From: Oculina patagonica
Taxonomy: Eukaryota
NCBI RefSeq assembly: GCF_052425735.1
Contig: NC_135758.1
Coordinates: forward strand, 47,988,001 to 48,052,000
Direction of reading: 5' to 3'
Length of the DNA stretch: 64,000 nt
The notes under the pieces are model-generated. The model was given only the letters and a program-made list of their open reading frames with translations. It ran no database searches and had not been told where the DNA came from. This document shows, one piece after another, positions 1 to 64,000 of the stretch (its first letter is position 1; every line of letters begins with the position of its first letter). The translations under genes and the position numbers were made by a program.

Positions 1-2300
1 CAGAGGCGCGCAAAGGACACTGATTGACAGTGTCCTAACGACGACAAAATAAAACTGATGTGCCCCGTCTCCAATAACTTGAATGCATCTGTAGTCGTTG
101 CTCCACAGTCACCAGGGTCTTTGTTCTATTTATAATCAGCGGTAGTCGTCACTTTCCAGTTCAATGCACATAGACTCCGATCTGCGAGATACATCAACAT
201 GTTTAGAGGGCATAATTTTGAACTGTCTTGGTTCATACTCGTTTTGGATGTGTTTTTTTTTTTTTTTTTTTTATAATACAACAATGCATTAACTGCAAAC
301 AGCCTCATTTTAACTGTCGATTTTAATTTAGTCTCGAAGTGTCGATGGAATGTCTTGCAGTCTAAACAAAACAACATTTTATTATCTTTTAAATCAATGT
401 CAAAGAAATGTGCTATCGGCAAAACCGAAATGGGTGGTGTCACGTAATGATTAAGCAACAAAATAACTTTATGCTCGTATCTTGAATAAAACAGTCATAT
501 GACTCTACGGCAAAGCTATTACAATGTTAGCTAACTTTAACATAAGACATGAAATCATGTACTTATTATGGCTTCAAAAAGGCATTACATTTCCACCAAA
601 CCCCAGGGGCAATAATTTGAATATCTATTATTGTTCCGCTTGTGTTTGAGAATGTCAATTACACAGTGTAAGGAGAAATTCAACGCTGGTCATTCTAATA
701 TAAAAGCCACACATTAACCGCTTAACGTCTCTAAGAAGATTTATATATTCAGCTCTCTCTATTTCCGATCAGCGCTTCAGATCGGCTATGCAATCAGTCA
801 ACAGTCATTTGAACTCAATGCCCGGTTGCTAACTGAATGATTGATTTTTTGAAGACACCCCACTGCGCATGGATGGATTCATTGTGTCATTGGAAAGCAA
901 ATACAACGCACTCAACCATGTGCGACAGCGCCTGTAACGCCGCGAGTCATCCGTCTTACTTCGACATTAAGGTGAGTTGGCAATTTTCAAGCAACGGTAT
1001 TTTTTCTTTTTTTCCGAAGAGAACAACTAAAGATAGCAATACTAAAAAGTAGAAATTTACAGAATTATTACCTGATCAGTTTAATTTCGATTGTGCAATT
1101 GTGTTATATTTTTACTCATCCAAGTGTATAAAGCCGTCAGCTACATGAAACTGAATTTGGAACTTTGCTCAACATCTTCGTAACCTAAACTTTAAATTAT
1201 TTATTTAGCGTCGCAGTTAGAACTGAAATCTAAAAGATTGTTCGAGGAGGTAAAATTCCTCAGATTCAGATGATTTTAGGTCAGTATGGACAGAAAGCAC
1301 AACAGAATGGTTTTTGTTGTAGTGGAATGACTCATGGAATCGTATTCCAGCGGGCAAATAGCGGTCCAGAAAGTTGCTCTGCGAAGGTTACAAGAATGTT
1401 TGCTCTTTATTGTGCTCTTGTCTGTAAAGGCGATGTTAATTTTCAAAACACGGTGTGCCTTCAAGCTTTGTTTAATTTTGTGATGCAAAACTAATTAATA
1501 CCATAAGTGGCGTGTTCCATGAATGTTAATGTGTTGAAATACGCAGAGCAGTCGATCTTTCAAATCAGGGTTACCTCCAAACGACTTACGCGTCAACAAA
1601 TTATCATTCAAAATTTTAGCGGAGCAAGCAGAAAATTGAACGTCAACTAGCAGGCAGATTCTTCAAATTATTAACACATCAATTCTTCTAGAAAGTGTTT
1701 TGTGACGCCCTTTGAAGCTTGAACAAAGACATCGCTGGTTCACCGATCCGCGACAGACTCGAATGTTCTTTCTTTTGTCCGGTTCTTTGCAATAGTAATA
1801 TTTTTGTCAGTCGTGAAGCTTGCGCAAAATGCGATAACGTGTTTTGTTTTCCTAGCTTTTCAAGCTCCGTGGTAACACCAACGAAGGCAAAGAATGCCCC
1901 GAGGCCATGAATTTTGACCTTTTTGTTTGAACCGATAACAAATTTTCGAAACCTAACCCGCAAGGAGCTGTTTTACTATTTGGTGCAGTGGAAGAAAATT
2001 TTCAGCTTACATTGTTGTGATTTTTTTTCTCTGAAGGAAATGTTATTGCCATCGTTTTGTTTTTGCGTGATCCAGGCACATGCTTTTTATGCGCTTTTGT
2101 GTTAACTTCAAATATAATTTACATATGTCGAACGCGATCCTTTTGAAAACGTCCTTGCAGTGATAGTTTTGCACGTGAAGAATTTTCTAACACGAGTGCT
2201 TTTTTAATGAGGGAAAAAACTCCTTACGAACGCTTTAAGATTGTAAGTCGGATATCATGAGCCGGTGCCAAAAGAGTCTCTACAAGATCAAAACTTTGCA

Positions 2301-4071
2301 TAATTAGTTTCGTTTTATTTTAACGAAAAAGGCGAACAAAAGAACAAAGACAATAGCAACTAAACCTGCTGGAGTTTCTTGTTGTTGAACTATGTATAAG
2401 GTATTAAGTTTCGCATCTCGCAGAAATTAACCACCACGTCACCCAGTGGAACTTGAAAAAAAAAAAACATAATCAGAGCTGACCGAACAACACCTGATCT
2501 AAGTTATGCCATTACACTTAATTCCAATTTCGAAGCTATTTTGTTCGCTCCGTTGTAAACAATAAAACGCAATTATTTTTGGATGATAGCTTTCAGCCCC
2601 GAATAGCCTCTCAGCCTCTTAGTCCCGGAGTCACCTCTCAGTTTCATAGTACTTGTACAGGATCGTGAAAATCATCACGTGGGAAGCTAAGATAGAATTG
2701 ATGTTGAACACGCTGGCGCGGGTGGAATTGTCAAGTGAGCACGTACTAACTGCTACTGAATTCTAGCGTCCGTTTGATTGACTGTATTTCAGAATACAAA
2801 GGATGACACCCTTGATTCGCCGTTCTATTGAACTGTGACCAACTGTATTCTTGTTGTTCCAGAATGAATGGAAGAAGATTAAGGTATTATTCTGCTCTCA
2901 CTATCAAAACACTCAGAATACCTAAAACTCCGATTAAAAGCCCTTCGCTTATTTTTTCATAAAGTATGTATGTATGTATGTATGTATGTATTTTCAAGTG
3001 GGCTAATTATTGGAGGAATTTTGAGTTTCAAATTAGTATTTGGAAGGGACTATATTCGTTCGTTCGCTCCGCGCGCTTGGAAAGGAATCAACTGCTACGT
3101 AGGCTAAAACACTTTAGGAGCACATTTATAAGAAAATAAGTTCTGTGATAACTAGGTGAACATCAAACCCCCCAAGCATAATAATAATAAAAATAAAAAA
3201 GTAAAATAATGTGATGCAAAATCACCCCCAAAAATGTAAAAAATGAAAAACAACCACAGCAACCATTTGGCAGCAGGGTGCTTAATAACCAAGACAAATT
3301 TGTGGTTCTTTATTTAGAGCTAAAACTAAATATAAGTTCATGGGCCAGGACCCACTGTTAGAACGAATTTTGTGTCTAAATAATTTTTTTGTAGTGTGCG
3401 TGTGTGTGCGAGGGTTTGGGAGGGTGGGTGGGTACGGGGGTTGGAAAACAAAAGTAACATAAGATAAGAAAAAGATCTCTGATCAGTTACGAGTACTATA
3501 AACATAATGGTGACCGTGAGGTGCATTCTGAAACGACACAAGCGAAGCGCCGAGAGCTGATATCGTAAAACAATTGCGTTTTATTCTCTATATTCTTTTG
3601 AAAGTGAGGGATCAGTTTTTCACAACGAAAGGGCAGTGTAAGGAATAAACGGTTTTAGCGTGTTTACGCCAGTAAATTTTGTTTTGGAACTTTGAAATTT
3701 GATTTATTGTAACAAGATAACTAATATAAGGTAACTGGGATTCGCTCTTTGTAAGCCAAGGTGTGCGAAGATGTTGCTCTTTGCCAATATTAAAGTTGGA
3801 GGTAGTCTTCAACACAGTCGTTCTTAGGGGTGATGTTACAGCACGATCGCCCCTATTAAAAACCGACTGCGTAGGGAGGCTATAAAGTTGGGGGTGGTCC
3901 GATTAATTTGTTGCAAGTTACATCAGGTGAAGTGCTGATTCTACGAGATGCGAAACCTCTAACCTTATACATAGTTTAATAACAAGAATCTCCAGCAGGT
4001 TTAGCTGCTATTGTCTTTGTTCTTTTGTTCGCCTGTTTCGTAAAAATAAAACAAAAGATAAAAACTAATTA
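2301..4071. repeat. Pair of ~170-bp diverged inverted repeats (2301-2474 and 3901-4071)
   Basis: GGCGAACAAAAGAACAAAGACAATAGCAACTAAACCTGCTGGAG at ~2331 is near reverse-complementary to CTCCAGCAGGTTTAGCTGCTATTGTCTTTGTTCTTTTGTTCGCC at ~3990. The right copy ends at the N gap. Confidence 0.85.
2964..2991. repeat. (GTAT)7 microsatellite
   Basis: Direct reading. Confidence 0.9.
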
Positions 4072-4207
4072 NNNNNNNNNNNNNNNNNNNNNNNNNNNNN
4101 NNNNNNNNNNNNNNNNNNNNNNNNNNNNNNNNNNNNNNNNNNNNNNNNNNNNNNNNNNNNNNNNNNNNNNNNNNNNNNNNNNNNNNNNNNNNNNNNNNNN
4201 NNNNNNN
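4072..4207. other. Assembly gap (136 N)
   Basis: Run of N. Confidence 1.
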
Positions 4208-5857
4208 AGAGCTGACGGGGGCTGGCTAGGCCCCTAGCAAAACATATGTCCGACATACACTGTCCTGAAAGAGTTTTTTCTTTAGTGAAAGCTATTTTTA
4301 CTACATCAAAAAAATCCTGAATCACTGAGATTCCTCACGTGCAAAACTCCATCCTCCTATATATCTCGCCTCGTGCGCCTCGTTTCCCCTTCTGCCTTCT
4401 CTTTGAACGCCAGTCACGGAGGCTTAGGGAATAAATTTAACGAAAATCCTGGTTTTTCAAATACATCTTCCCGAGACGTACATATCTTATGTCGCAGAAA
4501 TGTTTCAGAACACTGAGTTTCTTGAGGTTTTTTGTTGAAAGAAATATGTGGACATTTCAGTTTAACCTAAACGAAGCGATTGTATAAAAAGGCGGGAAAA
4601 TCGTTGGCGCGTTGTTCACTTTGTAAGCTGAATGAAAGACGGGAAGAAAAGGAGAAAATTCTCTTGATGGCTGTACACAGGCTAGATAAATGTTCCTCGC
4701 TCAGTCGCCTCTAAAGTTGCTACGTCAGCAAAACTTAAAAGAGATGAGTTTGGTTAATGGTAAGATCCGAAATAATTGCGTAACTAAACATTATTTTCAT
4801 TGTACAAGTTGAAAATGTTTAAAAGAAGCGAGAGTTTAATCACTGTCTACCGTTTTCGCGGCTGACTAAGAGTTAAGAGAATTAATTGCGTTGAGATGAA
4901 ACTGAGCTCAGAGCCGATCAAAGTAAAGGACTAAAGAAACTGCTTATAACTATACGGATTGAGAGGAAGCCGGCGAGGAAGCCGGATTGATCTTTGCAGA
5001 TAAATAAATTTACTGTCGGTGGTGTTAATTTTACGTTGGCCGCCATGAAAAAATACTGTCGCATCGTCTCCGATATTTGTTGACCTCGTTTGAAAGCTTT
5101 GTCTTGCTGAATTGTCTAGCGTTCTCCAAGTATGGGTTAACAAACTTCAATGCATACGCTAAGCCTGATTTTAATGTGAAAATCTCTTTCCACTTTGTGA
5201 ACGAAGTTGTGTCGATTTTCCGAGATCTCCCTGTTAACTGAATTTCATTTTAGTTAAGCTTAATGCTGCTTTCGATTTTCGGCTCTTTAATCGCTTATGC
5301 TGCACATATAAAGACATGTTCTGTAAAATGTTTCGTTACCTAATAGGTTAATTGTGACATTTTGTTTGATTTTGGTGGGCAAATGATCTGTATATTCAAC
5401 GTATTGTGGCCACGAACAAAATTGTATTAACAATCGCGTCCATTTGCCATATAAGGTAAAGCTCTGGTTATTCGATATTCGCCGATAACCGGAAATTGTG
5501 AGACAATCAGAAAGCTAGAAATGCAAAAACCAAGGTTTAGAATTTATTAACTCCAGATATTCCCCAAGTTTTGCTGGAGCGCGTGAAGTGTTTTAACCAG
5601 TGTAAATTGCGCGCGAAAAAATATTAAAAAAAAATATTTTTATGCAACACTACAAAATGTGGTTAAATGGTTAGTGGCACGTTTTTTCCTATATTTAAAA
5701 TTTCTCTGAACATCACTTGACTGCCCCTTCTCTTATTTACATTTTCAGTTGAAATAAGCATGGACGTCACAATTTCTTGGCCTTTCTGTTTGTGACAAGT
5801 GACAAGGATAAAGGAAATTAACTGCTGACATCTGTACTATCACAACTGGTAACCAGA

Positions 5858-8857
5858 ATGTACTCTTTAAACGACATCACAAATGGCGGTGTGGCGCTAG
5901 AAACTGGACATCATACTCAAAACATTCCTACTTACGAAATGCCTATCGTAAAGGTAGAAATATCTCAGCCATCCCGCAACACGGTCCGTCACCAAACGTT
6001 TTCATTGCCACAGGAATCACTTTATGATGCACGTTCACCTGGAGAGATAAACACCCAAGAAGATGTATTCAAAATCCAAATAAGTAACGTTCAAGGAGCG
6101 ACATCTGATAAAAACATCGATAAGAATGAAATGCCCGCTAATCAAAAGAAAGAAAACCAAGTGAATAACATAAGCAACCATCAAATGCAGTCAAATTTTC
6201 ACCTTGGCACTCAAGTGAAAAGTACATTAGCAGAACGTTTTTCTGGTAGACAGCTGTCCAAGATAATCCAAGAGAAAAGGTATTCAATAGAAACTGAGAT
6301 GCAATCTCCGGTAAATCAGGCAAGTATTCACAATGGGAAGCCATTTTCCGAGACGGAAATACAGAAAGAATTACCGTTCCAAATAAATTCGGACGAGTGT
6401 GAGATAGTGCCACCTTATAATTTCAACAATCAGCCAGATATTTCGCAGATGAGTACGGAATATCCATCGCAAGTTTATCAGACCAACGTTACCATGTCAG
6501 CTTATCAGGGTGAAACACGAGGGATATTTTCATCTTATCAGAATGGTTACCCAGAGAGTATTTCATCAAGTCACCAGATCAGTACCAACATGGCAGCTCC
6601 ATCAGTTCATATGACTTCCCATGGCACAGTACCATTATCTCACATGCAGAAAACGCCTACTTCGCAAACAGGCAACACCATGGACACGGCACCTCCATCG
6701 GTTCATGTAAATTCTCATGCCACAGCGCCACCATATCGCAGAGAAAAAACGCCCACTTCCCAAGCAGGGAACAGAATGGACACCGCACCTCCATCGGTTC
6801 ACGTCAATTCCCATACCACAGTGCCACTATATCGCATGGAGAAAACACACACTTCTCCTACAGGAAGCGGCACCAACATGGCAGCTTCATCATTTCATGC
6901 GAATTCCCATGCCACAGTACCACTTCACCACATGAAGGAAACGCCCACTTTCCAAACAGAAGATGGTGGAAAAAATGCGAGTTTTAGGGCTGACTGCCAT
7001 GCAGGAATGTTTAAATACAATAGTGACTACACTTTTCACGATTTTCAACAAGGGATGCACTACTGGCAGGCAGAAAGCCATGATATAGTACCAAACCCCC
7101 AAAGCAGTGTACACAGTTGTAACTGTTGTTGCCATGGTCGAAATGAATCGCCGCGTTATCCTCTTTTTGATCCGAAAAACCAACGACCTTCAGTTATCAT
7201 GGTTCCTGTGAGTTGGAGCAGCAGTGATTCTGGAACATCCCATTTGCCCTTAAAGGTAAAGTACTTTATACATAGAGTTCAACTCCTAACAATCATAGCT
7301 TTAACTGCTCAGCAGTCTAAGAATAAAGTCGCTTCTCTCTCGAAATTGCTGGAGATTGATGATGGGCAACATCAATCACTGGCTACAACTGTTTTTATGT
7401 TGTATGTACAGTTTGTTCAGTTAAAGGCAAATCATCTCTATCCAAACACACATTTGCGCATTTCGAAACAAGACCTGAACTTACAGGGATTCTATATTAC
7501 CACTCAAATCGCTGCATGACCTGAATCATTATGAATCTATTAATTGATACTGATTCACCCGGCCTCTTGAACCGTGAATGGTGTAACACGCGCTTTCAGT
7601 GTTACGTGCATAGCGGCTTTCTATCGACATCCATCTTTCGACGTGCGCCAATCACAGCCCTGTAGCATGACCTTCTAACCTTGTGGGCTCATTTGCATAA
7701 AACCAAACTGATTGGCTCATTTCAAAAGCACGTCGAAAGAAGATGTCGAAAGACGGATGTAGCTATGAAAGCGGGTGTAAATGAAGCTTGTTATTTAGTA
7801 AATTACATCAATTGTACTGTTCCTTTCTCAAATAGGTTAATAGTTCTGCTAACAAGCTGCATTCTGAAGGACATTGTCCAAACGGGGAGGGCGTGGCTGA
7901 TCAAATGGTACGTATTTGTTGAAAACATTAGAAATAAAGTTGCTAAAGTCACACAATGTTATGGCATTTCTTTTAAGACCTTTCTAAATTTACCGGAAAA
8001 TAATTTGAAGGACTTTACGATTTTAGGTTTTCGCGTCAACATTGTTTTGACTGAATACTTGCGGCTTTTCTTTTCTGTTTTCTTGTTACCTTTTTTGCTG
8101 TTTTGTTGTATTTATGGTCCATCTTTGCGCGCCTTCAAGTTGTATTAATTCAATTGATTTTCTGACGTCAAAAATCGTGTGGTCCAAGATGGCAGGCTAC
8201 ATAGACGTCAATTTTGTTTCCTTAGCAAGAAGATACCGTTCAGTACAGGAATTAGACCAAAAAGCTTGATCTAAATAGGAATGCAAAGACAAAAGTGCAG
8301 CGCAGCCATGTTTTTGAGCAATCAGTAAAGGGCAAGGTACAGATATAAGATAATGAGTGTTCTTTTTTTAATGTTTTTAGCATTACTTGGTTGATTCAGA
8401 TTCATCTGACGATGATGACGAGTACGGAAAGGAAAAGTATTTTCGAAAGAACATCGATGGAACTACAGCAAGATTTAAGTTGACGAAAGAGGAGTGGGCG
8501 AGAATTCCAATCAACACATTCCCCAGTGGTGGCCGATTGTTGAGTGGAGACTGGACTCGAATCTTCCTCAGCAAAGTTAAAGAAAGCAACCCATGGTGCA
8601 GCCTGCGCTTCAAGAATAATCACGTGAGATCAGAAAACTCTCGGAAAATCCACTCAGCAGTGTTCTTCAGAGGAGGCGCGGAATGCAAGCGACCAGAATG
8701 CAACGTAAAAGTACGATTTGTCATCCGGAAGGAAAAAGGAAAACACGTGGATGTGACGTATGTGGGTGACGTTTGCCACAACAGCCAGCCAGGCGTAAGT
8801 GACGCCACAAGTAACAAAAAGAGACTCAATCGTGTTCGTCGGACTTATTCTACTTGA
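5858..8857 (+). CDS. Uncharacterised ~624-aa probable transcriptional regulator: low-complexity N-terminus, 4x32-aa repeat, C-terminal Cys/His domain resembling the N-terminal DNA-binding region of MULE/NOF-type transposases
   Basis: join(5858..7255,8381..8857). Donor AAG|GTAAAG at 7255/7256 and acceptor TTTTTAG|CAT at 8380/8381 are both phase 0 and fuse the 553-aa and 156-aa ORFs. The last exon has W-x-x-I-P...WT-x-IF...PWC...C-x4-C-x24-C-H and a basic tail (NKKRLNRVRR). Confidence 0.8.
6584..6960 (+). repeat. Coding tandem repeat, 4 copies of 96 bp / 32 aa (PSVHxNSHxTVPxxxMEKTPTSQxG-like)
   Basis: SVH/SVH/SVH/SFH recur at an exact 32-aa spacing in the translation. Confidence 0.9.
7609..7767. 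mobile_element. Palindromic MITE in the intron of the 5858 gene
   Basis: CATAGC..TCGACATCCATCTTTCGACGTGC is inverted as GCACGTCGAAAGAAGATGTCGA..GCTATG. Confidence 0.6.
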
Positions 8858-9061
8858 ACCGAATTTCGTTCAAACAGGAACTACCAGAATTACTAGAACA
8901 ACTAGAATTCTGTTAAAATCTTGAGTGCCTGTCAAAATCAAGAGAAATGATTGGCTTGGCTAGGTTTGTTTATATTTTAATTGTTCAACCGTTGTTTTGT
9001 TTAATTCGTGGGAATGTCGGGAAAAGCGATGTTTTCCCTTTTTTAAGTGCAAAGTTCTGCC

Positions 9062-9578
9062 TAATTGTTACTCATTTTCGCGGAAACTTTTTTTTGCGAA
9101 AATCAGAGGCTAATTTCGCGGTTTGGCAAAAGAATCGTGTTGCAAGGAACTAAATTTCGCGAAACGTTTCCAAATGCTGATCCACATTAACAGACAGGTA
9201 GTTTCAAAAACAGCGCTATATATATTAATTTAACATAGAGATTAGATATTTACAATGAAATGGACCATGGCTATGAAAAACAAAATTTATAACAGGTTGA
9301 CATGTTCGTTTGCGACAAAGCACAACAAAATACTACCATATATGTTCGAGTTCTCTCTGCTGTATGGTCCTGTATGATTTGGTGAAAGATCTGGAAAACA
9401 TGAACACGGTAGCTTAAATGCAGGACTAGTACAAGGGACACATTATAGCGTATACTGACGTCTTTAACATAAATTTTACATTGTTAATTTTCGCGCGAAC
9501 TTTTTTCGCGGGACTTCAATTTCGCGATTTTTTTGTAATCGCGAAAATTTAGTCCTGCAAAAATAAGTAACTTGGGTG
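9062..9578. mobile_element. Degenerate MITE with repeated AATTTCGCG motifs; a related fragment is at ~47257-47340
   Basis: GTTACTCATTTTCGCGG at the left and CCTGCAAAAATAAGTAAC at the right are imperfect TIRs; internal TTTCGCG repeats. Confidence 0.45.
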
Positions 9579-10475
9579 ATATATTTTTATACACGATTGC
9601 TTGAACTTGCAAGAAAGCATTGAAGTTGCTTCTCCTTGCACTGCAAAAACAATCCCTTTCTTTCCAGTTATAGAATTATCATATTAGGGTTGTGTATTTT
9701 TGACAACAAGTATAAGATTAATAGATGTCAAGGGGACTACTATACAAAATCTTATTTTTGTATAGGAAATTTTATTGATAAGTTTATGCAGTTTCCTGAG
9801 GCAAGGAAATTTTAAATGATAAAAGACGCTATTTTCTAGAACAATGCATTTTCCATCACATACATGTGCCTTCAATAATATTTAATAATTGTTGTTTATT
9901 TAAGGCAAAGTCTAATGTTTACAAAGGAGACCGGTTTAAACACATAAAACTGAACTAACTGTGATATAAATACTTTAAATTTAAAGAACATCTTTGAAAC
10001 ACAATATTTCAAAAAAGATTCTGAATTGTAATACTGTTTTTATGATGTCAATTATTATCTGAGGGGGAGGGGACTCCGTACATGTTAATGAAGGGATGCT
10101 CGCCGTTTATTTATTAAGCTTGAAAATCGTGTTTTGGTTCCACTAAAGACGTTCCATTTGACGGTTACCCTAAGTTATGATAAATCTCAGGGCGGGTTAT
10201 CTTCAAAGTAAGCCGATAATGAATACGAACTAATTGCCAATGGTCCTTGACTGTCCATTGTCACGAACCACTCCAGCCTAGCCTCTACGGGTGCTCAGTT
10301 AAAAGGAGTCTGGGGTCCGACCGTGAGCGGTGACGTCACCGAAGAGCCCAGGCTTTGCACGGTCACCGAAACAAAAGAGAACGCCAAGATACTGGGCTGA
10401 TATCTTTAACGGGTACAAATGAACTTGAGCCACGCCCAAAAATATAGATTGATTGTCGTGCCACTTCCTTAAAAA

Positions 10476-10643
10476 TAGCCTGCGAGCAGGCCCCTTGGGG
10501 CCCGAGAGCACAGAGAGCGGCGAAGCCGCGCGAACGTGAGCGGGGCCGCGAGGCCATTGGCGCCACTCCCCGCAGTATCGCGCACGCCGCCACCGGGGCC
10601 CCAAGGATATCGCGCGGCCCCTACGGAGCCTGCTCGCAGGCTA
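10476..10643. mobile_element. GC-rich MITE with TAG...CTA termini (Academ-like) and ~9-bp TSD
   Basis: TIR TAGCCTGCGAGCAGGC / GCCTGCTCGCAGGCTA; flanks CCTTAAAAA / CCTTCAAAA. Confidence 0.75.
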
Positions 10644-11960
10644 CCTTCAAAATAATAATCTTATATTTGTAGTGCGCAAATGATACATATTAGGGATTTT
10701 TTCTGTAAATTTCTTGATGTGCGACGAGCTACCACTTTTTTTTATGGGAGTCCCCTCCCGCGGGATTATGATATTAATATAATACACTCTACATTCTCCA
10801 TCAAATGAAGAGTTTTGTAAGACCTTCTCAATAAAAAGATAATTATTTTCAGCCGCGAGGTGCAGTATTTTTATTAACTCGCCCAGTTACTGCTTTACTT
10901 TCATTTTTTTTTTATGACAGTAGATAGGGCCAGGTCAACTGAAAAAGAGAACTTAATTGTCCGTCGACCTTAAACGAGCTATGCCACAGTATTTTAAGTC
11001 ATTTTTCTGATTAGTTTGAAATTGAAGGAAACCCCCAAATTTGTTTTCTAACGTAGGAAAAACCAACGGAGTAATAAAAAGGGCGCAATGGAAGCTGGGC
11101 TCTAAAACGACGGCTTTTCACTGGCTAGAATTCGGGAGACGCGGGAATCCGATCCCATGAACGATGAAAATCGATACACACTAGAAAGTTGACCAATTTC
11201 TGGGACTATTGGTCCCTGCGATTAGTCCCAGAAATCAAACCAGCTTAATTCGTAGGACAAGTCGCAAGGACCAAAAATGTGGTCCCTGCGACTAGAGTTT
11301 CGATGCAAAATACGACACACTAGGGGACTGTTCCCGAAGCAAGCCCCTTTGAGAAGTCTTTGCGACTAGTTCCCTGCTGTGTGCCGACCTTTAGACATTT
11401 GCATTTTTATCTTTGCTAAAGAAGGCAAAAGTAGTGGCTGAAACGTCCAGAACAATAAATTTTTAGCCAGTGTCAACCCTTTTATTTTTTTTTACCAAAG
11501 TTTTTAACATGCTTGGCTACACACCAAACACTTTTAACATTCCATGACTATCGTGCTTAATAAAACGTAAAAGAAAAAAATGCCTTCTGGTAATACAAGA
11601 AAAGTATAACTTGTGCAAAAAAGTCTTGTAGACTAAGTCAAAACATTTAAATAAGAATGGTAGCGATCACCGATTCATTCGACAGCGGGGTTTGTTTATA
11701 ATTAATCACGTTGCGAAGCTGTAGTTTTGTTATTGAAAAAGTTTTAAACAGTTGAAAATAAATATTAAACAGAACCCCAAATTTCGATGTACGAAATATT
11801 TAAAACAAGACGTGAACGTGGTGCTTTCATTTGAATGATCCTACTCTAGAGTTTTTTTCATCTATGCAGACTTAAAAGTTAGAATCATATTACTCTACAG
11901 CTAGTGAAAAGATTTTTTTTTTTTATTATTGAACAAACAATTATCCTTGCAAAAAGAATC

Positions 11961-12384
11961 CCCGGGGGGGGGGGGTACTTCATATAATGGCCTATAAGGG
12001 GAGGCTCCGCCCGAAAGGGGTACCTTTTTCAGGCTTCAGGTATATAAAAGGGTAGGGATTTCACAAGTTTTGGTATATGACAGGGTATGAAAATCCGTCA
12101 TTTAGGTTTTTAAAAGGGCCTTTAATTAAAATATTTCGAACAGACGCACTTTATGGCTGTATTATTTTAATTTATTAAGCACTGCATGAAAATAACAAGA
12201 AAACGTCCTGTTCTAAGTCTATGCCATGTCTTTTAGGTATATGAAAGGGATACCTTTTTTTCATCAAAGCGTATACGAAAGGGGTACAATTTCTGTCAAA
12301 ATGGTATATAAAAGGGTAAGGGGTAAAAGCTTGGGGCGGAGCCTCCCCGTATAAAACTTTTTATGCGTACCCCCCCCCCCCCGG
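11961..12384. mobile_element. MITE with CCGGGGGGGG-GTAC termini, in the probable 3' UTR of the ferroxidase gene
   Basis: CCCGG(G)nTAC ... GTAC(C)nCCGG termini; internal GGGGAGGCTCCGCCC / GGGCGGAGCCTCCCC inverted pair. Confidence 0.8.
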
Positions 12385-12419
12385 AAAAAATCAAAAACAT
12401 CGAAGATGGCACATGAGGT

Positions 12420-15400
12420 TCAAGCAGCAAAGAAGCAGACAATAACCACGATCAAGCTTGTAAAGATCGTTCGGTCAATCTGCGCTCTCCAGGCTCCATT
12501 GTAGATCGGCTTACCTAGAAAAGAGAAAAGAAATCAACAGTTATCTTAAGGGCCGGACAATGACATAAGAACTAAACACCGGCCTCAACACAAACAACAA
12601 CGGCAGCGATGAATTTGACATTATCTTGCAAAGCTTACAGTTGGTTAAGCCCTTGAATAATAATGACCTGATGAATTGCGGTTATACAAACTCGCAAAAC
12701 AGGTTTCAAGCAAGATGGACTTACTGGTTGGCGTCATAACAGAGAATCGTGTCTCCATTCCACCTGTCAGATGATTGTTCACGTGACAGTGTAGTAACCA
12801 GTCCCCCACACTGTCAGGCACCATTTCTACAGTCGCATAGATTCCTGGGAAAAGGTCGTATACATCCTCTCGATGAAGTGTGGTTGATTTCTGCAATAGA
12901 CACAGGAACTGAATATTTGCAACATTCGCACAGGGAAGTGCTATAGCTGGGGAAATTTAGCATTTTTATATTGACTTTAAACTTTACCCAAAACGGCTTT
13001 GTTGTGAGAACAAAGTGGCCTGCCAACTGGAAACTTTCCCGTAAAACCCTGGGTAGTGCAAAGCACTACAGTTAAGAGAAATTATTTAAAGTTTGCACTA
13101 TTATAAAAAGTAGATCACTTTAAAAATAACACAAAATTAACGCATGAAGTAAATTAAGGACGTTCGCGCGAAAATTTTCTAGTCGATAGATTTTTTTAAA
13201 AAAATTTACAGCAGTCAGATAATAAGTTACTTGTGTCGAAAATGCAAAAAAAGTGGGGGTCACCGACTTCGCTAAAGAGATAAAGCGTGTGAAAAACTAC
13301 CCTGTTTCTGAAAAATTGGCGAACGCAATTCAACATGGTCTACAGGATTTATAGTTAAAAATGTTGAAGATGAGAAAAAAGAGGCAAATGATCTTAGTCA
13401 TTTTTTGTAGAAGTGGGTCTGTTGCGTAAAAAAATTCTAGTGTTGCCAACTTTTTGTAAGACTTAACCCTGAAAGCGGTATTTTAAACCGTCGTACAGCA
13501 AAACGAAAAGCTCAAAAAAGGCATTCGAACGTACGTGGGACCAAAAAAATAATCGATAGATTTTTTTCATTTTTACGCAAAACGTAGATAATCATCAACA
13601 AAAGTGATCCGTTCAAAAAATGTGGGGGTCACCGACCATCTAAGAGAGTTAATTGCAAGCAAAGTTCACGCGACGACTATCAGCCCTATATGTGCTTAGA
13701 AAATTTCTTCAGCGCGCGCGCTCGTGCATGACGTGGCGTGACGTTGCGACATGAATTATCCCGATGAATTACGTGCGCAGTAAGGATGCGCATAAACAAT
13801 TAGCGCGAACGTCCTTAATGGATGGATATCAGTACAAGGGAGGTGCAATGTATTTTTTGTAGACATTTTATTGCTCTTACATGAATAAATGTCTGTCCAT
13901 GGAAATGCACTGTGTGAACATCAGTCAAATCTCCAAGCCCCATTAAGTACCACTCTACTTTCTCTCCTCTGTACATCTTCAAGCCTGGCAGGTTTCCGTA
14001 GAGAAAACCATTGATCGCATAATTCTGATTACTCTCTTTGAATCCTGCGTCGTTCTTAAGCTGATCTATAGAGCCTGGGTCTGAGCAGTATTTATTTATG
14101 TTGTCATCAAGATACCAGCTTCTGTTCTCGTCAAATGTGGCGAAAAGTAAAAAGAACTCGCGATCAACACCGCGCCGAGAATTATCCTCCTTCAGTGTTC
14201 CCTTTTAATAAGAAAAATAGTAATATGTCAGTGACTTGCATCCTACATGTACACGGGCATCAAATAAACAACAACATACTTGTGCATTCTTCTTCATTCA
14301 TTTGCCTGGCTTCCATTTTTAATAGAAGATCAAATACACAAAAAAAGAAAAAAACAGCCGTTAAAGACAACCACGGAAATCGTGTATATTTTTTTCACTC
14401 TGTAACTTAATGTTAAATTTGATTCACATTCATTGGAAGAGTGAGGAACAGCCCCTTTTGACACATCAAATGCCGCTGTACAATTTACCCATCCCTCCCC
14501 TAGCTAGTCCAGTCCCTGAGCTCTCTCTTTCGCGCGCCCTACATAGGGGTTGAAACCAGGCGTCTCTATGTAGGGTGGGGTTAGGGAGAGTTTAAGGACT
14601 GGACTACCCCACACCCCCTCCCCCACGACCCGTTTATGGTGAGCCCTCCCTGTACAAATCCATTACTTAATCTCGTACCCAGATCTTCTCTCCACTACTA
14701 CTGTGGTTAGTAGACATCTGGGTGCGAGATTAATTCATTACTCTTAATTTGAGTTATAACCTCCCTACCTTATTGCTTTTTCTTTTGCTTTTATTTTTTA
14801 CAAAACGGGTGTTTATATCCTTCTCTTAAATAAATACCTTCTTACAAACAACAAGAGGTCCAACAAGCCCGGTGTAGAGATCTGTGACAGAGTTTGTATC
14901 AGAATAGTATGCCCAGGCCAGGCAGTCAGCGTCATTTTCTGTTGGTCCTGCACGCTCGGGCACTTGCCAGATATATTTGAACAGCTTCCCTGGTGACACA
15001 GCATTATCCACCAGGTCAATACCCTGTGTGCCATCAAGATAATTTGAACCTTCATACTTCTTTCTGTCGAAGAAAATGAGCAAGATATACGGAGAAGTAT
15101 GACATAAGTGAGATTAACCAATGATCTCAAGGTCTTCTCGTTTAGTAGGTCATTCCGTTCTGCAACACTGACATATAAATTTGTTATTTTCTAACAATCT
15201 TGATATAGGCTCCTGGCTTTTTCGACATGTGTGCATTTGCCGTTAAAACTTTACTTTCTTTTGCTTGTCCAGAAAGCGCACCAACCAGCCAAAGTTATTA
15301 TGATCAATAATTGTGATTATTTTTAGACTTATTGCAGCTAAACCGTAACAACTAACTCGGCAATTGTAAGATTTAATTTTACGGGAAAAAGTCGCCGACA

Positions 15401-18400
15401 CATATCATATATCCCCAGTATTTCATTTGAAGAAAAATAGTTGCCTACGCGTCGGCCGATTGTCGGCCGAGTGTCGGGCGACTGTCGCCAACTATCGGCC
15501 AACACGTCGGACGACACGTAGATCGGATCGCATTCGTATACCTTTACCGAAAACAATAGCAAATAGCATTATAACGATCTTAAAAGAAAGTTTTCCCTTA
15601 CTTGTAAAACAGTCCATCAGGATGTACAGAGTAATCTCTACTCGCCATGTTTTTAAATATAACTTCAACAGTGTCTCCAACTTCAGCTCTAATCACCGGT
15701 CCCATAATTCCCAGGTGTTTTTCATAATCAGTTTTTCTTTCCTTCTTCGTTGTGAACGTGGCGTCCGTAAATTCACGAAACACAGCTTTCTTGTATTTAT
15801 GACCAATACGTTTTGGACCATTAATAGTATATGGCCTGGCGTCTCTAACAAACAAACAAACAAACAAAAGGTAAACTGGCTTAGGCTATCATCAATGAAT
15901 CCCTTTTATTTTATCTTCCTGCTCATCAGCTCCGAAACAAGCCGCTTTCTAAAAGAAGGTAGCTTATCAGAGTATGTGTCAATTACATATTGCCAGATGA
16001 TGTGAATAAGTGCTGTTTAAAACTAATGGTATCCGTTATGTGTAAACTGAATTACTATGACTGACACTTTCATAACTTGCTTATTCTTTGCGAAAGTTCA
16101 ATTAATATTTCTTTGCTTGTTAGAAGTACTTTAAGTTTCCTAGTGCTGCAAAACTATCCTTTAGTCAGCCAAGCCCACCAGTTTTAAGTTCTACAGACGA
16201 AAAATGCCTAGAGAACTTTACTTTCCCGTATCGCCATTATCGCTAAACTCACTCGCTATCCTCCAGAGGTTTTCCTCCTAATATATCACGGCCAGACGGT
16301 GTATAGTCCCAGGTCTCCTCCATAGCAGCTATGTAGTAACGCCTGACTTTATCAGTGGTCTGCTCTGACGGCGTTTTCCCACAATCCCCTCGTACTGTGT
16401 ATTTTGATTCCATGCCGAGTGTCAAGTGACTGGTTGTCCTACAAACTATTGCCCATTCCCCCGCGTCATCTGGCGTCATGTATACCGTTGCAAGTGAGCC
16501 TGTAGGTAATTGTTATTAAAAATATATATATTTAGTAAACATGAGATGTAAGCTTGAAAGCACGCTAAGAAATGATTAGATAAATCATTTGACTTAAATA
16601 TGGGAAAATAAAAGTTTCCAAAACATAAGGGTCTCAGTGTCTACATTTGATTTCAACAAAACAAATGATAGTAACATAAGTTCCTCCTAGCCTGCTAATT
16701 AATCAATCATTCCTAAATAAATTGCTCGGGTTAATTAACTTGACAAACGTGATTTCAACTTTCAAGCTGCAGATGTATCCTTAGTGTGTGGCCATTCATA
16801 TCAAAGTGATAAGCTATAAATTAACACTATATGTTGAACCTTGGCATAAATTTTTGGGAGTTAACGGGTTTAAATTTCTTCTCTTGCACAATCTTATTCT
16901 TTCACAACCTCAGCAATCCATGTACTTATGGTTTATTGTCATATCTTTGCAGTTTTCTATGCCAGTCGTTGTTGTCTGTTTGTTTATATTTTCCACACCT
17001 TGTATTTGTCCTACAGCGTCTGTTCTCTGGCCATTGTAGGTAATAGTGTTGCCATAAAACAATGGGCTGTGCATTAATATCCCGCTCATTATATGCCACG
17101 ACACACGATCTCCTCTGCACATGCTCAAACCAGGCTGATTCCCATAAACATATCCATTGATGTCATGCATCTTGGTGCTTTGGATGTACGCCGCATCGTC
17201 TGAAACACAACAAAGCATTTCTCACGAACAACATCAACAGAGAGGGTTCAAGTTGAAGCAACCCCAGTTGTTTATACACCATTTCTGGTTTGATTTGTGA
17301 ATCGATATAGCTAAGGTTAAGAGCCGCAAGAAACAACCTTCTTCACTTCCGGATTTAGCAGCCTTTTGCTACCGTTACTTTCGGGAATCTGCCACTTCCG
17401 GAAACGGGTTACTAAAACTTTAGACCGATCCATCGTAATAAAATAAACCAAAATGTTTTCAACAATACTTCTCTGAAGAAATAAGTCTTTTCAAACAAAA
17501 AAACCAAAAATAAAACTTATTGAAAAGACTTTAACTACGCCTAGTGGTTGGTAAAAAAAAAGCTCGCACCACTTAATGAACAATTTAAATCAGAAGTAAA
17601 ACCAAGAAAAATTATCAGAGTAGGACGGAATAAACTATAAAACGAACATCCAAAGGCAATTAGTTCGTAGAATAAAGTATACATTACTTTCGTCAATACT
17701 GGAAGGATCACCGGACTGGTTTTTATTTTCCTCGTAATACCAAGAACTTCTTTCCAAGGTAACTACAAAATGTAGCACAAACTCTTTGTCCACGTTCTTT
17801 TGCTTGTTATTAGAATCCAGGCTTCCTTTCTTACAAACCAGTAGAGGACCAAAAAGACCTAAAATTTAAAGAGACGCTATTTTAACATGCCCTTTTCTAT
17901 TAATAGACAGTAATCATATAAGTGTAAGTGTTTTCTCATAAACATAAATGACAAACATAATTTCTCACGTTGATAAACCATGTTTTTTTACACTCTTTTA
18001 TTTAAATACCCAACAGTCTGTTGGGAAGCGCAGAGGGGGGCATGATTATCTAATAGTTAGCGTGTTGGCATTTGAGTCAAGCAGTATGTCACTGAAACCA
18101 GGATAAGCTCTGGTAGAATGGGCTATAAGACCTTTACCAACGCCTTGCTTCATTTTTTATTCGTACTACAGCAAATGCGATGCATTTGCAAAAGCGAAAA
18201 CGCAAGTATAAAGGCAAATGTAGTCTTTGTGGAACCTATTCCCTAGGCGTTCTCTCTTTCTTTGGTAACCGCGCAAGACCTGGGACAGGATTGGCGACTG
18301 CTCTTCGGAGACGTCACCGCTCACGATGAAGTCTAGACTCCCTTGAGCCAAGAACGCCTACTAGGGACTACGCTGGTCTATGAGTGCTCTACGTATGTTC

Positions 18401-18989
18401 TAATCATTATAATACCTGCATATCTATCCTTGGTTGGGTTCACACTTGATAGATACATTCTAGTCAAACATTGCGCGTCTGAAGGCCTGGGACCCATTTC
18501 CTCGGGTACAGTCCACTTGTATGTAAAGCTTCCTCCCGGTGAGATTGCGTCATCGTTTTTAGCATCCCCGGATGTACCGTCTTGATACAATGCTCCCTCG
18601 TTTGATTTGTTGTATAGTACACCAATAGGATGAATGCTGTAGTTTTATTGAAGCCTGGGGTTTTCATGATGAGCAAAAACTAGTGCTTACTTCTACTGTT
18701 GTGTACGCTTCTTTTAATTGTAACAATTAGACTACGGGCAAGAGTGTTTTATTTAACAATTAGACGGCAAGAACGAGGTTTCTACCGGCTGATAGTTAAC
18801 GTTGGCGAGGGGCGAAGCTCCGAGTCAACTATCAAAAGCCGGTTGAAACCGAGAGTGAGCCGTCTAATTGTTTTAGCATAACCCAGTGGCTGATCTATTA
18901 AGCGTCTTAAAGTCGGTAGAGTTAATTTTTTGAAGGATTTGTTGAAAAAAATTGCGAACTGAAAACTGAGAGCGCGCTCCGCGAGCCGT

Positions 18990-19025
<36 letters not shown>

Positions 19026-19032
19026 TGAGCAA

Positions 19033-19066
<34 letters not shown>

Positions 19067-22000
19067 CTTGAAAACGAGGGCAGTAGTCTAATTGTTTTAG
19101 TAGAAACTCTAAAGGATTGCAGTCCAAAGCCTACAATATTGTGCACTTTGAAGACAAATATCAAGAAAATTTACCGCTGAAAATTTATCGTTAGCATAAC
19201 CACACTGACCTACTATTGGTAATCGCGCAATCTGATTGGTTTAACAGGTGCCTACTATCGATCCGTAGAAGGCTCTCGGGGCGCGCGCATTAGTCTTCGC
19301 TGATTTTATCAATCAAAACCTTCAATAAATCAACTCTAGCTATATTTTGTGTTTAATAGATCGGTCAGTGGGTTATGCTAACACAATTAGACGGCTCGCT
19401 CTCGGTTTCTACCGGCTTTTGATAGTTGACTCGGGGCTTCGCCCCTCGCCAACTATCAGCCGATAGAAACCTCGAGCTCGCCGTCTAATTGTTAAATAGA
19501 ATCGCGCGTTTTGCCAATAGACAGCCGCTGGGTTATGCTAAGAGAGAATAGTCAAAGAGGCGTAGCCTCGTCAACTACTGAACTTTGAGAGAATATATTA
19601 TACATAATTTTTAAACAAGAGCACACGTAGAATTTTTTCCCGGCACAGCTAGTGGCCTAGCCCAAGTCAGTTTTAGGTCCAAAATCTGACAGTCTGATAC
19701 TCTAAATGAAAACGAGGACGAGTAACCTAATTGTTTTAGTAGATACTCCAAGGGGTTGCATTTTAAAATCAACAATTTTACTGATGTTCTTAGGCCAAAA
19801 ATCAGATCAACTTTCCCCTTTTAGGAGCAACGGCACGAATGAATGAATGAATGAATAACTTTATTATCGTGTCTAAAAATTTTTAGCTGAGGGGAAAAGT
19901 CCCCTCTTTCCTTTTCTCTTTCCCCCCCCCTTCGCACGCTATCGTATTCTACCAGTGCATAAAAAACTAAAGAACACGGCTGAGTTCCTTCTAAAATTCA
20001 AATTCATTTCATATCTACTTGCTTTTTGGAAAACCATCCTGAAGGACGGACTCTAATATTAATGACCCTTTTTGTATACTACAGAATGAGGCCTTTCTTC
20101 TACACCGTACTAATTATGTTGTTTGTTGTTTGTGTCAATGCATTTCTAGCAGCACAGTTGACTTTTTAAGACGCTTAATTAACAGACTGCAGCTAACTTC
20201 TTTAGGAGCTGGTGTAAGACTGACCTTGTTTCGAAAGACCACCTCTATAGTATCCCCAACTTCTCCACGAATAACAGGTCCCAAGGAACCCAAATGGAGT
20301 TCAGGTTCGGTGCGATTTTTCGGAGTGTTAAACGTGTCATCTGTGTATTCAATATACAAAGCCTTCTTGTACTTGCCGCCAATTCTGTCTTCTTTTTGAA
20401 CAAAGAACTGCCGCGACTCGCTAGAATCAGCAATGTAAATCGTAAACATTATTAAAAAGAACAAAATAAGGGATCGTTTATTACCTATGGGATAGGCCTA
20501 GCTATAGGAGGAGCGGGGAGGGGCTGGTGGGATTTGAAATTAGTCCTTGTAATATATAATGACCCTCTCTTCGTCATAGAAATTTTTACCCTGCACCATC
20601 CTCCCTTCCCCGTTATTGTTAAAGTAAAATTAAAACTTGTCGATCTGAACTTAATAATGTCATCTAAAAATAATATTGTAAGTACACTGATTAAAAAAAA
20701 AACTGTTTACCGATGGCACTAGGTTGTTAGTGGGGGTCGACTGTATTCGCAACCCAATAGTTAGTGGGGTCGAATTGATGTTGCTCGTTACATAACAAAG
20801 TAGACCTGGGGAAAAAATGTTTTTTTTTTTTCAGACCCGCATGCAGAAACGCTATTTTAGGCATTTTAATACACGTTTTTGTCTATACAACACTTAAGGT
20901 AAAAATTATTTTGAGTGATCCCCGCTTACACATCATATTTTCGGCCAAAACCCCCGCTTTGAAGTCATGCGTTTGGCATGCTGTCCCTCATTCCACCAAA
21001 TGCCACCAGCTCCCCTACTTCTAAAAAGGAACGATCCCGAAACCTTATAACTCGACTCAGCAATAAAATACAACAAAACAAATAAATAAAAGTATATCTA
21101 CATGGGGAGGTAGGTTTTACTTCACTTTGACAGCGCTTTTTGTATCCTTTCTTACCTTCCTGGCTTTAACAGGTCATCTCCAGTCATTTTGTTTATTCCA
21201 CTTGGCCCATAATTCCACATCTTCTCCTCGGCAGCGATAAAATACTTTCGCGTTTTGCCACCGCTGGCGACTGGCGTGTTAGCATCACGGGCGCATTTGC
21301 TTACGTTAAACAATGCGTACATTCCTCCGTCATAGTTACTGGTTACCATGCAATTTAGAAGCCAAGTTCCCGGATTTACGGCTGTCATGGTTGCTGTTAC
21401 AAATGTGGCGGGTAAAAGAGAAGCAATGCTCCTAAGATGCTTGTCGATTGTAAATGTCTGCCCGTGAAAATACGCTGAAATGAGAAATAATGTACAATTG
21501 ATTAGTTTAGCCCATTGATTCCTAGGATTTTGGCAAGAAAACGGTATATGCCTAATTCTGATTCTTTTTTAAAGAGATTGTACTAAAACGCCACAAAATT
21601 TCACTTGAAGATGGAAACTAACATCCACTTTTACTTTGAAGCGAAGCTTGGTTTTAACTTTAGATAACCTTTTTGTTGTTTTGGGTTTGTTTGTTTTTTT
21701 ATTCTTTTTCTTTTTCTCTCCCTTTCTTTTGTGTTTTTAGGCCTTACAGTTGCTTTTGTTTCCGATGAAAAGCTTTCATCTCCGGGATTTCAAATGTTCA
21801 TTTTAAACTAAAAATACGTGCGCACAGGTCAAGTTTTCTTAGATTTTGATGAAGGAAATTTCTAGGTTATTGATTACGTGTATATCGGGCCCAGTAAACA
21901 ATTAGTTCACCCATCTTACACGTTTGGGCATGCTCTGAAAGACTTGCTAGCTAATAACAGTTGTTAGCTGTTGTTAATTCAAATCTTTCTGGCGTGGAAA

Positions 22001-25000
22001 GTGATGGCGTTACAAGTCGTACAAGAACATGCTCCTTCAAGGCCGGTTCTGTTCAGTTTACAGAAGTCAATGGGTTAAGTAAAGTCGTACATGGGCTAAA
22101 CTGCCCCACACAGGCAGCAAAAACTTATTCTTTTTCCTTAAGCAGCTTGATCCGTCACAATTTCTCAGGTTGCCCTCACGAGTCACCTGTACCTACAGTT
22201 ATACACCTGGCCCCAGTGCTCAAAGGGCGGATAACGTTATCCACCGGATAAATCACTATCCGTTGGATAGCGAAGTAGGTTTTGTATGACAGCCATCCAC
22301 TAGATAGTGATTTATCCGCTGGATAGCGTTATCCACCCTTTGAGCAACTGGGCTCTAGGAGAAGAACACAACTGACATTGACCCTTAACTTATCAGCGCT
22401 CGAGCCAGATTTCTCAATTTGAAGTTAAACACACTAATCATATAGTCCACCGCATCTCCCAATTTGAACAATTATTTGCTAGATGCAAAACGGTTACGAA
22501 ACATCGACAAATATTATAAAAGGAAGGGTTGTCTTTGAGCTCACTGAGTTATCTATTTGCAGAAACAACAAGCGGGCGAGCGAAATACTTGTATAATCGT
22601 TCACAGTAGCACTATACCTGCATGGACGTCGGCGTCAGTGCCAATACCAAACAGGTGCCAGCTTATCTTGTCTCCAACACACATGTCCAAACCTTCCAAG
22701 TTACCAAACACACGTCCATTGATGGAGTACATCTTGTTACTTTTCACAAAGTTGTTATCTGTCTTCTTCTTCATAGCTCCATCAGGATCAGTACAAAATC
22801 GCTTAATGTTTTGATCAATAAACCAGCTCTTGTTCTCATCCATCACAGTGAACAGTAACACAAATTCCTTATCCACATCTGTGCGAGTCAGAGTGTTTTC
22901 ATTCAACGTTCCCTTTTTGCAAGTTAAGATTGCTCCTGTTGACAAGGAAGGTACCGTATTTTGTCGATCAAACGCCGTGTCTCGAATAAATACCGGGTAT
23001 TCAACAATTGCAAGTTCGAGTTGAGTATGAGCCCTTTAAGCATTTATCCTACGTATAATAAGCTACAGACATAATGGCAAGAGTCAAAATAATGAACAAA
23101 ACCCCTTGCTTAGTAAACCACCGAGCTAGAATAAACTGCAGGAGTCAAATAAACGCCGGGTCTACCAAGTTTGAATCAAGTCACTGTGGAGCCCGAGTCT
23201 CGGAGACGGAAATGGAACCGTGAAGTCACGTCAACAATTAAGTATATTGATACACTATACTCACCAATCAAGCCAGTGTTTATGTCATTGACAGGTTTCA
23301 CGTGAGAATGGTAGGCCCAAGTAAGACAGTTCTCGTCATCTTTGGTTGGCGCGTGATTTTCAGGGATTGTCCACTTGTAAACACGGGTCCCATTAGAAGG
23401 CACGTGATCATCCCCTTTCAGGTCTCCCTCAGTGTGATCATCATAGAGAGCTCCCTCTGAGCCCTTTTCATAGAAGACCCCATGTGGATGCATTGTAAAA
23501 GGACGGTTGGCCATGTTTTTGAAGTGAACGTTTAGAGTATCACCAACTTCACCCTTAATTATGGGACCCAGCAATCCTAAGTACTTTGGATGGGGCTTCT
23601 GCTTGGTAAAGGTCTCATCCGTGAACTCTCGGTAGAGCACCTTGCGATAGACCCTTCCTATCCTGTGAGGACCTCGTACGGTGAACCGGGAGCCATCACT
23701 GGGAAGAGAATTTTATACTGAATATAATATACATGCATGTCCGACTAGGGCTTAACTTGTTACAGAGAATGAAATTCCCGTGGCCTTAGGCTGTACTAAG
23801 GCCTGCAAGCAAGAGAGGTAAAGGAAGTGTAAAAGGGTATAGCCTCGGCGTGTCCTGCGGCACCGATTCACTTGACTTGCACGCTACTTCTCATCTTGGT
23901 TAGCTGTTAATTAGACCAGAACGAACGTGGGCTTTGGGAACGAGAATGGTTTTAATAGATGTTGGCCGCCAGGAAATCCTGGTTCCGGGTGCGATTGTGC
24001 GCGTGCGCCGGAGATTGTGGATGAAATGAACAAGTTTTCAACAGCCATGCCGTGTTTTTCGGGGGCTTTCAGACTATTCAAACGTGTTATAACGCAATGT
24101 GCATTACCCACAGCTGCATCCGATCTCGAGCCCAGAGGTCCCCATCCCTGGCGCAGACCAGAAGGATCGCGGCTGGGGACGGATGGAAGCAGGGCGCGCA
24201 GGGAGCCTCACAGCCTGTAGAGAGGCGAAGCCCCCACGAGGTGCTGTGAGGGCCTGACCACACTCGAAAGTTAGGCACCCGCAGGTGGGGGCGGAGTGAG
24301 AAGAGGTGATGATGCGGCAAAAAATGATGATGATCCGCAAGGCCACCGTGCTCAGACGAAGATACATGTTTGACCTCGACCGAGACCCGGGGAAGTCAAC
24401 TATGAAGTAAATGTAAATTAGTAACCGTCAGGTTGACGAGCGTTCATGCGTGAAGCATGTTGACGAAAAATATGATTTTATAAATATCCCAAACTACTAA
24501 AAAAAGTTTTTTTTACTTTCCCTCGCTTTGTTATGCTGTTCCCGAACTAAAGGAACAGGAATCTCACTCGGCTAACCTGTAAAATAAACCTGCCGTGGCA
24601 CATAGGGCAGCATTCTTGCATGTGATCAAAGAAAGAAAATCTCTTCGATTCTATAGGTGTTTTCACACAGGGGACCCAAACGCTGTACTACAGTTATTCA
24701 TAATCTTAAAATAAAATTGTTCTTATTTACCTGCTTTTCAGTGTCTTTTATCACCGGTTTGGGGGCGATTTGAATCAGAGCGAAGGCGGTTTACGTTGCG
24801 AGTTTTAAACGTTAAACAGTTAAAAGAAAACTTGAGACATAATTGAGGCGCGTCGTATTGACATTGCGACAGACCGACTGCCGTTTAAAACTCGCAACGT
24901 AAACCGCCTTCGCTCTGATTCAAATCGCCCTCAAACCGGTGAAAAAAGACACAGGAACGCAGGTAAATAACAACAAATTTATTTTAAGATTATGAATAAC

Positions 25001-25888
25001 TGTAATACAGCGTTTGGGTCCCCTGTAGATATGCTCTTAATTTGCGTGCTGCAGATTAAGCGGACATTCTTAACATGACGTCTAGTTAATTAAGGAGTCC
25101 GTCTTGCCGCTCGCGCGTTGCCCGCTCTGTCTACAGTTCTGTCTCAACTAAAGGCCCTGCAAAACGAGAAAATATGCTTTCACTGAGAAATTCGTAACGC
25201 ACATGTTTCCCAGTTTTCAGTTTTTCCATACGGGAAGAATTGTTTCCAGCGTCAATGTTGTCTCCAAGAAGCAAAATTTGCTTACGCTTCACCGCAGAAA
25301 CATTTAGTGTTTCGTGTTCCGCGTGAGCATGGAACCATGACGAAACGAGAAACAATAAAAAAAAAACATTGTCTCTAGCTTCTGCAGGCCAACAGTCTGT
25401 TGCCGACATTCTCAGTAGAAGCACTTACTGTGAGCAAAATGAATTGAACCCACGCTAAATCATGGATACGATTTTAATGAGCCTTGGCCCGGAGTGCCTA
25501 ACATGGCTAAAAGTATGGATGATCAATTATGATAACACCCCGGATAACAATGATAAGCCAAGTGCTTTAGAGCAGGATATATCCAAGGCGATATGTGAGC
25601 GGCACTTTTGATAAGAGCAAAGTCAATAACGACTTCGCGAAAGAGAAGAAATAAAATCACTTGGGCACACTTAACAAGTTCGTCATGTATTGCCGAGCTT
25701 TTACATAACACTCACCTGTCATTTTGTAGTGGTATTCCTTTCACGTTGTTTATTCCTGTCGGCGCGTAGTTCCAATCCTTTTCTACAGCTGCAATGTAAT
25801 AATCGCGGATCTTTGATGGACAGCCTTTATGGAAGAGAGCTACAAGCAACATTAGACAAGCTATCATCTGTGTAGACGAAGGCATCAT
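12420..25888 (-). CDS. Hephaestin/ceruloplasmin-like six-domain multicopper ferroxidase, ~1115 aa, 14 exons, signal peptide and GPI-type C-terminus; 1-nt frameshift in exon 6 as assembled
   Basis: Exons (-): 25716-25888, 23265-23698, 22618-22935, 21156-21474, 20225-20420, 18416-18654, 17688-17858, 16999-17199, 16253-16499, 15602-15844, 14838-15063, 13881-14201, 12725-12890, 12420-12514. All introns are GT-AG with matching phases except exon 6 (+1 nt). Motifs: YYIAAVEKDWNYAP, MHPHG, AYHSH, GLIGAILTCKKG, VHTVHFHG, WLLHCHVNNHLTGGM. Confidence 0.95.
13158..13814. mobile_element. Non-autonomous DNA transposon with TTAA TSD and GG...CC ends (Kolobok-like)
   Basis: TTAA|GGACGTTCGCGC ... GCGCGAACGTCC|TTAA. 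Shares GGGGGTCACC and GCGCAGTAAGGATGCGCA with the 53300 element. Confidence 0.85.
14505..14732. mobile_element. Two small adjacent palindromic MITEs (14505-14606; 14668-14732)
   Basis: TAGTCCAGTCC...GGACTGGACTA and AATCTCGTACCCAGAT...ATCTGGGTGCGAGATT. Confidence 0.6.
18237..18370. mobile_element. Small MITE; a related copy lies at ~10277-10357 in the opposite orientation
   Basis: Imperfect TIR CCCTAGGCGTTCT / AGAACGCCTACTAGGG; both copies share CTCTTCGG(A/T)GACGTCACCGCTCACG. Confidence 0.5.
18721..19745. mobile_element. Nest of about four hairpin-terminated non-autonomous elements (AACAATTAGAC...GTCTAATTGTT family, Crypton-like)
   Basis: Hairpins at 18752-18872, 18994-19098 and 19381-19497; subterminal inverted pairs TAGCATAACC/GGTTATGCTA; an outer copy is split at ~18721-18750, ~19541-19580 and ~19706-19745. 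Confidence 0.7.
22209..22355. mobile_element. Palindromic PIF/Harbinger-like MITE
   Basis: GCCCCAGTGCTCAAAGGGCGGATAACGTTATCCACCGGATAAATCACTATC ... GATAGTGATTTATCCGCTGGATAGCGTTATCCACCCTTTGAGCAACTGGGC. Confidence 0.8.
24668..25025. mobile_element. Fold-back MITE with ~143-bp TIRs (CAGGGGACCCAAACG...), probably Tc1/mariner-type
   Basis: Arms 24668-~24810 and ~24882-25025 are near-perfect reverse complements; the right flank is TA. Confidence 0.85.
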
Positions 25889-27321
25889 CTTCGAGTAGCT
25901 CAAAAGTTTCCAGCTTCAGTCCCGGGGCTTCAGTACGCCCAAGATAGACAACTGAATAATTTGATACGCAAATACGATCTTGATAATACCCCAAAATAAG
26001 TTTTCTTTTCAATAGTGTTGACCCCAGTGTATGACTTACAGCTGAGTATGTCTATCATGCATGGATAATTGACAGATTTTTATTATTTAATTAAGTACTA
26101 GATACTTGTAACGTATAACTCAGTTAAAATATATTTGTCCTTTTTTTTTTTTTTCAGATAATGCCATGTTCTCATGTGGATGTTTTGTTTTTGTTTGTCT
26201 ATAAAGAGAAGGATTTTTTTTTACGTGAATGTGAGACTAAGGATGATAAAGTACTGTTATTTAAATGTGGACGCCATTGGTGTAGTGTTTATTATGTTGT
26301 TGTAAAATTTTGACATAAATTAGATCTTCCCTCCCCTTCCTACTGGATAAAGACAATAAGCCGTAGCGGAAGGAAGCATAAATAAAACATAGCCTGTCAT
26401 TTTGAAATCCAGACTACCGTGACCGACCGACCTGATAAGCAAAAATTCATTATTAAGACTTCTTTAAAAAAGAAACCTTGGCGCTTTTAAAACAGACTTA
26501 CTAGGCTGGGTTTAAGCGCTGCAACATAGGCGCAGCTAGTATCAATCATCAAGTTTTTTTTTCCGTGATTTATAAAGATCACGTGGTATATTTCGTTTTG
26601 GGAACAGTTAATAGCACTATAGGATCAGATCAGTAACGCGCGTAAAGAGGGCAGAGCTCGAAGAAGTTTGAAATCAAAGACAAAGATAGGACTTTTAAAC
26701 CGGAAACGTTGTACATGGACGGGGAGCCGGGGGCGTGGGCTTCCTTCCTTGTTTATTTTTTTTTTCCAAAAAAATAAAATTGGGGAGAAAGTTTTTTTAC
26801 CCCCCCCCCCCCACTCCCCCCCCCCCCCCCCCGGTCAGTAAGTTTATTTCATCAGCATTTAATTTCAGTTTGTTTTAGTTATTTTGTTTTCCAAGATCAC
26901 CCGTTTTGTATGTGCATAGCTAGATTTGTTATTCTCGTCTCGTGTGTAGAACCGTTTTCCCGCTATTAGTAATTTAGCTTTATGTAGTAATTGTAATTTC
27001 AGTCGACCACATCGTATTAAATCAAGGAAATATATAAATCCAAAATAGTGACAAAGACTGGGTCATTTTCCTCGGTAGTATAGTGGTGTGTGTTTAAGAA
27101 AACAAGTTTCCGTGGCAAGATTTTACTTGTGGCACAGTTCAAGTCTGGACAACTACATTGGATGCCAGAGTGTTTTTTTCTTTTTTGCGGGGAAAAAGGA
27201 AAACCTCTGGAGCCCAGGGTTATTAAAACTACCAAATCCGTAAACTTGCGTTATCACAGCATGAAAATTGGGATTTATTTTAAATTAAAGGTGGTTATTT
27301 TGGTGTAAATTTGGTTTCATT

Positions 27322-27323
<2 letters not shown>

Positions 27324-27373
<50 letters not shown>
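27324..27373. repeat. ~50-nt poly(T) run
   Basis: Direct reading. Confidence 0.9.
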
Positions 27374-27378
<5 letters not shown>

Positions 27379-27794
27379 TTATATAGGTTTTAAAAAAATA
27401 TTATTTAAAAATACTTTTTTTTTTTTCAATTTTTTCATCGGAACAAGGCAAATATATTAGCTATGACGTCAACACGTGAAATCGCTACGTACACAAGGCA
27501 GAAAATGACAAAAAAAAATCCTTGTGGGACAAATCAGTGTTTCATAACGTTTTGTAAAGCTCTTCCCCTTTTTTTAAAAACCCAATTGCTTTTTTGCTGA
27601 CATTTTAGTTTTTTACGCAGTGAGTGAAAATTGCTTAAATCTGCCACAAGCGTCTTCCCAAGATATTATTTTCAGCTAGTCCTGAATTTTCGACTCACTT
27701 CCGTTTAGGGACTTCTCAAAACGCCGTAGTTTCCGGGCTCACGTTTAAACCACGCGCGAGCAACGAAGCCGCGAGAACGTGCTCGCGTCGCTCG

Positions 27795-27900
27795 CTGATC
27801 TGAATTGTCAGCTGTCCTCTCGTGCGCTGGCGAGAGGGACTCGCCCGCGCCCCTCCTCTGGGGTGTTAGGACGAGAGGACGGCTGACAATTCAGACTAGT
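27795..27900. mobile_element. Small MITE with TIR TCTGAATTGTCAGC(T/C)GTCCTCTCGT
   Basis: Inverted arms at ~27799-27823 and ~27869-27894. Confidence 0.65.
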
Positions 27901-29196
27901 CGTTCGCTGGCTTGTTCTCGCGCTTTCGCTTACCGCACCATATTCCGGGCGAGAATCATCCACACGTATCCCAAGTACATGTATAAAGTACTGTTATCGT
28001 AGGGCGCTTTAAAGCGATTTCGGGGAGTATCCCACAAAAACGGCAAGCAATTCACACAGAAAGAAGGGAAGGCGTTCTTATTGTATTTCTTTTCCGTTTT
28101 TGTAACTTTTAATACGTTGGTTATGCAAACTCTTATTTTTACGCAATTTACAATGCCATATGAAAAGTTGCTTGCGATTCCTGTGGTTTATCACTACTTC
28201 CCCGCTCGGTTTTACTACGATTCAGTTCGCGCTCTCGAAAGAGGAAAAAATATATGATAAAACGCTAGCTACAGGTCTAAAAGAAGAATATCTGAGGGCC
28301 TCGGGGGTGGGGGTGGGGGTCCTTTATTTCCATTGCTCCCGTTACTTGAAACAAACGAACAATCCAAAAACATCCCTTTTCTTCGTGAAAGAAATGAACA
28401 CGGTCCCTTGTTCTCAAAAACCCCTGGGAGCTCCTCATATCTCTACCACGACTGGCCCTCAAAACTCACGATTTACGCTTCAAAAGGATTTCAACAAAAT
28501 CATGTTCACTAAAGAAACTTTGGTCCTTATTTCCCTGCAATAGTTATTCCATATCTGCTAGATTAGCGGCTTAGCCACATGGAAAAGGTTTAAACAGGTT
28601 TAATATCGCTGCACGTCCCAAGGATAAGTCCCAGCTAAGATTGCAATTGCCGAGTTAAAAACTGGTGATGGAATAATGTCACCAATTTGAAGGGGATATG
28701 TTTGGTAAATGTAAAACAAATAACTCCAAAAGAGTAACCCAACAAAGATTGGGATTCAAACGGCGCTGTTCTGCTAAAACAATACACTTTGGGCTGTGCT
28801 TTGCAATTTATTATTTAATGATTGCCGCTGGTAAGCGTGGAAACTGAAAACATCAAGATGGTCAACGTATATTTCAGTAATTTGTATAGACCTCTCTATT
28901 CAGTCACAGACCGGGAGTTTCTTTTCTTTTCTGAAGTCGCGTAACACATACAGTGTACATCTAACGTTTGGAAGAGTTAATGATGCTTTTGTTTTCTGGA
29001 GATACAGACAGCAGGGACGATCTCTTCATTAATTACATGTAAATGTACCTAATAATTCTGATTATATGATAGTGAGAAAGGCCCTTGAAAAGTATGTGCA
29101 TATTATTTTACACGCATACAACATACAGTGGCATGTTTTCCTTGTACGTGCCATTGTAGTTGTTAATTTTAACAGACATGATATTTTACAAATATC

Positions 29197-30941
29197 TCAA
29201 TCAACTGAGAAGTCCTGACGCAGTATTCTTTTTTCTTCCTCCACATAACTCTTTCCTCGGGAAGATTGTCCTTCATCACGTTTTCTTTTCTCTTTTTGCC
29301 GGAAATTTTCTGTTTTCTGTTTCTTTGGTGCACTTTCTCCTGAATAACAAACAATAAGGTTATCATGTAAGGATTGTTATAAAGCAAACGGTTAGTTTCA
29401 GTGTCTTATTTTCGCATTTTCCCCTTACTGTTGTTCAGACAAAATTTGACCAACTAATTATAACTATAAGAACTTCGTCTTTAATCTGCAAAAAGCACAG
29501 GTTGCCATCCAGAAATCACACACCCGAGGCCGTGTGGCATCTGAGTGACACTTCCAGATTAATGATGGCAGTGCAGTTCTATGAAACTGACGCCCACTAA
29601 AAGGATCTAATCCAAAGTTTCCAGTACTAATGTTAATAATCATCATATAATGATAATGAATTTATATAACGCAAGCCTAATATACAGCAATCTCCCTTTA
29701 ACAAGAGACTCTATGTACAGAGTGTCTCTATCAACAAAGGACCTCATCATGCACTCATTATGCTGCACGAAAGAGCCCCTGAGAAACAAGTCATTGTTCT
29801 AGTGCCGAAATACTGGGGCATAAATGACAGCAACCAACAAGAGACACTACTCAGATTTCTTGATTAGATCTCATATGGGATTGGACATGTGGAGAGAGTT
29901 CTTTGTTTAAATCAAGCTTCTTAATCATTAGACTAAGTATACGTCTTTACTGCTCAGTTGTCCCTCTCGTGAGTTAAGGTTGAAGATTTAAAAATTCTGT
30001 TTTCGGACTGTAAGCATAAACTATCCCAGTACAAGTATGGATAAGGACTGTTGTGACTTTAAAGTGTCATATTAACTCACCACATTTGTGTCTGTTACGC
30101 TACGCAACAAGCGGGGTTTGGCAGAAAATGCAAAGGAACAAGGCATTCCAGTCGAGGCTATTGCTACAATGACACACCAGGTTAATTTTTATCCTAAAAT
30201 AATTGACACCAACATGTGTCAAGCCACTAATCCAGCTTGAGGTGATAAATTTTAAAATTTCCTGCTTGATATCTTTTTGGGTTCTGTTTAATTTCCTGAC
30301 CAATAAATGTAACTCTACCCCCCCCGCCCCCAATCTGGGGGAAAAAAAATAAATGTAAGAAAGTCGTCATGAAGTTACAACAAAGATGCCTGTCTAACAC
30401 TGATTCAACTTTATAAGTTAAGTTGTTAAACAGTACCGCACGTTCATCAGATTAGCATCTCACCTCTATCATTCAAAATGTTCAGGGCAACTTTCACAGA
30501 TCTTTTATCGTGAACGACCAAATGCTTCTGTATGTCCGATATTTCCTTCCCGTATTTGACCGGCGCTGATGATATCACGGCATCTTCGTATTCTTCACTG
30601 TCTCTGCTCTCTGCTGCAGGAGGAAACTGCACTGGAGGAGCTGAATATGTATTTGGTTCATAACGCTTTGACAATGAGTTCCAGTCAACATAGCTTTCCT
30701 CCTTAGTTTCTAAAAACGCTGGTCTTCCCACGGTCGCAAACAAAGTTGTCGGAGAAGGCAATTTTGTCTTGGGTGACGATGCCTTCTTTGCAGTGCTGGA
30801 TTTAGATTTGCTTTCTTTATCTTCATCTGCGTCGTTATCGCTTTCCGAATCTGAACTAGAGCTGGAATCTCCAGCGGTAAAGAAAGACAACGGGTCTTTT
30901 TCAGCAACGCTTTCATCCTTGTCTGAATGTTCATCCGCCAT
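29197..30941 (-). CDS. C1orf52: UPF0690 protein C1orf52 homolog (DUF4660), 206 aa, 2 exons
   Basis: complement(join(29197..29339,30464..30941)). EKDPLSFF...SSSSSD...KLPSPTTLFATVGRPAFL...VDW matches the C1orf52 pattern. Exon 2 reads KEKRKRDEGQSSRGKSYVEEEKRILRQ. Phase-1 GT-AG intron. Confidence 0.85.
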
Positions 30942-31089
30942 ATTGAATTTTCTGAACACATAGCAACATAAACCAGCGGTTTTACACAAAAGTAGAACCC
31001 AGGCCCGCACATTCCACACAAAAACATTTATATGGCGTCGTATCTTTGATTATTTTATGAGGCAAACATTTCTCGTTGTTCTTGCGAAA
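30942..31089. promoter_or_regulatory. Very compact bidirectional promoter/5' UTR region between C1orf52 and C9orf78 (148 bp between start codons)
   Basis: Divergent ATGs at 30941 (-) and 31090 (+); a YY1-like ATATGGCG lies at ~31030. Confidence 0.7.
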
Positions 31090-32636
31090 ATGCCGCAAAG
31101 AAATTACCGAAAACGCCGTGAAACGGAAGAAAGCGACGATGATCAACAGGAACCAACTTCAACAATTGAAGCAATCGAAGAAAGAAAAGAACTGCAGCGG
31201 TTTCGTAAAAGGCAAGCAGGAGTTTCTGCCGTGGCTCTTGCTCTTGGCAAAACGCTGGCACCAGATGAAGAGGTGGAAAGCGATCCTTTCAAGCTAAAGA
31301 CAGGAGGACTTGTAGAATTGAACAGCTTGATACAGGATAGAAATCGTGATAGAGAAGGTGAAGACAAAGAGAAATCCATTAACCTGGAGGCAAATTTTGC
31401 TGCTGAGACGAACAGAAGAGACGAGGATACACACATGTTAAAATACATTGAAGACGAGATGGCGAAAAGAAAAGGTGTTCAACTGGACAAAACCGTCCAA
31501 AGCAAGTACGTATTTAAGCTCTAAGAATAACCTACATGTGGATTGCAATTTAAAATGATTAGAATAGTAGACGCTACCTTTTGTGGTTGTTTGACACTCT
31601 CACTGTTGTTGCAGTTCTAGAACATTGTAAATCTGCCAACAGTGTGTGTTGGTCAAAGAGCCGTAATTAACAAATAAATGAACCAAGTGGAGCAAAATAA
31701 GTTTTTTAAGCCCAGCTCACACTGTCCGTATCCATCTTTGAGCTCAAAATCTTTTAATATTTTCTTCTGGCCTTCCCAAGTAAAAAAAAAAACTGATGTA
31801 TAGGATGAATTTGTTTTACTTGTGTAGATGTACAGCTGTAGACTTTGTCAGTTTGTCTTGAGAATGTATCAATTTAAGTTATAATAAACAATAATTTACA
31901 TTGCAGACCAAAGTCAAAGGAAGATTTATTGTACCAAGTTCCTGAAAACATTAATGTGCGGTCAAAGATTATGGCATCGGAAGAAATGTTGTCAAATCAG
32001 ATGTTATCTGGTATCCCTGAAGTGGATCTTGGCATTGATGCAAAAATAAGGAACATTGAGGCTACTGAGGAAGCTAAACAAAAAGTCATTGAGGAACAAA
32101 GGAATAAGAAATCAAGAGGACCTACTGAAATGGTGCCGACGAACATGGCTGTCAATTTCATGTTGCACAGTAGATGTAAGTTAATATTCATTCATGTTTT
32201 ACTTTTGATCCAAGTTTATCTTACAGTTTTGATGAGAAAATTTATATAAAAATTAGAATGGAACAGTTTTGTCTATAAACTCAACTTTCCTTAAATCCTG
32301 GCTTCCCCTTTGTGGAACAATGAAACTAGATGAGCTAACAAATTAATCTTTTTTTCAGTTTTTGATGAGCAAAAGAACATTGACGCCGAAAGCAAGAGAG
32401 CTGCTGCTGCTAGAGACAAAGCAAAAGCACAGGAACAAGAGAAAGCAATCAAGAAACCAACAGTGAAAGCCATTAGCTCTGCTACAACATCAAGCAGCGA
32501 AGCCGAGAGAAGCGAAGCTACTGTGGCAGCTGTCCCAAACAAAAAGAGAACTGGCGACAAGGTTGAAAAGGCAACTGATGACTTCTTTTATGAGAAGTTT
32601 AAGAAACGTGCCAGAGACTCATGGAGATATCAGTAA
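31090..32636 (+). CDS. C9orf78: Splicing factor C9orf78 / Tls1 homolog (Hep_59 family), 320 aa, 3 exons
   Basis: join(31090..31505,31907..32175,32359..32636). Motifs DPFKLKTGG, FAAETNRRDEDTHMLKYIE, SEEMLSNQMLSGIPEVDLGIDAKIRNIEATEEAK, VPTNMAVNF, EKATDDFFYEKFKK. Confidence 0.95.
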
Positions 32637-33057
32637 AAATGTATTCATTATAGAGTTAATTACTGGGATCATGGATTTGCAATGTCCATGGTGATATGGA
32701 TTGTTTTGAAGGGGGCCCATAGGAAGATACAGCACAAAGGAACATACTGTACATCTTGGACAATCAAAACCTGGAATGGAAGTTTGCACATTTAACGTAC
32801 AACTTTCTATAGCTGAATAATATTCACTTTTGTTGAAAATTCTGAGAAAGATTAAACTCAGTTGTCACAAGTGTGAGACAAAGAAAGAAACTGAGACCAT
32901 TGATGAGAGTGGAACTCATGACCTTCTGATCTTTATTTAAGTTTTTGGCTAAACTGCAGAATACCCTGCAACTTATTTGCATCTTATGTAATAACAATAG
33001 CTTCTATTGTTTCATTCCTCATTCTTCAAAGAGTTCCGACTAAGAGAATGACATTTG

Positions 33058-34075
33058 CAGTGGTGGATCTAGGGGAGGGGCCTGGTGGGTCCTGGCCCCC
33101 ACCTTATTTTAAGGTGGCTCCATAGGGTAATCACATATGATGTGGCGCGCGCTAGTGTCATACTTTGAAATGTAATTTTGCATTCATTTTTAGTCCTAGT
33201 TCGCTAAAACTTATTAAATGCAATCAGCAATGATGAAATAGTGTTCTACAATCATCTCTGTTAAAATAATGGGTTCAAGTTGAGAATAAGACTACCCAAA
33301 CAAATGTGTCTTTTAGTGTTTAGTTGGCTTTAAGTGCGATTTTCTACAATTTCCTTCGGTGAAATCTTCGGAAATTTTCACAGTACTTGGATATTACATG
33401 GAAAAAATTTTAAACAGGAAAAAAGTAAGGGTTGTAAAGGCAGATTCTTTGTTATCTAGAAATTTGTGTGTTTTACCTCTGCAGAAAAACATGGCTTATA
33501 GATTTTCTTAAAAAACGAGCGCCACGTAAAGCAGAATAATTGTAACCCCGTGCCAAATTTTACGAAATTTCACTGAAGGAAACTTGAGAAAAACCACACA
33601 AAAGCTGCCATTTTTCCCCCAGACATTTGTAACAAAAACGTCAGCAGAATAGAAATTATCTAAGATCGCTATTTGAGCGCGTCAACGTTGAAACCACTAG
33701 GCGCTCGATAACAGTGTTTACTGAGCGTTTGATGCAATTTCATGAAGAAGATCTACAAATTCATAATCTTTGGAAGATTAAACAACATTGTCCGGCCTCG
33801 GAAATCTACTACGGATAAAGCTATCCTTTGAAATGTTTAACATAAATCCGTGGTTGATCATTTTTGTCTGAGCTCGCGTCAGCTCACGCGCGCAGATTCC
33901 AAATGCTTGCATCATCAGCGTGCACGCTCATAAAACCCTAGTATGGAGCCACCTTAAGGCCAAACTGAGGCCTGAAGGGCCAAGAAAATTGTTTTTTGAG
34001 AGCGGGCCCCGTTTTTTTTTTCAGGGTATGGATGATCAGGTCCCCAACTAACCTTAAGGTCTGGATCCACCACTG
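33058..34075. mobile_element. MITE with CAGTGGTGGATC TIRs and 6-bp TSD (CATTTG), interrupted by a Kolobok-like element
   Basis: CATTTG|CAGTGGTGGATC ... GATCCACCACTG|CATTTG. Confidence 0.8.
33113..33953. mobile_element. Non-autonomous DNA transposon with TTAA TSD and GG...CC ends (Kolobok-like), nested
   Basis: TTAA|GGTGGCTCCATA ... TATGGAGCCACC|TTAA. Confidence 0.85.
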
Positions 34076-34291
34076 CATTTGTGAGGTATTCTGAAGTTGC
34101 CTGGAGAATATCAGCCCTCAATCTTTTCTGCATGGACTCTGCTGCCCTAGATTTGTACTCTCAAGACCAAGGATTACACCTGGTATTTTCTCAGAATGGC
34201 CCTTGTGCTTGGATATAAGATATATTTTAACACTAGTCAGGGAACAGTGTTTTTTAAACTGTGTAACTATTTTAATTTTAATTATTTTTTG

Positions 34292-37200
34292 TCATTTTAC
34301 TATTGATAAATTACATTCACCAGCCGTGTTGTCATCATGTTTTGTTAGAAGTTTCTCTTGTTTGCTGCCACTAGTTTGGCGAGTGCCCAAGAATATATTG
34401 ACTGAGGCTAGAGCATTTTTTGCCCAGTCTGGATAATTGTTATCTGGAAACATCCTTTTCATAAATCCCTGAACAAATTCAGGAAACTTGTCCTGCTTGA
34501 TGCTTTCTCTTAAATCTCTCATTAGCTGCATCTAGAATGATAATAAAACACAAATTAAAATTCTATCATGTACCGTGTCTATACTTGATTGAAGAACCGT
34601 TGACCCATGAAAAGCATATACCATGAACGATGGGACCCAAATGTTTACTGGGAAAACGAAAAAAAAAAATCGTTGTCTGTGACAGAATAAACATGATAAT
34701 AAAACAGGTTGAATAAATCAAGCCTTAAGGCTCTCAAAGAAAGAAAATATCTTGATTATCAATAAAAGGAACATTACTAAGCTTTCCAAGGCTGTCTACC
34801 CAGAATACCAGTGGGTCATATAGTCCAAAGTTTACCCCCGATATGCTTTTTACAGGGTCAACATTTCTTCAATTAGGTATAAGGTACATGCATGACTCAT
34901 GACACATTATGATTACACTGACAGGGATGTCGCTAAGGGCCGGCTGCCGGCTAATTTAACTGGCTGAAATAGAACTTTAATCCGGCTGAAATTTCACATG
35001 AAAACAAAGGCTTGGGTAAGCTTTTAGAGCTACCAAGGCCAGAAAAGCCAGCTGGGCTTGTTGATGAGCCGACTTAGTGTTTTCTTAGCTACATCCCTGC
35101 ACTGATAGAACAATCAGTCATGTCCTTGCCCTCAAGAATAACTTTCAAGTATCCCTTGTTTTCAAGAACAATTATCCCATTTTAACAAAATTGTACTGGG
35201 ATGTGATTGCAAATTGCAGGCCAGTATTTAGATGACATGACACCAGTATGAATTTCCCTCAGTTCTCTCACTTGTGTGTGAAAGCCAATAAGTCTGCAGG
35301 GCTTCTGATAATTCGCGGGAAAAAAAGTGAAATTTCACGGGATTTGAAGAGACAAATTCGCGGAGAAAACGGCCAATTTCGCGGCATTTTCGCGGAAATT
35401 TTCGGGGCAAATTTTCGTTGACAAGCAAACAAGAAAGAAAAAAAGGAAGATTCCTGACAAAAATATTAGAAGGATGTCAAATTCAGGGCAAGAAAAAAGA
35501 CACAAAAATTCATCCAACACAATTCTGAAGGCAACTGTACTTGTTTCAAGCGGTAAGAAAAACGAATAAAGCTTTACCGAAATGCTTGGCCGGTTAACCT
35601 CCTTTTTCAGCTGCAATTCAGAGCCGAAAACCGTAATGCAATAAACTTATTTTCTCCACATCGCTCTCTTGTGTTGCTTTGCAGTTTCCAAGGTAAGATT
35701 GCTCTAGATCAAAGGTTTAAATCCATCTGTGAAGTCAAAACATTCTTGTGTCTTCATTCGTGTACGATTAAACGTGTGCCTGCATTACTACAGACAGCAG
35801 TTTGCTTTCACTTCCTGTAGTGTCAACGAAAAGTCTTCTTTGCCACCAGTCCCCAGGTTTTCGCAACATCAATCTAAGAACGCCTGGTAGTTTGGTACGA
35901 TGTTTACTCGTGGCCTTGACGAAATTTCAAGATAAATTTGCACGTTTATGGCAAAGTAAACAGCTCCAACAGCCAAGATAAGTTTCAAATATGTTGAACT
36001 GACTTGTATTTGGTCGAATTTCTAGCGAATTTCGCGGTATTTCACATGTTTTTGTCAATTTCGCGGGATTTTGCGGATATACCTGAATTTCGCGGCTCCG
36101 CGACCGCGCGAAATTTCAGAAGCCCTGAGTCTGCCAGGAGTGATGAGAGCTGGCTGTAATTCAGGCCTGGTGCATGTTCATTCTGGTGTTTATGCAGCTC
36201 AAATCATCACAACAAGCAATCCCAATGAAATGTTTTTTTAGTCAGAGCAGGTAGATTCTATATTCAAACACTGAAATTACATATTAAATTATTTCATTTT
36301 TTACCGTACCCAAATTCGCAAGTGTTTGATATTGGCACAGATATTGGCACATCCAAATTCGCAAGTATTTGAAAAAATATCAAGTCACTGACCTGATATG
36401 TCACGATATCATGGACACTTTCAAGTAAAGTAATGTTACCATCCGATGAATTAAAAAAGGTTTTACCAATAAAGCAGATAGCTAGTGTTTACCGGTCGTA
36501 AAAAAGTACAAACTTTCTCGCCAAAACTAAACTTGAGTGCGCCCACCAACTGTGTGATGTTTGCCGACAAGCACTGAAACATTTAGACTGAAACAATGGA
36601 GTCAGAGTTCCCAAACTTTTCGCTAAATTCTGAATTTGGGTACGGTAAGCGGCATATCAGGCTCGTTTGGTCTTGCCATGGGCTTGTATAAGTACAATGT
36701 GATAACATTTTATGTGCTATTAAAAAAAATTACATTGTAAATTATTCAACAATTGCCTAAGTTGTGTACTTCTGTGACTCACCTGGTAATTAATATTATG
36801 AATGGTTAACAAGTGACAAGCAACTTCTTCCCTGCCCAATAAACTGTTGATGTAAGCCCTGGTGTAATGTTTACATGTCAAGCATTCACAATCTCTGTCG
36901 ATAGGTTCAAAGTCCATTGCAAATTGTTTATTTTTCAAGTGAAGTTGACCCCATGGTACCAAAGCTGTGCCAAATCTCTGCAGTTGGATTCAAATCAAGA
37001 AAGTTAAAAAAAAAAAATATCAAGAAGGTGAAAAGTGAAAAATCAAGGTAAATCTATATTTAGTATGATGCCTGCTAGAGGTGAGAATTACTTGTCTAAG
37101 GCTGGAATGAGCAGGGCTTGAAAAAGCATGAATTCCAGCTTGCTTCTTCTGACAAGCAGCTCTCAAATTTTGCTTGGAATTCGTAATTCCATGCACCTTT

Positions 37201-39871
37201 TTATAAAATTAATGGAGAGAACTTTTTGGCATGGATTTCAAACTCAGGACACAGATCATTGGTAGCATAGTTGAGAATCTACTTACTGCTGTTCTGGTTG
37301 GATAAACACAGTCAAACATATCCACTCCTAATGCACAGCATACCACAAGATCTACAGCATAGCTAGAAAATAATCAGTTAAAAAATAATAAATTATTACA
37401 CTAGTACCCCATTCCTGAAGGAGAATGAGCACCAGCTTTCAGTGCTATAATTTATAGGATTCTGTGTAACAAACCTAACTGCCTGCTAAGATTGGTTTTG
37501 GTTTTACGAGGCAACCATTTCATCATCGATCCTTATCGCGCCATTGGACGCATAAGGCCTCCTGTTTCGGTTTCTGTAGTCACATGTTGAGTCTGAGGGG
37601 GTGACTAGCCCCCTGCAGACTTGCCATAGCCCCTATTTGCCAGCTTGTTCAGGGTTCCTGTCAGGCCTTCACAGCTACTGTAGCGGCCCCGGGACCTAAG
37701 TCCCACTGTACTTCACCCTGACAGGCAGTCCCCTACTCCACCGTTGCCCACCTCCCACGAACGAGGACGTTAGGGGTTGGTCTTTGGGAGGTCGAGGCAA
37801 CCATTTACTTATCACAATTAACTCACACCAGTTCCCAAACGATCCCAGTAATCCTGGTAAAATTGTAATGTGCTCATGCTCTCTGAGGATTCTGAGGTGG
37901 CAAATTCTTCCTTAGTACCTAGCCTTTCTTTTTCTTTATTTTACACCCAATGTACAATAGCTATTGTTATGGAAAATCACACTGTATGTGTTGAAGGTTG
38001 AAGATTAACTTAACCTTTTTTAAGTTTTGGTGATCTGTTTGGTTTTATTGTTGGTGGTGTCATGCCATAAAAGATTCAAATAGCTAAAAATGATCCTTAC
38101 CCCACCCCCATGAGATATCTTGGTTTATTCTTTGGTAAAAGATCTGTGCAGAGAGTAACAGTCTTCCAAAACAAAGACTTCTCTTCTCCACCACTGAGGC
38201 CACCAATGGCAATACCAGGAGTGTCTCGTTCAACCATTTCTAGGGAGTAATAATGTGTCTTTATATCAATTGATAATATAACCTCAAAAGTTACAAACCA
38301 ATGATAATACTAAAAAAAATACTAGATAAGAGTAGATAAGGATTAAATAATGGAATAAATTGAATCGTCATTGAGTAAGTGAATAAATTGTCTGAAAAAT
38401 TTGAATTACCGGTACATGTAGGTTTTTGCTTAAAGCAGTTATAAGTTTCTAGTAAAAAGATAGATTCTAGATAATTATGCAAAAACACACCTTTCACACA
38501 TGTCTTTCTAAGTTCTGGATCTAATCCTCCCTGAATGATTGCAAAAAGATTTTGTTCTGTTGGTCTGGCATGTGCTGCAATGCATCGATCTAACCAGCGG
38601 ATCGAGCGCAACATGGCCTCTTCAACTCTAGGACCTTATTAAAAAAGTAATTAAAAAATTAATAAACTGCAAAGTAAATTAATTACCACCATTGAAAAGT
38701 AACAGTAGTGTTATGCATGTATAAACTCCCTCAATGAGAAGATACATAATTAGATGCCGTGTCACACTGTCACTGCTAAACTTGATATAAGTGAGGTTCA
38801 TGATTCCATGATGATGTGATTCTAATGCATGCACTTGCACTGTCAAAATCATAGCTGCATGAGTAATAACCAATCAGAGACACTGCACAAATCCTTTAAG
38901 TGCCACATCAGTATGAATTTTTTTCGACTTAAACTGCAGATGTTTCCCTTGCAAGAAGAAATGAGAACAAGTGTGGTTCAAGAAATGTCTGCTTAGATCA
39001 TAGTAGTTGAAAGAGTGAAAGAGAAAGATTGTATGAGAAATCAAAATAGTCACCTGTGGTAGTACTGCTGACAACATCATCCAACTGCATAATGATATCA
39101 GCCCCAATGGAATTCTGGATCTCAGTTGACTTCTCAGGAGTGAGTAACATTTCTTGACCATCGTGAGGGGACTGGAACTTAACACCTTCCTTTAAAAAAA
39201 TAAAAATAAAAAAATAAGTAAAATTAATAAACAAATACACAATAATAAAAAACAAATTTACAACACATCTTCAAAGGGTGTTTCCCCAGAGTTCATTACA
39301 AAGTGAGGGCAGTGGAAAATGCTTACCTCAGTAATCTCAGCTAATTTTAATAAAGATACCATTTGAAATCCACCACTATCCTGAACAAGAAATAATATTT
39401 ATTTTAGCCAATGTACATTTCCAACCTAAATTTAGCTGTCATAAATTTGAAGTTTTATTGTGCACATTCATAGGAACTTACAGTTAAAAGAGCTCTTTTC
39501 CAGTTCATGAACTCATGGAGTCCTCCAGCTTTTTCTAAAATTTCTGTTCCCTGCAAATATTAATAATAAAAACTCAATTGCCAAATAAACGCGAAAGACA
39601 AAGGTATTATTTAATCAAACAGTTTTTCGTAATAATTTACCGGCCTCATTCCCAGATGATATGTGTTACCAAGAATGATTTGGCAATCTAAGTCAGTGAG
39701 CTGTTTACAAGTTAATCCCTTCATGGTTCCCTGGGTCCCCACTGGCATAAATACTGGAGTTTCTACATCGTGGTGTGGTAATGTTAAAATGGCAGTTCGG
39801 GCTTTTGATGTCGAGCATTCTGCTAAAACTTTATATCTCAAAGCACAAGGTTTTACTTGCTCGTCCGCCAT
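34292..39871 (-). CDS. QTRT1: Queuine tRNA-ribosyltransferase catalytic subunit 1, ~427 aa, 9 exons
   Basis: Exons (-): 39641-39871, 39482-39550, 39327-39380, 39054-39189, 38491-38634, 38101-38239, 37287-37362, 36783-36977, 34292-34531, all phase-consistent. Motifs [68 protein letters not shown], Zn site CECLTC...HN. Confidence 0.97.
34922..35099. mobile_element. MITE with CAG...CTG termini and 6-bp TSD (CACTGA)
   Basis: CACTGA|CAGGGATGTCGCTAAG ... CTTAGCTACATCCCTG|CACTGA. Confidence 0.85.
35297..36127. mobile_element. Non-autonomous DNA transposon with CAG...CTG termini and 6-bp TSD (AGTCTG)
   Basis: AGTCTG|CAGGGCTTCTGA ... TCAGAAGCCCTG|AGTCTG; subterminal AATTTCGCGG repeats. Confidence 0.85.
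36304..36645. mobile_element. Tc1/mariner-pogo type MITE with TA TSD
   Basis: TA|CCGTACCCAAATTC ... GAATTTGGGTACGG|TA. Confidence 0.8.
37521..37792 (-). mobile_element. 272-bp non-autonomous non-LTR retroposon (RTE-like 3' end, GAT-repeat tail) with 14-bp TSD in QTRT1 intron 6
   Basis: Perfect direct repeat CGAGGCAACCATTT at 37507-37520 and 37793-37806. The minus-strand 3' end reads GAGGCCTTATGCGTCCAATGGCGCGATAAGGATCGATGATG. GC-rich body in an AT-rich intron. Confidence 0.85.
37730..37792 (-). ncRNA. HDV-like self-cleaving ribozyme fold at the 5' end of the retroposon (catalytic C position appears to be U)
   Basis: ACCUCCC AAAGACCAA CCCCUA ACG UCCUCGUU CGU GGGAGGU GG GCAACGGUGGAG UAGGGG: P1 ACCUCCC/GGGAGGU, P2 CCCCUA/UAGGGG, P3 ACG/CGU, L3 UCCUCG, P1.1 CC/GG. 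P1 starts exactly at the TSD boundary. Confidence 0.75.
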
Positions 39872-40190
39872 GTTGAATTTTACCGCTGAACAACAAAATC
39901 GTTGTCAAAAATTTAATGTTAAAAATATTACCAACTAGGGAGGAGAAGAGTTTCGGTTTGGCGAAAGAAGAAAATTTTTGTTTTAATAACTTAAATTAAG
40001 AGATAAAACATCCAATCTGACACGCAATATATTTTTTTACTATGGAAAGTGTGTTTTTAGTTAATAAAAGGTAGCTGATAGAGTTTTTCATTAGTTTATT
40101 TTTACCCTCACCCCCACGCCCTTCATTCAACCCAATCACGATGTTCGCTTTATGTTGCGGTCAGCGGATAACAGCTGCAATTCAGCCAAG
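39872..40190. promoter_or_regulatory. Bidirectional promoter region between QTRT1 and GTF3C5 (319 bp)
   Basis: Divergent start codons, both in YY1-like ANATGGCGG contexts; CCAAT boxes at ~40012 and ~40132. Confidence 0.65.
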
Positions 40191-43100
40191 ATGGCGGAAG
40201 AATTGAACAGTTCACAGGACGTTAGTACGGCTGTTTCCTCTGCAAACGGTGGTCAAATAACAGTAAATCAAGTCAAATTCGTCGGTGTAGAGTATCCAGG
40301 ATATATCAGGGATGAAAATCACATGCTTGAAACACTGGGAGGCGAGGATACAGTGTCAAGGACATACTCCAACTCAGCAAGGAGGTTGGAACTGTCGTTT
40401 CGTCCTGAGGATCCTTACGCACATGCCGTTTGTGGTGATCGCTATCCTACTGCAAACTTGTTACTTAGAGTAAAGCGGTGGAAAAAGAAGCAGAGAGAAG
40501 CAACTAGCGAGCCAGAAGAAGTAAAATATGAACAAGAAATACTGGGCATAGTGGGGAACACATTCAAGTATGTAAACTAATTATTAACCTTCATGCATCA
40601 ACATACAACAACAATACAATCAATAAACTTTATTTCACCTCGAATTTAAAGTAGCAAGATTGCTAATATCTTCGAGAAAATATATAAATGATTTAAGAAA
40701 ATAAATAAATAAATAAATAAAATAAGATGAGTATGGAATAATAAAATAAGTATAAAAAATTACAACTATCATAAAATTTAGGTACCGATCGGAAATTTCC
40801 AAAATCAGAATTCAAAATTTCCTAATGAGTTGAGGAGGACAGGGGGCCGGAGCCTGGGAGAAAGAGGGTGGGAAGCTGGAGGAGAGGGTGAGAAGCAGGG
40901 CGAACCGAGAGAAAACAGTAACATTTTGCAACATTTCATTATATTTCGCAAAAGATATGGAACAAATAGAAGAGAATGGCTAAGGAAAAGAGCAGGAGGT
41001 GGGAGTAAAAGGTACGAGAAGCAGAAGCTTCAGACTCCCCTGTCCCCCTCCACTTATGAACCTGACTGTTGTTAATGACTGTGGGATAGTGTTGGATCAG
41101 ACTTGGATAAAGTTGTGGGGAGAGGGGAGCTGGGGAAGGGGGAAGAGATGAAGGGAGGAATATAAAGGCAGTGGTCTGTATTGAAAAAGTGCTTTACTGA
41201 GGCCCCATTTATATGGTCTCAGGTACCCAAGATTACCCTCCCTCTGAAACAACTTTATCAAGCATTTATATGAGAAAAAGGCCTTACCTTTTCGCTGAGA
41301 AAAATGTCACACAGGATCCACTATTGGGATAGAATATGTCATGTATGAAAGGAATTACATTTAAAATGGCCGTTACTGTATTAAATCCAGTAATCAATAG
41401 TGATTTTTCTTTGTTTACTTATTTTAATGCAGATAAAGGTTGTCAGGGGAAACAACTTAAAATAAACTTCTGGTAATCCTCATTGCGACCCTTAACAAGT
41501 GAGAAGTACACATAGTTATATGCAGCCATAAGGATTCTGGGAGCTCCATTCTCGGATAGCCCACCAGAGTCCTTCCCTGACACCGGCTGAGTGATCCTTT
41601 TCACCAAATAATTTTCGTATCAATGTTGTTTATATCTTGTTTAGATTTGAAGTTATGGCAGACTATCAGTACCTTGCTCCTGATATGCCAGACTTTCTAA
41701 AGCAAGTGACTAATGCAGATGTATTGAATCAAGACGTCCCCTATCACTTACAGCCTCCTGTGTTTTCACGGTTTGATCGTCCATCGAACTATAACTACAA
41801 TCCTGAGCCTCAGTCAGCACGAGGATGTAAAGCTAACCAGGGAGATGATCTGGACGAAATAAGGTGCCAGCAGCTCCTACGTACATGATGCTATTGCTCT
41901 TTCTTTAGTTTAATTTATTTTTGGTGTAACAAACACGATTTCATAATATAACATAAAGTGATAATTGCATTGTAGCTTATCATTCATGACAACTTTTCCA
42001 TGGGAACTACGTCAAAGTTGGTGTTACAAGTTATAACATTGGGTAATTTTTCACTTTTTAGATTAGCTGGAACACGAACAAGAAACAGACGCCCTGCTCA
42101 TGCAATTGCTGTCAATTTTATTACGCCTGAAGTCCCATCTGTTGCAAATCCCAAAGCAGAAGAAGCTGCAAATAAATTAAAAGATGGTCTTGTGGAGGCC
42201 ATAAAGAAACTCTTTATTAACAGGCCAGTTTGGTCACGAGCAGCATTGCAGTGTCATTTAACCAGTGCATCACATGAAAGAATGAAGCAGCTCTTGGCAG
42301 CAACTGCATATTATTGGCTAAATGGTCCCTGGAGAACTTTGTGGACACGAATTGGTTATGATCCACGGAAAGATCCCAGTGCAAAAATGTGAGTTGAAAA
42401 TTACACAATTATATCCTCATCACTGTTGTTGAGTGTGGTTTGATAGTCATTATCATTGAGATGCTTTGAGGTTTCAAATGTGTCAGACATAATTGCTGGT
42501 GTTTCTTGAGTAATCCTTATCACTATCTCTAGAACAACCTACATACAGTAACTGCACAGTATCAGACCTGCACTGTATGATATTACATGTATTTATTATA
42601 TGGCTACAATAGTATGCGCGCTCTGATTGGCTGCTGAGCGGGCATTTTTTTCTTGTAATGACCGGGCATTATGAAAAATTTTCTTGGCTCGGCATTTTTT
42701 TTAGTTGTGAGTTAAAGCTACTAGCGCAATTGCGAGAACGACAAAAAAAAATACCGACAAAATGTAACAACAACTGATAGAAAAATATTAGCATACCGAT
42801 ACTTCTTTAGTATGAGCGACGAAGAGAGCCACAGAGAGCGAGAGCGAGTTTCACCTCGTTGTTTTTTAGATATTTCAGTTTAGAATAGTGCTAAAAGGCC
42901 ATATAATAAATAACTTATTAACCTCGTCCGTTCGGTCATTACAGGGGAATCCCAGACCTCGACCTTGATGTATTGACCTCGCTATCGCTCAGTCAATACA
43001 TCAAGGCCTCGGTCTGGGATTCCCCTGTAATGACCTCACTCTCGGTTAATAAGTAGTATGTTACATGTATGTATGAGAGGGACCCAGGCAAAAAGGGTTG

Positions 43101-45660
43101 AAATCCCTCCCCCCCACTACACTCCTAACCCCCCCCCCCATTTTTTTGGAGCAAAAACAAGAAAAGGGCATATTCTCACTTGAAAACAGCCATAGCACTG
43201 CTCCATGTAAAACAAATAAGTATTTATAATACCACACATACAAAATTGTTTGGGAATAATTTATTGATTCTTGGACAATTTAGTGAGATGTGCCAGTTAC
43301 AACTACCTCTTAACAAAGTGTTAGGAATTGATGCATAATTTACATTATAATTAAGTTTTCATATAACGCGCGCTCTAATTGGCTGAAACAGTGTACTTTA
43401 TCAGAGTCCAGATGTACGGAGGAAATTTCACGCCATCGACCCAATATGGCCGACCACTATTCCCGAAAGTCTCTCTCGGGTTTTGTCTTGACCCTGACAT
43501 CTTCTTTGACCTGAAAAACGAGAATGAAAACGAGCTTTTAGCGTCAGTTAATTTAAAACGTCCTGTTCCTAACAGCACAAATTGCACGGCGATAGAAAGT
43601 GAAATTACGGAAAGTTACGGAAAAAAACACCAGGCCGGAAAGTAAGCTTAACAACGACAAACAACCAACCAAAGATTTGTAAACAACTCAAGGCCGAAAT
43701 TGAAGACATTATAACGAAAGCAGAAACGAAAGACACGAAAGATAGTACAAAATGGGCTATCTGAGTTTTGAATATGAGTTTCACATTATTCAAGTAAGGA
43801 ATTTTAGATAAAACACGCACACATACATTTTCGTGTAAAAAACAAAACAAACAAACAGCAATTCAAAAAACAGAAAACTAAATAAGCTAGCGAATACACA
43901 CACAACTCAGACTTATCACAGACTGAATAGTGTTTTCTGGCGTTTTCAAAACCGCTTGGTGCCGTGAAAGATAAATTGCCAAGAGCCTTCACAAAATGAC
44001 CAACAAAGAAGCTAGACAACAACCTCGGTAAATTCTACGCCGAAGCTCGAATAAAAGACGGTGAACTTTATTCGAGATCATCGCTTCTTGGATTTCGCAA
44101 CGCTATCGAGAGACACCTAAACAATTCACCCCTAAACCTAGGAATTTTTATTGCAAAAGGTGTTGAATTTCAAGCTTCAAGTTAGAAAAAAATGAAAAAG
44201 CGCGGAAACAAAGAAAACATCGAACACAAGTTTGCCTGTCATTCCAGAAGCAGACGTCCAGAAATTAAAAACCTCCAATGCAATTCAGAAAGACAATCCT
44301 GTTCCTATATCCTTAACAGTGCAATGACTGGAAGGCCACATCAATCACAGCAGCCGACTCTAATTTTTCCCTTGAATCCGATGGTTGTAAATTATTCGCA
44401 AAACACGCCGCACGGCCGCATCTTGTGAAGTACCAGCCATAAGCTTTGAGCAGTTTGTTTTTCTAGTTGTCAGTTAACAACGTGCAAGTTTTCATGGGCC
44501 AGAATTCAGCCGGTTTTCATTGAACAGTCTACTTTTCTATCCTTTGTTGTACTAAAAGTCCTAAGAACTTCAATGACTCGTGTTAAAAATTCGGATTCCA
44601 CTTGACGTTTTCAGCTTGTGGATTTCTGAACTTTGATGGTTTCAAACTTGATGGTTTGACAGCTGTTGACAGCTGATGTCTTATTCAACCAATCAAATTC
44701 TTTTACCCATTCTAACAAGTTTTGTGATTGGCTAATTGTTGCGTACTTTATCAGAGTACAGATGTACGCTGACGCCACTTCTATTCGCTTGAAAAAAGTT
44801 TGTTTTGAAAATAATTGCGCGAATTCGTGGGGAAATTAATGAATTTCTTAATTATAAAACAAATAAAGAAGCCTCGACTGCGCTCTGTTCTGTTGTAAAG
44901 CACTTAGGAAGCGACTAGAGCACTCAAGAAGTAGGGAGAAACACTCGCCTTCGGCTCGCGTTTCACCCTACACTTCTTTCGTGCTCTAGCCGCTTCCTGC
45001 GTGCTTTACAACAGAACAGAGCACAGTCGAGGCTTCTTTATTTGTTAATTACTGAACAGTATTTTGGATTAACATGCTTAATGTATTGCTTGAATGGAGC
45101 AATCAAAATCTAAAATTTTTGAAGAGTGCAGTTTACATGTAAAGGACTTCAGAAAATAATGTTTGTTTTCTGGGTGGTACACATTGCTGTGTAAACTTCA
45201 CTCTGATACATGGTCGGATCAAGCAGGCCCATCAAAATGTTGTGAAAAAGATGTCAAACATTTTGTATATCTGTAAATTCCAATTCATTCTGGAAACAGT
45301 GGATGAAGAGCCTCTCTTTGGATATACCTTCTCCCAGTCGTATGGGCCTCGAGCTTTTGCTGTTTCCTCACCTGAACTCTGGAACAGTTTGCCTGTTTTT
45401 ATCCGCTTGTGTGACAATTTAAGTTCTTTTAAATCAAAACTCAAAACTCTTAGCGATTTTACTTTTTTATTACTTTTAATGCACATTTTTAATTTTTAAG
45501 ATTAATTTTATTCAGCTAATTTTAACGAATTTTTATTGATTTTATTATATTGTGGTTTTAGTAATGTTTTTTCTTATTTTATTTTTTTAACATATTTGTA
45601 AAGCGCCTAGAGCAGGCCTGGATAGGAGCTGTAATTTTTTATTTTTTTTTTTTTTTTTTA

Positions 45661-45717
<57 letters not shown>

Positions 45718-46981
45718 CACACCAGGTGGAGCATAAGCCTGAGGATATGCCACTGCAAAGTTTTATTTTATTTGATTATTTTGTTTATTAATTAACAGTT
45801 ATCAGATGGTGGATTTTCGAGTTGGCAGTAGGAAAATAGGGAAAGATCTTCCAATAAAAGCTAAAAGAAGTTCAAGCACATACATTTTACCAAACTTGGT
45901 CAGGAAAACTGGGACTCCTGGTGTACTTGTCAAGGAAGCTGTAATGGTCGGCAGCGACAACAAGCAAGATGATAAGCAAAGTCAGGATCAAGACTTGCCT
46001 TACGTCTTTACTCCAAATAAAATGCCAAAACAAAAACAGTTGTTTTACCAAGTGTGTGATCTTCATGATCCAGAGATTCAGAGAATTGTCAGTCAAAATG
46101 ATGGACAGGTACTGTGGTGAAATTTGTTTTTATTCTATGATCATTTGTGAACATTATTGTTGTATTTGTGTGTTCGTCACTCTTAACTCATTTGTGAATG
46201 TACAACGTATTATTGTCTTTTTCAACACTTCGGGAAGCACAGGGTACCTATGGTTAATCTACACTGAGTTGGGTTTCCGTTTTTTTTTTTTGTGCTGTTC
46301 TTCAATCAGTGAAGTGTTACACGTATGTTTCGTGATTAATGTAGATTTACTTTGAGTACAAATACCACTGTTTCCCGCAAAGCTCACACAAGCGTTGTAT
46401 GTGAACTCGTGCCCAGATTGATAGGGTTAAAACGTTGTGGTCATGCAGTCTTTTGTTGTAAATACAGTTATTTGTAATTTGCAAATGGTATTTAGTCGCG
46501 AAGGATAAAATGTCAGACTATTAAATGATAGATTTATTAAAAATAGATTAAAATCGTTTCAAAACTTAAAAAATAAAAAATAACGGATAACGTTTTGACT
46601 TTGACTGAACGTTTTTATTAAGTCAATCAGGTTATCTTAAATGTATAAATTAATTTAAATACTAAAGACACCAAAACTACTAAATCTTCTTTTTTGTGTG
46701 TTCGTTAGGAAGACGAATGTCTCGAGCGTGATGGTTGGTTTTTACCAGGGACAAATGACAAACTCCGTGCGATACTTTGTCAACGAACCACTGAGCTAGC
46801 GGAAAGACTTAAACAAGAACAGTCAGGGGAGGGGAGGGACTCACCGGTATCACAATTACAGCTTACAGGGGAGGAGTGGGGCGGCCATGAAGGCGTTCAA
46901 AACTACTTGCAAATGTTGGAACAGGACGATGATATTGAAGCGTACGATATTTTTGATGACTTTACAGAAGGAGATGATTAA
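40191..46981 (+). CDS. GTF3C5: General transcription factor IIIC subunit 5 (Tau95/Tfc1), ~501 aa, 5 exons
   Basis: join(40191..40567,41645..41863,42062..42388,45799..46108,46709..46981); an upstream in-frame ATG at 40152 is possible. Motifs VEYPG, MLETLGG, LELSFRPEDPYAH, MADYQY, PPVFSRFDRP, RPVWSR, GPWRTLWTRIGYDPRKDP, YQMVDFR, FYQVCDL, CLERDGW, acidic tail. Confidence 0.95.
42590..43056. mobile_element. Non-autonomous element: 5' terminus, subterminal inverted copy, then a long 3' hairpin (Crypton-like)
   Basis: TATTTATTATATGGC (42590) is inverted as GCCATATAATAAATA (~42898); hairpin ~42913-43053. Confidence 0.7.
43345..45048 (+). mobile_element. Degenerate Crypton-like element with tyrosine-recombinase (DUF3504-type) relic and ~190-bp terminal hairpin
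   Basis: TTATAATTAAG (43345) is inverted at 44847; hairpin 44858-45048. Broken frames read EIEDIITKAETKDTKDSTKWAI* (~43696) and LDNNLGKFYAEARIKDGELYSRSSLLGFRNAIERHLN (~44011-44125). Confidence 0.7.
45330..45717 (+). mobile_element. 3' end of an L2/CR1-group LINE with (ATT)n tail
   Basis: SYGPRAFAVSSPELWNSLPVFIRLCDNLSSFKSKLKT (ORF2 C-terminal motif), then TGTAAAGCGC 3' motif and (TTA)n at ~45664-45717. Confidence 0.8.
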
Positions 46982-48888
46982 GCTTGTATAAAGTGGTTTA
47001 TTTTTGAAATAACGAAATTTCTGAAATCTTTTAGATGCGCTAGACTGCGAGGTGTCTTTCGCACCACCTGCGCCGTAGAGAGAGAAACGGAAATACCGAT
47101 CATTTTTCTTCTTCGCATTTTTCGCTTTTTGCTGGATGATCCTGATGTTTTTCACTTATGTCAGTAAACGTACAATAGAAAACAAAAAACCGGTAGAGAC
47201 TGTTGTAAATATTTCAACAAATGACAATAAATATTTTTTACACAGTATCTGTATATGTACCTTATTTTTACTTATTTTCGCGGGAACTTAATTTCGCAAA
47301 AATGAAACGTGCATATTTCGCGGGACTTAGTTTTCGCAAATAGACCAAAAATACGTTAAAACAATTAAAAGTACGTCAGAAACGTTAAGAATAATAAGAT
47401 AGTCAATTTTCTGCTCACACAGTTTACATGACACTGTTCTTTGTTATTGGGGGATTAAGGCCGACTAATCTGATACCCATTGACACCAAAGCTAAAACAC
47501 GTTTAAAAGCCGTTTAATGAAATGAATGAAGTGATCCTCGCAGTGTGTGAGAAATTTAAGCAAGTTATTTAATAATAATATTCAGCTCGTCTATGCAATA
47601 TTTAATAATAAAATATAATTAAAGCTATTATTTAAAAACTATGGTATAATATACAATATGCTTTAAAAGAGTTAAAAACGTAAAAACTGATGAAATACAC
47701 AATATCCTCTGAAGAGCATATTGTATATATAGCACATGGATTATAAGTGACATGGACAAAGATCGGCCTGTTTGCATGAATGGTCCATCAAAATTTTGCA
47801 GTGCTCGCAAAATTAGGCTTTTGCTCGGAATGCTAGCAAAATTTTAAGGGGTGCTCGTTTGCTCATTGTTGCATATTTTTACAAGTGCTCGGTTTTTAGT
47901 GGAGATAGCTTTTTGAAAAGTGCTCGTTGCTCGCAAGGCTAACTTTTGTCAATTATCGTGCTCGCAAAGAAAAACGCTCTGCTCGCATGCTCGTCAAAAT
48001 GCTCGCAAAGAGCATTCAATGTCCCTATATTGAATGACGTAAGTTATCTGCATTTTTTAAACCATCCCAGCCCTTCTGTTCATTGCAACCCTTCGGTTGT
48101 TTTCTACCTTAGTGAATGGGTATTTCCAGGTTTTATTCAATTTAAGGGTAATTTAAACATAGCGTGCAACGAAACTAAAGCTGCAGAGTGTTTATCTTAT
48201 TGATTTTAGAGGTAGATAAAAAACTCTCATGAATAAAATATACATTGATCCAAATGACTCGAAGAGCACAACGCTACCGTTGTGCTCTTTTATTTTTTAT
48301 TTTTTATTTTAGTCAAAGCTCATAAAAACAATTCGAGTATAAGCAAAATAGTCTAGGTGTGCCTTGTTAAAGCCAGTAAAAAATGGACGTGTCTTAATAT
48401 TTAAAACATTTCTGTGAAATTAGCCGAGAACGATAGCCACCTTATGTAGTTTGATTGACATTTTCATGTCGTGGTGTTGGTTTTCCGATCTCTTCCACCA
48501 ATCAAATGACAATCAACTGCACCTTGACGTCGTTTCGCATATGGCTTTTTTTGTAGATATCCTTTGAAGTTTGTTGTCAGAATGGCCAAGCTATTCTGAA
48601 ACTAATAACTGGCGAGGTTATAGCTAATCGATTGTAAAAGCTAATAAAAAAAGCACAGGGATCCCATTATCTATCACGGAAGCCGCAAGCGAGTTTACGT
48701 CAGTCTAAATCCCATAATCAACTCGATTTGTCCTGGAAATTAAAGTTTTATTTTTATAATTATTATTTGCACATCATCGGCTGAAACTTTGCGGCAACAG
48801 ACTGAAACTATTCTTACATTTATAGACTCGACGAATCAACCGAACAGGCATTTTATAATACAACACTCTTTTATTTTCTCTTTCATCG

Positions 48889-48889
48889 C

Positions 48890-48923
<34 letters not shown>
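48889..48923. repeat. (CAT)n microsatellite
   Basis: Direct reading. Confidence 0.9.
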
Positions 48924-48924
<1 letters not shown>

Positions 48925-49162
48925 GTAGTCTTCCTCGCTAGCTTTTAATTTTCTTCCACTCGTAACTGGTATCTTGAGCATAAACAAACTTATTCAAAGA
49001 CAAGCGGAAATGATTTCGCCGCATTTTCTTTACATCCGGCCTGTTCCTTTTATTCTAGAAATAAGTAACAATTCTTGTTTCGCGAGAAAAACACTCTTTT
49101 TTATAAGTCTAGCTGTCTAGAGTAAAACAAATTCTTCGTTAAAAGGATCGAGTTTGTTTCAC

Positions 49163-50002
49163 TTACATTATACAACAGATTTTTCTCTTAATTTCCTTCT
49201 TTATGTCACTCTTGTAAAAAGCGTAAGCTACAGGATTAATGGCGGAGTTTAAAACTAAAAGAGGTATTTTATATTCCTCGTCATTACATGGTTCGTGGTC
49301 AATGAAAACTAATACAAAACTACAACGAATATAAAATCCGTAACACAGTAGAAACAAGGCGATGACAACGGCCATGAGTTTGACAGCGGATTTCTCCTGA
49401 GGTTTGAACAAAACGCGATGGTTGAAACGTAACTGTTTTGCTGTGATGCGGGCAGCACGATCGTGCTTACAAACAACATGTAACATGGATGCAAAGAAGA
49501 ATATCAAAATTAAACATGGTAGGAACTCTAAAAATATGACATTTATCCAAAAATTAATGTTAAAGAGAAGGGATTCTTTAAAAATAAACCGATTTAGTGC
49601 GAAAACCATTCTTAAGAGAATTTGGATTCCCCAAGATAAGGAAACCATTTGAATAACACGGCGGCGCTTCATAAAAGTCAAGTATTTTAAAGGCTTGACA
49701 ACAGCAATGTACCGATCCAGTACTAAACTGCACAAGTTCGTCACGGACGCGTACCCGAACAGCCACCTTACAGTAGATATCCAGTAAGATTGTGGGTTGC
49801 AGCCAGTTGCCATCTCACAGAAGAACATTGGTGGAACAACGCTCATCCCAACACAGAAATCCGCCACTGCGAGTGAAAGAACAAAGGCGTTGGTTCTGGT
49901 GCGAAGCTGTCGTTTGCTGCAAACAAGGAAGATAATGAATCCATTTCCAGTTATCGTCAGGATGGAAAGAGACCAGCCAATAATCCAAAACCAGGTTTTC
50001 AT
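49163..50002 (-). CDS. Single-exon rhodopsin-like (class A) GPCR, copy A, 279 aa
   Basis: Seven hydrophobic segments; GN (TM1), SLAVAD (TM2), DRY (TM3), NSAINPVAY (TM7). Confidence 0.9.
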   Translation of the reverse strand: MKTWFWIIGWSLSILTITGNGFIIFLVCSKRQLRTRTNAFVLSLAVADFCVGMSVVPPMFFCEMATGCNPQSYWISTVRWLFGYASVTNLCSLVLDRYIAVVKPLKYLTFMKRRRVIQMVSLSWGIQILLRMVFALNRFIFKESLLFNINFWINVIFLEFLPCLILIFFFASMLHVVCKHDRAARITAKQLRFNHRVLFKPQEKSAVKLMAVVIALFLLCYGFYIRCSFVLVFIDHEPCNDEEYKIPLLVLNSAINPVAYAFYKSDIKKEIKRKICCIM

Positions 50003-52841
50003 TTTCCAGAGGTGTTTTACTTGTTGATCATCAAAAACTTCTAAACACTGATGTGAAAATTACCATTTACGAAATATAATATATTTTAAAGACATCTGTT
50101 CATCGTAATTAATTAGTATTATTTAATAAGACAATTATAGCATAATAATTGTTGGATACCTTAATCATTGAGCATTCACATCGGTATAACTGACGTGTTT
50201 TCTTTAAATTTTTGATCGAAGCAGTTTAGATTAAAGCAAAAGAAAAATTTGCAATAATGTTTTAATGTGCAGTAGTCGACTAAAGTTAAACAGGAAAAGA
50301 AAGTTCGGCAGCTGAAAACATTTGTTTAAAGTTACTGAGCAAAATGTGCCGAGGAGTTACTACTCGAGAAAGTTCTTTAATGACAATTTGTCATTTTTTG
50401 TATGGTTTGTCCAGCTTCGTTTATAGTTAAAATTGAATATATAGCGAAAACGAGCGAGAAATAAGCTTTTTACGCAAATCAAACATTTCGGGTATTCAGG
50501 ACAAACAGGGTGAGAATATATGTTTGTTCGCTTGACTTGGAAACTTGAGACTTTTATCCTACTATCTTTCTGATAATTATGCAATATATATAATTCCTGT
50601 TCCTAACTGGAAAAGGAAAAAAATATCAACTTCATTAAGTTAATTGGCCAGTCCCTTTGTAATTCATTGTGAATTAGCACAAAGCGCATAACTAAGGTTT
50701 GACCCGGAGAGTGAAAGCAAGTTGTGCGTGATCCGTGAATTGGCCGGAATTGGTGGCGTTATTACGTTAAATCCTCCGAATAAACAAAGATCAGCCTGTT
50801 TGCTTTTCATCTTTAATGGCGCAAATTATCTACATTTTTGTCATTTAACCGTCAACGTTAACGAATAAAAATATGTATTCCTCCAAGAAATAACGGTTTG
50901 GTTATTTTCCTCTTACATTCACGTGGATGAGTAAGTAACTCAACGGTAACTGAACTTCAGTCTTATTTTTATTATTTATTTTAATTAATAAAAGTCAAAC
51001 CCAAACAAATTGGTGTGAAGGCCTCTTGCTAAAGCAAAAGTCTACAGAAATCTAATTATAAAGCTTTAGAACATTCGTGTTATCAGACTAAAACGATAGC
51101 TACTTGACGCAGCCTTTAAAAGCCAGTGCAATTATCATAAAAGATAACAAACAAAGCGTTTAATCGCGTTTCCTCTAGCTGAAATTAGTTATACGTACAT
51201 GTTCCTGATATTAAGCTTCATTTGCGCAGAAAACACCTGTTATTTTTATTATCTGACTGTGTATGAAGACTTCACGAAGCAATTATTCGTATTAAAAATT
51301 TCTCTTGACGTATTAAAATAAGACAATTATAGCACATGGATTAAAACCTGAATCACTAAGAGACTGTCTCTCTAACACGGCCGGATCGATTCCGGATTGA
51401 AAAATAAAATCGCCTGATTTTTTATGTGGTGAAAGGCCTTTATGCTAAAGCAATAAAACAACAATTATTTTGTTTCTTGTTTTTAAACTTTTTTCGTTAG
51501 TGCTAAAAATTATTTTGACCGACTGGTCGCGCGCGCCCGCCCGAAATCCGACATGATTGTTTACCTTTTTTAAGCAATCGATGCAAAGCAAGGACAGCGT
51601 TCACTGCCATAATTTTAACATAGCAACAAAGAACTAGGTCTATTTTATGGCCTTTAGGAGTTTTAAGCAATCTGAAGTTAATCTATTGGTATTCTATAAT
51701 GCCATCCACCCCTGCGTTAAGGGGTTCGGGGGACAACCCGAAAATTGGTCATTTTGTGGACCTCTTTTCTCAGCTGGCAGATGGGATCAAAAGATGGCAG
51801 TAACGTAATTGTAAAGTCTTAACATTCGCCTACAAGAATATATAAACGAATGTTGTCTATAACACCTTTTCTGTATACGCTGAAAGAATTTTTTTTTTTT
51901 TTAATTTTGAGAAATTACCAAAAATAACACCAAATCGCTAATTGTTTAAAGCCTAAAAACACCTTAGAGGTCTTAGACCAAATACCTGTCTTACATCAAG
52001 AAAACTAAAGGAAAGTAAACTGGAAGAATACGGAATATAAATACAATACCAGCGACAATGGAAATCCACATTCATTTTACAAAAACAACCTTTATTATGC
52101 ACATGTTAAGCGAGTTAAATTCAGGCTAGTTAACGTATGTACGACAGTAGCACAACGGTAAAATTCTCGGTCTCATTGTTATGATTTATTTAAATTTTTA
52201 ACGCACGTCAAACCCAAACAAATTGGCGTGGATGTGGCTGGTGCATTATTTTCAGAGTCCAAAGCTTTTTAACAAACATTATGTGTTATAAGCCCAGAAC
52301 GACAGCCACTTGATATAGCATTTGATTGACATTTTCATGCATTTGTGTCGATTTTCCGATCTCTTTGACCAATCAAAGTAGCATTTAGCCACGTGCACCT
52401 TGTATGGAGTTGTTTTGCAAAAGCAACTTCTTCTTCAATATCTTCTACAGTGAATTGCTGGCAGCATGAGTAAGCTATTCAGGAAAAAATATTAGTTAAC
52501 TGCAGAATCATAAAGAGTCAGTATAATGATCATAAAAAATAACAGGCAAGGCATTTTATCATCTATTGACTAGCTGAAACAAGATTCGTTCAACAAAGCA
52601 ACTAACTCAAGCACCATCAATATTTTACAACACGCATTTATTTTCCCTTTTCATTAAGACAGAAAACATTATACAAATCCTTGTCATGGCGGCTTAAAGT
52701 CTCATTTCAGCCGTTCCTTTCTAAGTTAATTTTAAAGACAAACTTAAAGACGAATTACGCATAATTCTCTAAAATCTTGTAAAATCGCTGTTTACAAGTA
52801 TCAGTTCTAACGAACTAGAAAATACTCTTTTTTTACGAAGT

Positions 52842-54188
52842 CTAGCTTTGTAGAGTAAAACAGTTGTCTAAAACAGGATGAACTTTGTTTCGCTGTTTTA
52901 CGTCGACACAACAAATACATCTGTTAATTTCCTTTTTTATGTCCCTCTTGTAAAAAGCGTAAGCTACAGGATTAATGGCGGAGTTTAAAACTAGAAGAGG
53001 TATTTTATATTGCTCGTCATTACATGGTTTGCGATCGTTGAAAAAGTATACAAAAGTGCAGCGAATATAAAATCCATAACATAACAGAAACAAGCCGATA
53101 ACAATTCCCATTATTTTGATCGCGGAGTTCTCTTGAGGTTTAAACAAAACGCGATGGTTGAAACGTAACTGTTGTGCTGTGATGCGGGCAGCACGGCCGT
53201 GCTTATAAACAACGTGTAACATGGATGCAAAGAAGAATATTAAAATTAAACATGGTAGAAACTCGAAAACTGTCAAAGACATCCAAGAGAGAAGCTTAAG
53301 GTCATTGCCCTGAAATAGAACTGAACACAATTTTTTAACCAAACTCCGCCTACTGGTTTATTACTTTAAGGGAACTTAAATTTTGAAATAAAAAAGGGGG
53401 GTCACCAGATTCGTTTAGGAGCAGGAAGACCTTGTATATTCCATATAATTCCTTTAAAATTCCTCTGCGAGTACTAGCAAAGTAAACGTTTTTAGCGATA
53501 ATTTAATTTTCAAACACAAGAATTGATCTGTTTTCATTTTCCAGAAAGAATTTGATCGCTACACCCAAAATATGAGAAAAAATTAATAGGTCACCAGACT
53601 CGTTTACGAGAAAGCGACAATTTACTTCTCTCGCGGACTAAGCCACATAGAAAAAAGCCGCCATTTTGTTTATGTGCGCGCGCTCGCGCGCGCTTATTAC
53701 GCGTAAAATTCTGCGCAGTAAGGATGCGCAATGCAATACAGGGCAATGACCTTAAGAGATGTCTTAAAAATATACCAGGCAAGTGCAGAAACCATTCTTA
53801 AGAGAACTGGTATTCCCCAAGATAAGGAAACCATTTGAATAACACGGCGGCGCTTCATAAAAGTCAAGTATTTTAGAGGCTTGACAACAGCAATGTAGCG
53901 ATCCAGTACTAAACTGCACAAGTTCGTCACGGACGCGTACCCGAACAGTAACCTTACAGTAGTTATCCAGCTAGATTGTGGGTTGCAGCCAGTTGCTTTC
54001 TCACAGAAGAACATTGAAGGAACAACGCTCATCCCAACACAGAAATCCGCCACCGCGAGTGAAACGATAAACGCGTTGGTTTTGGTGCGAAGCTGTCGTT
54101 TGCTACAAACAAGGAAGATAATAAATCCATTTCCAGTTATGGTCAGGATGGAAAGAAACCAGCCAAGAATCCAAAACCAAGTTTCCAT
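52842..54188 (-). CDS. Class A GPCR copy B, interrupted by a 452-bp transposon; 296 aa if the insertion is removed or spliced, otherwise a pseudogene
   Basis: The 5' part 53756-54188 plus the 3' part 52842-53299 give 891 nt of open frame (...WYIFKTSLKLLSWM...), collinear with copy B' at 60540. Confidence 0.8.
53300..53751. mobile_element. Non-autonomous Kolobok-like DNA transposon inserted in the GPCR coding sequence
   Basis: TTAA|GGTCATTGCCCTG ... CAGGGCAATGACC|TTAA (13-bp TIR, TTAA TSD); absent from the paralog at ~61000. Confidence 0.9.
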
Positions 54189-55392
54189 TTTCCGGCAAGA
54201 AGGTGTTTTACTTGCTTATCACCGAGAAATTTCAAAACACTGATATGAAAATTATCATTTACGAATATATTTAAAAGACATCTGTCATCTTAATTAATTG
54301 GTATTAAAGGTTGCTCTCTTGACGATGTAAAATAAGACAATTATAGCGCATGGTTAAAAACTTGAAACATTAAGTCTTCTCACGGTATTGGTAACATCAA
54401 ATATGCCTTTGCTTTTTGACCGAAATAGCTCTTTGAGCAAACCCGTAAATCGTTGCAATTAGATGATATAAATTTGCAGTAAATAGCAGTTTAGGCTTTA
54501 AATCAGTCGAATTTTTAGCAAGCCAATATCATAATGCACAGCCTGTCTGTGACTGCTTATGAATAATGATTTGTTAAAAGAAGAAGGAAAGAAAAAATAT
54601 CTTCAGTATGGGTTTGCAGTCACGGACAGAAGGTATTCAGTGGAGTTTTCTCTAGTTTGATACATGCAGATTATTCTCTTTCCAAGAACCATCAAGAGTG
54701 GGGAATTTGATGCCCCGTGAAGCCATAACCACTGGGCCATTTGCCCGTGTAATGCGGAAATTGAACGGAATACTGTGTGTTCAAAAGAAAGTTAAATTTC
54801 CGGGGGGAAGGCTCTCTTATAATTAAATAATACTTTATTACATCAAAATTGGTGCTTCTATACACCAATGTAAGCAGCATTGCGTTTGGAGGCAGCACGT
54901 CCCTATAAAACTTTGAATTAATAAGCCAAAGCGACTGAGAAATACACACTTTTTAACAAAAAGTAGTATTATGGCTATTCAGGACAAACACTCATCATTT
55001 TGTTCGCTCGACTTCGAAACTTATAAAGGAATATGTAAGTGAACATGTTCGAGGTCTGTAGCGACCCTAAAGGGACTTTTTTTAAAAAAAATAATTATCA
55101 TGTATATTTATTTATGTGTTTTGGGACAAGAATTAATACAAGTTTCATTCAGTGGATTGGCTAGTGCAACGATCCGTTATTATTCATCGTGACAATTAAT
55201 ACAGAGCACCAAGCAAGACTTTATAGGTTTTCTCCCAGGATCCGAAAGGGTTTGCTTTCGTTATATGGGCTAAATCTTCCGGTCAAAATTTTGTTTTTCG
55301 CTCGCGCTCTCGACAAAAGAAAAGCAAAGTCGACCGCACGCACAAATATAAGAAGTCTGACGTCATATAACTAAAATAAGACTAACGAGAAC

Positions 55393-56112
55393 TTACTGTA
55401 GTAAGCGGCGTTGATGTGACACAGCCAATATGACATTGATTATATAATGACAATGAAAATGATAATGATAATGACAATAATCATTGCGGATATTTTTGTG
55501 TTCATTGCATGTTTTCACGTTTTGCCACGAGTATCTTATTTTTTTTTTTTCTGTAATGCGGGCAGCACGATCGTGCTTACAAACAACGTGTAACATGGAT
55601 GCAAAGAAGAATATCAAAATTAAACATGGCAGGAACTCTACAAATATGACATTTATCCAAAAAATAATGTTAAAGAGAAGGGATTCTTTAAAAATAAACC
55701 GATTTAGTGCAAAAACCGTTCTTAAGAGAATTTGGATTCCCCAAGATAAGGAAACCATTTGAATAACACGTCGACGCGTCGTAAAAGTCAAATATTTTAA
55801 AGGCTTGACAACAGCAATGTAGCGATCCAGTACTAAACAGCACAAGTTCGTCACTGATGCGTACCCGAACAGTAACCTTACAGATTGTATTTGGTGAGAC
55901 TGTGGGTTGCAGCCAGTTGCCATCTCACAAAAGGCCATTGAAGGGACAACGCTCATCCCGACACAGAAATCCGCCACTGCGAGTGAAACGATAAATGCGT
56001 TGGTTTTGGTGCGAAGCTGGCGTTCGCTGCAAACAAGGAAGATAATAAACCCATTTCCAGTTATGGTCAGGATGGAAAGAGACCAGCCAAGAATCCAAAA
56101 CCAGGTTTCCAT
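55393..56112 (-). pseudogene. GPCR copy A', truncated after TM5/ICL3 at a duplication junction; the ORF continues into non-homologous sequence
   Basis: Near-identical to copy A up to DRAARIT (~55551); the rest (EKKKIRYSW...) is read from DNA homologous to non-coding 62110-62310. Confidence 0.85.
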
Positions 56113-56528
56113 TTTCCAGAGGTGTTTTACTTGTTGATCTTCAAAAACTTCTAAACACTGATGTGAAAATTACCACTTGCGAAATATAACATATTTTAAA
56201 CACATCTGTTCATCGTAATTAATTCGTATTAAAATAAGACAGTTATAGCACAATGTTGGAAACCTGAATCATAAAGTATTCACATCGGTGTAACTGATAA
56301 GTTTTCTTTGATTTTTTGATCGAAGCAGTTTAGATTGAAGCAAAATAAAAATTTGCACTACATTTTTAATGTGCAGTAGTCGACGAAAGTTTAACAGGAA
56401 AAGAAAGTTCCACAGCTGAAAACAGTTGTTTGAAGTTGGAGTGAAATGCCCCGAGGAGTTGCTTCTCTGGAAAGTTCTTTAATGACAATATGTCATTTTT
56501 TGTATGGTTTGTCAAGCTTCTTTTATAA

Positions 56529-56676
56529 GGGGGCAGTAGAATGATATCGTTATATCGAGGAATCGTTATATCGGGGTTCCGTCCCATACATTTTACTTTT
56601 GCCGGGACACAACATATTCATCGTTATATCGGGAATATCGTTATATCGAAGATCGTAATATCGGGGTTCCACTGTA
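56529..56676. mobile_element. Partial Tc1/mariner-pogo MITE with ATCGTTATATCG repeats, absent from the paralogous spacer
   Basis: Ends GGGGTTCCACTG|TA; five ATCGT(T/A)ATATCG motifs; the spacer at ~50420 lacks it. Confidence 0.65.
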
Positions 56677-56810
56677 TATAGCGACGACTGAGAAATACGC
56701 TTTTTACGCAAAATCAAACGTTTCGGGTATTCAGGACAAACACGGCGAGAATACATGTTTGTTCGCTTGACTTGGAAACTTGAGACTTTTATCCTACTTT
56801 CTTTCTGATA

Positions 56811-57320
56811 TGAAATAAATATATGAAATTTATATATTTGTACTGCGGATATACATTTTAAGCAAATGAAAGATCATCTCAGTGATGTACTCAACTAAAG
56901 CAGTTGAGAAAAGCAAGCCTGAAAAAAAATTCAGGCTTTTCCCGTTCAAGCCTGAATTTGGAATTATTTTTACATTTTTACGGGTTTAAAAGCACATTTT
57001 TATTGATTTTAAGTACTTTGCAGTAGTTTTGGATGGTTTTCTGGCATTTTGGAAAAAAATTGAAATCCAAGATCGCGGATCAAAGAGGGCGGCTGTTTTG
57101 ACATCATGATGTAATTGTCACGTGATGTGACGTCACCATCCCACGTGACGTATACCAAAAGAAAGATGTTCGGACATACAATATATCCTATAAGTTTCAT
57201 TGTGATTGCTTAAATATTCTGGAAGTTACATAGGGGGGGGGGGGGGCTTCCGAAGCCGCCTCCCCCCCCCCTCCCCGGTCAGAGAAGGTCCAAAAAAGCC
57301 CGGTCTGAATAGGGTTAAAA
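56811..57320. mobile_element. Composite insertion of repeat fragments (one end CCGGTCTGAATAGGG|TTAA), absent from the paralogous spacer
   Basis: Flanked by duplicated TCTTTCTGATA; the empty site at ~50565-50580 reads TCTTTCTGATAATTATGC once. Confidence 0.6.
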
Positions 57321-58399
57321 TATCTTTCTGATAATTATGCAATATATATAATTCCTGTTCCTAACTGAAAAAGGAAAAAATAAGAATTTCATTTAGTTGG
57401 TTGGACAGTCCCTTTATAATTCATTGTCAATTAGCACAAACCGTATAACTAAATTTGACCCAGAGAGTGAAAGCGGTTGTGCGTGATCCGTGAATTAGCC
57501 GAAATTGGTCGCGTTATTACGTTAAATCCTCCGAATAAACAAAGATCGGCTTTTCGTCTTTAATGGCGTAAATTATCTGTATTTTTTATAATTAAACCGT
57601 CATTGTTCCTCTTCTGTTTATTGTTACCTTTTCGGTTCTTTTCTACCTTAGCAAACCATTATTTTGAGGTTTCAATCGATTTCAGAGCAATTTTAATACG
57701 GTTCCCTCTACGAACAATGAAGCTTAAAGGCTATAATAAAAGTGTTTATATATATTGTTGATTTTCACATAAGGAATAAAACGATAACGAATAAAAATAT
57801 GTATTCTCCCAAGAAATAACAGTGTGGTTATTCCTCTAGAACGGTAGTCACTTGACGCAGCTTTAAAAAGCCAGTATAATAATCATATAAGATAACAAAC
57901 AAAGCGTTTAATCGCCCAGTCTGGCTGAAATTAGTTATACGTACATGTTCCTGATATTAAGCTTCATTTGCGCAAAAAACACCTGTTATTTTTTATTTTT
58001 TGGCTGCGCATGAAGACTCCAAGAAGACTCTCTTGACGTATTAAAATAAAAACAATTATAGCACATGGTTTAAAACCTGAATCAGTAAGAGGCTGTCTCT
58101 CTAATAACGGCCCGATCGGGTTCTGGATAAAAAAATAAAATCGCCTGATTTTTGTGTGGTGAAAGAAAGGCCTTTTTGCCAAAGGAATAAAACCACAATT
58201 ACCTGCTCTGCTAAGCCTGCTCTAGTAAGCCTGCTCCCTGCTCTAGTAAGCTCGATTTTGATATTACTCGTTATTACTCGCACATGTGCTGATACAAACG
58301 GCCATAACTTTTGAAATACTGAAAACGTACATGGGATTTTGTATATTTTAGCCAATAAAGGACTTTACTTTTTGGCTGTGTAGAGTAGAGTTATCAGCT

Positions 58400-59285
58400 A
58401 GGTCCCGAAATTGAAACATCGCTTTAGGGATCATGTCAGCGACATATGCAAGAAAGCCAGCCAAAAAGTGGGTGTGTTAGCAAGACTTCGCCATCTTATT
58501 TCATGTGAGACTAAGCTCCACTTATTCATAACTGCAATACCCCCTAATTTAACATACTGACACACAATTTGGCACTTCTTCAAAGCTTCTGACAGGCGCA
58601 AGCTTGAAAGAGTACAAGAATGCGTGCTAAGACAGACACCTATGATGCTCTTCTAAGCCGTGCAAAGCTACCCTCCCTTCATAACAGACGTATTCAGGAT
58701 ATCGCGATCCTTATGTTCAAAGTTAAAAACGGCCTTGCACCTGACTACATAATGGAACTTTTCAGAAATTCTAACAAGGGCTATTCTCGTAGAAACGCAA
58801 ACTTCGATCTGCCTCGGTTCTCTTCAGTTCGTTATGGAAACCACTCCATTAGATATCTTGGTCCTTATCTTTGGTCCTGACTGAGCGAAATTGACAAAAA
58901 TAGACTGACGATCGGTGACTTTAGAAAGAATATAAGAGATAAAGACCTCACTGCTCTCATCTAGGACGCGTGTTCCAATTGTCTTATATGCACTATCTGA
59001 TACATGACACCTTATCTTTTTTTAATCAATCTTGTATTATATTATATTTGTTCTTATCTATTCTTCCTAATTTTTTTTATAGTAAACTATTGCATTTTAA
59101 ATTGTACATTGTAAATTTTAACATATTGTAAAGTAGTAGAGTGTCCAAAATTAATTTTTAATATCGCATTTTTAATTGTACATTGTAAATTTTAATGTAT
59201 TCTTAAGTAGTAGAGTGTCCCCAATAAGCTTCTGTTAGCTAAATACTTACCCTGACATTTCAATTAAGTTCTCATTATTATTCTA
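58400..59285 (+). mobile_element. 5'-truncated, degenerate L2/CR1-group LINE (ORF2 C-terminus plus 3' UTR)
   Basis: FRDHVSDICKKASQKVGVLARLR..., LPSLHNRRIQDIAILMFKVKNGLAP, RYGNHSIRYLGPYLWS with stops and a frameshift, ending C-x2-C-x2-C. The 3' UTR has a ~55-bp duplication (~59091 and ~59166). Confidence 0.85.
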
Positions 59286-60539
59286 AATCAAAGTCATTTT
59301 TCAGCCTTCGTTCCATGCCGATCAGTAGTGGTTGATTTCGCATTTCCAGGTAAAACTAGGGAAAACTTGCTCCTTTCTTAGAAAACTAGAAATGTTTATG
59401 AACAAATTGATATAATTGTCGGTGTTCGATGCGAATGAAATATTTACAGCGGCTCGAAAAATGCCTATTTTTCTAATTTTCCAGACGTTGCGGCGGGACC
59501 GAACGGGCAAAATATTTCAGTTAATGGATTCTAACGCGGCCAGAAAATTATTTTGAATTAAACTATATCTGTTTAAGGTCTAGCCTCGGTTAAGTCTTTC
59601 AGTTGCCAGAGTTTCAAGCAAAATTATTTTTTACGAGAAATTTGAGAGGGCGGATTTAAAAAAAATTGCCTCTTAAAGCCTCCAAATATCTTAGACGTCT
59701 TAGAACAATATGGAATATAAATACAATACCAGCGACAGTGGAAATCCACCTTTATTTTACAAAAAACCCCTTTATTTTACACCTGTTAAGCCAGTTAAAT
59801 TCAGGCTAGTTAACGTACGTACGACAGTAGCACAACGGTAAAATTCTCAATCTCATTGTTTTGATATATTTTAATTTTTAACCAAAGTCAAACCCAAACA
59901 AATTGGCGTGGATGCGGCTGGTGCATAATTTTCGGAGTCCAAAGCTTTTTAACAAACATTATGTGTTATTAGCCCAGAACGACAGCCACTTGATGTAGCA
60001 TTTGATTACCATTTTCATTCATTTGTGCCGATTTTCCGATCTCTTTGACCAATCAAATAACTTTTAGCCACCTTGGATGGAGTTGTTTTGCAAAAGCAGC
60101 TTCTTTTTCAATATCTTCTATAGTTAATTGCTAGCAGCATGACCAAGCTATTCAGAAAACTAATATCAGTTAACAAGTGCGGTACTGCGGAATCATAAAA
60201 AGTCAGTACAATGATCATAAATATACTAGGCAAATAATTTTATAATCTTGTGGCTAGCTGAAACAAGTTTCGTTCAACAAAGCAACTAACTCAAGCACCA
60301 TCAATATTTTATAACACGCATTTATTTTCCTTTTATATTAAGACAGAATACATTATACAAATCCTTGTCATGGTGGCTTTTTTCAATCAACATTAAGACT
60401 CATTTCAACCGTTTCTTTCTAAGTTAATTTCAAAGACATCCTTTAAGACGAAGAACGCATAATTTTCTAAATTGTTGTAAAATTTCTGTTTACAAGTAAA
60501 AGTTCTAACGAACTAGAAAAATTCTCTTTTATACGAAGT

Positions 60540-61433
60540 CTAGCTTTGTAGAGTAAAACAGTTGTCTTCATTAACAGGATGAACTTTGTTTCGCTGTTTT
60601 ACGAAGACACAACAAATACGTCTTTTCATCTCCTTCTTTATGTCCCTCTTGTAAAAAGCGTAAGCTACAGGATTAATGGCGGAGTTTAAAACTAGAAGAG
60701 GTATTTTATATTGCTCGTCATTACATGGTTTGCGGCCATTAAAAAAGTATACAAAAGTACAGCGAATATAAAATCCGTAACACAACAGAAACAAGCCGAT
60801 AACAATTGCCATTATTTTGATCGCGGATTTCTCTTGAGGTTTGAACAAAACGCGATGGTTGAAACGTAATTGTTTTGCTGTGATGCGGGCAGCACGGCCG
60901 TGCTTATAAACAACATGTAACATGGATGCAAAGAAGAATATCACAATTAAACATGGTACAAACTCGAAAACTGTCAAAGACATCCAAGACAAAAGAGATG
61001 CCTTAAAAATATACCAGGCAAGTATAGAAGTGATTCTTAAGAGAACTGGTATTCCCCATGATAAGGAAACCATTTGAATAACACGGCAGTGCGTCATAAA
61101 AGTCACGTATTTCAGAGGCTTGACAACAGCAATGTAGCGATCTAGTACTAAACTGCACAAGTTCGTCACTGACGCGTACCCGAACAGTAACCTTACAGAA
61201 ATTACCAAGTACCAGTAAGATTGTGGGTTGCAGCCAGTTGCCATCTCGCAGAAGAACATTGAAGGAACAACGCTCATCCCGACACAGAAATCCGCCACCG
61301 CGAGTGAAACGATAAACGCGTTGGTTTTGGTGCGAAGCTGGCGTTTTCTGCAAACAAGGAAGATAATAAATCCATTTCCAGTTATGGTCAGGATGGAAAG
61401 AGACCAGCCAAGAATCCAAAACCAGGCTTCCAT
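60540..61433 (-). CDS. Single-exon class A GPCR copy B', intact, 297 aa from MEAWFW
   Basis: Open ORF with SLAVAD, DRY, NSAINPVAY. The ATG at 61433 is homologous to the starts of the other copies. Confidence 0.92.
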   Translation of the reverse strand: MEAWFWILGWSLSILTITGNGFIIFLVCRKRQLRTKTNAFIVSLAVADFCVGMSVVPSMFFCEMATGCNPQSYWYLVISVRLLFGYASVTNLCSLVLDRYIAVVKPLKYVTFMTHCRVIQMVSLSWGIPVLLRITSILAWYIFKASLLSWMSLTVFEFVPCLIVIFFFASMLHVVYKHGRAARITAKQLRFNHRVLFKPQEKSAIKIMAIVIGLFLLCYGFYIRCTFVYFFNGRKPCNDEQYKIPLLVLNSAINPVAYAFYKRDIKKEMKRRICCVFVKQRNKVHPVNEDNCFTLQS

Positions 61434-62579
61434 TTTCCGGCAGGAAGGTGTTTTACTATACTTGCTTATCACCGAGAAATTTCAAAACACTGATATGAAA
61501 ATTATCATTTACGAATATATTTAAAAGACATCTGCCATCTTATTTAATTGATATTAAAGGTTGCTCTCTTGACGATGTAAAATAAGCCAATTATAGCACG
61601 TGGTTAAAAACCTGAATCATTAAGTCTTCCCACGGTATTGGTGACATCCAATATTCCTTTGCTTTTTGACCGAAACAATTAAGAATAAACTCCTAGGCTC
61701 GTTGAGCGAACCCGTAAATTATTGCAATTAAATTATATAAATTTGCAGTAAATAGCAGTTTAGGCTTTTAATCAGTCGAATTGTCAGCAAGCCAATATCA
61801 TAATGCACAGCCCGAGTGTGACTGCTTATGAATAATGATTTGTTAAAAAAAGGAAAGAAAAAACATCTTCAGTATGGGTTGCAGTCAAGGACAGGAGATA
61901 TTTAATGGAGTTTTCTCTCGTTTGATGTAGGTTATTCTTTTTCCAAAAATCATCAAGAGTGGGGAATTTGACGCTCCGTGCAGCCCTAATCTGACTGGGC
62001 CATCAAAATTGGTGATACTTCTTTCAGACTACTTTTAAGTCTGATGTCATCCTAAGGCTAACTAAGGCTAATTAACTGTAGTTAACAGCGTTATATTAAT
62101 ATGATCGCAAAGTCGACCGCACGCACTAATATAACAAGTCTGACGTCATATAACTAGAACAAGTCTAACGAGAACTTACTGTAGTAAGCGGCGTTGATGT
62201 GACACAGCCAATATGACATTGATAATGACAATGATAATGACAATAATCATTGCGGCTATTTTTATGTTCATTGCATGTTTTCAAGTTTTGACACGAGTAT
62301 GTTAATTTTTTTTTCGCTTCGTTATGTAATTTTTGGTTTTACGGTCCTTTTTTTTGGATTGATAGTTTATTAATACAACTTCGCAACCCAAAGGTTGTTG
62401 TATAACTTAAATTTTAGTTTATTGTATTTTATTGTATTTTCTTATTTCCTTCGCTTTATCAATAATTTTTTTTGGTTGAAATTTATATGTAGCCTTTCCT
62501 TAGTAATTTACATCACTCGCTTGAAAGTTAAAACAATTGTTGGACTCAGTGAAGTTACGTTGTCATGTATTAAGTTATT

Positions 62580-62660
62580 GAAGGGACCTAGAATGGAAAG
62601 ATACCCGTCAAGAATTAAATCAAGCTTCCATTTTCCGGAGGGTGGTTTGCTTGCTGCTTG
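62580..62660 (-). pseudogene. Degenerate 5' relic of a fifth GPCR copy
   Basis: Minus strand CCGGAAAATGGAAGCTTGATTTAATTCTTGACGGGTATCTTTCCATTCT aligns with the B/B' start CCGGAAAATGGAAGCCTGGTTTTGGATTCTTGGCTGGTCTCTTTCCATCCT but has stops. Confidence 0.65.
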
Positions 62661-64000
62661 CCTATCTTTTGATCAAACGAAAACATAAACAAAATCTTTC
62701 ACGGAGTATTTTTAAAGTTTTGAACAAGGTAAGGTGACCTCCTTTGACGTTGCCGTAGAAAATAATTTTGTCGTCACAGAGGCCTCAATCTATTCATCAG
62801 AAAAACCTAAACGAATGTGTGCTAAAAGTTACTCTTTAGCATTATTGGTGTAGTATGCGCAAGACAGGAATGCCTAAACCATTACGAGACAATTACGGTA
62901 GATGATCACATGATTAAAAACCTAAATCATTAGCCTTCAGATCGGTATACGTGATGTATAACTCTTTGTTTATTGACTCGAGCAGTTTAGATTATTAATT
63001 CTGAAAATGGGATTTAACCTGCAACATTTACTTTAAAATGCTGTTCAATAATAAACGGACTTTTTGATATGTCAATTGTGTGCTCATGATTTTTGTTTTT
63101 TTCTCAAATTTTTCCAGTTTCCTTTAACAAAATTGCAAAATTCGTATGATTTTACTTTCCATTATATTTTGGCTTGATTTTTGTTATCTTCTGACTTTCT
63201 TCGAAAGTTGTGAAATCCAAGACGGCGGAACTAATGACATTATATGACGTCATAGCCTATACAAATTAGCCATCTTGTAGAGCAATCTAAGGGCTTTCTA
63301 CCCAATAGGCGATTTCACACTAGAAGAAGAACAAATCGTCCGCGATTTCGACGCCAACAAAATATTTGTTAGCAGACTAACAGCATTGACGTAAAAAGAG
63401 ATCGGCCTCTTTGCTTTTTTATATCTCGTGGCGTCAATTATCTTTCGGTATCTTCACTTTTGCAACTAAACCATTCTTGTTTCATCTTCAGTTTCTTTTT
63501 CACTCTTTGGTGCTTTTCTACCTTAGAGTATACTATTTTTCGAGGTGTCATTCTATTTCAGGGTAATTTTCACACAGTTACCTTGACGTGCAAAAAAAAA
63601 AAAAAAAAAAACAAGGAAGCAAACGCTTAAGATTAATATGTGTTTTCTCCCAAGTAATAACTTCCAAACCATTTAGCAAATTCTCTCTCACAATCCTCCA
63701 GATGTCTTAGACAAACACAACGGTGAAATCCTTTTATATTGTTTTTATTTTTTATGAAAAAAAAAAAACGAATTCGAGCACAAATGAAATGGTCTGAGAG
63801 ATGAGCCTTGTTAAAGCTAAATGTGTAGGTGTCAAAGGTTCTAAAACATTCCGTGTATTCTGTCGATATTTGCACTTTTGCAATTAAACCATTCCTGTTC
63901 CATTTTCAGTTTGTTATCACTCATTGGAGATTTCTGTTTTTCTTTCGCCCACGCGCTCGACGAAAAGAAAGCTGCGAAAGGAGGGGGTCTGCTGGTTAAC

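Follow-up and report, generated by a model that had tools for sequence, protein, structure and literature searches.

HDV-like ribozymes of retrotransposons are covered in a review (PMC6765202) that cites Ruminski et al. (2011, J Biol Chem 286:41286). The core of these ribozymes is a nested double pseudoknot located precisely at the 5′ end of the element, and their cleavage defines this end (PMC6765202; PMC3774820). Their carriers have no promoter of their own and rely on co-transcription with host transcripts, including introns. The R2 SIDEs (Short Internally Deleted Elements; PMC3414825) are non-autonomous, join a 5′ ribozyme to the 3′ end of their autonomous parent, are propagated by the machinery of that parent, and show low copy numbers and variable 5′ junctions. 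In Trypanosoma cruzi, NARTc is the truncated non-autonomous partner of the LINE L1Tc and shares the ribozyme-bearing 5′ end of the latter; in L1Tc, the first 77 nt double as an internal promoter (PMC3383444, PMC5814959). An HDV-like ribozyme also lies in sense inside an intron of CPEB3, where it is a single-copy host element that is both ancient and conserved (PMC10274809).

The locus described here lies in the window, i.e., the whole 64,000-nucleotide stretch of the Oculina patagonica genome that was analysed. It holds a 272-nt element that is very likely a recent insertion derived from a coral RTE by internal deletion, the equivalent of an R2 SIDE, with a 5′ HDV-like ribozyme of about 164 nt (catalytic C154, window position 37639) and a 3′ hairpin followed by a GAUG tail. 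As in other retrotransposon HDV-like ribozymes, the core sits at the element boundary, where cleavage would define the 5′ end, and the element presumably lacks a promoter. It differs from them in belonging to a coral RTE lineage for which the curated models of drz-Agam, CPEB3 and HDV gave no significant sequence match (the best, to RF00094, reached 22 bits), and in a 103-nt P4 rod that is conserved in three families and contains look-alikes of the P2 3′ strand. It resembles the R2 SIDEs in composition, low copy number and variable 5′ junctions, although its parent is an RTE inserting genome-wide, whereas R2 is rDNA-specific, and the insertion lies in an intron of a protein gene. Propagation by the parent, i.e., mobilisation in trans by RTE proteins, is what we infer here from several dispersed copies with their own target-site duplications (TSDs). 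NARTc and L1Tc offer a parallel for the shared 5′ end in a different clade and host. Unlike the CPEB3 ribozyme, the intronic element is a very recent transposon insertion, missing from two other coral samples and showing no sign of host use.

Insertion site and host gene

The features of the locus are listed in Table 1; within the element, position i corresponds to window coordinate 37793 − i. The flanking TSD was perfect over 14 bp (CGAGGCAACCATTT on the plus strand). The sample evidence (empty site, intron joint and depth) consisted of assembled contigs, and those of two other coral samples contained the exact empty site, joining 37508 to 37795 and skipping 286 bases (272 + 14). One TSD copy was left in these contigs, and 12 letters fitted both sides of the joint. 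The duplication and the empty-site contigs mean that the insertion is real and more than chance, and the element in the QTRT1 intron is a recent insertion constituting a presence/absence difference between coral samples.

Table 1. Features of the element and its host intron, in window coordinates
Feature	Coordinates	Strand	Evidence
HDV-like ribozyme, about 164 nt (pos 1–164); predicted cleavage between 37793 and 37792	37629–37792	minus	Core motifs, cross-family covariation, per-family table
P1 5′ strand (pos 1–7, ACCUCCC), pairing with 37750–37756 (pos 37–43, GGGAGGU)	37786–37792	minus	All 7 pairs change on both sides across families
P2 5′ strand (pos 17–22, CCCCUA)	37771–37776	minus	Pairs with pos 158–163; composition co-varies between families
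P3 (pos 23–25 with 34–36) around L3 (pos 26–33, UCCUCGUU)	37757–37770	minus	Agreement with Rfam HDV consensus; column conservation
P4 rod, 103 nt (pos 50–152)	37641–37743	minus	RNAfold MFE of the segment is this rod, −41 kcal/mol
J4/2, G-C-A-A-A (pos 153–157)	37636–37640	minus	Families A, C, D and E all have G-C-N-A-A ahead of the P2 3′ strand
P2 3′ strand (pos 158–163, UAGGGG)	37630–37635	minus	MFE fold pairs it with 17–22
Remainder of RTE 5′ UTR (pos 165–232)	37561–37628	minus	Alignment to full-length copies stops at pos 232
RTE 3′ module (pos 233–272), hairpin then AUCGAUGAUG tail	37521–37560	minus	Same as the 3′-terminal 40 nt of the 3.3-kb elements
Whole internally deleted RTE element, 272 nt	37521–37792	minus	100% self match; pos 1–232 and 233–272 are both ends of the 3.3-kb elements in L031 and L033
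TSD copy, 3′ side of the element, 14 bp	37507–37520		Identical to 37793–37806
TSD copy, 5′ side of the element	37793–37806		37793 (G on the minus strand) is at −1 relative to the predicted cleavage
Host intron of the QTRT1 orthologue	37363–38100	minus	RNA-library contig joint 37362 to 38101

The RNA-library contig spanning the intron had joint ends CT..AC, corresponding to GT..AG on the minus strand, with one flanking exon ending at 38101 and the next beginning at 37362. The host exons encode a TGT domain on the minus strand, and their best solved relatives, with exons searched singly, were QTRT1 catalytic subunits. The host gene is thus an orthologue of the queuine tRNA-ribosyltransferase QTRT1, and the element, lying in sense within a spliced intron, is part of its pre-mRNA. 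Self-cleavage of a sense intronic HDV-like ribozyme would compete with splicing of the host pre-mRNA, and the element may affect QTRT1. An earlier note on this DNA, made from the letters alone, had proposed the 14-bp TSD, the orientation of the element on the QTRT1 strand, and its sense placement in a QTRT1 intron, all of which were borne out.

Derivation from an RTE retrotransposon

The element consists of the first 232 nt and the last 40 nt of a 3.3-kb RTE encoding an endonuclease and a reverse transcriptase. The 3.3-kb partners at two loci have both ends in common with it, contain Exo_endo_phos, RVT_1 and DUF6451 domains, and carry a GAUG-type tail and TSDs; the reading frames were interrupted in both copies examined. 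With a length of ca. 3.3 kb, one ORF region that carries a reverse transcriptase and, at its N-terminus, an apurinic-type endonuclease, short UTRs and a simple-repeat tail without poly(A), the parent fits an RTE-clade non-LTR retrotransposon, a clade name that rests on architecture. The earlier note had recognised an RTE-like 3′ end with a GAT tail and called for a search for an autonomous RTE with matching ends; the GAUG-tailed end equals the RTE 3′ end, and the 3.3-kb RTE is the counterpart sought.

The internal-deletion junction lies at 37561|37560, and contigs diverged at 37561/37562. The same purine-rich junction was found at four loci (L002, L004 and L010 (5′-truncated), and L018), each with its own flanks or TSDs, and the short form is a small family of which about 4–6 copies were found, mostly 5′-truncated. 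The 40-nt 3′ module contains a hairpin (−14.3 kcal/mol, z −2.1) and reached a contig depth 5–10 times that of the 5′ part of the element. This hairpin and the GAUG-repeat tail are presumed to be the recognition site for the RTE reverse transcriptase. A 5′ ribozyme region joined to the 3′ end of the parent by an internal deletion, in several independent insertions, is characteristic of a SIDE-type element.

The locus had been described as a non-autonomous, SINE-like family headed by an HDV-like ribozyme with no tRNA head. It is indeed non-autonomous and ribozyme-headed, and a search against Rfam found neither a tRNA-like nor any other Rfam family in 35000–40000. Because a small-RNA head is lacking and the whole element is RTE-derived, the SINE reading was dropped, and the element is better called an internally deleted RTE (SIDE-like).

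Architecture and comparative analysis of the ribozyme

The 5′ core fitted the Rfam HDV consensus in L3, P1′ and the subsequent GGGCAAC. P1 starts directly after the TSD, and P1.1 is formed by C27 and C28 pairing with G44 and G45 (37748–37749). The P1 start at the 5′ boundary, P3, L3 UCCUCG, P1.1 and GGGCAAC were all present as the earlier note had described them. RNAfold paired 17–22 with 158–163 and folded 50–152 into a rod with a base helix (50–53/149–152), a middle helix (58–62/139–143) and a 9-bp helix (68–76/128–136). The J4/2 segment ahead of the P2 3′ strand contains the predicted catalytic C154, which is unmutated in this copy, so the element is a typical representative of a class already known.

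A covariance-model search of the whole genome yielded 92 hits in several diverged families, and four diverged RTE ribozyme families, including a compact 72-nt family (family E), share the core. Copy-to-copy similarity starts exactly at position 1 in four families. Within the own family of the element (25 copies), covariation scores equalled those of shuffles owing to too little variation, and diverged families were therefore needed. In the alignment of the covariance-model hits, 26 of 36 pairs changed on both sides, and the covariation score was 0.231, compared with 0.128 ± 0.006 in shuffles (0/500 reached 0.231) and 0.04–0.06 for slid partners. The 5′ strand of P1 occurs as GCCUCCC, GGCUACC, GCCUCCU or GUCUCCC, with matching 3′ strands. 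P2 showed both-side changes at four of its six pairs, and its strand compositions track each other in families A, C, D and E. Compensatory changes were found in all four pairs of the P4 base helix and also in the 9-bp helix; in the former, U53 pairs with position 149 (UG 16, GC 14, CG 10, UA 5). P3 and P1.1 were 90% and 89% paired, respectively, fractions that are inflated since the alignment (A3) was fitted to a model already containing P1, P3 and P4. Covariation, which the earlier note had asked for in P1, P2 and P3, is thus present in P1 and P2 across diverged families, alongside the pairing in P3. J4/2 reads GCAAA here and GCUAA, GCCAA and GCUAA in other families.

With genomic HDV (RF00094) and the F. 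prausnitzii HDV-type ribozyme (RF02682), the element shares L3 UCCUCG, GGGCAAC after P1 and a G-C-N-A-A J4/2, whereas all scores against these models were under the gathering thresholds and P4 is ten times longer in its family. Family E aligned end to end with RF02682 (E 0.003–0.026), placing GGCUAA on the J4/2 of the model, at 26–30 bits against a gathering score of 44. The element itself scored 22.1 bits on RF00094 (gathering score 50), and the Rfam HDV model gave no matches at E ≤ 10 in the whole genome, which is too large for a 22-bit match.

Folding energies and pair counts were less discriminating. The fold energy of nt 1–166 was no better than that of shuffles (z +0.67), and the long-P4 fold was ahead of a shorter alternative by only about 3.7 kcal/mol. 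In that alternative, the P2 5′ strand pairs with a nearby UAGGGG at positions 58–63 (37730–37735), inside the P4 rod. Pair counts for this near strand and the far strand (78.9% and 67.7% paired) do not separate the two because their sequences are nearly the same. The 72-nt covariance model of family E, too short for the 100-nt insertion, put J4/2 and P2 of the element on a third strand (positions 65–80); this strand forms the 5′ side of the 9-bp P4 helix, which covaries.

In the proposed mechanism, the element would retain only two cis-acting RNA modules, the 5′ HDV-like ribozyme and the 3′ hairpin with its GAUG-repeat tail. Having no promoter, it would be carried in a host transcript, here the QTRT1 pre-mRNA. 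The ribozyme is predicted to cut directly 5′ of position 1, which would set the exact 5′ end, and RTE proteins acting in trans would use target-primed reverse transcription to install a copy of the RNA at a new site, generating a TSD.

Predicted activity and alternative readings

The QTRT1 copy differs from its family at the predicted cleavage site. Its first P1 pair is A1–U43, whereas the family majority has G1·U43 (GU 28, AU 16 and GC 4 among 59 distinct sequences). The cleavage-site G·U wobble is thus a family feature absent from this copy, the only one of 10 young family-A copies to start with A (G1 in the other nine). In HDV, changes at G1:U37 lower activity, and the −1 nucleotide is preferred in the order U > C > A > G, with G costing more than 25-fold (PMC1874588). 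Given A1–U43 and the G at −1, this copy may cut poorly; it would then cause little cutting of the QTRT1 pre-mRNA and be a poor source copy, with the architecture unchanged. However, an A–U pair occurs in 16 of the 59 distinct sequences, including two family-C copies, and could be an acceptable variant. Rules derived from HDV might not hold for this ribozyme family, and the remaining core residues are identical to those of full-length copies, from which this copy otherwise differs only at positions 113 and 132, within P4. An attenuated copy, which is compatible with the internally deleted RTE described above, is a serious possibility that falls somewhat short of an even chance.

The look-alikes of the P2 3′ strand in P4 (UAGGGG at positions 58–63 and AGGG at 74–77) could also act as a co-transcriptional delay or switch that times the cut in the host transcript. 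They would first pair with the P2 5′ strand in an inactive fold lacking the cytosine, until the far strand and the P4 partner were transcribed. We consider such a function unlikely.

Less probable still, the 5′ region might be a conserved structure without present ribozyme action, such as a protein-binding, translation-initiation or promoter element, with 5′ ends arising from initiation at position 1. Cleavage by the ribozyme is a prediction, its Rfam scores are sub-threshold and the MFE z-score is non-significant. Sequence conservation of the large P4 domain in families A, C and D is suggestive of an additional role, and a translation aid has been proposed for retrotransposon HDV-like ribozymes (PMC6765202). 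In contrast, the full HDV core is kept (a 7-bp P1 at the boundary, a 3-bp P3, L3 UCC..G, P1.1 GG, and G-C-N-A-A before P2), and the helices keep pairing by compensatory changes while the single-stranded core bases are fixed. In addition, an RNA-library contig entered another copy at position 2, coming from unrelated sequence upstream of it, which, with DNA carry-over possible, indicates that transcription reads through into that copy and does not start at its position 1. These observations make a non-ribozyme role very unlikely.

The earlier note had proposed a minimal, roughly 63-nt HDV-like ribozyme that has almost no P4 and a J4/2 of GGUGGAG, in which the catalytic C had changed to U at 37740, disarming this copy and sparing QTRT1 transcripts. 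Minimal P4-less HDV-like ribozymes are known (PMC3774820), the near and far strands are equally good partners for the P2 5′ strand (−8.7 kcal/mol each), Rfam local alignment picks the near one too, and three older copies (L025, L028 and L030) have C at position 53. However, the 103-nt P4 rod is present and covarying, and the near strand pairs with CCCUG within it. The real J4/2, GCAAA, lies about 100 nt further on, and C is missing from the stretch read as J4/2 in essentially all copies and families (none in positions 51–64 of families A, C and D). Window position 37740 is U53, a paired P4 residue covarying with position 149; the proposed consensus check gave U as the family-wide state across genomic copies, rather than a change in this one. 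Moreover, family E has no near strand, yet keeps GCUAA and P2. The short fold is already contradicted by these comparative data and is extremely improbable; it pairs P2 with a look-alike strand inside P4, and the C-to-U change is thus an artefact.

Implications

The element in the QTRT1 intron does not overturn current understanding. For ribozymes with a long P4, it illustrates that a short-range descriptor reading and local covariance-model alignment can catch internal look-alike strands and lead to a false dead-site call. The presence or absence of the element at the QTRT1 locus could serve to measure the effect of a sense intronic ribozyme on its host gene. The locus is a further, well-documented case, from a cnidarian, of the known association of HDV-like ribozymes with RTE retrotransposons, and shows that RTEs, like R2, also spawn mini elements consisting of a ribozyme and a 3′ end.

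Insertion Site and Host Intron

At the QTRT1 locus, a 272-nt insert running 5' to 3' on the minus strand is flanked by two identical copies of CGAGGCAACCATTT, as listed in the table of features; element position i corresponds to window position 37793 - i. The 14-bp target site duplication (TSD) described in the earlier note was confirmed by these copies and by empty sites in X2 and X9, two sequencing samples with other species labels. Their contigs through the flanks pass straight from 37508 to 37795, leaving out 286 (272 + 14) bases, with 12 letters fitting both sides. These joints are exact empty sites, and the insertion is more than a chance resemblance. In sample X1, a contig without differences spans 37773 (20 nt inside the element) to 38300, and no empty-site joint was seen in the X1 contigs. 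Given the X2 and X9 sites and the X1 contig, the insertion is young and lineage-specific or polymorphic; so clear a difference between presence and absence at an intron of a housekeeping gene is mildly unusual.

Two of the TGT-domain exons, searched separately against solved structures, had QTRT1 catalytic subunits as their best matches (E about 1e-17); for one exon there was also a much weaker match to the accessory subunit QTRT2 (about 3e-9). RNA-library contigs of a related coral contain the joints 36977->37287 and 37362->38101, both with CT..AC ends, equivalent to GT..AG on the minus strand. The element lies in sense within the intron of the latter joint, starting 308 nt past the 5' splice site and ending 158 nt ahead of the 3' splice site, and is, as had been proposed, part of the QTRT1 pre-mRNA. 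The neighbouring QTRT1 intron contains a short, very high-copy repeat (37129–37176) with a contig depth 10–40x that of its flanks in all three DNA samples and many diverging loose ends.

Coordinates of the insertion, the predicted ribozyme and the host gene (minus strand)
Feature	Element position	Window position	Remark
TSD copies		37507–37520; 37793–37806	14 bp, identical
Insert		37521–37792	272 nt
5' UTR	1–232
3' hairpin and tail	233–272
Predicted ribozyme		37629–37792	about 164 nt
P1	1–7 with 37–43
P3	23–25 with 34–36
Near UAGGGG	58–63
Far UAGGGG	158–163
U53	53	37740
Predicted catalytic cytosine	154	37639	intact
TGT-domain exons		36780–36983, 37284–37358, 38067–38240, 38486–38632, 39010–39192, 39635–39805
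Intron with element		37363–38100

Origin From an RTE Retrotransposon

Many relatives of the insert were found in the same genome (the 529-Mb coral assembly to which the window belongs), and at several loci query positions 3–232 and 233–272 lie 240 bp to 3 kb apart. Two 3.3-kb elements (L031 and L033; 98.6% mutual identity) match the insert over 232 nt at the 5' end and 40 nt at the 3' end and code for an Exo_endo_phos endonuclease, an RVT_1 reverse transcriptase and DUF6451. Their size, domain order, GAUG-type tail and TSDs point to an RTE-type non-LTR retrotransposon. Because its two parts match both ends of these elements, the insert is an internally deleted RTE, consisting of a 5' UTR, a short purine-rich junction and a 3' hairpin (-14.3 kcal/mol, z -2.1) with tail. 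An autonomous RTE with matching ends had been suggested as a target for searches; L031 and L033 carry both ends, and the reading frames are interrupted in both copies examined.

The junction recurs in three or more close copies (L002, L004 and L010) and an old duplicated pair (L018/L019), with slight variation in the length of the purine run. Since each has its own flanks or TSDs, the short form has moved as such. Most short-form copies are 5'-truncated; of the close copies, only that in the QTRT1 intron has a complete 5' end. The earlier note envisaged a ribozyme-headed SINE-like family without a tRNA head; no small-RNA head was indeed present, but for that reason a SINE in the strict sense was rejected in favour of an internally deleted RTE, the RTE counterpart of the R2 ‘SIDEs’ (PMC3414825).

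Several further arrangements were observed. In three samples, the 40-nt module at the 3' end (37510–37563) had a summed contig depth about 5–10x higher than the remaining element, as expected if most copies are 5'-truncated or other elements share the module. At L015, L016, L025 and L026 (e.g., G000:C8:12152359, C13:33939768), the reverse complement of the RTE 3' hairpin directly precedes the ribozyme 5' end; this head-to-head arrangement could be due to inverted insertion or template switching. A subfamily (L020, L022–L024, L027, L028 and L030; G000:C3:26.5–27.4 Mb, C1:17.9 Mb) is RTE-like over its first ~200 nt only, namely the ribozyme module (~84% identical), with at least 200 nt upstream also kept between copies, which are clustered at 1.8–3.3 kb spacing. 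This suggests capture of the ribozyme module within a larger tandem or composite repeat.

Predicted Ribozyme Architecture

P1 begins with the base directly following the TSD, P3 encloses L3 (UCCUCGUU), and P1.1 is possible between the two G after P1 and the CC of L3, followed by GGGCAAC as in genomic HDV. This 5' core agrees with that originally noted, and the Rfam HDV model aligns the same part at 22.1 bits (E 5.9), well short of the gathering score; all Rfam scores were sub-threshold.

The 3' strand of P2 has two candidates. The earlier note closed the fold with the near UAGGGG, and therefore read GGUGGAG as J4/2 and U53 as a mutated catalytic C, with almost no P4. This short fold is contradicted by four observations. 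The far UAGGGG is preceded by G-C-A-A-A (153–157) and a G able to pair with C50, so that this region would show the canonical order ‘P4 closing pair, G, catalytic C, N, A, A, P2’. Unaided, RNAfold pairs 17–22 with 158–163 and folds 50–152 into a single rod, with the near UAGGG paired to CCCUG at 139–143. The GGUGGAG stretch is the same in essentially all family copies, so nothing has been lost in the QTRT1-intron copy, and it is without C in related families too. Moreover, U53 falls within P4 as a P4-base pair with position 149 (UG 16, GC 14, CG 10, UA 5). Fold energy was uninformative (z +0.67), the far fold being favoured over the near one by only ~3.7 kcal/mol, and P2 pair counts do not separate the two strands. 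On the basis of the second UAGGGG in its GCAAA context, the RNAfold rod and the comparative data, the predicted ribozyme has a 103-nt P4 and C154 as its catalytic cytosine.

A covariance model built from 25 family copies was run over the genome, and the 92 hits, including clearly diverged families, were fetched and aligned.

Predicted ribozymes of the element and related RTE families
Family	Length	P1	P4 base	J4/2 and following
Element	~164 nt	ACCUCCC / GGGAGGU (family master GCCUCCC / GGGAGGU)	CGGU / GCUG	GCAAA then UAGGGG
C	166 nt	GGCUACC / GGUAGCU	CAGG / CCUG	GCUAA then CGGGG
D	172 nt	GCCUCCU / AGGAGGU	not cleanly aligned	GCCAA then CGGGGA
E	72 nt	GUCUCCC / GGGAGAU	short hairpin CGG-loop-CCG	GCUAA then CAGGG

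Both sides were changed at 26 of the 36 pairs, and the covariation score was 0.231, compared with 0.128 ± 0.006 for shuffles (0/500 reaching 0.231) and 0.04–0.06 with slid partners, in an alignment fitted to a model already holding, and thus favouring, P1, P3 and P4. Variation was compensatory at all seven P1 pairs, all four P4-base pairs and the central pairs of a 9-bp P4 helix (e.g., GC 15, UA 15, AU 10). Covariation, whose absence, together with a lack of cleavage after restoring C, had been named as refuting the ribozyme, was present among copies. Family E entirely lacks the near strand and aligns end to end with the curated HDV-type model RF02682 (26–30 bits, E 0.003–0.026), its GGCUAA falling on J4/2. 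These comparative sequence data are decisive against the short fold. The conservation of a long P4 in sequence across three families is mildly unusual, as are the look-alikes of the P2 3' strand inside P4, which misled both the first reading and local model alignments.

The compact 72-nt HDV-like family E (L109–L116 and L118; e.g., G000:C2:13469896-13469967), with a 3-bp P4 and J4/2 GCUAA, has at least nine near-identical copies, each preceded by unrelated flank; the 5' UTR that follows is similar to those of the RTE families. In family D, L088 (G000:C2:12509466-12509637) has J4/2 GUCAA instead of GCCAA. In this decayed copy, the predicted catalytic position does carry a genuine C-to-U change, such as the first reading had proposed for U53.

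In family A, the element's own, position 1 adjoins the TSD wherever a TSD could be read, in full-length as well as short copies. Conserved sequence replaces unrelated flanks at the same base in families C, D and E. These boundaries independently support the 5' end that the predicted structure would define. A contig from a metatranscriptome RNA library (X17, record 13) matches element positions 2–229 (window 37564–37791) with two differences. Because its 19 further nucleotides upstream are unlike the QTRT1 locus, it is a read-through with an uncleaved 5' junction from another copy; DNA carry-over is possible.

Activity and Significance

The ribozyme of the QTRT1-intron copy differs from full-length copies only at positions 1 (A instead of G), 113 (distal P4) and 132 (U.G to U-A in P4), the core being otherwise identical. 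The cleavage-site pair is A1-U43, and the -1 base is G. Position 1 is G in nine of ten young copies; among 59 distinct sequences, 16 have A-U at this pair. HDV specifically requires the G1:U37 wobble and prefers -1 bases in the order U > C > A > G (PMC1874588). Attenuated cleavage of the QTRT1-intron copy thus seems possible but falls somewhat short of probable. In that case, the suggestion that this copy may be disarmed could hold in part through A1-U43 and the G at -1, but not through loss of the catalytic C.

By analogy with known systems (PMC6765202, PMC3774820, PMC3414825), RTEs would most likely lack promoters and be transcribed by host read-through. The ribozyme would free an RNA whose 5' end is exactly that of the element. 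The RTE reverse transcriptase would be recruited in trans by the 3' hairpin and tail, and target-primed reverse transcription would generate the TSD. Each ingredient is already known, namely ribozyme-headed RTEs, mini elements comprising a ribozyme plus 3' end, and intronic sense ribozymes. The competition between ribozyme cleavage and splicing discussed for CPEB3 (PMC10274809) would also apply to this element. A sense copy in an expressed intron could, in principle, be a source-competent copy.
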